This document shows, in pieces, positions 1 through 36,151 of a stretch of DNA of 36,151 bases; positions within the stretch are counted from its first letter, which is position 1; each line of letters begins with the position of its first letter. A program made the translations under genes and the position numbers. The DNA is from a virus: positions 1 to 36,151 of the IMG/VR virus record IMGVR_UViG_3300013131_000009; one strand, written 5' to 3'. The notes beneath the pieces were generated by a model, which worked only from the letters and a program-made list of their open reading frames with translations, was not told the origin of the DNA and searched no databases.

Positions 1-24
1 AGTGAATATTTTAATTGCAAATGA
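1..24. repeat. Left copy of terminal direct repeat (candidate att core)
   Basis: AGTGAATATTTTAATTGCAAATGA is identical to 36128..36151. The repeat is cut by the window edge, so its true length is unknown. Confidence 0.7.
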
Positions 25-81
25 ATATATTAATTATAAGTAATTGATTTTTATATATCATAACTTGGATTGTGTATAAAA

Positions 82-101
82 TACCCGTTAAGTTACCCGT
101 T
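82..101 (+). promoter_or_regulatory. Two direct TACCCGTT motifs (candidate arm-type recombinase sites, xis-proximal arm)
   Basis: TACCCGTT occurs at 82..89 and 94..101. The same motif occurs three times upstream of int (35979, 36000, 36012) in the same orientation. Confidence 0.45.
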
Positions 102-122
102 TTTGGAAAAGCAACAATCACT

Positions 123-154
123 TTAAAAATAATAAAGCCTGCTATGAGCAGGCT
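123..154 (-). terminator. Rho-independent terminator ending the leftward early operon
   Basis: On the minus strand, hairpin AGCCTGCT-CAT-AGCAGGCT (136..154) is followed by TTATTATTTTT. It overlaps the stop codon of the Xis-like gene. Confidence 0.7.
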
Positions 155-345
155 AATGTTCCAGATTCAATCTTATGTTCTTCAACTTTCTGCTTCACAT
201 AAGACTCATGCCAAAAAACATCTTTTTTGTTGATCCGAACTGGCTGTTTAATTTCACCGTTTCTTACTAGTGAGTAAAATACATCTTTCTTAATAGAGAG
301 CAGCTGCATAAACTCTTTAGCTCGAACTCTACGATCAATTTGCAT
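142..345 (-). CDS. AlpA/excisionase-type HTH DNA-binding protein (putative Xis)
   Basis: 67 aa from the ATG at 345, which is preceded by GGAGGGGTGAAT. RAKEFMQLLSIKKDVFYSLVRNGEIKQPVRINKKDVFW fits the AlpA/Xis pattern (HTH ... P ... W). It is the last gene before the att repeat. The track ORF carries a 6-codon upstream extension. Confidence 0.65.
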   Translation of the reverse strand: MQIDRRVRAKEFMQLLSIKKDVFYSLVRNGEIKQPVRINKKDVFWHESYVKQKVEEHKIESGTLACS

Positions 346-418
346 ATTCACCCCTCCGCACATTCAAGAATATTACGAAATGTTCCACGGCTCATGTGTA
401 CCAATTGTTCAATTAGAT

Positions 419-889
419 TCATAGCGGACGCTCCCGTAATGATTCGAGCCAGTCGCCTTTATAATTGAATGATGGTGCTTTCACAAATGAATGTTTCTGC
501 GAATCTAAAGTTGCATTCCACTCATCCTCAATTAATGAATCATCATCAAGATAAGGCTTATCTCTATACCAGTGTGCTTTTTTATCACCAAATCCATCAA
601 TAGCCCACCAATTAGCCCACTCAGGCGCTTGACTCCAATCGGGTTGCCATTCTTCCACATCATCAAAATGTTGTCCCTCACGCTCAACAAATGTATTTGG
701 GTGGGTTAGCATGTCGCGGATTTCTTTTCGTTTTTGCGCTGCTTCTTCTTTTTCACGATTATCTGCTTCGGCTTGCATTGCATCTGCGTACTGAAAGCAA
801 AGAGAAGCCAGCAACTTCATGTCTGTTATTGGTTCAACACTCTGCATTGCAATAGCCATCTCATGCGCCAATTCCATTTTAGTTTTCAA
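419..889 (-). CDS. Hypothetical early protein, acidic and Trp-rich
   Basis: 156-aa ORF in the leftward operon whose start overlaps the stop of the upstream gene. The C-terminal half is rich in D/E/W (EEWQPDWSQAPEWANWWAIDGF). No motif recognised. Confidence 0.65.
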   Translation of the reverse strand: MKTKMELAHEMAIAMQSVEPITDMKLLASLCFQYADAMQAEADNREKEEAAQKRKEIRDMLTHPNTFVEREGQHFDDVEEWQPDWSQAPEWANWWAIDGFGDKKAHWYRDKPYLDDDSLIEDEWNATLDSQKHSFVKAPSFNYKGDWLESLRERPL

Positions 890-1248
890 GACACTTCTCC
901 CAAACTATCAACCACGCCAATCGGAAGACCGAACACACTTTTAAAAGCCTTATCAAATTCACCACTTGCGATGTACTGGTCAATATCAGAACTCGGATGA
1001 TCGTGTTCTTTTATATAGCTGCTGAATGCTGTATATAAGCCGTTTAAGTTCTCTTTAGTTACGCCAATATGGGTGTTGTCGCCGATGTTTTTAACTGGAA
1101 AGCCAACACTTAGATTAGAATCATCAATGATTTTCATGAACAGGGGCAATTCATCTTGGTTAAAAATCAAGTCAAACGGCATTTCTCTACGCAACTCATC
1201 ACAAACATAGTTCGCCACTTGAAGCTTGGTTAATTGATTTTTAGTCAT
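886..1248 (-). CDS. Hypothetical early protein
   Basis: 120-aa ORF. It shares 8 nt with the upstream gene (its ATG at 1248..1246 lies inside that gene's last codons, ATGACTAA), and the downstream gene start overlaps its stop. Confidence 0.65.
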   Translation of the reverse strand: MTKNQLTKLQVANYVCDELRREMPFDLIFNQDELPLFMKIIDDSNLSVGFPVKNIGDNTHIGVTKENLNGLYTAFSSYIKEHDHPSSDIDQYIASGEFDKAFKSVFGLPIGVVDSLGEVS

Positions 1249-1606
1249 TGGTTGGCTCCTGTGCTTCGATCATGGCTTTATACCCAATTTTTAAGGTCTT
1301 ATCATCCACCGAAATACTACAAGCACCTGCATACGTGTCTTCATATTCAACCTCTGGAAAGGCATCAAGAATCTTTTGTGTCGGCTCTTTCGGCACCAAA
1401 ACAAAACCATCGGGAGTGGCTTGGGCTTTGGCTGCTTGCCATGCTTGCCATGCAAAACTCATTGCTTCTGGTGCGGAGTCTGGGCAAAAATCCTCGTTTG
1501 GATAATATGTATTACTTTCTTCGTGGTATCTAACCCAATCCTGATCTAAAGCAAGCTTAGCAAGCGGCAATGCCTCAAAAGCCTTTCTATCAATATCTTT
1601 AGTCAT
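1241..1606 (-). CDS. Hypothetical early protein, acidic
   Basis: Start chosen at ATG 1606 (GGAGCAAGCAAATG; its ATGACTAA contains the upstream gene's TAA stop). The longer track ORF (to 1717) would overlap the upstream gene by more than 100 nt. Confidence 0.6.
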   Translation of the reverse strand: MTKDIDRKAFEALPLAKLALDQDWVRYHEESNTYYPNEDFCPDSAPEAMSFAWQAWQAAKAQATPDGFVLVPKEPTQKILDAFPEVEYEDTYAGACSISVDDKTLKIGYKAMIEAQEPTND

Positions 1607-2237
1607 TTGCTTGCTCCAAAAACGTTGTGTCATGCCACCATTCTTTGTTTTCTTGAAGATACTTAGTGTGATCATCTTGAGTGCCGTTCCATTCTTCCAA
1701 AGTGATTGAATCCGCAATGCATTGACCGACTTTAGGGAAAGTCTGTAACGCTTCTGACTTCAAGCGATATACCAACTGTTCACCCATTTCTTTTGATGGA
1801 ATCGGATGCAAAAGCTCTGAATCAGGTTCTTCAGGAATATTTACTGCCCATAACTTTTGATCATCTTTAGTCATTTGCGCCACCTTCTTCTTTAACTGTG
1901 CTTTGAGCAGCTCAATTTCAGATTGCAATTCTTCAACTTTTTCAGAATGCAAAACTTTAAGATTTTCAGATGTAAAAGCGTTTTGACAATCTTTAGCTAT
2001 GCGCTCAATAGTTTTTTCAAGATCAAGAAATGATTGAGAATCTGAACTATTCAATCCATGTTTAAAAGCCCCTTGAACAGCACCAAAAATAGTTGAATAG
2101 TGATATTTCTGTCCTGCAAATTTGCTAGAATTAATATATGTTTCTTGCTGTTTTTCAGGTATTTTCCCAAGAATAATTCCTGATTCATTTGCGGAAGAAT
2201 AAATCACCCATGCTTTATTTAATCTAATTTCCATCAC
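1599..2237 (-). CDS. Hypothetical early protein with central coiled-coil segment
   Basis: 212-aa ORF containing EELQSEIELLKAQLKKKVAQ. Its start overlaps the stop of the upstream gene. Confidence 0.65.
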   Translation of the reverse strand: MMEIRLNKAWVIYSSANESGIILGKIPEKQQETYINSSKFAGQKYHYSTIFGAVQGAFKHGLNSSDSQSFLDLEKTIERIAKDCQNAFTSENLKVLHSEKVEELQSEIELLKAQLKKKVAQMTKDDQKLWAVNIPEEPDSELLHPIPSKEMGEQLVYRLKSEALQTFPKVGQCIADSITLEEWNGTQDDHTKYLQENKEWWHDTTFLEQAND

Positions 2238-2458
2238 GCCACCTTCAAACTTTCTAAAAATTCTTTGCCATTGTTTAGATACTGCTTTAAGAAAAGCACG
2301 TATTTTTGCTTCATCGGCTTATTCATCCGACCTGTATAGTCCATTTCTAAGCGTTGCTTTGCGTTGAAATACTGCACTGATGTTTGTGTTCGCTTTCCTT
2401 TAAATCCGCCTTTAATCAGCCAAATTTCAAAGCAAGTGAGAATGTTTTTACTCACCAT
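2234..2458 (-). CDS. Hypothetical small protein (start uncertain)
   Basis: The track ORF 2234..2626 overlaps the exonuclease gene by 110 nt. The internal ATG at 2458 (MVSKNILT...) avoids the overlap. Confidence 0.45.
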   Translation of the reverse strand: MVSKNILTCFEIWLIKGGFKGKRTQTSVQYFNAKQRLEMDYTGRMNKPMKQKYVLFLKQYLNNGKEFLESLKVA

Positions 2459-2516
2459 GTCATCACCACGCCCAATCCAAGCAGCATCAAAAACATTACC
2501 CCAAGTTTGAGTTCGA

Positions 2517-3176
2517 TCATGCTGCCACCTTTCCTTTGCTACGCTCAGCAAATAGCTGCTCATAGTAGTTTTGACAGTGCGGAATCTTGTCTTTAATCTT
2601 TTGAATAACCGCTTCGTCACGCTCAATAATCACAGTCGTTTTGCGCTCTCGAATATCAATTGCTTCGACAAGATGAACCAACTGATCTATGTCATCCCAG
2701 TCTTTTAATAATTCAGGTGGGCAAGGGAATAGCCAAAAATCAATGTTCGCCACTTCGCAGTCATACAGCCACATATACGCTTGCATCTGCACGTCATAGC
2801 CTGCCTTTTTGACCTTTTCCATCGCTTCATCTGCAAAGAATGGATGTGTGCCAATATCCCAAGTGACCTTGGTGTCAATAATGAGTTTTCGCTCAAGATC
2901 AAGCACATCACACTCACCAGTGATTAACTTATTTTCAACACGTCCAACATGCTTTTGGTAATTGCGAAAGCGCATCTTGCCTGACAATTCAATTGCTAAA
3001 TCTTCAAGCAAATTTCCTTTTTGCGTGTACTGGTTGCCAGTGAATGAGCGAAAGCCGTATAAGTCCTCTTTCACAATGTCACGAATTGCAGACTTTGCAG
3101 TGTCGCTGATGACAGCCGCTTTAGAGCGACCATCACCAATGAGTTTGTGTAAGGATGAACAGCGGAATAGTTTCAT
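2517..3176 (-). CDS. YqaJ/lambda-Exo-like PD-(D/E)xK recombination exonuclease
   Basis: GECDVLDL ... LIIDTKV matches the D...(D/E)xK nuclease core. The N-terminus CSSLHKLIG resembles the YqaJ family. It is operon partner of RecT. Confidence 0.7.
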   Translation of the reverse strand: MKLFRCSSLHKLIGDGRSKAAVISDTAKSAIRDIVKEDLYGFRSFTGNQYTQKGNLLEDLAIELSGKMRFRNYQKHVGRVENKLITGECDVLDLERKLIIDTKVTWDIGTHPFFADEAMEKVKKAGYDVQMQAYMWLYDCEVANIDFWLFPCPPELLKDWDDIDQLVHLVEAIDIRERKTTVIIERDEAVIQKIKDKIPHCQNYYEQLFAERSKGKVAA

Positions 3177-3403
3177 AAGTCACCCTTAGCTTTCTTTTTG
3201 GTCAGCTCGTGCCAATCAAGCAACTCTTGATAGTCAAAGTACACAGATGATTGGCTAGAATCCCCATCTTTAATTGGTTTAGGAAAATCAGCGTCACGCT
3301 CAATAATGTTTGAGAGTGTTTGGCGGCTAACATCAAGTAATTCGCATGTGGTTTTTTGGCTAACACGAATAGGGTTTGCTTTGACAAATTTCACCTTCTC
3401 CAT
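3173..3403 (-). CDS. Small AlpA-like HTH DNA-binding protein
   Basis: VSQKTTCELLDVSRQTLSNIIERDADFPKPIK...W fits the AlpA/Xis pattern. ATG 3403 shares one base with the recT stop (TGATG), with GGAGG 7 nt upstream. Confidence 0.55.
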   Translation of the reverse strand: MEKVKFVKANPIRVSQKTTCELLDVSRQTLSNIIERDADFPKPIKDGDSSQSSVYFDYQELLDWHELTKKKAKGDL

Positions 3404-4275
3404 CACTGAGCCTCCACCGCTACACGCTGCGCATCTGTCAAAGCATAACCATCCAAGATATAAGCCTTGTCAATCGCACCAGCATTCAACTGTTCAAGTA
3501 CCGCGCCAAATTCATCATCGCTTAGCGGTAGTTTTGGTGCTTCTAAATCCGCAACCGATTCGCTGTGGTCGATATAATCAAACTCGTCTTTTTCCACATC
3601 ACGGATGATTGCTTGATCTGCCATTTGTGCTTTTTGCATATCAATTGAAAGTGGTGCCTGCTTCGATAAAAGTAGCTTCAACACGGTTTTAAGTGCCATC
3701 GCTTCAAACTGATCTTTCCACACGCCAAAGCCTTTTTTAGCTGTTTGGCTGTATTTGTTAGCGTGCTTCATTACTTCTTCTTTACTCATGTAAAGTTCAG
3801 CAGTAAAGCCATTAATCAGCTTGAAAAACGCCACATATCCAATCGGGTTGCCATTTGGCTTAACTGACCAATCGAACTCATAACCAAGTAAAGGATTTTC
3901 GCTAATCAACTGCCCATCATAAACAGGTGTTGCAGCAATACGACTGAACTGACCAGAACGTTGTGCTAACTGGATGTATCCCTTGTACCCAAGTTGAAAT
4001 TGAGCTTCGATGGTGTTTGTTTTGTTGTTCTTGAAAGGAACAATGTAGGCAAAACCGAGATTGTTATTGATTGGCAAATTCAGCGTTGCAGCCATACATG
4101 CAGCACTAAAAATAGTTTGAGGATCTGCATTTACCAACATTGAGTTGCTGTTCACGATCTGCAATACAGACGTTGCAAAAGCAGGGGCATTTTTACCAAC
4201 AAGTTCTTTTAGCTTTTCCTGAACCATTGGCTTTGCGAAAAAGTCTTTAGCGTTGTGTTTTACTGGTGCATTCAT
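3403..4275 (-). CDS. recT: RecT-family single-strand annealing protein
   Basis: GFAYIVPF, QFQLGYKGYIQLAQRSGQ and GYVAFFKL are characteristic RecT blocks. 290 aa, adjacent to the exonuclease gene. Confidence 0.85.
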   Translation of the reverse strand: MNAPVKHNAKDFFAKPMVQEKLKELVGKNAPAFATSVLQIVNSNSMLVNADPQTIFSAACMAATLNLPINNNLGFAYIVPFKNNKTNTIEAQFQLGYKGYIQLAQRSGQFSRIAATPVYDGQLISENPLLGYEFDWSVKPNGNPIGYVAFFKLINGFTAELYMSKEEVMKHANKYSQTAKKGFGVWKDQFEAMALKTVLKLLLSKQAPLSIDMQKAQMADQAIIRDVEKDEFDYIDHSESVADLEAPKLPLSDDEFGAVLEQLNAGAIDKAYILDGYALTDAQRVAVEAQ

Positions 4276-4344
4276 TTCTATTCTCCGAGCAAATATCTGC
4301 GCAATTTCCTTTGATTTTGGATAAATTGCGCAGATTTGTTCTCA

Positions 4345-4539
4345 TTAGGCTGCTTTCTTTAAAAGCTGTTCTGTTTTTTGTGCTTCAATCGCTTTGATTT
4401 CAGCAATCCAGTTTTCGTATTCGTTACGATCTAAATGACCGAATGCGTATAAAGTCTCTACTGCTTGATTAAGCTCAGAAGTCGTATAAACACGATCAAG
4501 CTTTGACTTCATGTTCGAGAGATATGATTGAGCGTTCAT
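4345..4539 (-). CDS. Hypothetical small protein
   Basis: 64-aa ORF whose start overlaps the stop of the upstream gene. Confidence 0.55.
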   Translation of the reverse strand: MNAQSYLSNMKSKLDRVYTTSELNQAVETLYAFGHLDRNEYENWIAEIKAIEAQKTEQLLKKAA

Positions 4540-5321
4540 CTCTTAATCCCTCCACGCAAAGCTGCTACGACTTGCTTGATTTCTTCTTCGGTGCGCCAAC
4601 AAGCAAAGTGAGTGCAACCAACATGATGAACAATGGACTTATATCCCAATGGAGTTGATGAATCTAAAACCCAAATTAACTCATTGCTTTTCGGCTCAAA
4701 AGGCGCAGGAATCTCCACGTTTAATGTGATGGTGCGGGGTTTGATTCGGAATCTAAAAGCATTACCAAGAAACATTCCAAGAAGGTGATGATTATTAGCT
4801 CTTACCCAATTATTTTCCTTGTCTCTTAACTCAACCTCTTTCCCATCCGCCAAAGCTCGTAACGCATCAGCCCCACTAATCAAGCCTTGCTCTAATGACT
4901 TTTGAATTGGCTTTAAATCGCTGATTTTGTACTCATCATCTTCAACTTCATCCCATAGTTGCCATTCATTTTTGAAGTAGTTGTATCCATACCAAGAGCC
5001 ATTTATATTTATTGCAGCTCCATTCATGCCATCACAAGAGTGAGTCGCATCATTCACATCATTACGATGCAAAACAACAAGGTCTCGAAGTTCAGGTAGG
5101 GTGAGTTCTTTTCCAACCCACCCATCAAGCATTACATCTTCATCCTTGTCGAAATAGCACAAGCAATTTTTCCCTTGGAAATCCTTTGTAAAAAGAAGAC
5201 CAAGTCTCCATGAAACAACCTCTTTTCCTGAGCCATTCCACTCATAACCCAACTCAAAAAACAACTCCTGAGCTTCTCTACTTTCTGCTTCGTTATTCAC
5301 TTTGATTTTGTAGTTATTCAT
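4536..5321 (-). CDS. Hypothetical early protein
   Basis: Start set at ATG 5321 (MNNYKIKV), with GGAG 8 nt upstream. The track start at 5330 is a GTG. No motif recognised. Confidence 0.65.
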   Translation of the reverse strand: MNNYKIKVNNEAESREAQELFFELGYEWNGSGKEVVSWRLGLLFTKDFQGKNCLCYFDKDEDVMLDGWVGKELTLPELRDLVVLHRNDVNDATHSCDGMNGAAININGSWYGYNYFKNEWQLWDEVEDDEYKISDLKPIQKSLEQGLISGADALRALADGKEVELRDKENNWVRANNHHLLGMFLGNAFRFRIKPRTITLNVEIPAPFEPKSNELIWVLDSSTPLGYKSIVHHVGCTHFACWRTEEEIKQVVAALRGGIKR

Positions 5322-5322
5322 C

Positions 5323-5436
5323 TCACACACTCCACACAGCAGGGCAGATCACCGTGTAAAGCACGTATAGAGCTGCAATTAGCAAAAGGAAATAAATGAT
5401 CATTCCAATAACGCAGTTTTTCCATGTGTTAGGCAT
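5323..5436 (-). CDS. 37-aa hydrophobic membrane peptide (below the track's reporting length)
   Basis: AGGAGAACGTT ATG. Product MPNTWKNCVIGMIIYFLLLIAALYVLYTVICPAVWSV has one TM helix. Its stop lies 1 nt before the next start. Confidence 0.55.
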   Translation of the reverse strand: MPNTWKNCVIGMIIYFLLLIAALYVLYTVICPAVWSV

Positions 5437-5454
5437 AACGTTCTCCTGGAGCGC

Positions 5455-5838
5455 TTAAACGCGCTCTCTTAGTTCTTGTTCGATGATTTCTTTGATCTCT
5501 ACAACATCGAGACGATCAACGTATGCTTGGATTTCACCATCTTCGTTGTAGACGCGAATGTCTTTGATTTCTTTTACTTCAACATCACGCCAGTTATGAC
5601 CCACGCCATTTCCATCCATGTAAACGTCTGCAACGTATTCCACTTCCAACGAATACTGCTCATCAGCAGTTAAGAGAGTTGCTTGCTCAGCTTTGACATT
5701 GATTTCGTCAAGTTTGAAAGGAGCCATCACATAGACTGGCTCGTTTGTTTTTGCTGGTACGATCGCATAAGCAGCAGTTAATGCACTTACTACGCCTGCA
5801 AAGCCGATTGATTTGACTACATTTGCTTTTATGTTCAT
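5455..5838 (-). CDS. Exported or membrane-anchored acidic protein, first gene after PL
   Basis: Start at ATG 5838 (GAGTGAG upstream). MNIKANVVKSIGFAGVVSALTAAYA-IVPAK looks like a Sec signal peptide with an AYA cleavage site. The track start (5937) lies inside the PL promoter. Confidence 0.6.
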   Translation of the reverse strand: MNIKANVVKSIGFAGVVSALTAAYAIVPAKTNEPVYVMAPFKLDEINVKAEQATLLTADEQYSLEVEYVADVYMDGNGVGHNWRDVEVKEIKDIRVYNEDGEIQAYVDRLDVVEIKEIIEQELRERV

Positions 5839-5858
5839 ACTCATCTCACTCTTTGAGT

Positions 5859-5893
5859 AAAAGTCCCGTCGGTCGAATGTCAGGGACTTTTTT
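5859..5893. promoter_or_regulatory. A/T-flanked hairpin in the PL leader (terminator-like in both directions)
   Basis: AAAAGTCCC-N15-GGGACTTTTTT lies between the predicted PL start (~5902) and the first gene. Confidence 0.45.
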
Positions 5894-5908
5894 GTTGTCT
5901 GTGAGATA

Positions 5909-5937
5909 AATATCGCATTACCGATATTAATAGTCAA
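5909..5937 (-). promoter_or_regulatory. PL-like early leftward promoter
   Basis: The minus strand reads TTGACT-17 nt-GATATT. The spacer and -10 carry one operator and the -35 overlaps a second. Confidence 0.6.
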
Positions 5938-5971
5938 TAGGAAATCCGATAAAAATATAGAAAAACCGATA
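5911..5971 (-). promoter_or_regulatory. OL: three 16-bp operator sites
   Basis: Minus-strand reads: TATCGGTAATGCGATA (5911..5926), TATCGGATTTCCTATT (5936..5951), TATCGGTTTTTCTATA (5956..5971). The same family occurs at OR. Confidence 0.7.
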
Positions 5972-5995
5972 TTTTTATTTTTACTATGTTTTAAT

Positions 5996-6026
5996 AGATG
6001 AAAGAAAACCCAAATTTAGTGGGTTT
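5996..6026 (-). terminator. Terminator of the CI immunity operon
   Basis: On the minus strand, AAACCCA-CTAAATT-TGGGTTT is followed by TCTTTC, downstream of gene 6072..6575. Confidence 0.55.
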
Positions 6027-6071
6027 AATGGAGATAAGATGAATAAAATTGAATCGGTAATTATTAAACGC

Positions 6072-6575
6072 TTACTTTGGGCTACTATCTTTTTCAATAG
6101 TATAACTTTGGCCTGTATGCTTTTTATTATCTACAGCATTGTAAAAAACTGAAAAGTAAATGGTAACCAGAATAGATATAGCAGCAAGTATTGAAGCGAT
6201 GCAGCCAACAATAAATGTTGGTGTAACAGTCCAGTGAGGTTTTGACGATTCCTTGATTTGTCTCATTAAAAGCTCATTGCTTATTAAGGTCAATGTAGCT
6301 GGATCTATAGCCCCTTTATGATTTTCACCACTCAGCAATTTTTGTAAATAATTGGTTTCCATAGAGCTAAGTTGCTCAGCCTTGATGTCAAGGAAATTAG
6401 GATCAGCTATTCTTGGAATTTTGAGCTCCAATTCCTTAATCAAATTGCTTTGATCAAAAATATTGTTTATTTGAGCATTATGGTCTTCATTTGTTTTATC
6501 TAAGCCAGCACTTATCTCTTTAACTTTCTCAAGCGTTAACTTACCAAGCTTAATAGTATTTTTTTCTTCACTCAT
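6072..6575 (-). CDS. Tail-anchored membrane protein of unknown function, co-oriented with and downstream of CI (rex position)
   Basis: ATG at 6575 lies 21 nt after the CI stop, preceded by AGGGTAAAAA. 167 aa with a single C-terminal TM (TPTFIVGCIASILAAISILVTIYFSVFY). The DNA is markedly AT-rich. Confidence 0.75.
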   Translation of the reverse strand: MSEEKNTIKLGKLTLEKVKEISAGLDKTNEDHNAQINNIFDQSNLIKELELKIPRIADPNFLDIKAEQLSSMETNYLQKLLSGENHKGAIDPATLTLISNELLMRQIKESSKPHWTVTPTFIVGCIASILAAISILVTIYFSVFYNAVDNKKHTGQSYTIEKDSSPK

Positions 6576-6596
6576 TTTTTACCCTAACTCTTAATT

Positions 6597-7259
6597 TTAA
6601 CTTTTTCTAACACGCTTTGGGCGTGAACCACCTAATGGTCTAAATGCATCAATTACCAATCCCACAAGCTCCATACCTTCCTCAAACTCAATGATGTTTG
6701 GTTGAAAATTAGGATTGAGTGCTTGTAAATATTTCCTTTCATCGCTTTCAATCACAAGCTTCTTGAAAGTTGCATCTGAATTACTACGCACAACAACAAG
6801 ATCTTCTGAGATCAGATCTGATACTTGATAACTTGGATTAACTAAAATGTAATCTCCATCTAAGTAAGTTGGTGAATTACTAACTCCTACAACTCTTAAA
6901 TAAAAACACCCATCAGGGTCATCTGAACTTAAAGGTGGTAGCCATTCATTTATATTTTTAGGATCAATAGCCTCAACCGATGTCATTGTGCCTGCCTGTA
7001 CCCACGATAAAACAGGGATTAATTTTGTGGTTACTGGAACAATATTATTGTCCAACTCACAAATAACGCCTTTTTTTAGTTCTTCAGCAGTAACACCTAA
7101 AGCGTTTGCTAATTCAAGAATAGAACCTGTTGACTTAGCATTACCCGTTTCCAAGTCAGAAATAACAGACTGTTTAACTCCAGATTTTTGAGCCAATTCT
7201 TTCTGGGTCATTTTTTTCGCTTTGCGAATTTTCTTTAAATTTTCACCAAGAGTAGCCAT
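6597..7259 (-). CDS. CI-like repressor (XRE HTH + S24 LexA-type autopeptidase domain)
   Basis: The N-terminus MTQKELAQKSGVKQSVISDLETG is an HTH. The C-terminal GVSNSP ... TFKKL fits the Ser/Lys dyad region. Start set at ATG 7259 (AGGAGAAGCGC ATG), because the predicted PRM start excludes the upstream ATGs. Confidence 0.85.
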   Translation of the reverse strand: MATLGENLKKIRKAKKMTQKELAQKSGVKQSVISDLETGNAKSTGSILELANALGVTAEELKKGVICELDNNIVPVTTKLIPVLSWVQAGTMTSVEAIDPKNINEWLPPLSSDDPDGCFYLRVVGVSNSPTYLDGDYILVNPSYQVSDLISEDLVVVRSNSDATFKKLVIESDERKYLQALNPNFQPNIIEFEEGMELVGLVIDAFRPLGGSRPKRVRKS

Positions 7260-7278
7260 GCGCTTCTCCTTCATAACC

Positions 7279-7306
7279 ATTATCGGAATTGTGATACAAA
7301 TTTCAA
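7279..7306 (-). promoter_or_regulatory. PRM-like maintenance promoter for CI
   Basis: The minus strand reads TTGAAA-16 nt-GATAAT and overlaps operator sites. Confidence 0.5.
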
Positions 7307-7343
7307 TCGGTTTGGCTATTGTATAAATATCGGAAAACCTATA
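7281..7343 (+). promoter_or_regulatory. OR: three 16-bp operator sites
   Basis: TATCGGAATTGTGATA (7281..7296), AATCGGTTTGGCTATT (7305..7320), TATCGGAAAACCTATA (7328..7343). Confidence 0.7.
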
Positions 7344-7347
7344 TATT
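7319..7347 (+). promoter_or_regulatory. PR-like early rightward promoter
   Basis: TTGTAT-17 nt-TATATT. It aligns with PL (CTATTGnnTnnATATCGG is shared). One operator lies in the spacer and one over the -35. Confidence 0.5.
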
Positions 7348-7371
7348 TATAAAAAATATAGGAGGTGTTCT

Positions 7372-7572
7372 ATGAGCCAGTGGCAAAAAATGATTATTGA
7401 TTTGAAGGAACAGGGATTAACCCAAACCCAAATCGCTGCTGAGATTAATTGCTCTCAAAACTATGTAAGTAACCTTGAAAACGGCTTATGTGGAAAACGG
7501 ATCGGGTATGAATTGGGAAAAAGCCTGGAGCGTCTATGGAAAAAACACTGTCCACACAGTCCAGCAGCATAG
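7372..7572 (+). CDS. Cro-like HTH regulator
   Basis: 66 aa with TAGGAGGTGTTCT ATG. LTQTQIAAEINCSQNYVSNLENG is an HTH. It is divergent from CI across the operators. Confidence 0.75.
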   Translation: MSQWQKMIIDLKEQGLTQTQIAAEINCSQNYVSNLENGLCGKRIGYELGKSLERLWKKHCPHSPAA

Positions 7573-7580
7573 GTGCGCAA

Positions 7581-7880
7581 ATGGGAGTCGATGATTTGAA
7601 AGAAGCAATCGAAAAGGGATATTTGGGCGGGAAATACACCGTTCCCAAAACCATCAAATTTACACATGAAATGCTTGATGCAATCGCTGTTGCCAGTGAG
7701 ACCAACGAGCAGGATTCGTGTAACTGGGTGCGTGAGGTCATAGCGAAAGCCCTACTAGCTGAAGATGCTAAGTATGAGCGTATGGCAAGAGCGCGTAATC
7801 GGTCAAAGTGTACTTCGGACACTTTGGGACACCAAAAAGAAAGCCCATCTGCTGTAACAGATGAGCCTGATGTTCAATAA
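7581..7880 (+). CDS. Possible ribbon-helix-helix regulatory protein (CII-position gene)
   Basis: Start at ATG 7581 (AGGTG + 5 nt). TIKFTHEMLDAIAVAS...NWVREVIAKAL has a strand-helix-helix pattern. The function is inferred from position only. Confidence 0.45.
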   Translation: MGVDDLKEAIEKGYLGGKYTVPKTIKFTHEMLDAIAVASETNEQDSCNWVREVIAKALLAEDAKYERMARARNRSKCTSDTLGHQKESPSAVTDEPDVQ

Positions 7881-7898
7881 CTTTGGAGATATAGAACA

Positions 7899-8105
7899 GT
7901 GAATATGTTAGCACAAGAACTGCAAACATTGCAGCAATTACCAGCAAATAAAAGGGCTGAAATTGCGGATATATTTTTAGAAAAACTCAAGCACATTGAA
8001 CACCTTGCGATTCAAGCAAAAACCACTCCAAGTCTAAAAAACATAAGCGACTTAAGAAAAGCTGAAACGGATTTTCTTTTGTCGGTTTTAGGGGGTGTTG
8101 CATGA
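7899..8105 (+). CDS. Hypothetical small protein
   Basis: 68-aa ORF with a GTG start 9 nt after GGAGA (alternative ATG at 7905). Its stop overlaps the next start. Confidence 0.55.
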   Translation: MNMLAQELQTLQQLPANKRAEIADIFLEKLKHIEHLAIQAKTTPSLKNISDLRKAETDFLLSVLGGVA

Positions 8106-8920
8106 ATACAGGTGTTGATTTGGACAAATTCATCAAGCAGGCAAAGCCAGTGGAAGATAATTACACCAAAACGCCAAATTACTTGGTGGACAAAGGCTAT
8201 GTGTCTGAGATGACTGGTAGCGCTTTGAAATGCTACGTGGTGATTAATCGTTTTACAGATGGTTTCTCACGTACAAACTGGTCAATCACATCTAGCTTTT
8301 TGCAAGATAAGACAGGAATCAAGAAACTTAAAACTTTAACGGATGCAGTACGTCAGTTAGAGCAATTAGGTTTAATTTTGGTTGTTCGCTCTACTGGTGA
8401 AACTAATAAATTTTCAATAGTTCATCCTGAATTTGAACTACATACCAAAATGGATGGTAGTACCGATAATGGTACGGAGACTACCCCCGAAAATGGTACG
8501 GGGAGTACCCACCAAAATGGAGGGGAGACTCCCCCCGAAAATGGCGCTACTAAGAAAGAAACAAATAAGAAAGAAAATATTAAGAAAGATATATGTGAGA
8601 TTTTCGAGTTTTGGAAAACCACATTCCGCAAAAATGGAAAAACGATTCTCTCTGACAAACGAGCTAGAAAAATTCAATCTCGTCTTGTTGATGGTTATCA
8701 AGTTGAAGATATCAAACATGCAATCTTGAATTGTTCTAAGTCTGATTATCACGTTCAAGGTGGTTATACCGATATTGAGTTAATTTGTCGTGAACCTGAA
8801 AAACTAGATCGTTTTATTAACATGTTCCCTAAAGAACAGGAAAGTACCAGCACTGAACAGCCTGAAACACCACGCAATGCCCCAGTATTGCTTCGTAAAG
8901 AATACAAGGGGGCTAAATGA
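8102..8920 (+). CDS. Replication initiator, lambda O-like N-terminal wHTH plus conserved phage C-terminal domain
   Basis: The N-terminus (TKTPNYLVD...GSALKCYVVINRFTDGF...W) resembles the phage O N-terminal domain. Iterons are embedded mid-gene. The C-terminus (FWKTTFRKNGKTILSDKRARKIQSRLVDGYQVEDIKHAI) resembles the TIGR02220-type phage replication C-terminal domain. It lies upstream of dnaB. Confidence 0.7.
   Translation: MNTGVDLDKFIKQAKPVEDNYTKTPNYLVDKGYVSEMTGSALKCYVVINRFTDGFSRTNWSITSSFLQDKTGIKKLKTLTDAVRQLEQLGLILVVRSTGETNKFSIVHPEFELHTKMDGSTDNGTETTPENGTGSTHQNGGETPPENGATKKETNKKENIKKDICEIFEFWKTTFRKNGKTILSDKRARKIQSRLVDGYQVEDIKHAILNCSKSDYHVQGGYTDIELICREPEKLDRFINMFPKEQESTSTEQPETPRNAPVLLRKEYKGAK
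8445..8600. repeat. Candidate replication origin: five iterons plus an A-rich tract inside the initiator gene
   Basis: (A/T)AAATGG cores occur at 8447, 8466, 8490, 8514 and 8538; the last four are spaced 24 bp apart. Each has an internal palindrome, e.g. GGTAC-GGGGA-GTACC and GGAG-GGGAGA-CTCC. They are followed by AAGAAAGAAACAAATAAGAAAGAAAATATTAAGAAAG. Confidence 0.65.
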
Positions 8921-10281
8921 TGGACTACTTGCATTCGATTCCTACAGAGCAAGGCGTATTGGTTTCTTTGCTTTCACTGACTGATGGTGTTGATCAATTT
9001 ATCGAGCGCTTAACTAGAGATCACTTTTCTGGAAAACATCAAATCATTTTTGATGCAATCCAGGCAATTCATAATCGTGGGGAGCAAATAGATTTTATTT
9101 TGGTTTGGGATGAAATCAATAAAAATCCATTAAACCTGAATTACATCGACGAGCAATACATGCTCAAGCTCAATGCTGATGCTCCAACACTGATCTCAAC
9201 GCTTGAGCAGCATGTTGAAAAACTTGATCGCTTAATGGCTCGTCGCAAGTTCATTGAAATATCAAATTTAATGCAGGGGATGGCTAAAGACTTCACAACC
9301 AATGTTGATGACATGATCAACAAGGCACAAACCATGATTGCAGACATTGGAGACAACAAGCAGTCAAAAGAATTGGCGTTCGTGAATGAGTTTGTTGCAA
9401 GGCTCTATGTTGATCTTGAAGAAACACGAACTGCACGTGAAAACGGAACGTATGTTGATACGGGTATCAAGACAGGATTTATTGCGCTAGACAACAAGAT
9501 TGGCACACTACGTCGCGGTAACTTCGTAATCATTGGTGCTCGCCCAAGCATGGGTAAAACAACGTTTGCTCAAAACATTATGTGTGATATGGCAATCAAT
9601 CAAGACATGGTTGTTCAGTTTCATTCGTGCGAAATGACAGAGGAAGAAATCAGAGATCGTATTGTTTCAGGTGTTGGTCAGGTTCGACTTAGCAACATAA
9701 AAAGCAAGTGTCTTGAGGATGATGACTGGGGGCGCTTAGTGCAGGCAAACAAAATGCTTGAGCATTCTAAATTTGCAATTGATGACTCAGCAGGCGCTTC
9801 TCTCTCAGATGTACGTCGTAAAGCACGGTTACTCAAAGCTAAGTTTGGGCGTGTTGATGCGATCTTTGTTGATTATCTGCAAATCATGAAAAGCCCAGTG
9901 GTGACTGACAATCAAGTTAGAGCAATTGGTGAAATATCAAAAGGCTTGAAAGCAATCGCAAAAGAATTTGATTGCGTTGTTTTCGCATTATCTCAACTTA
10001 GCCGCAACTTAGAGAATCGACCAAACAAACGCCCAGTAAATGCCGATCTACGTGAATCTGGTCAATTAGAGCAAGACGCTGATGTGATTCTCTTTATCTA
10101 TCGGGACGAAATTTACAACAAAGAATCAAAAGATATAGGAACGGCTGAAATCATTATTGGCAAGTGTCGTGATGGTGAAGTCGGAACTGTTCGATTGGGC
10201 ACTGATCTAGCAAGAGCGACGTTTGCAGACTTAGACCCATTCTATTTAGCAAGTTTGCAGGAAGTGGGAGGTGCAGCGTGA
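8917..10281 (+). CDS. dnaB: Replicative DNA helicase, DnaB family
   Basis: 454 aa. Walker A is GARPSMGKTTFAQN. FVDYLQIM, LSQLSR and ESGQLEQDADVILFIYRDE are DnaB signature blocks. Confidence 0.9.
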   Translation: MMDYLHSIPTEQGVLVSLLSLTDGVDQFIERLTRDHFSGKHQIIFDAIQAIHNRGEQIDFILVWDEINKNPLNLNYIDEQYMLKLNADAPTLISTLEQHVEKLDRLMARRKFIEISNLMQGMAKDFTTNVDDMINKAQTMIADIGDNKQSKELAFVNEFVARLYVDLEETRTARENGTYVDTGIKTGFIALDNKIGTLRRGNFVIIGARPSMGKTTFAQNIMCDMAINQDMVVQFHSCEMTEEEIRDRIVSGVGQVRLSNIKSKCLEDDDWGRLVQANKMLEHSKFAIDDSAGASLSDVRRKARLLKAKFGRVDAIFVDYLQIMKSPVVTDNQVRAIGEISKGLKAIAKEFDCVVFALSQLSRNLENRPNKRPVNADLRESGQLEQDADVILFIYRDEIYNKESKDIGTAEIIIGKCRDGEVGTVRLGTDLARATFADLDPFYLASLQEVGGAA

Positions 10282-10517
10282 AGATTAAAACCTATGGCTT
10301 TGACCGCATAAAAATGACAAAACACCTCACTTTAGAGGAGCTTGATCAGCTTCAGAAGCAAGTTAAAGAGCTTCATGCGAATGAGTTCAAAGACGGTAAA
10401 TACTTTGAAAATGGAACGCAAACTATCAGCCTAATTGATAAGAAAGGACAAAAGAAATTAGATCAAATCAGCTGGGCAATCTACAACAAAACTAAGAGTG
10501 TCGGAGGTGCAGCGTGA
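10278..10517 (+). CDS. Hypothetical small protein
   Basis: 79 aa. GTG start within the GGAGGTGCAGCGTGA coupling junction. Confidence 0.6.
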   Translation: MKIKTYGFDRIKMTKHLTLEELDQLQKQVKELHANEFKDGKYFENGTQTISLIDKKGQKKLDQISWAIYNKTKSVGGAA

Positions 10518-10708
10518 AAGACCCATTAGACAACAAAACTCAAGACTGGTGTGAAGTGACTATGCCGCTTGAAGTTGCACAGGCAGCACTGGCAGCGATG
10601 AGAAAAGTATTTCTGGATTGGGATGTGCTGAATGAGAAGCCACCAGAGTTTTTAAAGCACATGACTCATTTGGAGAATTACATCGAGCGTGCAGGGGGTG
10701 AGGTGTGA
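10514..10708 (+). CDS. Hypothetical small protein
   Basis: 64 aa with the same coupling junction at both ends. Confidence 0.6.
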   Translation: MKDPLDNKTQDWCEVTMPLEVAQAALAAMRKVFLDWDVLNEKPPEFLKHMTHLENYIERAGGEV

Positions 10709-11484
10709 AGATCAGACGTATCGTGTGTTGGTTTAGTTGTGGCGCTGATTCGGCTGTAGCGACAAAGATAGTATTGCAACAAGCACCTAAGCTTTATCCA
10801 GATGTACCAGTGATTATTGTGAACAGCCCAATAAAAGAAGAACACTCAGACAATGAGCGATTTTTAAAAGACTGTGAAGTTTGGTTTGGTCAAGAGGTTA
10901 TTAAAATTTATAACCCTAAATACCCATCTGGCAAAAACTCAATATATGAAGTTTTTAAAAGAGGTTTTCTTAAAGGGCCGAATGGCGCTCCTTGTACTAC
11001 ACAGCTCAAGCGCATCCCTCGCGGCTCATTTCAACAAGCGGGTGATTTGCATGTATTCGGTTTTGACTTGGATGAGACTGATCGAGCAATAGATTTTGAG
11101 GAGCGCAATCCAAACATCAAAACATGGTTTCCATTGATAGGCGCTTATCTTTCAAAAGCTGACGGTCTGGCAATGCTTCAGGATGCTGGGATTGAAATTC
11201 CAATGATGTACAAGCTTGGCTACTCAAACAACAACTGTATTGGGTGCGTCAAAGGCGGCATGGGCTACTGGAACAAGATTCGCAAAGACTTTCCAGAAAC
11301 TTTTGACCGTATGGCGGAGATGGAGCGTGAAATTGGTCACTCTATCCTGAAAGACCAGAATCGAATCCCTGTTTATTTAGATGAATTGGACCCAAATGCG
11401 GGACGTATTCAGGATGAACCAAACATTAGTTGCTCATTTAGTTGTGTGATGGCTAAAGAAGATTTTGAGTGGGGTGCAGCATGA
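10705..11484 (+). CDS. PP-loop ATP-pyrophosphatase / PAPS-reductase-like protein
   Basis: The N-terminal VCWFSCGADSAV matches the SGGxDS PP-loop. There is a Cys cluster NNCIGC and C-terminal CSFSC. The size (259 aa) is typical of phage PAPS-reductase-family proteins. Confidence 0.6.
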   Translation: MKIRRIVCWFSCGADSAVATKIVLQQAPKLYPDVPVIIVNSPIKEEHSDNERFLKDCEVWFGQEVIKIYNPKYPSGKNSIYEVFKRGFLKGPNGAPCTTQLKRIPRGSFQQAGDLHVFGFDLDETDRAIDFEERNPNIKTWFPLIGAYLSKADGLAMLQDAGIEIPMMYKLGYSNNNCIGCVKGGMGYWNKIRKDFPETFDRMAEMEREIGHSILKDQNRIPVYLDELDPNAGRIQDEPNISCSFSCVMAKEDFEWGAA

Positions 11485-11726
11485 ACACAAGAATGAAAGT
11501 TATTGAGAACAACATTGCATTGCTTAAAGCAGCAGCCACTCGCTCTAGCCGTATCTCTACGCAAGATTGCGCCGACATTATAGGTTTGCACAGGAGATCA
11601 GCACAGCGCTATTTGGCTGACCTTGAGAGATTAGGCTACTTAGTGGGCGATGGGTGCACCCCACTTGGCTATAAAGCCACTGATAAGACAAAACAATTAT
11701 TTGGCGTGAAAGGAGAAATGGCATGA
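11481..11726 (+). CDS. Winged-HTH DNA-binding protein
   Basis: Start at ATG 11481 (ATGA overlap). ISTQDCADIIGLHRRSAQRYLADLERLGYL is an HTH followed by a wing. Confidence 0.55.
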   Translation: MNTRMKVIENNIALLKAAATRSSRISTQDCADIIGLHRRSAQRYLADLERLGYLVGDGCTPLGYKATDKTKQLFGVKGEMA

Positions 11727-12130
11727 CTCCAACACTCACTCAAATTAGAACAGCTTTGCAGAATCTAGCAGCGAAGAAAGGGCGTCCTGATTATGAGTTG
11801 TGCACAGCGAAAGCAGTAAAGCATGCACTAGAGAGCGGAACAGAACATCACCTAATCGCTGAGTTGCCTTTTTTTGAAATAAAGCAGAAAGAGCAGGATA
11901 AGACAGTTGTAAAAGAACCAGTAAAAAGAGCATATCCAACGGATGCACAAGCTTTAGAAATTGTTATTTGGCTGAATAACTTTAATGGTTTGTACAGAGA
12001 GTTGGCTCAAAAGATTGGATGTGATTGTGCAGTTTTGTCGAAAATAAAATCTAAGAGAAAGAATTTAACGCTTGATATGTACAACAGGATCATGAAAGCA
12101 CGAAAAGAATTAGAGGGAGTTGCGGCGTGA
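11723..12130 (+). CDS. Hypothetical protein with possible C-terminal HTH
   Basis: 135 aa containing LYRELAQKIGCDCAVLSKIKS, with coupled junctions at both ends. Confidence 0.55.
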   Translation: MTPTLTQIRTALQNLAAKKGRPDYELCTAKAVKHALESGTEHHLIAELPFFEIKQKEQDKTVVKEPVKRAYPTDAQALEIVIWLNNFNGLYRELAQKIGCDCAVLSKIKSKRKNLTLDMYNRIMKARKELEGVAA

Positions 12131-12597
12131 GAAAAGAAAAACAAGCACCAAAGGCAAAACACTATCAGTTGCGTTGGAATGTATTTCATGCAGTCGATGT
12201 GGTTGAGCAGTACGAAGCTCAAACAGGTGACAAAAGTGGTGTGCTGCCTTATCCAGTTCTAGCAAAGATTTATCAAGGTAACCTAATGCCAGCATTGCAA
12301 CTTGGGACCATCGTCAATCATCAAACTTACGGTGTGACGTTCTTTGCAAAGATCAAGAAAGAATCGGGCGAGGAGGGAGTTGTGGAACGTGGATTTAGAA
12401 TTGATACGCCAATGAAGTTATCTGAGTTCATCAATGGTTATGAGAACTGCTATGTGAACAAAGGGCATGGATTAAAAGTAAAAGGCTGGAAAGGCGCTAA
12501 GGAAGAATGGTTGTCGATGATGGATGAGGAGTTCCATAACGATACTTGTCTTGATGCGTGGGCAGTGGCGAATTGTTTGGTGAGGGCTAAGGCATGA
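12127..12597 (+). CDS. Hypothetical protein
   Basis: 156-aa ORF with a GTG start in the coupling junction. Confidence 0.6.
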   Translation: MRKEKQAPKAKHYQLRWNVFHAVDVVEQYEAQTGDKSGVLPYPVLAKIYQGNLMPALQLGTIVNHQTYGVTFFAKIKKESGEEGVVERGFRIDTPMKLSEFINGYENCYVNKGHGLKVKGWKGAKEEWLSMMDEEFHNDTCLDAWAVANCLVRAKA

Positions 12598-12758
12598 ACT
12601 TCAATCTAATGATGACGTTGAGAAGTAAATACAATCAAGGTCTTAGAACTAAAGAAACACTTGAAGCAAATCGTATGTACCTGAAATTGCGATTAAACGG
12701 TTTGTTAAAAGAAGCAAAAGCAAGCATGACAAACCGTGACAAGGAGCAAAGCCAATGA
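12594..12758 (+). CDS. 54-aa hypothetical protein (below the track's reporting length)
   Basis: ATGA overlaps at both ends (12594 and 12755) fill an otherwise unexplained 157-nt gap in a tightly coupled operon. Confidence 0.5.
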   Translation: MNFNLMMTLRSKYNQGLRTKETLEANRMYLKLRLNGLLKEAKASMTNRDKEQSQ

Positions 12759-13075
12759 ATGCACAACAATTCATAAAAGACCACGGTGTTGAGAAGGCAA
12801 GGAAAGTTGTTGAGGGTGCGCCTGAGTGGGCAATGAGCATAAATCTCAATAACGGCATGTATTACTCACGGATGGAGCATAAGAAGGGCGATACATTTCT
12901 TTATGACCTCAAGCGCCTCGTTGAGAGTGTTGATAAGGTCATTAAGTTAGGTGGAATTAACGAAGCTAAAGCAGAGTTAAATAGACAATCTATTTTGCGT
13001 TGGATTACTCCTGAAATTCAATCTCTAAAACAAGCCATCGCAGACTACGAGGCAATTGGAGGTGAGCATGTTTAA
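12755..13075 (+). CDS. Hypothetical protein
   Basis: 106-aa ORF that is translationally coupled. Confidence 0.6.
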   Translation: MNAQQFIKDHGVEKARKVVEGAPEWAMSINLNNGMYYSRMEHKKGDTFLYDLKRLVESVDKVIKLGGINEAKAELNRQSILRWITPEIQSLKQAIADYEAIGGEHV

Positions 13076-13334
13076 GGTTGGGCAAGATGTCGTTTTAAAA
13101 AACAGCAGTCAAAACAAGGTTATGAAGATTCAAGCCAACAACGACGAATTTATTAGAGCTTATTGGAGCAAAAAAGAATACTCGTTTGCGCATGAGTCAA
13201 ACTTTAGACACGCAACTGAACAAGAAATCGCAGCAGGGCATCGTTTTGACCATTTCGTTGACATCAACGAAATGGGTGACGACTCACACATTGAGAATCA
13301 TATTAGTCCGCTTTGCAAAGTAGGGGTGAAGTGA
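13068..13334 (+). CDS. Hypothetical protein
   Basis: Start at ATG 13068, 5 nt after GGAGG (ATGTTTAA overlap). Confidence 0.6.
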   Translation: MFKVGQDVVLKNSSQNKVMKIQANNDEFIRAYWSKKEYSFAHESNFRHATEQEIAAGHRFDHFVDINEMGDDSHIENHISPLCKVGVK

Positions 13335-13630
13335 TGAGAAGTGAATTTGAAGAAACTCTTAAGCAACACAAAGATAGTTTGACTAAAGAATTAGAGCAGC
13401 TCGGTAAGCATAGACAAGCTCAATTAGTTGAATGGGATATTGAACAAAACGAGTCAGATTATGAGTTTTATTTCAATGCTGGTTGGAATGCGCAACAATC
13501 CAAAGTGGATGAGCTGCAAAAGCGGGTGGATGCGGCACTTCAACTCGTTAATGAAATGAAGGGAAAACGATATCCATTTTCTGCTTATGCAGACCAGTTA
13601 GAGCAAGCGCTCAAGGGTGGTGGCCAATGA
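13334..13630 (+). CDS. Hypothetical protein
   Basis: Start at ATG 13334 (TGATG overlap), 98 aa. Confidence 0.6.
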   Translation: MRSEFEETLKQHKDSLTKELEQLGKHRQAQLVEWDIEQNESDYEFYFNAGWNAQQSKVDELQKRVDAALQLVNEMKGKRYPFSAYADQLEQALKGGGQ

Positions 13631-13878
13631 CCACATTCAAAGAGGCTCAAAACCAAGCAAAACAACTTAAAAATGCTAAGCGAGGGGGTTATACGCCAAC
13701 AATAGTTAAAGATGTGAATAAGCATCTCAAGCAAAAGTTGGTCAAAGTAGAAAAGCATTTAGATCAAATCTTTGATCAAAAATGGGATGAATGGAAAAAG
13801 ACAGCAGATATGCACTCACAAGGTTTCGCTGATGGTATCGAGTATGCACAACGTCAAATTCAGGAGCTTCTTAAATAA
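13627..13878 (+). CDS. Hypothetical protein
   Basis: 83 aa with an ATGA overlap. Confidence 0.6.
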   Translation: MTTFKEAQNQAKQLKNAKRGGYTPTIVKDVNKHLKQKLVKVEKHLDQIFDQKWDEWKKTADMHSQGFADGIEYAQRQIQELLK

Positions 13879-14159
13879 TGCGTAGAGCAGCAAAGGTTGA
13901 TGCAAATCAAACTGAGATCGTTAAAGCTTTGCGTTCAGTTGGGGCGAGCGTTCAGTCGCTTGCTTCAACGGGTAAGGGTTGTCCTGATCTGTTGGTTGGT
14001 TTTCGTGGTGTGAATTGGTTATTAGAAATTAAAGATGGTCAGAAAGTGAAGTCAGCAAGAAAACTCACAGATGATCAAGTGGTTTGGCATCAGACATGGC
14101 GAGGCAAGGTCTACATAGTTGAATCAGTAGACCAAGCATTGAACTTATTGAACGGTTAG
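13878..14159 (+). CDS. Small PD-(D/E)xK nuclease (VRR-NUC / Hjc-like), putative Holliday-junction resolvase
   Basis: GCPDLLV ... WLLEIK gives the D ... ExK motif in a 93-aa protein, at the resolvase position of lambdoid nin regions. Confidence 0.55.
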   Translation: MRRAAKVDANQTEIVKALRSVGASVQSLASTGKGCPDLLVGFRGVNWLLEIKDGQKVKSARKLTDDQVVWHQTWRGKVYIVESVDQALNLLNG

Positions 14160-14169
14160 GTGGTGAGTG

Positions 14170-14736
14170 ATGAATATTGCAGAAGTTGAAAACATCCAGG
14201 ATAAATTTGCTGAATTTGAATGGCTCACAAGAGGTATTACAGCAAAATCACCAAACTTTGAACCACAGGCACATGGTACTGGGGAAAAGCCTTTGAATTA
14301 TGAAGATCGTTTAGGGGCGATTGCGAGCATGGATACTCAATTAGCAAAGTCAGTGACAGCCCTTATTGTATTTGATGGGAAGTGTGAAAGTGAATATGAG
14401 TATGTGCGTAATCATCTAGTTAAGATCATGTTAGTTAATGCTAAGAGTGATAAAAAGCGTGAGCCTGAACATATCACTATGAATCACTTGGCTTACTTGA
14501 TTGCTCGAATGGTAATTGATTTTGCTTTAAATCCTGAACTTGAGGGGAATTTTACAGCACAAGGTCGATTGTATTATGCAGGGATTAATTCAATGCAAAT
14601 GCAAACTGAGATTTACCGCAAGACATGGAAGCCATACGAAAATCTGATGTGTTTGGCGCTTGAATCTGCGATTGATGAGGCGTCTCAAGCTATTAAGAAA
14701 TATAAGAAAAATACTTACAAAGAAATGCGAGTGTAG
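14170..14736 (+). CDS. Hypothetical protein; possible late-gene regulator (by position only)
   Basis: It is the last gene of the early rightward operon (AGGTGG + 6 nt + ATG) and is directly followed by two terminator modules before the packaging genes. No motif recognised. Confidence 0.6.
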   Translation: MNIAEVENIQDKFAEFEWLTRGITAKSPNFEPQAHGTGEKPLNYEDRLGAIASMDTQLAKSVTALIVFDGKCESEYEYVRNHLVKIMLVNAKSDKKREPEHITMNHLAYLIARMVIDFALNPELEGNFTAQGRLYYAGINSMQMQTEIYRKTWKPYENLMCLALESAIDEASQAIKKYKKNTYKEMRV

Positions 14737-14813
14737 GGATTCCATTTTTGCGGAAACCACGGTATAGTTAAACTATACTGGTCGTATTACATGGTAAAGT
14801 GACCAATCATTAA

Positions 14814-14838
14814 AGCTCACAGAAATGTGGGCTTTTTT
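14814..14838 (+). terminator. Intrinsic terminator A (GAAA tetraloop)
   Basis: AGCTCACA-GAAA-TGTGGGCT is an 8-bp stem with one G.U pair, followed by a T run that starts at the last stem base (TTTTTT, 14833..14838). Confidence 0.65.
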
Positions 14839-14865
14839 AATGCCTGAAATATTCAAGAGATCAGC

Positions 14866-14970
14866 ATGTTTAAATTCTTAAAACAATTGTTCTGTACTCA
14901 CGAATATGAGTACGAATCAGATATTTTCATTCAAGTTGAATGCCGTAAGTGTGGCAAATTGAAAAAGTAA
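14866..14970 (+). CDS. 34-aa Cys-rich mini-ORF (zinc-ribbon-like CxH...CxxC)
   Basis: The product is MFKFLKQLFCTHEYEYESDIFIQVECRKCGKLKK. It lies between the two terminator modules and has no clear SD. Confidence 0.35.
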   Translation: MFKFLKQLFCTHEYEYESDIFIQVECRKCGKLKK

Positions 14971-15014
14971 CCCTGTCACCACGGTGACTTCGCCGAACGT
15001 ATTACGGCACATAA

Positions 15015-15049
15015 AGCCCTCACAGAAATGCTGAGGGTTTTGTTTTTTA
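15015..15049 (+). terminator. Intrinsic terminator B
   Basis: AGCCCTCA-CAGAAATGC-TGAGGGTT is followed by a TG-interrupted T run, TTGTTTTTT (the first TT of the TTTT after TGAGGG belong to the stem). The loop and flank are paralogous to terminator A. Confidence 0.65.
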
Positions 15050-15060
15050 TTGGTGATTGC

Positions 15061-15243
15061 ATGGATTTAGTCGAAGCTAAAAAGAATCTTGAATCATTGC
15101 ATCAAGACAAAGAAAAATTGGAAAGTCTCAATCATCTCAATTCAACGTTTCAGTTTAAACAAGCATGTCGTCAACGCATTAACGACATAGACAGGCAGAT
15201 CAGCAATATTCAACACAGTATCAAACGCTATGCGAGACCGTAA
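15061..15243 (+). CDS. Hypothetical coiled-coil protein
   Basis: Start set at ATG 15061, after terminator B. The track start (15028) lies inside the hairpin. Confidence 0.5.
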   Translation: MDLVEAKKNLESLHQDKEKLESLNHLNSTFQFKQACRQRINDIDRQISNIQHSIKRYARP

Positions 15244-15505
15244 ACGACTGGCTGAGATTAGAAAGCTACCTTGTGTGGTATGTGGTAGATCACCAGTGGA
15301 CGCTGCCCATAGTAATCAATCAGCACATAACAAAGGGTTAGGCATTAAGGCAAGTGATGAGTTCACAATTCCATTATGTCGCAATCATCACGTGGAATAC
15401 GACCAATTTCAAAAGATGAATAGATCAGAGTCGGTTGAATGGTTCGTCAGGATGCTAGAAAAGACTGAACGGATGTTGAATATTAAGGGTGATGAGGTGT
15501 TTTGA
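15230..15505 (+). CDS. HNH-type nuclease, Ref/DUF968-like
   Basis: LPCVVCG...DAAH...GLGIKASD...IPLCRNHH is the Cys/His pattern of small prophage HNH (Ref-family) proteins. Confidence 0.5.
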   Translation: MRDRKRLAEIRKLPCVVCGRSPVDAAHSNQSAHNKGLGIKASDEFTIPLCRNHHVEYDQFQKMNRSESVEWFVRMLEKTERMLNIKGDEVF

Positions 15506-15521
15506 TGAATGCGAGGTCGAA

Positions 15522-15647
15522 ATGACAATTCAAGAAAATATACAGCAGAAACGTATCAGAGAAGATGCTAAAGAATCAGCCAAAAGAGCAGCAGCTCAGA
15601 TCCATGAAGTCCTGAAAAAACGTTATCCAAATGCAGTGAAAAAATAG
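15522..15647 (+). CDS. 41-aa hypothetical protein (below the track's reporting length)
   Basis: GAGG + 5 nt + ATG. The product is MTIQENIQQKRIREDAKESAKRAAAQIHEVLKKRYPNAVKK. Confidence 0.4.
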   Translation: MTIQENIQQKRIREDAKESAKRAAAQIHEVLKKRYPNAVKK

Positions 15648-15663
15648 TTAATTAGAGGTGAGC

Positions 15664-16149
15664 ATGAAAACAGCAGTGTTCACAATCAAAGATCACTCTG
15701 ACATTACTAAAACAATGTCTTATCTGCACACAAACTACACTCAAGCTAATTTTGAGAATAAGCCGCTTGTTGTTGAGATTAAGCCTGAAGCAAAAGACAG
15801 ATCGAAAGCTCAAAATCGTTTGTATTGGAAATGGCTTCATGAGATTCATAGAAAGACAGGCAATGACGAAGATCAATTACATTATGAATTTAAGAAGAAG
15901 TTTCTAATCGGCATATTAAAGCGTGACGATGATGAATATGCAGCAATGTGCTTAGCTATCAAAACGCTCAAACAAAGCGAATCTGAGCAATATGAAGCGA
16001 TAGCAAACGGTGTTATTCGTGAGACTTCTACAACTCGAATCGATACAAAGCAATTCACTGAGTATCTAAATCTAATTGAAGCATTTGCGCTCAAAACGTT
16101 TGGCATGGTTTTACCAGTGCCTGAAGATTTGAAATATGCGTTGGAGTAA
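15664..16149 (+). CDS. ninB: NinB/Orf-family recombination mediator
   Basis: KPLVVEIKPEAKDRSKAQNRLYWKWL and STTRIDTKQFTEYLNLIEAFA align by eye with lambda NinB (KPIVVTIQERNRSLDQNRKLW; STSRMRVGEFAELLELIQAFG). Confidence 0.65.
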   Translation: MKTAVFTIKDHSDITKTMSYLHTNYTQANFENKPLVVEIKPEAKDRSKAQNRLYWKWLHEIHRKTGNDEDQLHYEFKKKFLIGILKRDDDEYAAMCLAIKTLKQSESEQYEAIANGVIRETSTTRIDTKQFTEYLNLIEAFALKTFGMVLPVPEDLKYALE

Positions 16150-16153
16150 AGAT

Positions 16154-16684
16154 ATGGCGAACCTAACGCCTAAACAGCAAAGGTTTGTCGAAGAATATCT
16201 GATAGACCTAAATGCTACGCAAGCGTATATCAGAGCAGGGTTTTCAGCGAAATTAGCTAATACCAATGCGGTCAAACTACTACAAAATACTACAATCGCA
16301 AAAGCTATTGCGGACGCTCAAGCAAAGCGAGAAGAACGCACCCAAATTGATTCTGATTATGTGCTAAAGCGCCTAGTCGAAATTGACCAGATGGACGTCT
16401 TAGACATCATGGATGATGACGGCAATGTTAAACCGTTGCGCGATTGGCCTAAGATTTGGCGTCAATACATATCAAATATCGAAACAATCAGCATGGATGA
16501 TGGTGAAGGTTGGCTTAAAAAGATCAAATGGCCCGATAAGGTTAAGAATCTTGAGTTGCTTGGTAAGCATGTTTCGATTGGTGCGTTTAAAGACAAGATT
16601 GAGCACACAGGCCCTAATGGTGATGCAATTGATTTAAGTTTAAAGGTGGTATTCGAAAATGATGGAGAAGCGAGTACCAAGTAA
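16154..16684 (+). CDS. terS: Terminase small subunit (Terminase_2-type)
   Basis: LTPKQQRFVEEYLIDLNATQAYIRAGFS is the family-defining N-terminus. It lies immediately upstream of TerL. Confidence 0.85.
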   Translation: MANLTPKQQRFVEEYLIDLNATQAYIRAGFSAKLANTNAVKLLQNTTIAKAIADAQAKREERTQIDSDYVLKRLVEIDQMDVLDIMDDDGNVKPLRDWPKIWRQYISNIETISMDDGEGWLKKIKWPDKVKNLELLGKHVSIGAFKDKIEHTGPNGDAIDLSLKVVFENDGEASTK

Positions 16685-17945
16685 GTTCAAGCCTTTATAC
16701 ACACATATACAAAACAACAAACTGTTCTATGTGTATCACGGTGGTCGTGGTGGTGGTAAGTCTTGGGAAATTGCAGACTTTCTACTCATTGAGGGTGCAA
16801 AACAAAAGCATCGTATTCTTTGCTGTCGTGAAGTGCAAAAGTCAATTAAACAGTCTGTGCATAAGTTATTGTCAGATCGAATTGTTGCACTAGGTTTGGG
16901 TCATTTCTATCAAATCTTAGATACAGAGATTCGCGGCATTAACGGCACTGAGTTTAGCTTTGCAGGCTTGCTAAATCATACAGTTGAATCGGTTAAGTCA
17001 TTTGAGGGTGCGACAATCACATGGATTGAGGAAGCGCAAACAGTGAGTGCTTTCTCATTGTCTATATTGATTCCTACGGTTGTTCGTACCCATAAGCCAA
17101 TGGTTATCATGTCAATGAACCCAAAGCTGCCAAGTGACGCTGTTTATTCGCAATATGTGCTTGGTGATCGTGACGACACTGTGGTTGTACAGATTAATTA
17201 CACAGACAACAAAGAATGCCCAGATGAACTGATTGCATTGGCTGAACAAATGAAAGCCGATGATTACGATCAATACGAACATATTTGGCTTGGTAGACCT
17301 AAAGAAATTGCAGATGGCGCAATCTACAAAGCTGAGTTTGAACAGATCAAACGTGAAAACCGTATCTGTAAAATTCCGCACGATCCAAATTTACAGGTCT
17401 ACACCTCTTGGGATTTAGGGATTCTAGACTCTACTGCGATTTGGTTCTTTCAGGTCTACGGTAAAGAGGTTCGTGTCATTGATTACTATGAAGCGAACAA
17501 TGAGCCGTTGGCCCATTACGCACGTATTCTTGACGAGAAATCACAGCAACATGGCTACAACTACGACAAACACTTTGCACCACATGATATTGCAGCGCGT
17601 GACCTGTCTAGTGGTGTAAGTCGTGAGCAAACGATGGCTAATCTTGGCTATCGCATGACTAAAGGTGCTCGTTTGGGTGTTGAAGATCGAATCGAAGCAG
17701 CGCGGCAAATGCTGAAAAACTGCTGGTTTGATGCTGATAAGTGTTCGGCAGGTATCAAGGCATTGCAGAACTACAGGCGTGACTACAACGACAAACTGGA
17801 TCAATTTAAGGCTACTCCTGTGCATGACTGGGCTTCACATGGCTCTGATGCATTTGGTGAGGGTGCTCTCAATATCAACAAGATGCATGAAACAGCCAAA
17901 CCTAAACCGATCCCACAGCTTAAACGCAGTGGATGGATGAGCTAA
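16659..17945 (+). CDS. terL: Terminase large subunit (PBSX/Terminase_3-like)
   Basis: Walker A is HGGRGGGKSW. 428 aa, with C-terminal nuclease-domain acidic residues (WDLG, HDW..HG.DA). Confidence 0.85.
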   Translation: MMEKRVPSKFKPLYTHIQNNKLFYVYHGGRGGGKSWEIADFLLIEGAKQKHRILCCREVQKSIKQSVHKLLSDRIVALGLGHFYQILDTEIRGINGTEFSFAGLLNHTVESVKSFEGATITWIEEAQTVSAFSLSILIPTVVRTHKPMVIMSMNPKLPSDAVYSQYVLGDRDDTVVVQINYTDNKECPDELIALAEQMKADDYDQYEHIWLGRPKEIADGAIYKAEFEQIKRENRICKIPHDPNLQVYTSWDLGILDSTAIWFFQVYGKEVRVIDYYEANNEPLAHYARILDEKSQQHGYNYDKHFAPHDIAARDLSSGVSREQTMANLGYRMTKGARLGVEDRIEAARQMLKNCWFDADKCSAGIKALQNYRRDYNDKLDQFKATPVHDWASHGSDAFGEGALNINKMHETAKPKPIPQLKRSGWMS

Positions 17946-20206
17946 TGGACAAGAAGCAAGACAAAAAACAGGATCAGATTCTCGATGAGATTCGCCAAAA
18001 CCTGAAAACTGCCGAAGAATACTGGCAGGACAATTACGAACGTGGTGTTGAAGATAAAGAGTTTGTCACGGTTGAAGGTGCTCAGTGGGAAAAAGGTGCG
18101 GTTGCCAAACGCCGAGCAGATGGCAAGCCAAGTCTTGAGTTCAATCTTTCCCGTGCTTACTGCCGTCAGCAGATCAATACACAGCGTCAAAACCGACCAC
18201 AGGCGAAAGTCATTCCAGTGGACAATGGTGCCGATCCTGAGATTGCTCAATTGATTGAAGGTTTGATTAAAGATACCGAAGAAGGTTCGGATGCTGAGTC
18301 GGCTTACGACACCGCAGCAGAGAACGCGGTGTATGGTGGTATTGGTTTTTTCCGTATCATCACGGATTACGTGAATGAGCTGTCATTTAACCAAGAGCCT
18401 CGCTTTATGCCTGTGCATAATCCGCATGCAGTTTATATCGATCCGCTAAGCCGTGCGCTTGATGGCTCGGATATGAATTGGGCAATTGTGGGTGAGTGGG
18501 TCAAGAAATCAGACATTGAGAAGCAGTACGGCAAAGATGCTTTGGTTGATGTGGATTTTGAAGAATACTCTAGTTGGTGCAATGAAGTGGACGACACCAT
18601 CCGCATTGCTGAATATTTCAAGAAAACCCAAGTGCAAGACAAGCTTTGGATGCTGGAAGATGGCACATCGGGCTACAAGTCAGAACTGCTTGAGAAGTAC
18701 GGCTACACCGAAGAAGAAGCTTTGGCTAGTGGTTTTATTGTCAATGAGCGTGATACCACACGAACCGAAATTAAATGGTTCAAGGTGTCAGGCTCTAAAG
18801 TCTTAGAAGAAACCATTTTTCCCGGACAATATATTCCAATCGTTCCGGTTTATGGTGAAGTGACATTTGTAGAAGAAGAGCGTCATATCTTCTCGCTTGT
18901 TCACTTTGCCAAAGACCCGCAGCGCCTTTACAACTACTGGAAGTCTACCGAAGCGCATATCTTGCAGAAAAACCAAGATGATGTGCTGGTTGTGGATGCA
19001 AAAGGCATTACTGGTTTTGAGGACCAATGGCGGAATCCGGGCAGTTATGCAGCAGTTATGTATAACTATACGGACGAAAACGGTGGGCAGAACGGCTTGC
19101 CTCAGCGTATTGGTGCAGCGCAACCGCCAGTTGGTATTTTAAACGCAGCAGAATCAGCCAAAGCAGCGATTACAGACATTCTAAACATGCACGCCCCTAT
19201 GATGGGTGGGCAAGGTAATGAAACGTCTGGTGTCGCAATTGGTATGCGTCAGCGTCAGTCTGAAACCGCGCAATTCCATTTGCAAGACAACCTGAATAAG
19301 TCAATCCGACATGGTGCTCGCATCCTGCTTGGTCTGTTTCAAGCGCTCTACACAGTGCCGATGGTTCGCCGAATCATTGGTTCTGATGGTGAAGCGAAGA
19401 TGATTGAGCTCATGCAGCAGAACGGTGAGGGTTATTTTGCCGATGTCACGATTGGTCGTTATGACGTTCGCATGGACACTGGCCCATCATTCAATACCCA
19501 GCGTGAACAAAACTTTGCGCTAATGATGCAGTTACTCAGCATGAATCCGCAGTTATTTAGCCTGATTGGTGACATTCTGTTGCAGAACTCGCCATTGTTG
19601 AATGCTAAAGAGATTGCAGAGCGCATTAAATCAACAATGCCTCCTCAAGTATTGGGCAAGGGCGATCAGATTGATCCTGAACAAGCTAAAGCGCAGATTA
19701 TGCAACTTGATCAACTTGTGCAGAAGATGACAGCCGACCTTGAACAATTGCAAAAGCAGTTGGATGACAAGGAAGCAGACCGTCAGATTGAGCTGGTCAA
19801 AGCGCAACTTCAAGCCGAAAAAGATATTCAGGTCGCACAGATCAATAATTCAGGTCGTGCTGATGTTGAGGAATTACGTGGCATTGTCGAGTTAATGAAA
19901 CAACAGATTGACTTGCGCAATGCGCCACAAGACTGGCTTGAACAAGGTGAAGATGTAGATGCTTATGCACCATCTGAAGCTTACGATCCAGACGATGAAG
20001 AATACTCGCAACCCGAATGGTCTGAGCCGCCACCGGATATTGCGCCAACAGACATGGAAAGCCCTGCCACTGAGCAGGGTTTTTTAATGCCTGAAGAAAC
20101 GGTTCAGCCTAATCTCGCTCTCAATCCTGATCAGATTGAGGACAGCGCATTGATCAACACTGGTGGCGATTTGCTGCCAAACATGGAGCAGAACAATGAC
20201 GTTTGA
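17945..20206 (+). CDS. Portal protein with long C-terminal coiled-coil and acidic extension
   Basis: About 753 aa, directly after TerL (TAATG overlap; alternative ATG at 17933). The C-terminal helical segment QIMQLDQLVQKMTADLEQLQKQLDDKEADRQIELVKAQLQAEKD resembles a P22-type portal barrel. Confidence 0.8.
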   Translation: MDKKQDKKQDQILDEIRQNLKTAEEYWQDNYERGVEDKEFVTVEGAQWEKGAVAKRRADGKPSLEFNLSRAYCRQQINTQRQNRPQAKVIPVDNGADPEIAQLIEGLIKDTEEGSDAESAYDTAAENAVYGGIGFFRIITDYVNELSFNQEPRFMPVHNPHAVYIDPLSRALDGSDMNWAIVGEWVKKSDIEKQYGKDALVDVDFEEYSSWCNEVDDTIRIAEYFKKTQVQDKLWMLEDGTSGYKSELLEKYGYTEEEALASGFIVNERDTTRTEIKWFKVSGSKVLEETIFPGQYIPIVPVYGEVTFVEEERHIFSLVHFAKDPQRLYNYWKSTEAHILQKNQDDVLVVDAKGITGFEDQWRNPGSYAAVMYNYTDENGGQNGLPQRIGAAQPPVGILNAAESAKAAITDILNMHAPMMGGQGNETSGVAIGMRQRQSETAQFHLQDNLNKSIRHGARILLGLFQALYTVPMVRRIIGSDGEAKMIELMQQNGEGYFADVTIGRYDVRMDTGPSFNTQREQNFALMMQLLSMNPQLFSLIGDILLQNSPLLNAKEIAERIKSTMPPQVLGKGDQIDPEQAKAQIMQLDQLVQKMTADLEQLQKQLDDKEADRQIELVKAQLQAEKDIQVAQINNSGRADVEELRGIVELMKQQIDLRNAPQDWLEQGEDVDAYAPSEAYDPDDEEYSQPEWSEPPPDIAPTDMESPATEQGFLMPEETVQPNLALNPDQIEDSALINTGGDLLPNMEQNNDV

Positions 20207-21008
20207 AAGTGACGACATCGTAGACACAGGCGCTACGGAAAACACAGCCGCAGAAGTCGAAACGCAAACCGAAGAATGGCAGCCTGAGCAGCCGAATGAT
20301 GGTGAAGAAACCGAAGCTGAGCAATCAGATGAGGAAAAAGCCAAGCAGGAGGATGAACAGGAGAGCAAGAAAAAGAATCGGGCACAGGAGCGCATCCAGC
20401 AGTTAGCTCGTGAACGTGCCGAGTTGAAGCGTGAACTTGATGAGTACAAGGCTAAGCTTGAGGCACCCAAAGCAGCAAGCGAAGCACCACGAATCGAGGA
20501 TTTTGAGGATTACAGCGAATACCTGCAAGCCCAACAAGATTTCTTTGTGAAGCAGGCAGAGGATCGTGTTCTTCAAAAACTCAAAGCCGAACAAGAACAG
20601 AAAGAACAAGTTGAGCGTCAAGTTCAATTTGAAACTGCTGTGAATGAACTACGTGATGAGGGGGTTGATGTTGAATCATTGGTGAAAAAGGCTTATGAAT
20701 TGCCGCCACTGCCAATCACGCTCGATCAGTTTGGTTTAAGTCCAAAAGAAACGCTTTCTCTTGCTGCTGATCTCATTCAAAACGATGAGCTGTATATCGA
20801 ATTGTCACAGATGAATCCACTCCAAGCAGCAATGCGCATTGGTCAGATCATCGGGGCAAAACAGCCATCCAAAGCTGCTCCAAAAGTACCAAACACACCA
20901 AAACCAATCAAACCAACGTCAGCCAATGCTCCAGTAGCTCGCAATCCTGCGGCCATGAGTGATGACGAATGGTATCGACAAGAATTGAAATCTCGAAAAG
21001 GTAAATGA
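20196..21008 (+). CDS. Scaffolding protein
   Basis: Highly acidic and helical, low-complexity (EEKAKQEDEQESKKKNRAQERIQQLARERAELKRELDEYK). It lies between portal and coat. Start at ATG 20196, 7 nt after GGAG. Confidence 0.7.
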   Translation: MTFESDDIVDTGATENTAAEVETQTEEWQPEQPNDGEETEAEQSDEEKAKQEDEQESKKKNRAQERIQQLARERAELKRELDEYKAKLEAPKAASEAPRIEDFEDYSEYLQAQQDFFVKQAEDRVLQKLKAEQEQKEQVERQVQFETAVNELRDEGVDVESLVKKAYELPPLPITLDQFGLSPKETLSLAADLIQNDELYIELSQMNPLQAAMRIGQIIGAKQPSKAAPKVPNTPKPIKPTSANAPVARNPAAMSDDEWYRQELKSRKGK

Positions 21009-22213
21009 TTATGGCTAACCAAGTTTTAACCCATCAAATGATTGCGCGTGAAGCTGCAAAGATGCTCGAAGAGCTTGCACCATTCACAGCAAATATCAAC
21101 AAAGGTCGCCAAGATGAATTTGGCACTGATGTGTCAGGCTTCAAAAAAGGCGACACTGTAAAGATTAAAATCCCGACTGCGGGCAAAGTATTTGATGGTG
21201 CTCAGTTTGCTGGAGGTGGCTCTGCTGCTGATCTGATCGAGCAGTCAGTCAACTTGACGCTAGACACACAAAAGCACATCGCTTTGCAGTTTGGCGCTAA
21301 AGAGAAGATGCTCAATATCACTGACTTCAAAGAGCGCATCTTGATGCCACAAATGCGTACCCTTGCATCTGTGGTTGAAGCTGACTTGATCTCTAAAGGC
21401 GTGCTCGGTGTTCCAAACATGCTGTCAATGAACACAGCAGGCACCAATCCATCTAACGCATTGGCTTTAGCTCGTGCCAAGATGAATCAGTATTTAGCTC
21501 CTGCTGGCGACCGTTCAACCTTGATTACTAGCACTGCAAACGTGGCATTATCTGGTGAAATCTCTCGCCTGTATAACCCAACCCAAGCATCAGGCAAGGC
21601 GTATCTTGATGGCTATGTAGCAACCGCATTTGGTCAGGATTTATTTGAGCATCAATCTATTCCGACACACACCAAAGGTACTGCTGCAACGATTACCGTA
21701 AGTGCAGCCAACCAGACTGGTAGCTCAATCACCATGACTGCTGGTACAGGCGGCACGTTGGTGAAAGGTGATGTGATAACGATTGCTGGCGTAAATGCAG
21801 TGCATCCATTAACAGGCCAAGACACAGGCGCTCTACAGCAGTTCGTTGTGACTGAAACTGTGACTGTGAGCACTGGTACGGCTGTGAAGATTTACCCAGA
21901 AATCAACCCAACTGCACCAAACAAAACTGTAACCGCATCTCCTGCGTCTGGTGCTGTGGTAACACTTGCATCGATCAATGGTGTGCAAAACCTTGCGTTC
22001 CACAAAGACGCATTTACCGCAGCATTTGCACCGCTTCCAGTGATTGCATCATGTGAGGGCTACACAGCTCGCTTGCCGTCTGGTATCTCGGTTCGTGTTA
22101 TGACCTTCGGTGATGGTAACAACGACCTTGAGCGTACTCGTATCGATGTTCTATACGGCTTCCAAGTGGTTCGTGGTCTGCATGCGGTTCGTATTCCACA
22201 AGTGACTTCTTGA
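21005..22213 (+). CDS. Major capsid protein (P22-coat-like family)
   Basis: 402 aa. The N-terminus LTHQMIAREAAKMLEE...FGTDVSGFKKGDTVKIKIP fits the P22_CoatProtein-type pattern. It follows the scaffold gene and precedes a strong terminator. Confidence 0.8.
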   Translation: MIMANQVLTHQMIAREAAKMLEELAPFTANINKGRQDEFGTDVSGFKKGDTVKIKIPTAGKVFDGAQFAGGGSAADLIEQSVNLTLDTQKHIALQFGAKEKMLNITDFKERILMPQMRTLASVVEADLISKGVLGVPNMLSMNTAGTNPSNALALARAKMNQYLAPAGDRSTLITSTANVALSGEISRLYNPTQASGKAYLDGYVATAFGQDLFEHQSIPTHTKGTAATITVSAANQTGSSITMTAGTGGTLVKGDVITIAGVNAVHPLTGQDTGALQQFVVTETVTVSTGTAVKIYPEINPTAPNKTVTASPASGAVVTLASINGVQNLAFHKDAFTAAFAPLPVIASCEGYTARLPSGISVRVMTFGDGNNDLERTRIDVLYGFQVVRGLHAVRIPQVTS

Positions 22214-22221
22214 TAATTATT

Positions 22222-22260
22222 GACGACAAATGCCCGCTATATGCGGGCGTCGTCATTTTT
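22222..22260 (+). terminator. Rho-independent terminator after the capsid gene
   Basis: GACGAC...GCCCGC-TATAT-GCGGGC-GTCGTC is followed by ATTTTT. Confidence 0.8.
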
Positions 22261-22272
22261 GGAGATTAGAAA

Positions 22273-22692
22273 ATGAATTACCCAAAAATGCTCTATTCAG
22301 GCGACAAAGAAAGCTATTCAAGTCGAATTGTGCATGATGAAGAAGATGAAGCGAAATTCCGTGATATTGGCTTAGTTGATTTTGTTGACTTACCTGAACC
22401 ACAGCCCGAAGAAACAGGAACGCCAATCGAATTATCGGGAATCTCAGAAGAAGATTACAACAAGGTAGTGCAAGAGCGAGATGCTGCTTTAGCAATCCTA
22501 AATAGTGTCTCGGCTATGAAAGAACGTATTGCAGAAATACAGGGCGATACAACACCAGTTGGAACGGTTCGTTATGCGGTTGATTATAACTCAATGACTT
22601 CTGAAGAATTGCGCGACCTGCTCGAAGAAAAAGGCATTGAGTTTAAGGCGCGGGACAGCAAAGCAACTCTAATCAAATTACTGAGTGAGTAA
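22273..22692 (+). CDS. Hypothetical acidic protein with C-terminal HeH/SAP-like motif
   Basis: AGATTAGAAA ATG. The C-terminus is SEELRDLLEEKGIEFKARDSKATLIKLL. Confidence 0.6.
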   Translation: MNYPKMLYSGDKESYSSRIVHDEEDEAKFRDIGLVDFVDLPEPQPEETGTPIELSGISEEDYNKVVQERDAALAILNSVSAMKERIAEIQGDTTPVGTVRYAVDYNSMTSEELRDLLEEKGIEFKARDSKATLIKLLSE

Positions 22693-22694
22693 AA

Positions 22695-23321
22695 ATGAAC
22701 GTCAACAATATCGTACAAATGTCGCTCAAGCAGCTTGGTGTACTTGCAGCGGGTGAAAATGCAGAGGCTGGCGAAGTTGTTGATGCAATTTACTCTCTGC
22801 AAAGTATTTTGGCGCAGTGGGCTACAATGCGGCTATATGTGCACAAGGCGCAGGAAATCACGCTAAGCCTAGCTGGCACAGCAACCATTTCCCCGGATAC
22901 TTTAGATAATCCAACACTGGTCGCATCCATTCAGCACGTTTCCGATACAGTAACACTAGATGGTGAGCCAATTCGATTGGTTCGTGATAACAATACAACC
23001 GCAACCGATCCGACAATCACTTACTCGGTATCTGGCAATATCTGGACATTTAACGGCACGGGTGAATTAAAGTTCAAGGCTTTCTCTTTGCCATACGCAT
23101 TAGAGCCTGGTGATGAATTGGTGCTCCCACCACAGTATGAGCGAGCCTTGTTTTTAACGCTGGCGGTTGAGCTTGCGCCAATGTTTGGGCTTGAGCCTAC
23201 GCAAATGCTTTTGCTGAACCAGCGCAATGCTATCGAAGTCTTGAAGCGTAGCAATATCACGCCACTGTATGTGAAAAACGACTTGGATATTGGGGTGGGT
23301 GGATACGATGAATGTTATTGA
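22695..23321 (+). CDS. Head-tail adaptor, P22 gp4-like
   Basis: LKQLGVLAAGENAEAGEVVDAIYSLQSILAQW parallels the P22 gp4 N-terminus (LRKLGV...DAVDDLEAMMAEW). The position after coat supports the call. Confidence 0.5.
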   Translation: MNVNNIVQMSLKQLGVLAAGENAEAGEVVDAIYSLQSILAQWATMRLYVHKAQEITLSLAGTATISPDTLDNPTLVASIQHVSDTVTLDGEPIRLVRDNNTTATDPTITYSVSGNIWTFNGTGELKFKAFSLPYALEPGDELVLPPQYERALFLTLAVELAPMFGLEPTQMLLLNQRNAIEVLKRSNITPLYVKNDLDIGVGGYDECY

Positions 23322-24708
23322 TTTGCCGATTGTTGGGCAGTCCTACCATCTTGATGACTGGTCGATTGATTGCCAAAAAACTTTAAATTTTTACCCGCAA
23401 GCCGTTGAGAGTGGAAATTCCCCCAATGTGTCCGCATTACTACCTACTCCTGGGCTGGTTCAACGCTTCACCTTTGATGGTGCGATTCGCGGCTTATATG
23501 CGCTCACTGACTACGTTTTGTGTGTGGCGGGTGCAAAGCTATACAAGATCGATAAAAACGACATTGTGAGCGAAATAGGCACAATTGGTGGTGCTGGAAT
23601 CGTTTATTTTGCAGATGATTCTGTACGCGTGATGATTGTTGGCTCATCTGCCTATGAATACAACATGAAAACTGGCGTATTGGCAGCAGTTCCGACTGAG
23701 GGGTTTTTGGGTGCATCTGATGTTACCTTTTTGGATTCTCGCTTTGTCTGGACTGTGCCAAATTCTGGCCAGATTCAATGGTCAAACCTGATCAGCTCGG
23801 CAACAACAGCACTCAACTATGCAACAGCTGAAGCAAAATCAGACAACCTTGTGCGCACAGTGGTTGTGAATGGTCAACTTTGGTTGATTGGCGAGAAGAC
23901 TACAGAGATTTGGACGAGTACCGGAAATAAGGATTTACCCTACAAGCGCATGTCAGGCGCATTTATCCCGACTGGTTGTGCTGCGAAAAACTCGGTGAGC
24001 TTGTTTGGTTCAAGCCTGATTTGGCTATCACGCTCGGAGCATGGGCAAAGTCAAATCGTAATGACAGAGGGTTATTCAGCAAAACGCATCTCGACACATG
24101 CTATCGAGGCTGAAATTGCGCGATATAGTCGAATTGATGATGCTTATGCGTTTGCTTATCAGCAAGACGGCCATGCGTTTTATCTATTGTCATTCCCGAC
24201 CGAGAAAAAGACTTGGTGCTTTGATGCTGTGACTAATATGTGGCATGAGCGCAGTTACTACAACAGCACAAGCTATAAGCACGAGCATCATCGGGCAATT
24301 GTTCACTGTTTCTTTAATGGTGAGCATTTAGTGGGAGATCGTGAGAAAGGTTTGGTTTATCGCTTATGCTCTGACTGCTCAGACGATAATGGCGACACCA
24401 TTCTACGCGAGCGAATCACTCCATTAATTAATCCACAAGCCACGCGCATTGTTTTCGATAGCGTGGAGTTATCCCTGCAAGTCGGGCAAGACTCCAATAT
24501 CAATCCACTCATCATGTTTGATTGGTCAGACGATGAAGGTCGCTCATGGTCAAATGACAGACAGCTGAACATCGGAGCCATTGGCGAGTTCAAGAAGCGA
24601 GTAATTTTCCGCAGGCTTGGTCAATCCTTTGGTCGTGTTTTTCGTTTAAAGATTTCCGACCCAGCGCGGCTGGTGATTCTAGGGGCTAAAGCGAGGGTTC
24701 GAGCATGA
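23308..24708 (+). CDS. Tail hub / head-closure protein, P22 gp10-like
   Basis: About 466 aa (P22 gp10 is 472 aa). It shares GAKLYK and the C-terminal basic strand IFRRLGQSFGRVFRLKI (gp10 has LWKRVGRIRRLIGFKLRV), and follows the gp4-like gene. Confidence 0.55.
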   Translation: MNVIDLPIVGQSYHLDDWSIDCQKTLNFYPQAVESGNSPNVSALLPTPGLVQRFTFDGAIRGLYALTDYVLCVAGAKLYKIDKNDIVSEIGTIGGAGIVYFADDSVRVMIVGSSAYEYNMKTGVLAAVPTEGFLGASDVTFLDSRFVWTVPNSGQIQWSNLISSATTALNYATAEAKSDNLVRTVVVNGQLWLIGEKTTEIWTSTGNKDLPYKRMSGAFIPTGCAAKNSVSLFGSSLIWLSRSEHGQSQIVMTEGYSAKRISTHAIEAEIARYSRIDDAYAFAYQQDGHAFYLLSFPTEKKTWCFDAVTNMWHERSYYNSTSYKHEHHRAIVHCFFNGEHLVGDREKGLVYRLCSDCSDDNGDTILRERITPLINPQATRIVFDSVELSLQVGQDSNINPLIMFDWSDDEGRSWSNDRQLNIGAIGEFKKRVIFRRLGQSFGRVFRLKISDPARLVILGAKARVRA

Positions 24709-25043
24709 CAGACCAGATTATTGCCTTACCGCTTTATGAGCCGATGTATAACAACGGGCAGCTATCGCCTACTTGGGCTATGTTCTTTGATCGCCTGATT
24801 GAAGCCATTAACGCGCTTGGCGCAAACAATGGCGGAGGTATCAATGATCTACAAGCCATGATGAGTGTGTTGCCAAATAGCGCAGTATCTGGGCAGCAAA
24901 GCCTGATTAAAACCATTGCACCACTTGTCCAGGCTAAAGCAGTAGAACAACAAGAAATGGTGCAACTCGCATCACCATACAACCAGATTCAGCAAGCGGT
25001 GGATGCTGTTGAGCTTCCGACCAGTCAGGTGATTATGCCATGA
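24705..25043 (+). CDS. Hypothetical virion-module protein
   Basis: 112-aa ORF with an ATGA overlap. Confidence 0.6.
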   Translation: MTDQIIALPLYEPMYNNGQLSPTWAMFFDRLIEAINALGANNGGGINDLQAMMSVLPNSAVSGQQSLIKTIAPLVQAKAVEQQEMVQLASPYNQIQQAVDAVELPTSQVIMP

Positions 25044-25372
25044 GTATTTCTTATAAAACCCCATTTAAACTGCAATCACTGGTTGCTGGTAACAATCTAG
25101 CCTACACGGTGCCAGAGTTTGTGGTCGCACAGGTTCGCGCCTGCACCATTCACAACCCAACCGCCACGCAAAAGGCGATTGAAGTCTACATTCTGCCTGA
25201 AAACGCGCTTGATCCTGCTCCAGCCTATCGAATCATCAAGGGCACATTGTTTGAAAATGGTAGTTATCTCTGCCCAGAGCTTGCCAATCATTGTCTGCAA
25301 AAAGGTGACAAGGTGGTGTTTGTAGGTGAAGGGCTTAATGCGATTCTATCGGTTTTAGAGCAATCACAATGA
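25040..25372 (+). CDS. Hypothetical virion-module protein
   Basis: 110-aa ORF with an ATGA overlap. Confidence 0.6.
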   Translation: MSISYKTPFKLQSLVAGNNLAYTVPEFVVAQVRACTIHNPTATQKAIEVYILPENALDPAPAYRIIKGTLFENGSYLCPELANHCLQKGDKVVFVGEGLNAILSVLEQSQ

Positions 25373-25809
25373 TTACAATTCAGCGCGAGAAGTGGATTGA
25401 TTGCATAGATCAGATCATGCCTCTTTGCCAACAAGTTTTTGATCTTGAAGAAGCAAAATTTACGGGACTACCGCTTGAATTTGATACTGACATGTATATC
25501 GAGTCAGAAGAATCAAACTACTTTCACTGTTTGGTCATGAGAAAGAATGGCAAGCCAATAGGATTCCACTGGATTGTAATTAGTCCTATGCCAAGGCATA
25601 AGGGCAAAACACATGCTCATACGGATGCAATTTTTGTCGATCCAAATCATCGCAATTGCTCTGCAAAACTGCTGCAATTCTCCGAGCAATACATTAAAGA
25701 GCGCGCGCAATTCTGGACACTGGCCAATCTTGCTACAAATGACCGTCAAGCCATGTGGCAAAGAAAAAGCTTTCAGCCAATCGAAACAATTATGTTTAAA
25801 AAATTATGA
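25369..25809 (+). CDS. Possible GNAT-fold N-acetyltransferase
   Basis: 146 aa. AIFVDPNHRNCSAKLLQFSEQYIKE weakly resembles GNAT motif A (V-x-P-x-x-R ... L). Coupled into the virion operon. Confidence 0.4.
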   Translation: MITIQREKWIDCIDQIMPLCQQVFDLEEAKFTGLPLEFDTDMYIESEESNYFHCLVMRKNGKPIGFHWIVISPMPRHKGKTHAHTDAIFVDPNHRNCSAKLLQFSEQYIKERAQFWTLANLATNDRQAMWQRKSFQPIETIMFKKL

Positions 25810-25817
25810 GGTGAGGT

Positions 25818-26465
25818 ATGTCATTTGTAGGTAAAGCAATCGGCTCACTGACGGGTGCAAACAAACAGGCCAAGGCTGCAACACAGGCTGCAAACACGCA
25901 ACTAGAAGCATCACGCGAAGCAACTAAAGTTCAAAAAGACATGTACGACCAGACGCGCAAGGATTTAATGCCTTATGCGGATGCTGGCCGTGGTTCGCTT
26001 TCGCAACTGATGGGGCAGATGGGGCCAAATGGTTATTTTAACCAAACCTATGATGGTCAGGATATTTACAGTGATCCAAGTTATCAATTCCGATTAAATG
26101 AGGGTTTGGATGCTGTGCAATCTGGCGCTGCTGCTCAAGGTGGGTTGCTAAGCGGTGCAACACTGAAAGCTTTGCAAGGTTATGGTCAAGACATGGCAAG
26201 CCAAGAGTATCAGAATGCTTACAACCGATTCAATGCGGATCAAACTAACCGCTATAACCGCCTATCCAACATTGTAGGGCTTGGCCAAAATGCAGCGGCA
26301 CAACAGGGTAATGCTGGAATGCAAACTGCACAGGCTGTAGCAAATAACACTATGTCTGGTGCGAATGCTCAGGCTGCTGGACAAATTGCAGCAGGGAATA
26401 GAACAGCTAATAATTTTGGTTCTGTGCTTAGTGCGGCCACTAGTATTGGCGGCTTATTTATTTAA
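25818..26465 (+). CDS. Internal virion / ejection protein (P22 gp7 position and size)
   Basis: 215 aa, Gln/Ala/Gly/Asn-rich low complexity with a hydrophobic C-terminus. Confidence 0.5.
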   Translation: MSFVGKAIGSLTGANKQAKAATQAANTQLEASREATKVQKDMYDQTRKDLMPYADAGRGSLSQLMGQMGPNGYFNQTYDGQDIYSDPSYQFRLNEGLDAVQSGAAAQGGLLSGATLKALQGYGQDMASQEYQNAYNRFNADQTNRYNRLSNIVGLGQNAAAQQGNAGMQTAQAVANNTMSGANAQAAGQIAAGNRTANNFGSVLSAATSIGGLFI

Positions 26466-26475
26466 GGGGTGAAAC

Positions 26476-27846
26476 ATGGCGCTTGATCCAAATATCATCC
26501 TGCGTGGCTCTGCAATGCAGCAGGAAATTCAGCAACAAAACAATGCAGGATTACAAAAACTCATTGGCATGCTTGGTCAGATTGGCTATGACGGCAAAGT
26601 TCGCAAGATGCGCCAACTTACCAACCCAGAAGATCAGCAAGCCTTTGCAAATAATTCACTATTTGCAAATAAATTAAACACTCAGCTCGCAGCAGACAAA
26701 GCAGCCGCAGCGAAAGCCGCAGCAGATCAACTCAAGTTCGATGCTGACCTAAACAAGACCTATGCCGAAACCTACAAGCTAGGCTCTGAATCAGGCAAGA
26801 TTGCCACCGAAACAGGTATCACACGCCAGAACAACACAGGCTCTATCTGGTCAGCTTTTTTAACTGGTGGGCCAGTAGCAGCAAAAGCACAGCTTGAAAA
26901 CATGAAAAATAACGGTGTAATCAGTCCTGAAAGCTATCAGACCGAGCTTGATGCACTGACCAACATGCCAACCAATGCTGCTGAGGCACAACAATATGCA
27001 CTAGGTCGATTCAAAGGATTGCAAGACCCTAAATACTCACTCACTACTGCTGACAACGTATTGGATAACGAGACATCTGTTGACAACAATGTTCGGGATA
27101 ACAACACATCCACAAACAACAATATCCGAACCACTCAAGCGAGCATATACAGCACAGATAAGGACTATCAGCTTGGGCAGCAAGAGCTACAGGTTAAGCA
27201 GGCTCTTGAGCAGCAAAAGATAGACCTTGAGCAAAACAAGGGTGAAATTATGGCAGGTGCTGATGGTATGGCTTATATATTTATGCCAAATCAGCCACCA
27301 GACAAGAGCTACAAACCACTTCTTGGTCCAGATGGAAAACACACTAAAGCGCCTGCTGCCAATTCTGGCAAAGGTGGCATGTCTGCAACTGCGCAAAAGG
27401 AATTATTTGAAGTTACAGACTCTATTTCTGCTGCTCAAAACGGTATTACGAACCTTAAAGATGCTCTGAAATACAGCGAAAAAGCATACGATGGCGTTGG
27501 TGCTGCACAGCGGGCAACTGCACGTGGATTCTTTGGTGAGGATGAGCGAGCTACAGCTACTACTATGCTTGATAACATCGTGACTGGTAACGCCTTGGAG
27601 ATGCTAAAGGCTACGTTTGGTGGCGCACCAACAGAAGGTGAACGAGCAATCTTGCTTCAATTACAAGGTTCGGCAAACTTGCCACGTGCGCAGCGTGAAG
27701 CAATCTACAATCGAGCTATTCAGATGGCTGAGCGTAGACTGCAATCCAATCTAGCTAAGGCTGAAGGTATCCGCAATGGAAGCTATTTCCAGTCACAGCA
27801 AGGCGGTGGTGGCTCTGGTGGCGAATCACTCTCTTACTTCAAATAG
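26476..27846 (+). CDS. Internal virion / ejection protein (P22 gp20 position and size)
   Basis: 456 aa, with an Asn-rich repeat (DNETSVDNNVRDNNTSTNNNIR) and a Gly-rich C-terminus. Confidence 0.5.
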   Translation: MALDPNIILRGSAMQQEIQQQNNAGLQKLIGMLGQIGYDGKVRKMRQLTNPEDQQAFANNSLFANKLNTQLAADKAAAAKAAADQLKFDADLNKTYAETYKLGSESGKIATETGITRQNNTGSIWSAFLTGGPVAAKAQLENMKNNGVISPESYQTELDALTNMPTNAAEAQQYALGRFKGLQDPKYSLTTADNVLDNETSVDNNVRDNNTSTNNNIRTTQASIYSTDKDYQLGQQELQVKQALEQQKIDLEQNKGEIMAGADGMAYIFMPNQPPDKSYKPLLGPDGKHTKAPAANSGKGGMSATAQKELFEVTDSISAAQNGITNLKDALKYSEKAYDGVGAAQRATARGFFGEDERATATTMLDNIVTGNALEMLKATFGGAPTEGERAILLQLQGSANLPRAQREAIYNRAIQMAERRLQSNLAKAEGIRNGSYFQSQQGGGGSGGESLSYFK

Positions 27847-27853
27847 GTGAAGC

Positions 27854-28561
27854 ATGGCAACCCCTCAGCAATATTTAAACAATCCAAACGTACGGAAGTT
27901 GCTTGATGTGATTGCCAGTGCTGAGGGTGTTCGGCATGGCTATAACACTATCTTTGGCAATGAGCGTTTTGGCAATCTATCTGCACACCCAAATGTGCGA
28001 AAATCATTTAAACAGACTGATGGTAAAACCAATTTCACCACGGCAGCAGGTCGTTACCAGTTCTTAAAAGGCACATGGGATGGTCTATCGCGCCAGTATG
28101 GCCTGAAAGACTTCTCGCCACAGTCGCAGGACATTGGTGCTATTGGCCTGATAATGCAAAAAGGCGCATTGAACGATGTGCTAAAAGGCAACTATCAGGC
28201 TGCTATTCAAAAACTCGGCAGCACTTGGGCATCCTTGCCATCCTCACCCTACGCACAACCAAGACGCTCACAAGCTGAGATTAATAAGTTTCTCGGCGGT
28301 AGTGCTCAACAAGGTGGCTATCAGCCGCAATACCTAAGCGCAGCACAGGCGGCTAAATTATTCCCAAAACAAGCAGCTCCAAAATCTAATTATTTGAGTG
28401 CCGAAGATGCCGCTCGATTGTTTCCAAAACAACAAAGGTTGCCGTCTGATTACTTGAGTGCGGAAGAAGTTGCAAAAATATTCCCTCAAAATAACCAGAC
28501 TACACAACAAACAGGCTACTTATCTGCTGAGCAGGCAGCAAAACTATTCCCAGGGGGCTAA
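27854..28561 (+). CDS. Virion-associated lytic transglycosylase (lambda R / GH104-like) with C-terminal tandem repeats
   Basis: AEG...GYN, AAGRYQF, YGLKDFSPQSQD and TWASLP align by eye with lambda R (WSEG, GAGRYQL, LGLKDFSPKSQD, IWASLP). Four YLSAExAAKLFP repeats follow. Confidence 0.75.
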   Translation: MATPQQYLNNPNVRKLLDVIASAEGVRHGYNTIFGNERFGNLSAHPNVRKSFKQTDGKTNFTTAAGRYQFLKGTWDGLSRQYGLKDFSPQSQDIGAIGLIMQKGALNDVLKGNYQAAIQKLGSTWASLPSSPYAQPRRSQAEINKFLGGSAQQGGYQPQYLSAAQAAKLFPKQAAPKSNYLSAEDAARLFPKQQRLPSDYLSAEEVAKIFPQNNQTTQQTGYLSAEQAAKLFPGG

Positions 28562-28562
28562 C

Positions 28563-30731
28563 ATGGCATCTCAAACAATGGCATTTGTGCAGAATGCAAA
28601 GAGCCAAGGTAAAAAAGACTCAGAGATTTGGAATGAGTTGCGAAAAGACCCAGACTTTAACGCAAGCACAAAGCGGGCTAGAGCCGCTGGAATTACACAA
28701 GAGCAAATTGCCAAAGACTTTGGCTTAAATATTCGCTTTGTAGATTCTCCAAAACAACAACCCACCCCAAAACCTGAAAAACCATCATTCATTGCAGACG
28801 TTGGTGCTGGTATTGATGATATTTATAGCGGTGTGGCTCAGGGTGCTGAATACGTTGCTGATGGTATTCGTGGCACCACTAACAAAGTGCTAGGCACAAA
28901 CCTTGATACTAACCGCTATGAGAAATACACCAAGTACAAGGCAGATGAGAAAAAGACCTACGAGCAGGCGCGCAAGGATAGCGGTGCTGGAATGAATGTA
29001 GGCCGTTTTATTGGTCAAACCGTTGCAACGGCTCCGGTTGCTGGACTAACTAAAGGCTATGGTGCTGCAAAAGTGTTATCAGGTGCTGGCGCTAAAGTCA
29101 CAGCACAAAATGCTTTGGTTGGTGGAGCTATTGGTGGTGTAGGTTTTGCTGAAAACGCTGAGCAGCGAAAAGCCAATATTGCTTCTGGTGCTGTTGGTGG
29201 TGCTTTAGGCGGTATTGCTGGTGACAAGATCGGCAAAGGCATTACCAAAGTTTCACAAAAGGTTGTGCCATCTGCTAAGGCTGCCGCAACTGCTCGTGTG
29301 AGTGCTACCGTAGACGACCAGATTGAAATTGCATTAAAGCAAAGCAACATCAAGATGAGTGACTTGTCTGACGATGTTGTGGATGGATTGCGAAAAGACG
29401 TAGCGGCAGCACTCAAGTCTGGTAAAGCAGTCAATAAAGAGGCTATTGCTCGCAAAGTGGTCCTTGATCGTGTTGGTATTCGACCAACTCAGGCGCAACT
29501 CACTGGCGATCCGAAGTTATGGCAAAAACAAGCTGAGCTTGCCAAAATCAATGGTGCTGGTGATCCGTTACGCGACAAGCTAGTACAGGATAATGTGCAG
29601 CTTGCGGGATTGCTTGATGATGTGGCTGCTAAAACAGGCGGAAAGGCTGATGATGCTTATGGTGCTGCCAGCGGCGCGGTCGATGCGTTAGAAGGTCAAC
29701 AGGCGCAAAACAAAGCGTTTATTGGTGCTGCTTATGACAATGCTAGAAATGCAGCAGGGAATGATATTGTTCTTGATGGTCGCGGCTTCGCAAATGATGC
29801 AATCACCAAGCTTGACGAGCAGTATGCCATGTCCAGCTTACCATCTGGTGTAAGTAAGATCATTAAGGATATTGAAAAGAATCCACAGGCTTTCACACTT
29901 GATAAGTCTGAGGAATTAATAAAAATCCTTAATCGTGAATACAGCTCATCACTTCAGAATGGGCAGCCAACCAGTTCCACTTATGCAATTGGTGTAGTCC
30001 GCGATGCGTTAGAGAATCGCCAGAGTGAAGCAATGCAGAATCTGCTTTCAACTGGTGGTAATGATGCTGCTCAGGCATATCAGTTCGCCCGTGATGCTTA
30101 TAAGTTTAACGCACAGCAGATTGAAGGTATTCCGCTACTCAAAGATGCAATCAAAGGTGTAGAGCCTGACAAGCTATTCCAAAAGCATGTCTTAAATGGC
30201 AATGTTGCCGAACTGCAAAAGACTGTCGATCTACTCAACAATGTCAATCCGCAATCCGTGGCCGACATTAAGGGGCAGGTAGTCAAGTTCATTTCTGATA
30301 AGGCGATCAACCAAAACGGCCAGTTTAGCCCAGCAGGAATGAAACGAGCACTAGATTCAATCGGGGATCGTAGGCTTGCTGCAATGTTCACACCTGATGA
30401 AGTGGCAAGGCTGAAAGACATTGGTATGGCTGGCCAATACCTTGTGACACAACCCGCTCACTCCTATGTGAACAACTCAAACACATCCGCTGCTTTGATG
30501 AATTTCTTGGGTGGAATTATCAATCGCCCTGGATTCCGAGTTGCATTATCCCCATTCAAGGATGTTGCTGACTCAATTCAGGTGAGCCGAGCAATGAAAG
30601 CTAATCTAGCAGGTGATGCAAAAGCTTCGGCTGATGTGATTAATAATGTGATGTTTAGTGAGGGTGACAAGAGAATGATTGAGCAGCTAACGAAACTTGG
30701 TGTAATCGGTGGGGCAAATGCAACTCAGTGA
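28563..30731 (+). CDS. Large internal virion / DNA-ejection protein (P22 gp16 position)
   Basis: Start at ATG 28563 (GGGGG + 5 nt). 722 aa with a Gly/Ala-rich hydrophobic segment (VGGAIGGVGF...GAVGGALGGIAG). The track ORF has a 105-nt upstream extension that overlaps the previous gene. Confidence 0.6.
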   Translation: MASQTMAFVQNAKSQGKKDSEIWNELRKDPDFNASTKRARAAGITQEQIAKDFGLNIRFVDSPKQQPTPKPEKPSFIADVGAGIDDIYSGVAQGAEYVADGIRGTTNKVLGTNLDTNRYEKYTKYKADEKKTYEQARKDSGAGMNVGRFIGQTVATAPVAGLTKGYGAAKVLSGAGAKVTAQNALVGGAIGGVGFAENAEQRKANIASGAVGGALGGIAGDKIGKGITKVSQKVVPSAKAAATARVSATVDDQIEIALKQSNIKMSDLSDDVVDGLRKDVAAALKSGKAVNKEAIARKVVLDRVGIRPTQAQLTGDPKLWQKQAELAKINGAGDPLRDKLVQDNVQLAGLLDDVAAKTGGKADDAYGAASGAVDALEGQQAQNKAFIGAAYDNARNAAGNDIVLDGRGFANDAITKLDEQYAMSSLPSGVSKIIKDIEKNPQAFTLDKSEELIKILNREYSSSLQNGQPTSSTYAIGVVRDALENRQSEAMQNLLSTGGNDAAQAYQFARDAYKFNAQQIEGIPLLKDAIKGVEPDKLFQKHVLNGNVAELQKTVDLLNNVNPQSVADIKGQVVKFISDKAINQNGQFSPAGMKRALDSIGDRRLAAMFTPDEVARLKDIGMAGQYLVTQPAHSYVNNSNTSAALMNFLGGIINRPGFRVALSPFKDVADSIQVSRAMKANLAGDAKASADVINNVMFSEGDKRMIEQLTKLGVIGGANATQ

Positions 30732-30844
30732 TTATCCCACCAATCCTTAATGCTGATAAAAATATTTGCAGCAATGCTTAGCACAAGCATGATTAACCAC
30801 CATGCTATAAACATGCCGACAATTGCTGCAATTATTTGAATCAT
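30725..30844 (-). CDS. 39-aa hydrophobic membrane peptide (below the track's reporting length)
   Basis: The product is MIQIIAAIVGMFIAWWLIMLVLSIAANIFISIKDWWDNH. Its ATG lies 1 nt after the lipoprotein stop. Its 3' end overlaps the convergent ejection-protein gene by 7 nt. Confidence 0.5.
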   Translation of the reverse strand: MIQIIAAIVGMFIAWWLIMLVLSIAANIFISIKDWWDNH

Positions 30845-30845
30845 A

Positions 30846-31331
30846 TTATTTTACCTTGTATTTCGTCTTTAAGCTCTGCTCAAGCCATGCAGCATCAAAT
30901 GCTTTCACATTGGTTGGGTTTTCTTTAAAGCACTGCACTGTAATTGATGAAACAGGTTTTTCAATATTTGAGATGGTGCCACCGCTATAAGTTGTGGTTG
31001 CTTGGCCAAAGGCTGAATTTCCATACACATTGGCGCTTGCGTTAGTGTGTACTGATGACGGACTAATATAGCGTGAGGTTTTAACGCGGTTCTCTTGATC
31101 CAGCACCACAAAGTACGGGCATTGGTTTTGAATAGATAACTCAGCAGCACGGAGCAAAGCAAAGTCATAAACACGACCACCAGAAGTAAAAGCATTACCA
31201 CTCACACTAATTCTGAAAGTATCTGGTGAAAGCATGGTTTCATCAAACCCGCCAAATATAGAATTTGGCTTGTATGAGCTTGCGCAGCCTGACAGCAGAA
31301 AAGCACCCACAACAAACAGCATTTTTTTCAT
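30846..31331 (-). CDS. Lipoprotein of unknown function, opposite strand to the virion operon
   Basis: MKKMLFVVGAFLLSGC has the lipobox LSGC. 161 aa, lying between the ejection-protein and tailspike genes. Confidence 0.8.
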   Translation of the reverse strand: MKKMLFVVGAFLLSGCASSYKPNSIFGGFDETMLSPDTFRISVSGNAFTSGGRVYDFALLRAAELSIQNQCPYFVVLDQENRVKTSRYISPSSVHTNASANVYGNSAFGQATTTYSGGTISNIEKPVSSITVQCFKENPTNVKAFDAAWLEQSLKTKYKVK

Positions 31332-31373
31332 GTTTTAACTCACTTTTTATTTTCCTAAGATTAAACCACATCA

Positions 31374-31397
31374 GCCGCCTTAATTGGCGGTTTTTTA
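31374..31397 (+). terminator. Terminator-like hairpin immediately upstream of the tailspike RBS
   Basis: GCCGCC-TTAATT-GGCGGT is followed by a T run that starts at the last stem base (TTTTTTATT, 31391..31399). It ends 13 nt before the ATG at 31410. Confidence 0.45.
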
Positions 31398-31409
31398 TTG
31401 GAGCTATAA

Positions 31410-33500
31410 ATGGCCAATCTCGTTACACCAATGCCAATGATTCGCGCTCGCTTCTTTGATGACAATGCCCGCCCATTATCAGGTGGTAAAATTTACACCT
31501 ACGAGCCAAACACCACTACGCCAAAAACCACATACAAAGACTTAGCGGCAACAACCCCAAACACCAACCCGATCTTGCTTGATGTGGCGGGTGAAGCGGA
31601 TATTTATTTTGATGGCCAGTATCGAGTAATTGTTGAGTCGTGGCGCGGTGAGCGGCTTTATGATGTTGATAATATTGGAGCACTGGCGCAAATTAAAGCC
31701 AACTTCGTTGTCGACGCAAGCGGACAAACACAGCAGCAGATAAATGATTATAGAAAATCAAAATTCATCTATCCTGAAGATTTTGGTGCAGTCGGAGATG
31801 GTGTTTATAATGACGCTGTAGCAATGCAAAACGCTCTAAATGTAGCAGCAACAAATAAGCGAGTTCTGTCATTCACGCATGGAAAAACTTACAACTGTAC
31901 AGGTGTCACACTTGACGCTTCATGTCATATTTATGGTAATGGTGCTACACTTAAAGGCTATCTTCGTGTAACTGGTGATGATCTTGTTATTCGAGATTTT
32001 AATTTAATAAGCACTAATGCTGTGATAGGGCTATATTTATTTGGCTCTACCACAGTCCCAACTAGATATTACAGACAGAAAATCCATAATGTTAAAATTA
32101 CTTTCGATACTGGTGTTGCTACTGGTGATTCATTCGGCTTGTATGCAAGTAACATTGACAACTTAGAGGTTACATCTTGTAATATTCAGTATGCGATACA
32201 GTTGATTGGATGTACAGATTATTTAATTGACGGTAACATTATTGACGGTAACAACTACTCTAACAATAATGAACTTATTCATGCATCTAGGTTGTCATAT
32301 GGTCAGATTTTAAATAACACGTTTAAAAACTCTCTTGATAATTTTATTGACTTGTATTCTTCTGGTGCACGTACAATTGTTGCAAACAATAGATTTTTGT
32401 CTTGTAAAACAAGACTTGGTACAGCAATAGAAATTAAGGTTACAATGTCAGACGATCCAGCTAACTCGTCTAGTGACGCATTAGGATGGGCTGAACAAGT
32501 CATAATTTCAAATAACTATTTTTACGACATTAAGGCTTATGGTGTACAAACTACATCGTTTATCAACATTTATTATATTGACTCACGTGCTGCACCCTCG
32601 TTTAGTTGGGCAAATACACCAAGAAACTTCATTATTGATGGTAATATTTTTGATGGTTTTGATGCAACTTTACACGGTACAACTTACTTTTCCGCAATCA
32701 AATTGGAGTCTATCAACGCAGCGTTAATAAGTAATAATGTTTTCAGAAATCTAGCATTGGGAACATCAAACGACATATCATCGTGTGTTTGGATTGAAAA
32801 TTGCCAAGACATTATTGTAAATTCGAATAGAATGTCAATAAAGGACGGTACTGGTATTTCCCTTCACGGGGATTGTAAAAATATTACAATATCAAATAAT
32901 CACATATTGCAAGATTTAAACAAATCACAAATACCAAAATACGGGATACGTATTACGAAAGAGGGCGCAAGACCTGATCCGACAATCACATTTAGTAAAT
33001 TTGTAGGAAACACTGTTTTTTGCTCACTTTCTGCGTTTCGTCAATTGTTCTACGCTAACGGATACATGAATGACTGTATTATCTCTGATAACGTTTTCCA
33101 AGAGCAAACAGATTTCGGCAAAATCAACAGGTGTATTATTTCTGATAATAAATTTTTTGTCGGGTCAACTCGTTTTCAGGCTTTGGGTGTTGGCGATCTT
33201 GGCGGTATTTGTGCACACAACACGATTACAAATAATCAGGTTGAATCAAACACAACTACGCAAAAACCATGTATATCAATAACTCGACTGCGCGGTAGTA
33301 ATATTTCTGGAAACACGGCGAGAAATGCAACACATGGTATGATTATTCTTGGAACAAACGTGGCTGGAGAATTGGACTATCTGAATATTAAAGATAATTT
33401 TTCGATTAACCAAACACAGGCAAACTTTCCAACATTGTCAAATATTAATGCAACAGATAGTGCAACACACCAATCAGCAAACAATCAAAAGATAACATGA
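31410..33500 (+). CDS. Tailspike / tail fibre with pectate-lyase-type beta-helix (probable polysaccharide depolymerase)
   Basis: The N-terminus (GGKIYTYEPNTTTPKTTYKDLAATTPNTNPILLD) is a common phage fibre anchor. YPEDFGAVGDGVYNDAVAMQNALN is the Pectate_lyase_3 start, followed by many N/I/G-rich beta-helix rungs. Confidence 0.8.
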   Translation: MANLVTPMPMIRARFFDDNARPLSGGKIYTYEPNTTTPKTTYKDLAATTPNTNPILLDVAGEADIYFDGQYRVIVESWRGERLYDVDNIGALAQIKANFVVDASGQTQQQINDYRKSKFIYPEDFGAVGDGVYNDAVAMQNALNVAATNKRVLSFTHGKTYNCTGVTLDASCHIYGNGATLKGYLRVTGDDLVIRDFNLISTNAVIGLYLFGSTTVPTRYYRQKIHNVKITFDTGVATGDSFGLYASNIDNLEVTSCNIQYAIQLIGCTDYLIDGNIIDGNNYSNNNELIHASRLSYGQILNNTFKNSLDNFIDLYSSGARTIVANNRFLSCKTRLGTAIEIKVTMSDDPANSSSDALGWAEQVIISNNYFYDIKAYGVQTTSFINIYYIDSRAAPSFSWANTPRNFIIDGNIFDGFDATLHGTTYFSAIKLESINAALISNNVFRNLALGTSNDISSCVWIENCQDIIVNSNRMSIKDGTGISLHGDCKNITISNNHILQDLNKSQIPKYGIRITKEGARPDPTITFSKFVGNTVFCSLSAFRQLFYANGYMNDCIISDNVFQEQTDFGKINRCIISDNKFFVGSTRFQALGVGDLGGICAHNTITNNQVESNTTTQKPCISITRLRGSNISGNTARNATHGMIILGTNVAGELDYLNIKDNFSINQTQANFPTLSNINATDSATHQSANNQKIT

Positions 33501-33524
33501 TCAAACCCATCATTTAAAACTATA

Positions 33525-33546
33525 AAGCCCTTCGGGGCTTTTTTAT
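33525..33546 (+). terminator. Rho-independent terminator after the tailspike gene
   Basis: AAGCCC-TTCG-GGGCTT is followed by TTTT, making a TTTTTT run with the last two stem bases. Confidence 0.8.
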
Positions 33547-33569
33547 TACCAAAATTTAGGGGGAACATC

Positions 33570-33848
33570 ATGCAAGAGCATGAAAAAACACTTTTCACTT
33601 TAGTTGTTATAGGAGCGCTAATCGGTATGAGTAGGCTACTAGTTTCAAGCGAACCTTTGTCAGCTCGATTAATCATTGGGCGAACAATCCTTGGTTCAGC
33701 TACTTCAACAATTGCAGGCATCGTGTTAATTCAATTTCCTGATCTCAGCCCTGTGGCACTGGTTGCTATCGCATGTGCTTTGGGTATTTTGGGAAGTACG
33801 TTTATCGAAGAGTACTTGAAGAAAAACGTAAATAAGTGGGGTGGGTGA
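33570..33848 (+). CDS. Holin (three predicted TM helices)
   Basis: 92 aa with AGGGGGAACATC ATG. TM segments are LFTLVVIGALIGM, IIGRTILGSATSTIAGIVLI and VALVAIACALGILGSTFI, with a charged C-terminus. It lies directly upstream of the endolysin. Confidence 0.7.
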   Translation: MQEHEKTLFTLVVIGALIGMSRLLVSSEPLSARLIIGRTILGSATSTIAGIVLIQFPDLSPVALVAIACALGILGSTFIEEYLKKNVNKWGG

Positions 33849-34402
33849 TGACAACTAAACCATTTTTTGATGCTGCTCGTGTTATTGCTGGAGGCAAGCT
33901 TACACAAGAACAGGTAGATAAGCTCAATGATGTTGTTGATGAGCTTCAACAAAAAGGCATGAAAATAAGCCAAGTTGGTATTGAACTAATCTCTAGCTTT
34001 GAAGATACCAAGCTTCAAGCATATGACGATGGTGTAGGTGTATGGACTATTGGCATTGGAACTACAGTTTATCCCAATGGCGTAAACGTAAAGAAAGGCG
34101 ATAAGTGTACTTTAGAACAAGCAAAAGAATATTTTGCACATGATTTAAAGCGCTTTGAATCTTCTGTGAATAAGCTCGTGGAAGTGCCTTTATCTCAAAA
34201 CCAGTTTGATGCTTTGGTCAGCCTTGTTTATAACATTGGTCAAACAGCTTTTAGCAATTCAACTCTTTTAAAGAAACTGAATGCCAAAGATTACCAAGGG
34301 GCAGCGGATCAATTTTTACGTTGGAACAAGGGCGGTGGCAAGGTTATGAAAGGCTTAGTTCGTCGTCGTGAAGCTGAGCGAGCACTATTTCTAAAGAAGT
34401 AA
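33848..34402 (+). CDS. Endolysin, GH24 (T4/P22-type) lysozyme
   Basis: ELISSFEDTKLQAYDDGVGVWTIGIGTT carries the E-x8-D-x5-T catalytic triad. The conserved block NQFDALVSLVYNIG is also present. Start overlaps the holin stop (TGATG). Confidence 0.9.
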   Translation: MTTKPFFDAARVIAGGKLTQEQVDKLNDVVDELQQKGMKISQVGIELISSFEDTKLQAYDDGVGVWTIGIGTTVYPNGVNVKKGDKCTLEQAKEYFAHDLKRFESSVNKLVEVPLSQNQFDALVSLVYNIGQTAFSNSTLLKKLNAKDYQGAADQFLRWNKGGGKVMKGLVRRREAERALFLKK

Positions 34403-34407
34403 CTTAT

Positions 34408-34533
34408 ATGTGCAAACGCTCTTTCATTACTTCAATCGTTACAGTGCTGTGCTTGCTTCTGTCAAGCTGCACAGCTCACTCAATTAAAACCAATGTCAAT
34501 ATCAGTGTTTGCTTGCAGTGTGTGCAACATTAG
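34408..34533 (+). CDS. 41-aa lipoprotein ORF (possible Rz1-like o-spanin)
   Basis: MCKRSFITSIVTVLCLLLSSC has the lipobox LSSC. It lies right after the endolysin. The SD is weak and no partner i-spanin ORF is visible. Confidence 0.4.
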   Translation: MCKRSFITSIVTVLCLLLSSCTAHSIKTNVNISVCLQCVQH

Positions 34534-34539
34534 CGAGTA

Positions 34540-34758
34540 TCAATCCCTCACTACTTCCACACCCTTAATTCTCCGCTTAGTTATATATGTACTGGCTTCA
34601 GTAGAATCATAGAACGTCTTTGCACCATCTTTTTCTTTCTTAAAAACATACTGCATTGTGTACATAGCATTTATATCTGACGAGTCTTGATATTCTTCAT
34701 GCTCGGTTGTTTGTACGTGTAAGTAAAGTCCGTTCTTCTTTATGTAGTAAGGTCTCAT
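34540..34758 (-). CDS. Hypothetical 72-aa protein translationally coupled to the integrase
   Basis: ATGA overlap with the int stop (CAATGAGA). No TM and no motif recognised. Confidence 0.55.
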   Translation of the reverse strand: MRPYYIKKNGLYLHVQTTEHEEYQDSSDINAMYTMQYVFKKEKDGAKTFYDSTEASTYITKRRIKGVEVVRD

Positions 34759-35975
34759 TGTTTACCCCAGCTATCAACAATATCAGCCCAGTCTTGAAGC
34801 ATTTTGCGCCTGCTTTCAAGATATTTAGCATGGTTATAAGTTGCTCGTGTTTTGTTTTCTTCAACATGTGCTAGTTGTTTGTTGATCCAGTCAGGCTTGT
34901 ATCCTTTTTCATTCAAAAGAGTAGATGCAGTTGCACGAAAATCATGTGTTGTAACTTCAGGCATACCAATAAAAACAAGTGCTCTATTTAAAGTAGTGCG
35001 TGCAAGCATTTCATCATTTTTGAATGGTGCAGAAAATACATAAGTTTGATTTTGTGATATTTCAAATTGTTCTTTGAGTAAGGCAAAAAGCTGATCTGAC
35101 ATTGGCACAAGATGAATGTGGTTTTTTTTGTTGCTGCGTTCTTGTTTGCGTCGTCTTGATGCCTTTGGAAATTCAATTAACCTTTCCTCAAAATCAACAA
35201 ATGACCACTGCATTCGACGCACTTCAGAAGCTCGCAACATTGTATACATCATTGCAAGACAGGCGTTTCTTACTGTAGTTGTGCCTCCGTATAGCTCAAG
35301 TCTTGTTCTAAGTCTGATGCGTTCATCTTTATCTAGTGGTCGTGCATGTTCAGTCTCAGGCGATTCAATCGCATTTTTCACTGCATATGTGGGATCATTT
35401 TCAGCTCTAAGCGTAACAATCGCATATTTCATTACAAGACTAATAAAAAGTCGATTTTGGTTAGCTGCTGCTTCGCCAGTGCCATAATGACTTAATTTTC
35501 TAACGCGGGTAATCGTATTTTTTAAAATTGATAAAATGTCGGCGGATGTGACTTCGCGAATAGGCTTGTGACCAATTGCTGTATAAATATCTTTTTCCAT
35601 TGAGCGTTTGAATTGATCGATATAATCTTTGCTTTTATATTTCATACCCTCAACAATATATTCTTCAGCAATAGCTTTAAAAGTGTTGCTATTAGCAATT
35701 AAATTTTCTTGCTGTAGTTTTCTTTTTTCCTGCACTGGGTTTATCCCATCTTTTAAAAGCGCTTTTATTTCTTCTTTCTTTTTTCGTGCTTCAGCTAAAG
35801 ACACAGACGGGTAATCGCCAAGACTAATTGTGCCTTCTTTGCTATGTAGTGTATATTTAAGTCGCCATACTTTCTTGCCAGTAGGTCGAACCTCAATGTA
35901 TAGCCGTTCTGCATCAAGAATTCTATACATTTTTTCTTGTGGTTTTAGATTCTTTATTTTTGTGTCTGAAAGCAT
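34755..35975 (-). CDS. int: Tyrosine integrase, P4-type with DUF4102 arm-binding N-domain
   Basis: The N-terminus is LSDTKIKNLKPQEKMYRILDAERLYIEVRPTGKKVWRLKY. Catalytic residues are in LRASEVRRM (R), THDFRATAS (HxxR) and LAHVEENKTRATYNH (H...Y). Start set at ATG 35975, because the upstream extension in the track runs into the arm repeats. Confidence 0.92.
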   Translation of the reverse strand: MLSDTKIKNLKPQEKMYRILDAERLYIEVRPTGKKVWRLKYTLHSKEGTISLGDYPSVSLAEARKKKEEIKALLKDGINPVQEKRKLQQENLIANSNTFKAIAEEYIVEGMKYKSKDYIDQFKRSMEKDIYTAIGHKPIREVTSADILSILKNTITRVRKLSHYGTGEAAANQNRLFISLVMKYAIVTLRAENDPTYAVKNAIESPETEHARPLDKDERIRLRTRLELYGGTTTVRNACLAMMYTMLRASEVRRMQWSFVDFEERLIEFPKASRRRKQERSNKKNHIHLVPMSDQLFALLKEQFEISQNQTYVFSAPFKNDEMLARTTLNRALVFIGMPEVTTHDFRATASTLLNEKGYKPDWINKQLAHVEENKTRATYNHAKYLESRRKMLQDWADIVDSWGKQ

Positions 35976-35978
35976 TGT

Positions 35979-36019
35979 TACCCGTCCAATGATTTTTATT
36001 ACCCGCGAATATACCCGTT
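35979..36019 (+). promoter_or_regulatory. Three TACCCGY motifs just upstream of int
   Basis: TACCCGTC at 35979, TACCCGC at 36000 and TACCCGTT at 36012. The first abuts the int start codon and RBS. Confidence 0.45.
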
Positions 36020-36026
36020 TTATTTG

Positions 36027-36129
36027 CAGATTAATACAGATCAATACCGACTAAAACAGACTAAAGAATTGCTAAGATCCAAACAGATAAAGACTTTTAC
36101 AGATTAATTCAGATTTAAGTAGATTCAAG
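36027..36129 (+). repeat. Eight direct CAGAYTAA-type 10-mers with 10-bp phasing (candidate recombination-directionality or arm sites)
   Basis: Copies start at 36027, 36037, 36047 and 36057 (exact 10-bp period), at 36084, and at 36100, 36110 and 36120 (exact 10-bp period). The last copy abuts the 24-nt core. Confidence 0.6.
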
Positions 36130-36151
36130 TGAATATTTTAATTGCAAATGA
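36128..36151. repeat. Right copy of terminal direct repeat (candidate att core)
   Basis: Identical to 1..24. Confidence 0.7.

Follow-up and report, generated by a model that had tools for sequence, protein, structure and literature searches.

Genes that are cotranscribed with a prophage repressor are a classic source of phage-exclusion systems; in lambda, the abortive-infection genes rexA and rexB are cotranscribed with cI from PRM. What occupies the corresponding slot in a phage of Acinetobacter? The window, i.e., the whole 36,151-nt stretch of the IMG/VR virus record IMGVR_UViG_3300013131_000009 analyzed here, carries a 167-aa gene (6072..6575, minus strand) directly after its repressor gene, and the initial annotation took the product for a single-gene abortive-infection or superinfection-exclusion effector. 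The observation itself largely stands; the interpretation put on it, though reasonable, is unproven and leaves out part of the picture, since what deserves attention is a cassette spanning 5987..6575, not the lone ORF.

The window represents a lambdoid Acinetobacter phage, temperate or resident as a prophage, and the closest database phages are Acinetobacter phages. Its gene order runs from an early-left operon with recombination-type genes through a divergent cI/cro pair to O-like and DnaB-like replication genes and the structural genes. The ORF read as a CI-like repressor gene (6597..7280, minus strand) matches Pfam HTH_3 (E 1.6e-14) and Peptidase_S24 (E 1.1e-16) as well as PHROG 4 "transcriptional repressor" (E 1e-45). 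Its true start is probably the ATG at 7259, which has AAGGAG ahead of it, and a sequence scan placed a PRM-like promoter (TTGAAA-16-GATAAT) at 7306..7279 on the minus strand. Between the cI stop and the 167-aa gene lies a 21-nt spacer (6576..6596, minus strand) with a weak AGGG/AAGAG ribosome-binding site; the scan found no promoter and no hairpin in it, the latter because 21 nt is too short. Downstream of the 167-aa gene, an intrinsic-terminator-like hairpin at 6006..6026, followed by a T-run to ~5996 (5996..6026, minus strand), closes the cI operon. The hairpin has a 7-bp stem with three GC pairs, a 7-nt loop, and a dG of -6.9 kcal/mol, and only the minus strand has the T-run. At the equivalent place, relatives have retained a hairpin with different and stronger stems (-8.6 to -12.9 kcal/mol), and the window terminator is the weakest of the compared set.

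The OL/PL region (5909..5972, minus strand), consisting of a promoter and palindromic operators, comes next. The PL-like promoter TTGACT-17-GATATT spans 5937..5909 on the minus strand (-35 at 5937..5932, -10 at 5914..5909) and has a TG before the -10. OL1 (5910-5927) is a perfect 18-bp palindrome, ATATCG-N6-CGATAT, located in the PL spacer; OL2 (~5935-5952), spotted by eye, has four mismatches, and OL3 (5955-5972) has one. The sole further copy of the operator with zero or one mismatch in the 36-kb window is at 7327-7344, in OR between cI and cro. The order of PRM, cI, the gene, the terminator, and OL/PL, with matching operators on both flanks, is lambda-like. With promoters, hairpin, and operators at both OL and OR located, the map bears out what the initial annotation had described: a lambda PRM-cI-rex-terminator-OL geometry in which the gene starts 21 nt past the CI stop on the same strand with no intervening hairpin and is followed by a terminator-like hairpin and then OL/PL. 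In every examined Acinetobacter-type locus, the family gene also lies downstream of a same-strand S24 repressor, at a distance of ~20 nt to 2.8 kb and sometimes with other cargo in between. Because of the lambda-like geometry and this conserved position, we infer, on sound grounds, that the 167-aa gene would be cotranscribed with cI.

Comparative data indicate that ORF 6072..6575 is a genuine gene and the distal gene of a repressor (PRM-type) operon. Homologues of the protein fall into 42 clusters, and all source-named ones are from Acinetobacter; an exhaustive profile search gave 135 family representatives at 50% identity. The GC content of the gene is 0.333, a value that puts it among the lowest 2% of windows of 504 nt (mean 0.42, sd 0.04), compared with 0.365 for cI and 0.383 and 0.414 for the replication genes. 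The gene is AT-rich (33% GC), as had been stated, but the figure of about 47% GC given for the replication genes does not hold (38-41%), and the contrast was overstated. The "moron signature" drawn from it is weaker than claimed because the whole immunity block is AT-rich (cI, 36.5% GC).

Homologues and purifying selection support the prediction of a tail-anchored membrane protein with four segments, all encoded on the minus strand. Residues 1-60 (6396..6575) form a variable N-terminal extension (pLDDT 56-73), within which the helix LGxLTLExVK is conserved; the region as a whole is missing from short family members (123-129 aa). Residues 61-111 (6243..6395) form a conserved small helical domain, delimited by alignments and a pLDDT of 94-97, with the motif L..IK.MSDEELLK.LSGE....G......QQLI..EL..R.; in the family alignments, the core extends over ~50 residues and its fuller motif ends with ...EL..R.I..ASKPHW. 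Residues 112-145 (6141..6242) contain the KPHW juxtamembrane motif and a single TM helix, as indicated by codon analysis, hydropathy, and the model, and residues 146-167 (6075..6140) are a 22-residue polar tail whose DNA also encodes a small ORF on the opposite strand. The KD19 hydropathy reaches 2.68 at residue 121, and the next best value outside the segment is 0.63. In the AlphaFold2 model, built from a 60-sequence alignment, the mean pLDDT is 80 and rises to 85-97 over residues 55-145, with helices at 66-71, 74-82, and 92-111 and the TM helix at 117-145. The single C-terminal TM helix and the short polar tail of the initial annotation are fully recovered here. Its helical soluble N-domain of ~120 aa is recovered in part, as the compact helical domain at 61-111; residues 1-60 are variable and of low confidence. 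The protein is predicted to reside in the inner membrane, with the small helical domain on the cytoplasmic side and one C-terminal TM helix.

Across the family, the alignments display an optional variable N-terminus, a conserved core, and one TM helix; some members end directly after the TM helix, and others have long tails. Only the Acinetobacter subgroup has the long N-terminal extension and the polar tail with dual coding. Codon analysis of the window gene and nine relatives, in which mean pN was divided by mean pS after averaging across all locus pairs, gave ratios of 0.86 for the N-terminus, 0.44 for the core, and 0.23 for the KPHW motif with the TM helix. Over this last segment, the window differs from seven of the nine relatives by a pN of 0.00-0.07 at a pS of 0.56-0.77. 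Among the Acinetobacter relatives, the TM segment varies at third codon positions only, its residues being near-invariant and its synonymous sites saturated; the saturation rules out recent DNA exchange as the source of the conservation. The codon data thus indicate very strong purifying selection on the C-terminal TM helix (pN 0-0.04 at a pS of ~0.7), which implies that it is more than a passive anchor and may make specific helix–helix contacts, either with itself or with a partner. G124, S128, and A132 form a stripe of small residues on this helix.

The initial annotation had proposed profile and structure searches and had placed the protein in no named family. Those searches gave no confident match to a characterized family and no significant Foldseek match. 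The 167-aa protein had no significant match in Pfam, NCBIfam, or PADLOC (top PADLOC match, RTasSLATT, E 0.011); a PDB sequence-profile search gave no significant match, and Foldseek searches with the models gave nothing below E 0.1 in PDB or BFVD. The one family matched is PHROG 23821, whose function is unannotated (E 3.1e-16; residues 66-136 against positions 25-95 of the 96-position profile). All 60 diverse relatives sampled match it too, with a best E of 1e-34, and on these profile matches the protein is assigned to PHROG 23821. Phage YMC11/11/R3177 has a member downstream of a "regulatory protein" gene, and the same tblastn match identified one in phage AM106.

Several named candidates were considered and set aside. 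No match to SieA, SieB, or Imm was found for the 167-aa protein in the Pfam, PHROG, PADLOC, NCBIfam, or fold searches, and no Rex family (RexA/RexB) appears among its Pfam matches up to E 1. A holin was dropped, phrog_689 reaching E 0.23 at best. A SLATT or Pycsar-type effector was rejected since the subthreshold matches are driven by the TM stretch: among the 60 relatives, there were two single weak matches, one to DUF4231 (E 0.032), which we take to be SLATT-related, and one to PycTM, a Pycsar effector family (E 0.037). The window protein itself has no Pfam match to SLATT and has one TM helix, not two. An SAP/HeH-like DNA-binding domain at residues 61-111, suggested by weak BFVD matches (E 0.7-1.4, probability <=0.1) to SAP and Rho_N proteins, was dropped after the PDB profile search and Foldseek on a better model lent it no support.

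The second component of the cassette is on the other strand. The earlier reading missed a gene at 6039..6152 (plus strand), overlapping the 3' end of the 167-aa gene, that encodes a hydrophobic peptide of 37 aa (MNKIESVIIKRLLWATIFFNSITLACMLFIIYSIVKN) and is identified by its conservation and by selection in its own frame. The two genes converge, and the small one runs across the stop and the last 26 codons of the 167-aa gene in a register that sets codon position 2 against position 2. A Shine–Dalgarno GGAG (6030..6033, plus strand) is located 5 nt before the ATG, both lying outside the 167-aa gene, and in the relatives (T)GGAG is conserved directly after the hairpin. In the peptide, one TM segment comes after a short, charged N-terminus. 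Nine distinct sequences, from the window and eight other loci, retain the ORF of 37 codons, and loci L024 and L025 have a version with a TTG start. Nucleotide conservation extends from the TM helix of the large protein through its stop to exactly the ATG of the small ORF, beyond which the sequences are of unrelated types.

Both overlapping reading frames appear to be maintained. A test of positional variability in the overlap is uninformative alone, as the first and third codon positions vary equally, and tests of dN/dS and stop-codon avoidance were therefore needed. In the frame of the small ORF, pS and pN are 0.41 and 0.16 over the 10 codons outside the large gene and 0.52 and 0.14 in the overlap; in the frame of the large gene, tail residues 146-167 within the overlap have a pS of 0.28 and a pN of 0.22. 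The low pS of the tail is explained by dual coding rather than by recent DNA exchange. L026 has lost the tail of the large protein through in-frame stops and retains an intact 37-aa ORF, which differs from the others with a pS of 0.90 and a pN of 0.175. The codons TTA, CTA, and TCA, which would read as stops in the large-gene frame, account for roughly one third of the Leu and Ser codons used by the window phage, and they occur at none of the 44 Leu/Ser codons of the overlap in the tail-bearing loci compared with three of seven in L026. Judged by these codon patterns, the 37-aa peptide gene is real and dual-coding, under purifying selection in its own frame.

Database searches placed the peptide in no family: five variants matched no Pfam or PHROG family, an exact look-up showed that the peptide of 6039..6152 was never annotated, and a tblastn search of phage genomes gave no match. 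When IMG/VR was scanned for its DNA motif, every contig detected also had the family gene. Rfam gave no known RNA family over 5300-7700, and no separate sRNA promoter was found. Many type I toxin mRNAs have unusual structure; a structured toxin-type mRNA leader was rejected for this locus, as the fold of 6001-6170 is no better than those of shuffled sequences (z -0.58).

A candidate extended -10 promoter for the peptide gene, TGtTTTAAT (P_AS; 5987..5995, plus strand), is marked by a conserved motif. It lies immediately on the OL-proximal side of the hairpin and is oriented toward the small ORF, i.e., antisense into the cI operon. Among the fetched loci, 22 carry the conserved motif TGnTTTAATAGnC beside OL; all four bases are represented at n, and the motif spans different operator (immunity) types. 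In the distinct copies, the order downstream of it is AAAAGAAAACCC, the hairpin, (T)GGAG (missing only in L029), and a variable ORF. In L005 and L017, an antisense-oriented gene lies just downstream of it, with a product of 115 aa in L005 and 151 aa in the related L002, and in phage phi1_092021 it is present without any ORF. The motif behaves as would be expected of a real extended -10 promoter reading back toward cI, and the terminator hairpin of the cI operon would then double as the 5' stem-loop of the plus-strand small-ORF transcript. In the window, the right half-site of OL3 occupies the -35 position of P_AS. Control of P_AS by CI is likely and could be of either sign, since the OL3-P_AS spacing is 11 nt shorter in the close relatives than in the window. 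The window spacing permits activation by CI as at OR2/PRM, whereas the nearer OL3 of the relatives looks repressive.

Here, we propose a working scheme based on this arrangement: a lysogen-expressed two-part membrane cassette serving exclusion, abortive infection, or toxin control. We consider it the best reading and give it a little under an even chance. It is favored by the selection on the 167-aa gene, its place in the repressor operon, the defense-type neighbors described below, the evidence for the peptide gene, the recurrent pairing, and the conserved promoter module. Counting against it are the absence of significant similarity to defense, exclusion, toxin, or holin families in the searches above, the family genes that have no partner, the unremarkable fold of the predicted peptide mRNA, the shifted OL3-P_AS spacing, the weak window terminator, and phage phi1_092021, which does without the cassette. 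In the lysogen, PRM would drive transcription of cI and the 167-aa gene up to the hairpin. The 3' part of this operon transcript would be fully complementary to the peptide mRNA, including its Shine–Dalgarno sequence and start codon, and peptide synthesis would be held down, while the tail-anchored 167-aa protein would reside in the membrane. A shift in the balance, possibly triggered by a superinfection that shuts off host transcription or by loss of CI, might cause the peptide, the oligomerized anchor protein, or both to compromise the membrane; abortive infection or exclusion would result, in the manner of Rex or of a type I toxin. In a bolder version, which we regard as unlikely, the 3' end of the repressor-operon mRNA is the antisense antidote of a 37-aa membrane toxin expressed from the OL-adjacent promoter; cell survival would be coupled to PRM transcription, and the PHROG 23821 protein would be a membrane partner or a protein-level antidote. 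If this were true, the distant relatives and the other convergent TM peptides beside restriction-type genes would represent a widespread and unrecognized two-gene defense family.

The main alternative retains the single-gene view of the initial annotation: the 167-aa protein alone may block DNA entry or depolarize the membrane upon superinfection, with the antisense peptide and its promoter as passengers. We consider this improbable. The position in the cI operon fits it, and the near-invariant TM helix is what a specific membrane interaction would leave behind. Moreover, a partner peptide is absent from four family loci (L043, L010, L011, and L042) and decayed in L027, and such genes without a partner mean that the large protein can also stand alone. 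Against these points stands a uniform scan for convergent small TM ORFs with a Shine–Dalgarno sequence, which found them at 12 of 17 family loci and at 4 of 219 control ORFs of the same loci; the window's own peptide falls just below the hydropathy cut-off of that scan, though it is homologous to others. The partners belong to five apparently unrelated types, including convergent ORFs of 33 aa in phage YMC11/11/R3177, 55 aa in L028, and 41 aa in the restriction-linked L038 and, in L040, a called single-TM gene of 78 aa that overlaps the family gene by ~80 nt. The pairing of family genes with such peptides is not due to chance, and this enrichment, the maintenance of both overlapping frames, and the lack of homology to SieA, SieB, Imm, and Rex in the searches described above all argue against a solitary effector. 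The single-gene description is incomplete: at this locus, a convergent, overlapping gene for a 37-aa peptide and a candidate antisense promoter near OL join the 167-aa gene in a conserved cassette.

The genomic context bears on a further alternative. The evidence comes mostly from metagenome, IMG/VR, and isolate contigs, and a scan of species-representative genomes gave two loci. In L024, the slot also holds an AAA_21/AAA_15 ATPase and a D12 methylase. Phage phi1_092021, whose cI is 81% identical in DNA to that of the window, lacks the cassette and has in place of the family gene a protein annotated "DefenseFinder protein" and a membrane protein of another kind that contains several hydrophobic segments; such a cI without the cassette shows that the cassette is dispensable for the phage. 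Distant members of the family are GC-richer and are found outside Acinetobacter-type loci. One is 14 nt after an MTase-Mrr_cat-iREase fusion, and others are near an MmeI-type gene, beside a D5-type primase element, after genes for a group II intron reverse transcriptase and for a zinc-ribbon protein, or in a plain chromosomal context. The slot is a cargo or defense slot, and the family associates with mobile and restriction-type genes.

The cassette could instead be a module of the phage life cycle. P_AS would fire when CI falls and produce a kil-like or hok-like membrane peptide that acts early or assists lysis; the antisense transcript would silence residual cI-operon mRNA and reinforce lytic commitment, and the 167-aa protein would serve as the antidote in the lysogen. 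The P_AS–hairpin–Shine–Dalgarno module stands beside OL in many immunity types, including that of a phage without the family gene, and in most relatives there is no gap between OL3 and the extended -10, an arrangement suggestive of repression by CI; hokW-sokW provides a precedent (PMC8621323). This explanation is nonetheless distinctly unlikely, for the distant partnered members occur in nonprophage restriction-modification contexts, where a role in the lysis–lysogeny decision would make no sense, and the peptide mRNA has none of the special folding described above for type I toxin mRNAs.

We consider lysogenic conversion very unlikely. The anchored domain would bind a conserved host factor (e.g., the pilus, competence, or transport machinery) and alter physiology or receptor availability without killing. 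A TM helix that is extremely constrained within Acinetobacter and different in other hosts fits coadaptation to a host-specific partner, and there are precedents in small prophage inner-membrane proteins that act on host machinery (PMC8764522, PMC6832061). The cytoplasmic domain, however, has no recognizable fold, and the restriction-type neighbors of the distant members point to defense. Finally, that 6072..6575 is no functional gene at all, i.e., a chance ORF or decaying remnant in an AT-rich spacer, is consistent with its low GC content and unannotated family but is refuted for practical purposes by the comparative data (codon-level purifying selection, the 135 representatives, the confident structure model, and conserved synteny).

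The repressor-operon slot of this phage holds an uncharacterized family that the defense catalogues searched do not recognize. What is new is the architecture, a dual-coding antisense overlap of the last gene of the repressor operon with an unannotated membrane peptide, together with a conserved candidate promoter at OL. The recurrence of convergent TM-peptide genes beside distant members makes the idea of a two-component membrane system directly testable. Gene callers systematically miss this conserved small gene in Acinetobacter prophages, which matters for judging lysogen phenotypes and for engineering temperate Acinetobacter phages for therapy.

By the sequence and fold comparisons made here, the cassette falls outside the Rex, Sie, holin, SLATT, and known type I toxin families, and its resemblances to them are of other kinds. 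T4 Imm and HK97 gp15 are inner-membrane superinfection-exclusion proteins. P22 SieA resides in the inner membrane and has the same function (PMC10883804). Like these three, the 167-aa protein would be an inner-membrane protein, is predicted to be expressed from the prophage, and would be expected to act at the membrane against an incoming phage. It differs from them in having no sequence similarity, in being tail-anchored with its mass mostly on the cytoplasmic side, and in the type of locus.

Lambda Rex is similar in map position and orientation (between cI and OL/PL, on the same strand), in providing a predicted membrane protein of the lysogen, and in being a two-part module. The window protein has neither sequence nor fold similarity to Rex proteins, and it has one TM helix as against four in the RexB type. 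Its partner is a 37-aa peptide encoded by an overlapping gene on the opposite strand, whereas the partner in Rex is a codirectional cytoplasmic sensor.

Prophage-borne type I toxin-antitoxin systems offer a third comparison. One of them is bsrG/SR4 of SPbeta. Another is yonT/SR6 of SPbeta (PMC5848175). In hokW-sokW of Sp5, also a prophage type I system, the toxin appears after mitomycin C treatment and aids Sp5 release (PMC8621323). Common to these systems and the present cassette is a small (less than ~60 aa) hydrophobic membrane peptide, encoded in a prophage, in which a short charged N-terminus precedes one TM segment. Full complementarity of the peptide mRNA to another transcript, convergent or overlapping, is predicted for the window as well: the geometry would guarantee it provided that transcription of the cI operon continues as far as the hairpin at 6006-6026. 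The peptide is unlike Hok, Ldr, TisB, Ibs, Fst, and the other Pfam toxins in that it has no homology to them, and no Rfam antitoxin RNA accompanies it. Unlike in the type I systems, the complementary transcript would be the 3' end of a repressor operon instead of a small RNA, and the overlap is predicted to code for protein on both strands.

In the window, a conserved module (5987–6033, plus strand) adjoins the left operators (OL) and reads in the direction of the repressor gene cI. It consists, in order, of an extended -10 element (TGnTTTAATAGnC), AAAAGAAAACCC, a hairpin, and TGGAG. The same module was found in the relative loci L005, L006, L014, L015, L017, L019–L023, L028, and L029 (the phage phi1_092021 locus), and the ORF downstream of it varies from phage to phage. 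Compared with L014 and L029, the window has an 11-nt insertion separating the -10 element from the operator OL3.

A conserved, unannotated ORF encoding a hydrophobic peptide of 37 aa (6039–6152, plus strand) overlaps the 167-aa gene at its 3' end in antisense orientation, and this overlap is dual-coding. Read in its own frame, the ORF shows purifying selection. In one relative, L027 (~1984–2100), stops and a frameshift have degraded both the 37-aa ORF and the family protein's polar tail, with the remainder of the family gene intact.

The PRM-like promoter (TTGAAA-16-GATAAT; 7306–7279, minus strand) ends on the listed start codon of cI. Because the promoter runs onto this codon, translation probably starts from the ATG at 7259 on the same strand, which is preceded by AAGGAG; the product would then be ~220 aa, not 227.

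Relatives carry different cargo in the slot that separates cI from the terminator. A 616-aa AAA_21/AAA_15 ATPase and a D12 adenine methylase are encoded there in L024 (2151–4882, plus strand), and the slot of phi1_092021 (L029, 716–2223, minus strand) encodes a protein annotated as "DefenseFinder protein" together with a second protein, of 167 aa, that has several hydrophobic segments. Distant family members lie either 14 nt 3' of the gene for an N6_N4_Mtase-Mrr_cat-iREase fusion protein or near an MmeI-type methylase (L038, 636–2795; L012, 1–2115). In L038, a convergent 41-aa TM ORF follows the family gene.

Directly downstream of the promoter PL is a conserved leader, CACAGACAACAAAAAAG (about 5850–5905, minus strand); after it come a stem rich in GC (GTCCC...GGGAC) and a run of T. 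The leader is the same in relatives, with differing stems. This region could be a leader attenuator or a nut- or put-like antitermination site. The first gene of the PL operon (5455–5850, minus strand) encodes a protein of ~127 aa whose N-terminus bears a hydrophobic signal or anchor; the protein has a match, at E = 8e-37, to PHROG 9193, a family of unknown function. A segment of 475 nt in this part of the window shows 75% identity to Alcaligenes phage Piluca.

Follow-up and report, generated by a model that had tools for sequence, protein, structure and literature searches.

Organization of the early/late boundary

The window analysed here, a stretch of 36,151 bp, is a complete phage genome with terminal repeats, whose relatives are temperate phages and prophages of Acinetobacter. 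At the boundary between its early and late genes, a plus-strand gene encoding a protein of 188/189 residues (14170..14736; phrog_5656), hereafter the 189-aa protein, is followed by module 1 (14737-14838), a small interval with a 34-aa ORF, and module 2 (14992-15048). The first gene past module 2, a conserved late-leader gene for a 60-aa protein (15061..15243, plus strand; phrog_3194), starts at ATG 15061 and is followed in order by a DUF968/HNH gene, a 52-aa ORF, NinB, terS, terL and portal. The genes up to NinB separate module 2 from terS, so the modules are not immediate neighbours of the packaging genes; a first-pass annotation of this DNA had set them between the last early gene and the packaging genes. 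The motifs listed in that annotation are all present where it had placed them, namely ACCACGGT at 14756 and 14978, CGTATTAC, hereafter the box, at 14783 and 14998, and CTCACAGAAATG at 14816 and 15019. A third, unrelated copy of CGTATTAC is found at 32949. Both plus-strand terminators of the region, T1 (14812..14838) in module 1 and T2 (15013..15048) in module 2, also fold as described, into a hairpin followed by a U-run. A simple consensus terminator scan missed both of them, probably because the T-run is partly drawn into the stems by pairing between the A-tract and the T-tract.

The interval between the modules holds the reported ORF for a 34-aa CxH...CxxC mini-protein (14866..14970, plus strand; phrog_4188, E 2e-9), whose protein-level homologues occupy the same slot in at least 12 loci. 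The 3' end of its cassette forms a hairpin, GTCAC-CACG-GTGAC (14975..14988, plus strand), which has no counterpart in module 1. In relatives the hairpin reads GCCAC-TTCG-GTGGC, with a compensatory change from T-A to C-G, and it always stands directly after a member of the 34-aa ORF family. The contents of the interval differ among phages and comprise tRNAs, small ORFs, or, in many loci, a member of the 34-aa ORF family with its own UUCG-type hairpin. Among 37 loci, 18 have a tRNA gene (Arg-TCT, Met-CAT or Ile-TAT) 3' of the Q-like gene, which in 15 cases sits between the two modules. We refer to this interval as the cargo slot.

Further terminator-like hairpins are scattered over the late region. 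The one proposed to precede the tailspike gene is real (31373..31398, plus strand), consisting of a hairpin at 31373-31392 and a T-run directly before the gene start at 31410. Two others on the plus strand were found at 22230-22250, after the coat gene, and at 33524-33541. A polymerase moving rightward from module 1 would accordingly meet T1, the cargo terminators, T2, and then the hairpins at 22230-22250, 31373-31392 and 33524-33541. The presence of several such hairpins inside a co-oriented late region agrees with the earlier suggestion that the late genes need a terminator-resistant polymerase.

Module 1 and its conserved layout

Approximately 50 loci were gathered via the 189-aa protein alone, not via DNA, and the sequence 3' of each stop codon was then read. 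Of 50 related loci in Acinetobacter phages, 49 show module 1 in one and the same order and without gaps: the stop codon, 3 nt, a palindrome of 16-19 nt, 8 nt, a TAnnnT hexamer (TATAGT, TATCTT or TATTCT), 5 nt, and a second hexamer in the form TAnnnT-GG. After this hexamer (TATACT-GG in the window) the layout continues with TCGTATTACGG, then a UGGUC...GACCA hairpin whose loop contains the box, and finally, past a linker rich in A, the terminator. In the relatives, conservation within CTATACTGGTCGTATTAC reaches 90% or more in every column. As the palindrome starts 3 nt after the stop codon in 49 of 50 loci, the putative regulator gene lies directly upstream of its predicted target unit. Two homologues, L053 and L098, have no module 1 downstream.

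The first hexamer, TATAGT (14763..14768, plus strand), is the predicted -10 of a late, PR'-like promoter, and a TAnnnT is found at this position in all 49 anchored loci. There is no good -35 in module 1 of the window, where the sequence at 14740-14745 reads TTCCAT. Distant homologues, in contrast, carry TTGACA or TTGACT 18 nt upstream of the -10 in the same register. Family members at 25-30% identity display the complete series of a -35, an 18-nt spacer, a -10, 5 nt and TAnnnT-GG-TCGT, as exemplified by L112 (TAATTGACA-18 nt-TATAGT-TTTTC-TATACTGGTCGTATTAC) and L099 (TTGACT-18-TATATT). Because these homologues possess a textbook promoter in the same register, the upstream hexamer is assigned as the -10. 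The alternative assignment of TATACT as the true -10 was rejected, since it has no fitting -35 and the -35 of the distant homologues is placed relative to the upstream hexamer.

The second hexamer TATACT-GG (14774..14781, plus strand) would occupy about +1 to +6 and is a candidate sigma-dependent pause element. TAnnnT-GG stands 5 nt after the -10 in all 43 unique relatives, as TATACT, TAAGAT, TAAATT, TAGACT or TACAGT. Its geometry is that of lambda PR', which has the -10 TAAATT, 6 nt, the pause element AACGAT-GGG at +1 to +6, and a pause at +16/17. The first copy of the box (14783..14790, plus strand), with columns at least 90% conserved, follows, and the pause would fall at about +16/+17 (14790/14791). 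The C of CGTATTAC is located 16 nt after the start of the second hexamer, and the next base is G in most relatives. The sequence GG-N8-Y-G is a general pause consensus, and such a sequence reportedly forms part of sigma-dependent pausing (Bird et al. 2016, cited in PMC9371919). In most relatives GGTCGTATTAC and the following G fit this consensus, whereas the window has A instead of G after the putative pause position.

The predicted short transcript would contain hairpin H1 (UGGUCG...UGACCA; 14779..14805, plus strand), which carries the box in its loop. H1 folds in every variant tested one by one, including those with shifted arms. It was missed by RNAalifold, since its 3' arm is shifted out of alignment by indels. 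The terminator T1 behind it resembles tR' and is found in nearly all relatives; the folding z-score of the module-1 RNA is -4.4. Compared with the published definition of a Q-dependent late regulatory cassette (PMC9388147), module 1 can be read as the series Q, Q-binding element, PR', sigma-dependent pause element and tR'. A PR'-type promoter is recognisable at the level of sequence, the conserved TAnnnT-GG represents a putative sigma-dependent pause element, T1 and T2 have the features of intrinsic terminators, and the palindrome qualifies, through its covariation with the protein, as a candidate Q-binding element.

The palindrome and the 189-aa protein

The palindrome of the window, ATTCC-N8-GGAAA (14739..14756), has its centre 15.5 nt before the -10, which corresponds to a position of roughly -27.5 relative to the putative start site. 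Among the relatives its sequence switches between classes, while the dyad symmetry is kept and the centre remains constant. The window belongs to class A (TTCC-N8-GGAA), and the other classes read TATCA-N6-TGATA (class B), TTCG-N6-CGAA (class C), and AGGAAAATTTTCCT or AGTAAAATTTTACT (AGGAAAA/TTTTCCT; class D). The TRS1 lysogen carries a cassette of the window's class. Residue 151 of the protein (K151 of the 188-aa form, within QTEIYRKTW) is K in class A, L in class B, M in class C, and C or A in class D. Over 38 distinct proteins it predicts the class perfectly, with a mutual information of 1.82 bits that equals the class entropy. Residues 145-148 rank next. Columns nearer the C-terminus have lower scores even though their codons lie closer to the palindrome, which argues against plain linkage. 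Moreover, proteins of about 90% identity differ from that of the window exactly at residue 151 where the site differs (L008-L010), and the pairing also holds between two relatives of 40% identity, L042 (K, ATTCC) and L043 (M, ATTTCG). Given this perfect prediction, the 189-aa protein very probably binds the palindrome. We further take the covariation as strong, if indirect, evidence for recognition of the palindrome by the helix that begins at residue 146, and the symmetry of the site points to two protomers.

The 189-aa protein belongs to a small family of 43 representatives at 50% clustering of 1.8 billion proteins, and protein searches returned it as "hypothetical" in every source that names it. 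No Pfam-A family matched it by hmmscan at E<=0.1, including those of Q-lambda (PF03589), Q21 (PF06530) and Q82 (PF06323). Likewise, none of 21 family members matched PF03589 or any known family, and neither PF03589 nor PF06530 has a match anywhere in the complete 36-kb genome. A search of PDB sequences with the family profile found no known structure, hhalign of the family against the single Q-lambda sequence gave no match, and a scan with the distant member P0021 was without matches. Against the Q-lambda family profile, hhalign aligned the N-termini collinearly at a probability of 23%, a weak match that we treat as a hint.

Two AlphaFold models built from different alignments are both all-helical (pLDDT 81.5 and 83.1, pTM 0.76 and 0.77), with low confidence over the N-terminal ~40 residues. 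Helix 130-137 and the helix from residue 146 onward form the candidate helix-turn-helix (HTH), and the specificity residues lie at the start of the predicted last helix. Structural similarity search using Foldseek yielded 7ubn_Q as the sole PDB match above a TM-score of 0.3 for both models, with borderline TM-scores of 0.57/0.52 and 0.53/0.49, probabilities of 0.93 and 0.94, an RMSD of ~9 Å and E-values of 0.5-0.7, which are not significant. BFVD gave an entry named "Antitermination protein Q" as its best match, at E 1e-3 and a probability of 1.00. Chain Q of 7ubn is Q-lambda in the engaged loading complex (PMC9388147), in which the HTH corresponds to the last two helices. The architecture of the 189-aa protein may be similar, with a helical body, a putative HTH in the last two helices and a poorly ordered N-terminus of ~40-60 residues. 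They differ in the zinc-ribbon arm: the columns of Cys118, Cys121, Cys144 and Cys147 are invariant in the Q-lambda alignment, whereas the 189-aa family has no conserved Cys, the model is all-helical, and the Cys4 arm is absent together with any match to PF03589.

The first-pass annotation had found no recognisable Q or N family for this protein, which is correct by sequence; by predicted fold, Q-lambda is the sole relative. Precedents for a Q-like factor that lacks the zinc finger are AlpA of Pseudomonas aeruginosa, acting at PalpB-tB, and the phage 82 Q (PF06323). Both bind an element between -35 and -10 through a C-terminal HTH, require a sigma-dependent pause, and build a ring within the RNA exit channel from their N-terminal segment (PMC9371919, PMC7969949). 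Lambda Q and 82Q resemble AlpA, save for the zinc finger inserted in lambda Q (PMC9371919). Because AlpA and 82Q thus resemble lambda Q in the absence of a zinc finger, the 189-aa protein is best placed, judging from its models, as a zinc-less Q-lambda-like factor that existing profiles miss. AlpA and 82Q themselves have no sequence match to the 189-aa protein, and neither is among the matches of the fold search. A further difference is that one AlpA molecule binds per element, whereas the palindrome suggests two protomers.

A proposed late switch and a putative conserved gate

Altogether, we propose that module 1 and the 189-aa gene make up a Q-type late switch of a new variety, zinc-less and palindrome-reading, a reading to which we assign a probability of roughly 0.75. 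The gene 14170-14736 would encode a Q-type antiterminator with a Q-lambda-like helical body and a C-terminal HTH, without the zinc-ribbon arm, and module 1 would be both its loading site and its target. Transcription from the late promoter would start ~7 nt after TATAGT, at about 14775. Sigma-70 would then bind again at TATACT-GG, and the polymerase would pause ~16 nt downstream within GGTCGTATTAC. The protein, probably as a dimer, would bind the palindrome at about -35 to -20 and move onto the paused polymerase. Without the protein, transcription would stop at T1 and leave a two-hairpin RNA of ~64 nt; T1 would in addition mark the end of the early operon. When the protein is present, T1, the cargo slot, T2 and the terminators inside the late region would all be read through, and T2 would act as a gate, such that only the antiterminated polymerase enters the late genes.

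The comparison with lambda PR'-qut-tR', first drawn from the sequence of this region, fits module 1 and its upstream gene. In both cases the gene lies directly upstream of the target promoter and the site, predicted here and known for the lambda Q-binding element (PMC9388147), sits between the -35 and -10 positions. They also have in common a -10-like pause hexamer with G residues at about +1, a pause ~16 nt later and a short terminated transcript (the latter two presumed here), as well as late genes behind terminators. They differ in that the promoter of the window has no -35, and in that the terminated RNA would be ~64 nt long, compared to 194 nt in lambda. Moreover, Q-lambda sits as a monomer on an asymmetric site of 13 bp and the Q21 site is a direct repeat (PMC9388147), whereas the palindrome implies two protomers; a palindromic site has no precedent among the solved complexes of Q with its site. 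The phage 21 Q (PF06530) shares the same cassette logic, with two protomers on its binding element, and differs in its unrelated fold (PMC9388147) and in having a direct repeat instead of a palindrome.

The lack of a recognisable -35, together with a palindrome that overlaps its position, implies that the protein could be, or could also be, a classical activator. It would then bind the palindrome in place of the -35, and T1 would be a leaky attenuator or the maker of a small RNA. The class of the window indeed has no usable -35 and a palindrome centred at about -27.5, and the covariation speaks to the binding of the site, not to the effect of that binding. However, the distant members with a consensus -35 and -10 would need no activator, yet all of them keep the TAnnnT-GG and a terminator 40-60 nt after the start. 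Furthermore, the sole fold relative is an antiterminator. We therefore consider activation without antitermination unlikely. The two activities could coexist in one protein.

Module 2 is of a different kind. It begins with the box hairpin H1' (GCCG-AACGTATTA-CGGC; 14992..15008, plus strand), which holds the second copy of CGTATTAC (14998-15005) and is nearly invariant in relatives, and proceeds to T2 (folding z-score -4.2), a strong terminator directly before the ribosome-binding site and ATG 15061. Most relatives have the core of module 2, composed of GCCGRACGKATTACGGCACATAA, a strong terminator, a T ribbon, a ribosome-binding site and the ATG, at a distance of 0.25-2.3 kb on the 3' side of the Q-like gene. 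The T2 stem has compensatory double changes in 5 of 14 consensus pairs, and its predicted role as a terminator is clear. By contrast, the pairs of H1' are invariant or changed by wobble only, in an alignment partly chosen by the box pattern, which limits the weight of this conservation. Module 2 contains no promoter or -10, no palindrome and no TAnnnT-GG pause hexamer.

An exact-pattern scan found the module-2 box and terminator in at least 120 viral contigs, once per phage. In 4 of 5 host genomes searched, the box occurs once per genome, inside a prophage, by which we rejected its interpretation as a host-wide repeat. Among the first 80 contigs with the box, 30 have more than 2.5 kb of upstream sequence and no member of the 189-aa family. 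In several of these 30, the position is occupied instead by a PF06530-type (Q21-type) Q gene, which comes with its own promoter (TTGACn-CATATT), a further -10-like hexamer and a terminator resembling T1, as in other Acinetobacter phages with the same T1-like terminator and module-2 box. As the box also stands behind PF06530-type Q genes, it is not the binding site of the 189-aa protein. Its interpretation as a selected DNA palindrome or as a kissing-loop partner was likewise discarded, because a frequent T-to-G variant breaks the symmetry and is uncompensated. As far as the sequences indicate, module 2 is not a second loading site; it would rather be a conserved gate that closes the variable cargo slot and is not tied to the type of Q. 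Stx/lambdoid phages have a moron/tRNA slot downstream of PR', in which variable cargo, including tRNA-Arg and tRNA-Ile, lies between the Q-dependent promoter and the conserved late genes, similar to the arrangement found here. We know of no lambdoid counterpart to its closure by a conserved box and terminator.

It follows that the modules are not copies of one antitermination element, as had been supposed, since module 2 lacks the palindrome, the -10 and the pause hexamer, and is also found 3' of PF06530 Q genes. The likeness itself exceeds chance: nowhere else in the window do 3-4 exact blocks of module 1 recur collinearly as they do in module 2 (28-35 nt in total), and the runner-up has 19 nt in common. 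The claim of two paralogous modules with four elements each is borne out in part. The match in ACCACGGT is coincidental, because the hairpin on the module-2 side travels with the 34-aa ORF cassette and the module 1 of relatives reads ACCAAGG or ACTAAGC at this position. The supposed first hairpin of module 1 corresponds to the two -10-like hexamers TATAGT...TATACT, which stop being complementary in relatives with TATCTT or TATTCT as the -10. The 12-nt identity between T1 and T2 is seen in the phage of the window only, the T2 stems of close relatives being quite different. What both modules do have in common is the 10-mer CGTATTACGG in their boxes, with a chance probability of ~1e-4 by our estimate; it may stem from common descent or serve as a pause signal or an RNA-processing site.

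This shared 10-mer, a conserved two-hairpin RNA, and a module-2 box that is conserved whatever the Q family upstream would also suit RNAs that act in cis like HK022 put, where an RNA of hairpin and box makes the polymerase terminator-resistant without a protein. The put elements likewise are cis elements built of hairpins close to where a transcription unit begins, with two copies in each genome, and differ in that their protein-free RNAs follow two different promoters (PMC9378689), whereas one copy here has no promoter, both stand directly before terminators, and no covariation marks a shared fold. A box less than 30 nt before a strong conserved terminator would be pointless if the RNA always overrode that terminator. 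In addition, the pairs of H1 and H1' are invariant or changed by wobble only, without compensatory double changes, and the box occupies opposite sides of the loop, 5' in H1 and 3' in H1', which leaves no common structure. Rfam at E<=10 gave no family match, and the weak leader-like matches it returned were caused by the terminators. An RNA-only mechanism of this kind, which had been suggested for the region, is therefore highly improbable. There is a similarly slim chance that nothing here is regulatory and that ordinary terminators flank an inserted moron, the 34-aa ORF, their likeness having arisen by recombination between terminators: such a view suits a slot whose contents vary by phage and a T1/T2 12-mer confined to the phage of the window, which suggests local gene conversion, but it leaves unexplained the invariant gap-free 60 nt from the stop codon to H1, the covariation of palindrome and protein, and the fact that distant homologues have canonical promoters in this register.

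Returning to the Q-type switch, what the window adds is the proposed recognition code and the shared gate. More tentatively, and with the odds against it, the locus may represent a fourth, unannotated Q branch that combines a Q-lambda-like body without the zinc arm, a dyad site, a code of nearly one residue (position 151: K, L, M or C), and the module-2 box (GCCGRACGKATTACGGC) with its terminator as a late-gate signal independent of the type of Q. If this were true, natural specificity classes would be exchanged among Acinetobacter phages, and the module-2 box could be a pause site, an RNA-processing site or the body of a small RNA, common to phages with unrelated Q proteins. The proposed switch would provide a function for phrog_5656 and locate the late-gene switch in a common group of temperate Acinetobacter phages, which would help to annotate prophages and to predict the cargo expressed upon induction. 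The box and terminator form a well-defined element that recurs in phages whose Q proteins are unrelated. Loading from a palindromic site would represent a new geometry, and the pairing of one residue with one half-site would offer a ready system for studying how Q-type proteins read DNA and load onto the paused polymerase.

Putative regulator genes upstream of the leader

PF06530-type (Q21-type) Q genes precede the module-2 box in four Acinetobacter phages, namely L070 (8841-9359), L109 (975-1469), L059 (7574-7999) and L110 (9729-10256; all coordinates on the re-oriented copies). Each of these genes has TTGACn-17-CATATT on its 3′ side, then another -10-like hexamer and a terminator resembling T1. 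As the same leader elements and the module-2 box lie behind PF06530-type Q genes, the downstream leader is common to two unrelated Q families, this one and the phrog_5656 Q-like family of the 189-aa protein. Module 1 is absent 3′ of two homologues of the 189-aa protein, in the related loci L053 (after 3537) and L098; in L053 a plain terminator immediately follows the homologue gene.

A protein of 254-260 residues (MLIEKFDFLE...) is encoded upstream of the module-2 box in two further phages, L086 (3320-4084) and L123 (9101-9883; re-oriented copies), in which neither Q family is present. It may represent a third kind of late regulator.

Box copies and the cargo mini-protein

The number of boxes varies among the related loci. 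In L013 (4449-4512; a contig shared with L084), the 32-nt box unit GCCGAACGGATTACGGCACATAAAACCCTTTT occurs twice in tandem, followed by one terminator, and L041 has two full box-plus-terminator units, one ahead of each of two genes.

The 34-aa CxH...CxxC ORF of the window (14866-14970) belongs to a conserved mini-protein family with homologues in L002, L006, L022, L023, L025, L034 and others, located in the cargo slot in every case found and usually followed 3′ by a GCCAC-UUCG-GUGGC hairpin.

Late-region terminators and possible exchange between modules

Two additional terminator-like hairpins lie on the plus strand within the late region, one 3′ of the coat gene (22230-22250) and the other 3′ of the tailspike gene (33524-33541). 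The latter is symmetric and could be active in both directions.

At the module terminators, T1 (14812-14838) and T2 (15013-15048) share the 12-mer CTCACAGAAATG in the window's phage only, and the T2 stems of the close relatives L006 and L044 are unrelated, which suggests recent gene conversion between T1 and T2. In TRS1 (L001:3900-3950), the second terminator is trailed by the tail GGGCTTTTTTAATGCCTGAAAT; in the window (14830-14852), this tail comes after the first. Its placement resembles a remnant of terminator-located recombination during cargo exchange.

Follow-up and report, generated by a model that had tools for sequence, protein, structure and literature searches.

Why should two genes on the opposite strand interrupt the late operon of a P22-like phage, and what could they do for the element that carries them? 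The locus lies within a window of 36,151 nucleotides (the whole stretch of viral DNA analysed here), between the last ejection-type gene and the tailspike gene (Table 1). The phage encodes a portal, a coat protein, a gp10-like head-closure protein, a gp7-like DNA-ejection protein, a CI repressor and an integrase. By this gene set it is a temperate P22-like podophage, and its host probably belongs to the Moraxellaceae (Acinetobacter-like). As stated in the initial annotation of the window, the two minus-strand genes, one for a lipoprotein and one for a mini-protein, are the only interruption of the plus-strand late operon. This holds in a strand count that took in ORFs of 80 aa or more from about 15.2 to 34.4 kb and left out those overlapping a larger plus-strand ORF. 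We are fairly confident that the cassette is an envelope moron expressed from the prophage. The explanation that we consider best as a whole, and put forward with moderate confidence, is that of an envelope-modifying moron of the exclusion type, expressed in lysogens, for which the mini-protein is optional.

Table 1. Coordinates of the cassette, the adjoining late genes and the candidate expression signals in the window.
Feature	Position	Strand	Description and basis
Final gene of ejection type in the late operon	28563..30731	plus	722 aa; gp16 analogue by position alone
Mini-protein gene	30725..30844	minus	39 aa, single hydrophobic span; ORF and codon-position signature; JGI gene call
Lipoprotein gene	30846..31331 (including stop)	minus	161 aa; NCBIfam NF047637 member; ORF and profile match
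Weak Shine-Dalgarno-like GTGAG	31339..31343	minus	precedes the lipoprotein ATG by 7 nt; putative, read from the sequence
Candidate extended -10 promoter TGgTTTAAT	31360..31368	minus	putative, found by eye
Intrinsic terminator	31373..31401	plus	hairpin GCCGCC-TTAATT-GGCGG followed by TTTTTTATT; terminator scan and centroid fold
Tailspike	31410..33500	plus	right-handed beta-helix; Pfam Beta_helix and PHROG tail spike matches

The first of the two genes encodes the lipoprotein with an LSGC lipobox that had been described initially. The protein starts with MKKMLFVVGAFLLSGC, in which the lipobox L-S-G-C ends in the lipidated Cys16, and the stop codon TAA occupies positions 30848..30846 on the minus strand. 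Because an alanine follows the lipidated cysteine at position +2, the outer membrane is the most likely destination of the lipoprotein. The initial annotation had proposed a search of Pfam and structure databases for both proteins. This search placed the lipoprotein in a family but yielded no informative Pfam match and no significant match in PDB or BFVD. The family is NF047637 (CC0125/CC1285 family lipoprotein), whose profile matched with 82.7 bits at a cut-off of 40 and aligned residues 2-154 of 161 with profile positions 2-168 of 169; by this match the protein is a full-length member. In an alignment of 20 family sequences C16, Y20, G27, G28, G45 and T49 are invariant, as is the motif DFALLRA (D56-F-A-L-L-R-A62). 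The family comprises about 7,079 representative clusters, and the libraries searched describe no function for it. The literature on CC0125 and CC1285 gave only text matches to unrelated DOI strings, and none in combination with Caulobacter. Pfam, PHROG and PADLOC searches returned nothing informative for either cassette protein, and neither matched the known anti-phage defence models of PADLOC at E values up to 1.

The phage lipoprotein is at most 45% identical to the cellular family members found, and the phage copy is a mobile-element-borne offshoot of the family. In IMG/VR and JGI metagenome contigs, peptide-pattern searches detected no close relative. Compared with relatives of 93% identity, 38 of the 52 differences in the window gene fall at codon position 3 (P = 5e-9), and pairwise comparison of the genes from the relatives L002, L005 and L008 revealed 4-8 synonymous changes per pair and not a single non-synonymous one. 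Judged by these substitutions, the lipoprotein is under strong purifying selection.

The second gene of the cassette encodes the peptide MIQIIAAIVGMFIAWWLIMLVLSIAANIFISIKDWWDNH, which has a GRAVY value of 1.41 and one hydrophobic span of about 30 residues. In agreement with the initial annotation, a single nucleotide separates the lipoprotein stop from the ATG of this gene on the same strand, and the gene shares its 3'-terminal 7 nt (30725..30731) with the end of the convergent plus-strand gene, whose stop is at 30731. The mini-ORF had also been called unannotated. At the source it is not, since the JGI record of the contig lists it as gene P0043. Furthermore, a possible lack of translation had been raised, and the codon-position pattern argues to the contrary. 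Among four distinct copies, 11 of the 15 variable sites are found at codon position 3, all 11 of them synonymous (binomial P = 0.0018), and the remaining four changes are G/S, I/V, I/V and V/A. In the other five reading frames of the region the changes are mostly non-synonymous. By this signature the mini-ORF is more than a chance ORF and represents a real gene, which is probably translationally coupled to the lipoprotein gene.

It is very improbable that the mini-ORF encodes a toxic membrane peptide of the type I toxin or holin kind, or is no gene at all. The peptide is very hydrophobic, its 39 aa are a usual size for type I toxins, and convergent transcription over the mini-ORF could act as antisense control. 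However, the probable coupling to the lipoprotein gene speaks against an independent locus with an antisense RNA of its own, and Rfam and tRNA scans of the cassette region found nothing, so that the region matches no Rfam family. The holin, the endolysin and a lipobox ORF of the phage are located elsewhere, at 33570-34533, and the codon-position pattern speaks against the version without a gene.

Do the two proteins act as one unit? The initial annotation had proposed a two-component module, with the lipoprotein in the outer and the mini-protein in the inner membrane, that would hide the receptor of the phage itself or prevent injection. As an obligate pair, this module would account for two same-strand genes that are separated by 1 nt and both under purifying selection, with a TAAnATG junction that is kept in five copies. 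However, the mini-ORF is present in L002, L004, L005 and L008, whereas four of the eight related loci (L001, L003, L006 and L007) carry the identical 161-aa lipoprotein without it, and the homology between the two lineages breaks off exactly at the lipoprotein stop codon. Such a partner is also absent from L009, a lipoprotein copy outside a prophage, and from all 36 distant family loci checked (0/36). Relatives of the mini-ORF were not found elsewhere: a tblastn search against phages gave no match, and the two matches to the motif IKDWWDNH, in viral and metagenome contigs, both fall inside the same tape-measure protein and are due to chance. We therefore regard the obligate module as improbable, and the two-gene idea finds no support in the data presented here.

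In the loci without the mini-ORF, the lipoprotein gene is followed by a terminator and then by a different membrane ORF of 76 aa on the other strand. A hairpin terminator is located 3' of the lipoprotein gene in L001, L003, L006, L007, L009 and L089; in the window the mini-ORF follows instead and no hairpin terminator is found there. As judged from L009, the portable unit consists of the lipoprotein gene and about 33 nt upstream of it.

The proposed masking of the phage's own tailspike receptor does not agree with the tailspikes of the relatives either. The same lipoprotein occurs together with four tailspikes whose homology is limited to the N-terminal 113-220 residues and whose receptor domains are unrelated, which argues against masking of the own receptor and likewise against the two-component module. 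In the window, the homology of the tailspike gene with relatives carrying the same lipoprotein is limited to the first ~110 codons (to ~31738). The suggested check for co-occurrence of the pair with different tailspikes in related prophages thus came out positively for the lipoprotein only, as the mini-ORF is missing in half of these prophages. Small lipoproteins encoded beside tail or receptor-binding genes are known from other phages, namely Cor (phi80, N15, T1 and HK022) and Llp (T5), and block FhuA, the receptor of their own phage. The likeness of the window lipoprotein to Cor and Llp is one of gene placement, by analogy. A relationship in sequence, as brought up initially, is not borne out: the sole PHROG match to Cor (phrog_1119, E = 0.0042) covers residues 1-22 only, that is the signal peptide and lipobox, and Llp gave no PHROG match. 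In contrast to Cor and Llp with their receptor FhuA, the window-type lipoprotein is identical across four unrelated receptor domains.

Comparison with the P22 record showed that the cassette occupies the location of sieA, in the gap that separates the last ejection gene from the tailspike gene. P22 sieA is opposite to and convergent with gene 16, as the cassette is with the ejection gene of the window, and P22 has a plus-strand terminator before gene 9 like the one before the window tailspike. Both sieA and the cassette are optional among relatives. All sieA genes examined lie between gene 16 and gene 9 homologues (PMC10461980). Of the P22 sieA/immI position named in the initial annotation, the sieA slot and the convergent orientation were confirmed, but the immI genes mnt, arc and ant are absent from the window slot. 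The proteins themselves differ. Neither shows a Pfam or PHROG match to SieA, and hhalign gave no similarity in sequence (probability 0.3%); SieA is a multi-span inner-membrane protein of 164 aa, whereas the window encodes a lipoprotein, probably of the outer membrane, and a single-span peptide of 39 aa. When membership among SieA proteins is defined by homology to type A, B or C and by a multi-span inner-membrane protein of about 160-200 aa, the cassette falls outside.

The slot holds different cargo in related viral contigs: a Sbal_3080-family lipoprotein, another lipoprotein, an Adhesin_E-like protein together with a KilA-N protein and, in L096, an opposite-strand multi-span membrane ORF of 115 aa that overlaps the end of the ejection gene in the same way as the mini-ORF. 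The slot lipoproteins of L091 and L093 were considered as members of the lipoprotein family and rejected, their match being confined to the signal peptide. In L092 and L097 the gap between the ejection and tail genes contains no ORF of at least 100 aa, no lipobox ORF and no hydrophobic small ORF. The slot is thus a cargo hot spot, and the flanking genes are adjacent in some relatives (L092 and L097), as is expected around a moron. The lambdoid morons, for example bor and lom of lambda, are likewise optional genes for envelope proteins between conserved late genes and are bracketed by a terminator, as the lipoprotein gene is in the loci with a hairpin 3' of it; they belong to a different protein family, and the promoter of the window cassette is a putative one.

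The sieA slot might also direct attention to the mini-protein alone, as a minimal SieA analogue that disturbs the incoming ejection conduit next to a lipoprotein that is unrelated cargo. The mini-ORF was seen only with the ejection-protein class of 722-750 aa and overlaps the end of that gene, and the ORF in L096 does so likewise. The ejection proteins are 73-89% identical in the loci with the mini-ORF; in those without, identity drops to 41% and the C-terminus is different, and the mini-ORF follows the C-terminal class of the ejection protein and not the lipoprotein. However, this co-variation comes from two lineages only and may reflect plain physical linkage, because the mini-ORF and the ejection gene overlap; it is expected from linkage alone. 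A single helix of 39 aa is also far from the 164-aa multi-span SieA and shows no homology to it, and the 76-aa membrane ORF of the other lineage lies on the late strand and therefore would not be expressed in lysogens. An exclusion function of the mini-protein by itself is accordingly doubtful in our view, and about as improbable as the obligate module. By its distribution the mini-protein, probably located in the inner membrane, is an optional, lineage-restricted add-on tied to one ejection-protein class and no obligate partner of the lipoprotein. The ejection-type protein of the window gave no family match, and its gene likely starts at the ATG at 28563 rather than at the overlapping GTG at 28458. 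A lysozyme-like ejection protein is encoded at 27854-28561.

If the lipoprotein is the constant part of the cassette, the settings of its homologues should be helpful in judging its role. In three viral contigs (L112-L114) a family member is located 4 nt downstream of a CI-type repressor gene on the same strand, a position that by analogy would lead to expression in lysogens, and in one contig a member follows an HTH repressor-like gene. In a siphovirus a member is inserted on the opposite strand, with the tape-measure gene on one side and the distal tail gene on the other, and L089 has one between two ejection-type genes. In the Acinetobacter phage Ab1656-2 the member adjoins the integrase gene, with eptA and a TonB-dependent receptor gene alongside, and in pKAM471_3, a mobilizable Aeromonas plasmid of 5 kb, it is the only apparent cargo. 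Going by these neighbourhoods, other mobile elements have captured the lipoprotein family independently. That phages and plasmids took up members repeatedly and independently, in places where lysogen-expressed genes are typically found, gives a first clue to the function of a family that comprises about 7,000 clusters.

The family is mainly cellular, and members in L084 and L103 occupy ordinary, core-like chromosomal settings; its native role need not concern phages. The neighbouring ORFs of cellular members at eight loci showed no similarity to one another. The C-terminal extensions of longer members are heterogeneous, with Sel1 protein-interaction repeats in two of ten, and offer no hint of a function. 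An alternative is a conversion gene comparable to lambda bor or lom, which would serve host fitness or virulence by way of adhesion, of resistance to serum or stress, or of envelope homeostasis, and would have no effect on other phages. In favour of it are the very large and mainly cellular family, its members in core-like neighbourhoods, the Adhesin_E-like surface protein in the same slot of a relative, the eptA and TonB-dependent receptor genes beside the Ab1656-2 homologue and the few members with Sel1 repeats. On the other hand, exclusion would account at least equally well for the repeated captures beside ejection or tail genes, for the one at the sieA position and for the one in which a member is the sole apparent cargo of a small plasmid. 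We consider a pure conversion gene rather unlikely, yet the foremost among the alternatives.

The mechanism that we consider most likely for the lipoprotein, exclusion, is put forward tentatively. The late operon of the temperate P22-like phage would have received the lipoprotein gene as an additional gene, whose product would alter the envelope of the lysogen such that incoming mobile DNA is excluded. The lack of similarity, in sequence or fold, to the exclusion proteins Cor, Llp, SieA and TraT and the lack of a PADLOC match speak against this function. The block would act after capsule-specific adsorption, on outer-membrane penetration, a secondary receptor or the assembly of the ejection conduit; a step after adsorption is proposed because the lipoprotein is independent of tailspike specificity. 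Phage therapy of Acinetobacter-like hosts depends on knowing how prophages affect susceptibility, and the lipoprotein is a concrete candidate for a prophage-mediated change of the envelope in such hosts.

A precedent for the spread of such a protein is TraT, an outer-membrane surface-exclusion lipoprotein of plasmids whose family is chromosomal in many phyla and has repeatedly been co-opted by mobile elements (PMC11733297). The family of the window lipoprotein is likewise chromosomal, phage-borne and plasmid-borne. In structure the two differ. The AF2 model of the lipoprotein (pLDDT 87.8) is a small alpha/beta domain that contains four long strands, whereas TraT is a decamer of subunits with three transmembrane helices and a beta-sandwich (PMC11733297). 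The long strands of the model are weakly amphipathic when read from the sequence by eye. Foldseek found no significant fold match for the model in PDB and BFVD, and a sequence search of solved structures with the family profile gave chance antibody matches only. The lipoprotein does not match the TraT family in Pfam (PF05818), and the Foldseek values for TraT (E = 0.03-0.06, TM ~0.1) are insignificant. The weak top Foldseek matches were stems of beta-pore formers and TraT, from which the idea of an oligomeric, membrane-inserting hairpin arose; but the membrane part of TraT is helical, and we assign this model-based reading a low probability. It would be a bold and, at present, unlikely generalization that the CC0125/CC1285 lipoproteins are widespread unrecognised envelope exclusion factors unlike any solved fold, which temperate phages (in the sieA slot, after cI and in tail modules) and small plasmids have repeatedly co-opted in the manner of TraT, with the 39-aa peptide adding, in the lineage of this phage, an inner-membrane part matched to the ejection type.

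Most likely, the lipoprotein gene is transcribed from the prophage in lysogens, and in lytic growth convergent transcription of the late operon would shut it off. We infer expression in lysogens because the gene opposes the late operon, has a Shine-Dalgarno-like sequence and a candidate -10 element of its own and is separated by a terminator from the tailspike and lysis genes. The GTGAG is kept in all copies including L009, and the TGgTTTAAT in the window, L001, L002, L005, L007 and L008 and partly in L009. A consensus sigma-70 promoter scan of the 78-nt upstream gap found none; it missed the TGgTTTAAT because it requires an A at position 2. The sole upstream candidate of the scan, TTGTCA-17-AATCAT at 31465..31437, is situated within the tailspike gene. 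The intrinsic terminator sits between the cassette and the ribosome-binding site of the tailspike gene. One pair of its stem varies among the relatives and is G-C, A-U or G-U, where the minus strand of L008 would give A.C; pairing is therefore always kept on the plus-strand RNA.

The two minus-strand ORFs proposed in the initial annotation are both present in the window, in a position and orientation equivalent to those of sieA in P22, so that the analogy drawn there is correct. The peptide encoded by the mini-ORF has a GRAVY of 1.41 and a single long hydrophobic span, and the final 7 nt of the ORF overlap the convergent plus-strand gene ending at 30731. Related P22-like prophages encode P0002, a lipoprotein with 93% identity to that of the window, at no fewer than eight separate sites. 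When the window gene was compared to the P0002 copies, 38 of the 52 nucleotide differences were located at codon position 3 (P = 5e-9), and among the prophage loci L002, L005 and L008 each pair showed 4-8 synonymous and no non-synonymous changes. The mini-ORF was found with the same TAAnATG junction in these three loci and in L004. Its four distinct sequences contain 15 variable sites, 11 of them at codon position 3 and all 11 synonymous (P = 0.0018); the remaining four changes are G/S, I/V, I/V and V/A. In the other five frames the changes are mostly non-synonymous. These patterns, together with the JGI record of the contig, which calls the mini-ORF as a gene, show that both genes are protein-coding and under purifying selection.

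Features of the cassette, its surroundings and related loci (window positions unless a locus is named)
Feature	Location	Strand	Remarks
Lipoprotein ORF, 161 aa	30846..31331	minus	starts MKKMLFVVGAFLLSGC; lipobox LSGC, Cys16, Ala at +2
Mini-ORF, 39 aa	30725..30844	minus	MIQIIAAIVGMFIAWWLIMLVLSIAANIFISIKDWWDNH; begins 1 nt past lipoprotein TAA stop
Lysozyme-like ejection protein	27854..28561	plus	upstream of 722-aa gene
Last ejection-type gene, 722 aa	ATG 28563 to 30731	plus	without family match
Beta-helix tailspike	31410..33500	plus	downstream of cassette
Hairpin + T-run	31373-31401	plus	between cassette and tailspike ribosome-binding site, immediately upstream of the latter
Candidate extended -10-like TGgTTTAAT	31368-31360	minus	by eye; conserved; just upstream of GTGAG
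Slot cargo: Sbal_3080-family lipoprotein	L091, L093-L095
Slot cargo: second, unrelated lipoprotein	L091
Slot cargo: Adhesin_E-like protein + KilA-N protein	L090
Slot cargo: 115-aa multi-span membrane ORF	L096 5229-5576	minus	overlaps ejection gene end, like mini-ORF
Slot cargo: nothing	L092, L097
Family member	L089 1759-2250	plus	between two ejection-type genes, same strand; hairpin terminator after; 44% identical
Family member	L112-L114, about 4295-5453	plus	three viral contigs; 4 nt downstream of 235-aa CI-type repressor (phrog_4), same strand
Family member	L108		after HTH repressor-like gene
Family member	L116, L117		on the opposite strand, inserted between tape-measure and distal tail genes
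Family member	L079 (Acinetobacter phage Ab1656-2) 6001-6489		27% identical; adjoins recombinase; annotated 'SEL1-like repeat protein'
Family member	L099 (Aeromonas caviae plasmid pKAM471_3, 5009 bp, mobilizable) 3599-4081		sole apparent cargo

The proposal that the two proteins form a two-component module is not supported by the relatives. In the prophage loci L001, L003, L006 and L007 the lipoprotein (P0002, identical in all four) is kept without the mini-ORF and is followed by a hairpin terminator and then, on the late strand, by a two-span ORF of 76 aa; the mini-ORF is dispensable. Homology of these loci to the window extends from 31738 down to 30844 and ends exactly at the lipoprotein stop codon, and the ejection-type gene differs as well in its C-terminal half. 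Ejection proteins of the mini-ORF loci comprise 722-750 aa (73-89% identity); the loci without it carry a 680-aa class with 41% identity and another C-terminus. This breakpoint and the differing C-termini indicate that the mini-ORF travels with one ejection-protein class, an association which linkage alone may explain since the two genes overlap. The lipoprotein gene also occurs outside the prophages in a Moraxellaceae MAG (L009, 83% identical), adjoining a type I restriction-modification system and a transposase fragment. Only the gene and about 33 nt upstream are common to this locus and the window, and a terminator follows the gene. A comparable hydrophobic ORF after the lipoprotein gene was present in 0 of 36 distant family loci, and neither tblastn against phages nor a motif search of viral and metagenome contigs revealed mini-ORF relatives outside these prophages. 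The 76-aa ORF (L001 8513-8743; also in L003, L006 and L007) is flanked by the ejection gene on one side and a hairpin that looks bidirectional on the other, and at 90% identity its protein cluster has nine members.

Masking of the phage's own receptor, the other role considered, was likewise not supported. The tailspikes that accompany the same 161-aa P0002 measure 619, 627 and 795 aa, and the one that accompanies the window variant 696 aa. As these four tailspikes have only the N-terminal 113-220 residues in common, a role of the lipoprotein tied to the tailspike's own receptor appears unlikely. The lipoprotein is independent of tailspike type.

The slot, i.e. the gap between the last ejection-type gene and the tail gene (genes 16 and 9 in P22), was surveyed in IMG/VR relatives of the ejection-type protein. 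Judged by gene content, it is a cargo hot spot. The 115-aa ORF of L096, which had no family match, could be a SieA-like analogue.

One stem pair of the hairpin preceding the tailspike is G-C, A-U or G-U across the relatives and therefore always pairs on plus-strand RNA; on the minus strand in L008 it would be A.C. In P22, too, gene 9 is preceded by a plus-strand terminator in the corresponding position. The hairpin could stop transcription that has not been antiterminated before it reaches the tailspike and lysis genes, and the P22 terminator may act likewise. A consensus scan of the 78-nt gap found no promoter. The TGgTTTAAT element, with the SD-like GTGAG downstream of it, would be a candidate promoter of the cassette. 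The mini-ORF of the window has no terminator downstream of it.

Searches of the lipoprotein against Pfam, PHROGs and PADLOC gave no informative match. A relationship to Cor is not supported, the PHROG match spanning only residues 1-22. By profile score the protein falls firmly into NCBIfam NF047637, the 'CC0125/CC1285 family lipoprotein' (82.7 bits, cut-off 40). When 1.84 billion representative proteins were searched with a profile, 7,079 clusters of this family were found at E <= 0.001; genome matches lie in Proteobacteria, Nitrospirae, Verrucomicrobia, Planctomycetes, Elusimicrobia and others; the lipobox Cys and a DFALLRA helix motif are invariant in its alignment. The confident AlphaFold2 model (pLDDT 87.8, pTM 0.72) predicts a small alpha/beta domain whose four long strands are rich in Ser, Thr, Gly and Asn. 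Foldseek against PDB and BFVD returned nothing significant (best E about 0.01, TM < 0.3), a sequence profile search found no solved relative and a literature search no paper on the family.

Mobile elements have captured family members recurrently and independently, including at positions expressed in lysogens. In L112-L114 the position after the CI-type repressor, the same as that of rexAB in lambda, implies such expression. The family member of L089 was captured independently in another slot; the gene downstream of it has 67% identity to window 27854-28561. Further members lie near terminase or Ant genes. In L079 IS-disrupted eptA genes and a TonB-dependent receptor gene lie alongside, and the 'SEL1-like' annotation probably derives from family members with Sel1 C-terminal extensions. 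Plasmid pKAM471_3 otherwise contains mob genes and ccdAB. Other members reside in islands that also contain integrase, resolvase, IS elements or toxin-antitoxin genes, and some in ordinary chromosomal surroundings.

We favour, with good confidence, the reading of the cassette as a prophage-expressed envelope moron, where both expression from the prophage and the outer-membrane location of the lipoprotein are presumed. Exclusion at a post-adsorption step is tentatively the most likely function; a role in host fitness is only slightly less probable. As a lipoprotein moron occupying the sieA slot, the element is of a known kind, and the family had been named, with no function described in the libraries searched. 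What is new is the repeated capture of this family by phages and plasmids, and a fold without significant match in PDB or BFVD.

The plus-strand late region around the cassette encodes terminase, portal (phrog_156), major head protein (phrog_283), a gp10-like head-closure protein (phrog_578) and a gp7-like DNA-ejection protein (phrog_598), with holin and endolysin genes beyond the tailspike. By position only, the 722-aa protein would be the gp16 analogue. Its longest ORF begins at GTG 28458, which gives a 104-nt overlap with the preceding gene; ATG 28563, 1 nt past the preceding stop, is the likely start and agrees with the MASQT... N-termini of relatives. The phage is temperate, as it encodes a CI-type repressor and an integrase. 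Its host probably belongs to the Moraxellaceae: the endolysin region has 74-79% identity to Acinetobacter phages, and the closest non-identical genomic homologue is in a Moraxellaceae MAG.

The C-terminal third of the lysozyme-like protein carries four copies of YLSAE(E/D/Q)(A/V)AK(L/I)FP at the protein's end, spaced by ~18-20 residues; TRF detected no DNA-level tandem repeat in this region. A GNAT acetyltransferase-like gene (146 aa, phrog_1249; 25369-25809, plus strand) within the tail/ejection cluster is conserved in related prophages. Directly after the endolysin, a 41-aa ORF with lipobox LLSSC (34408-34533, plus strand) may encode an o-spanin. Window 34411-34752, which includes a 72-aa minus-strand ORF adjoining the integrase, has 94% identity to L001.
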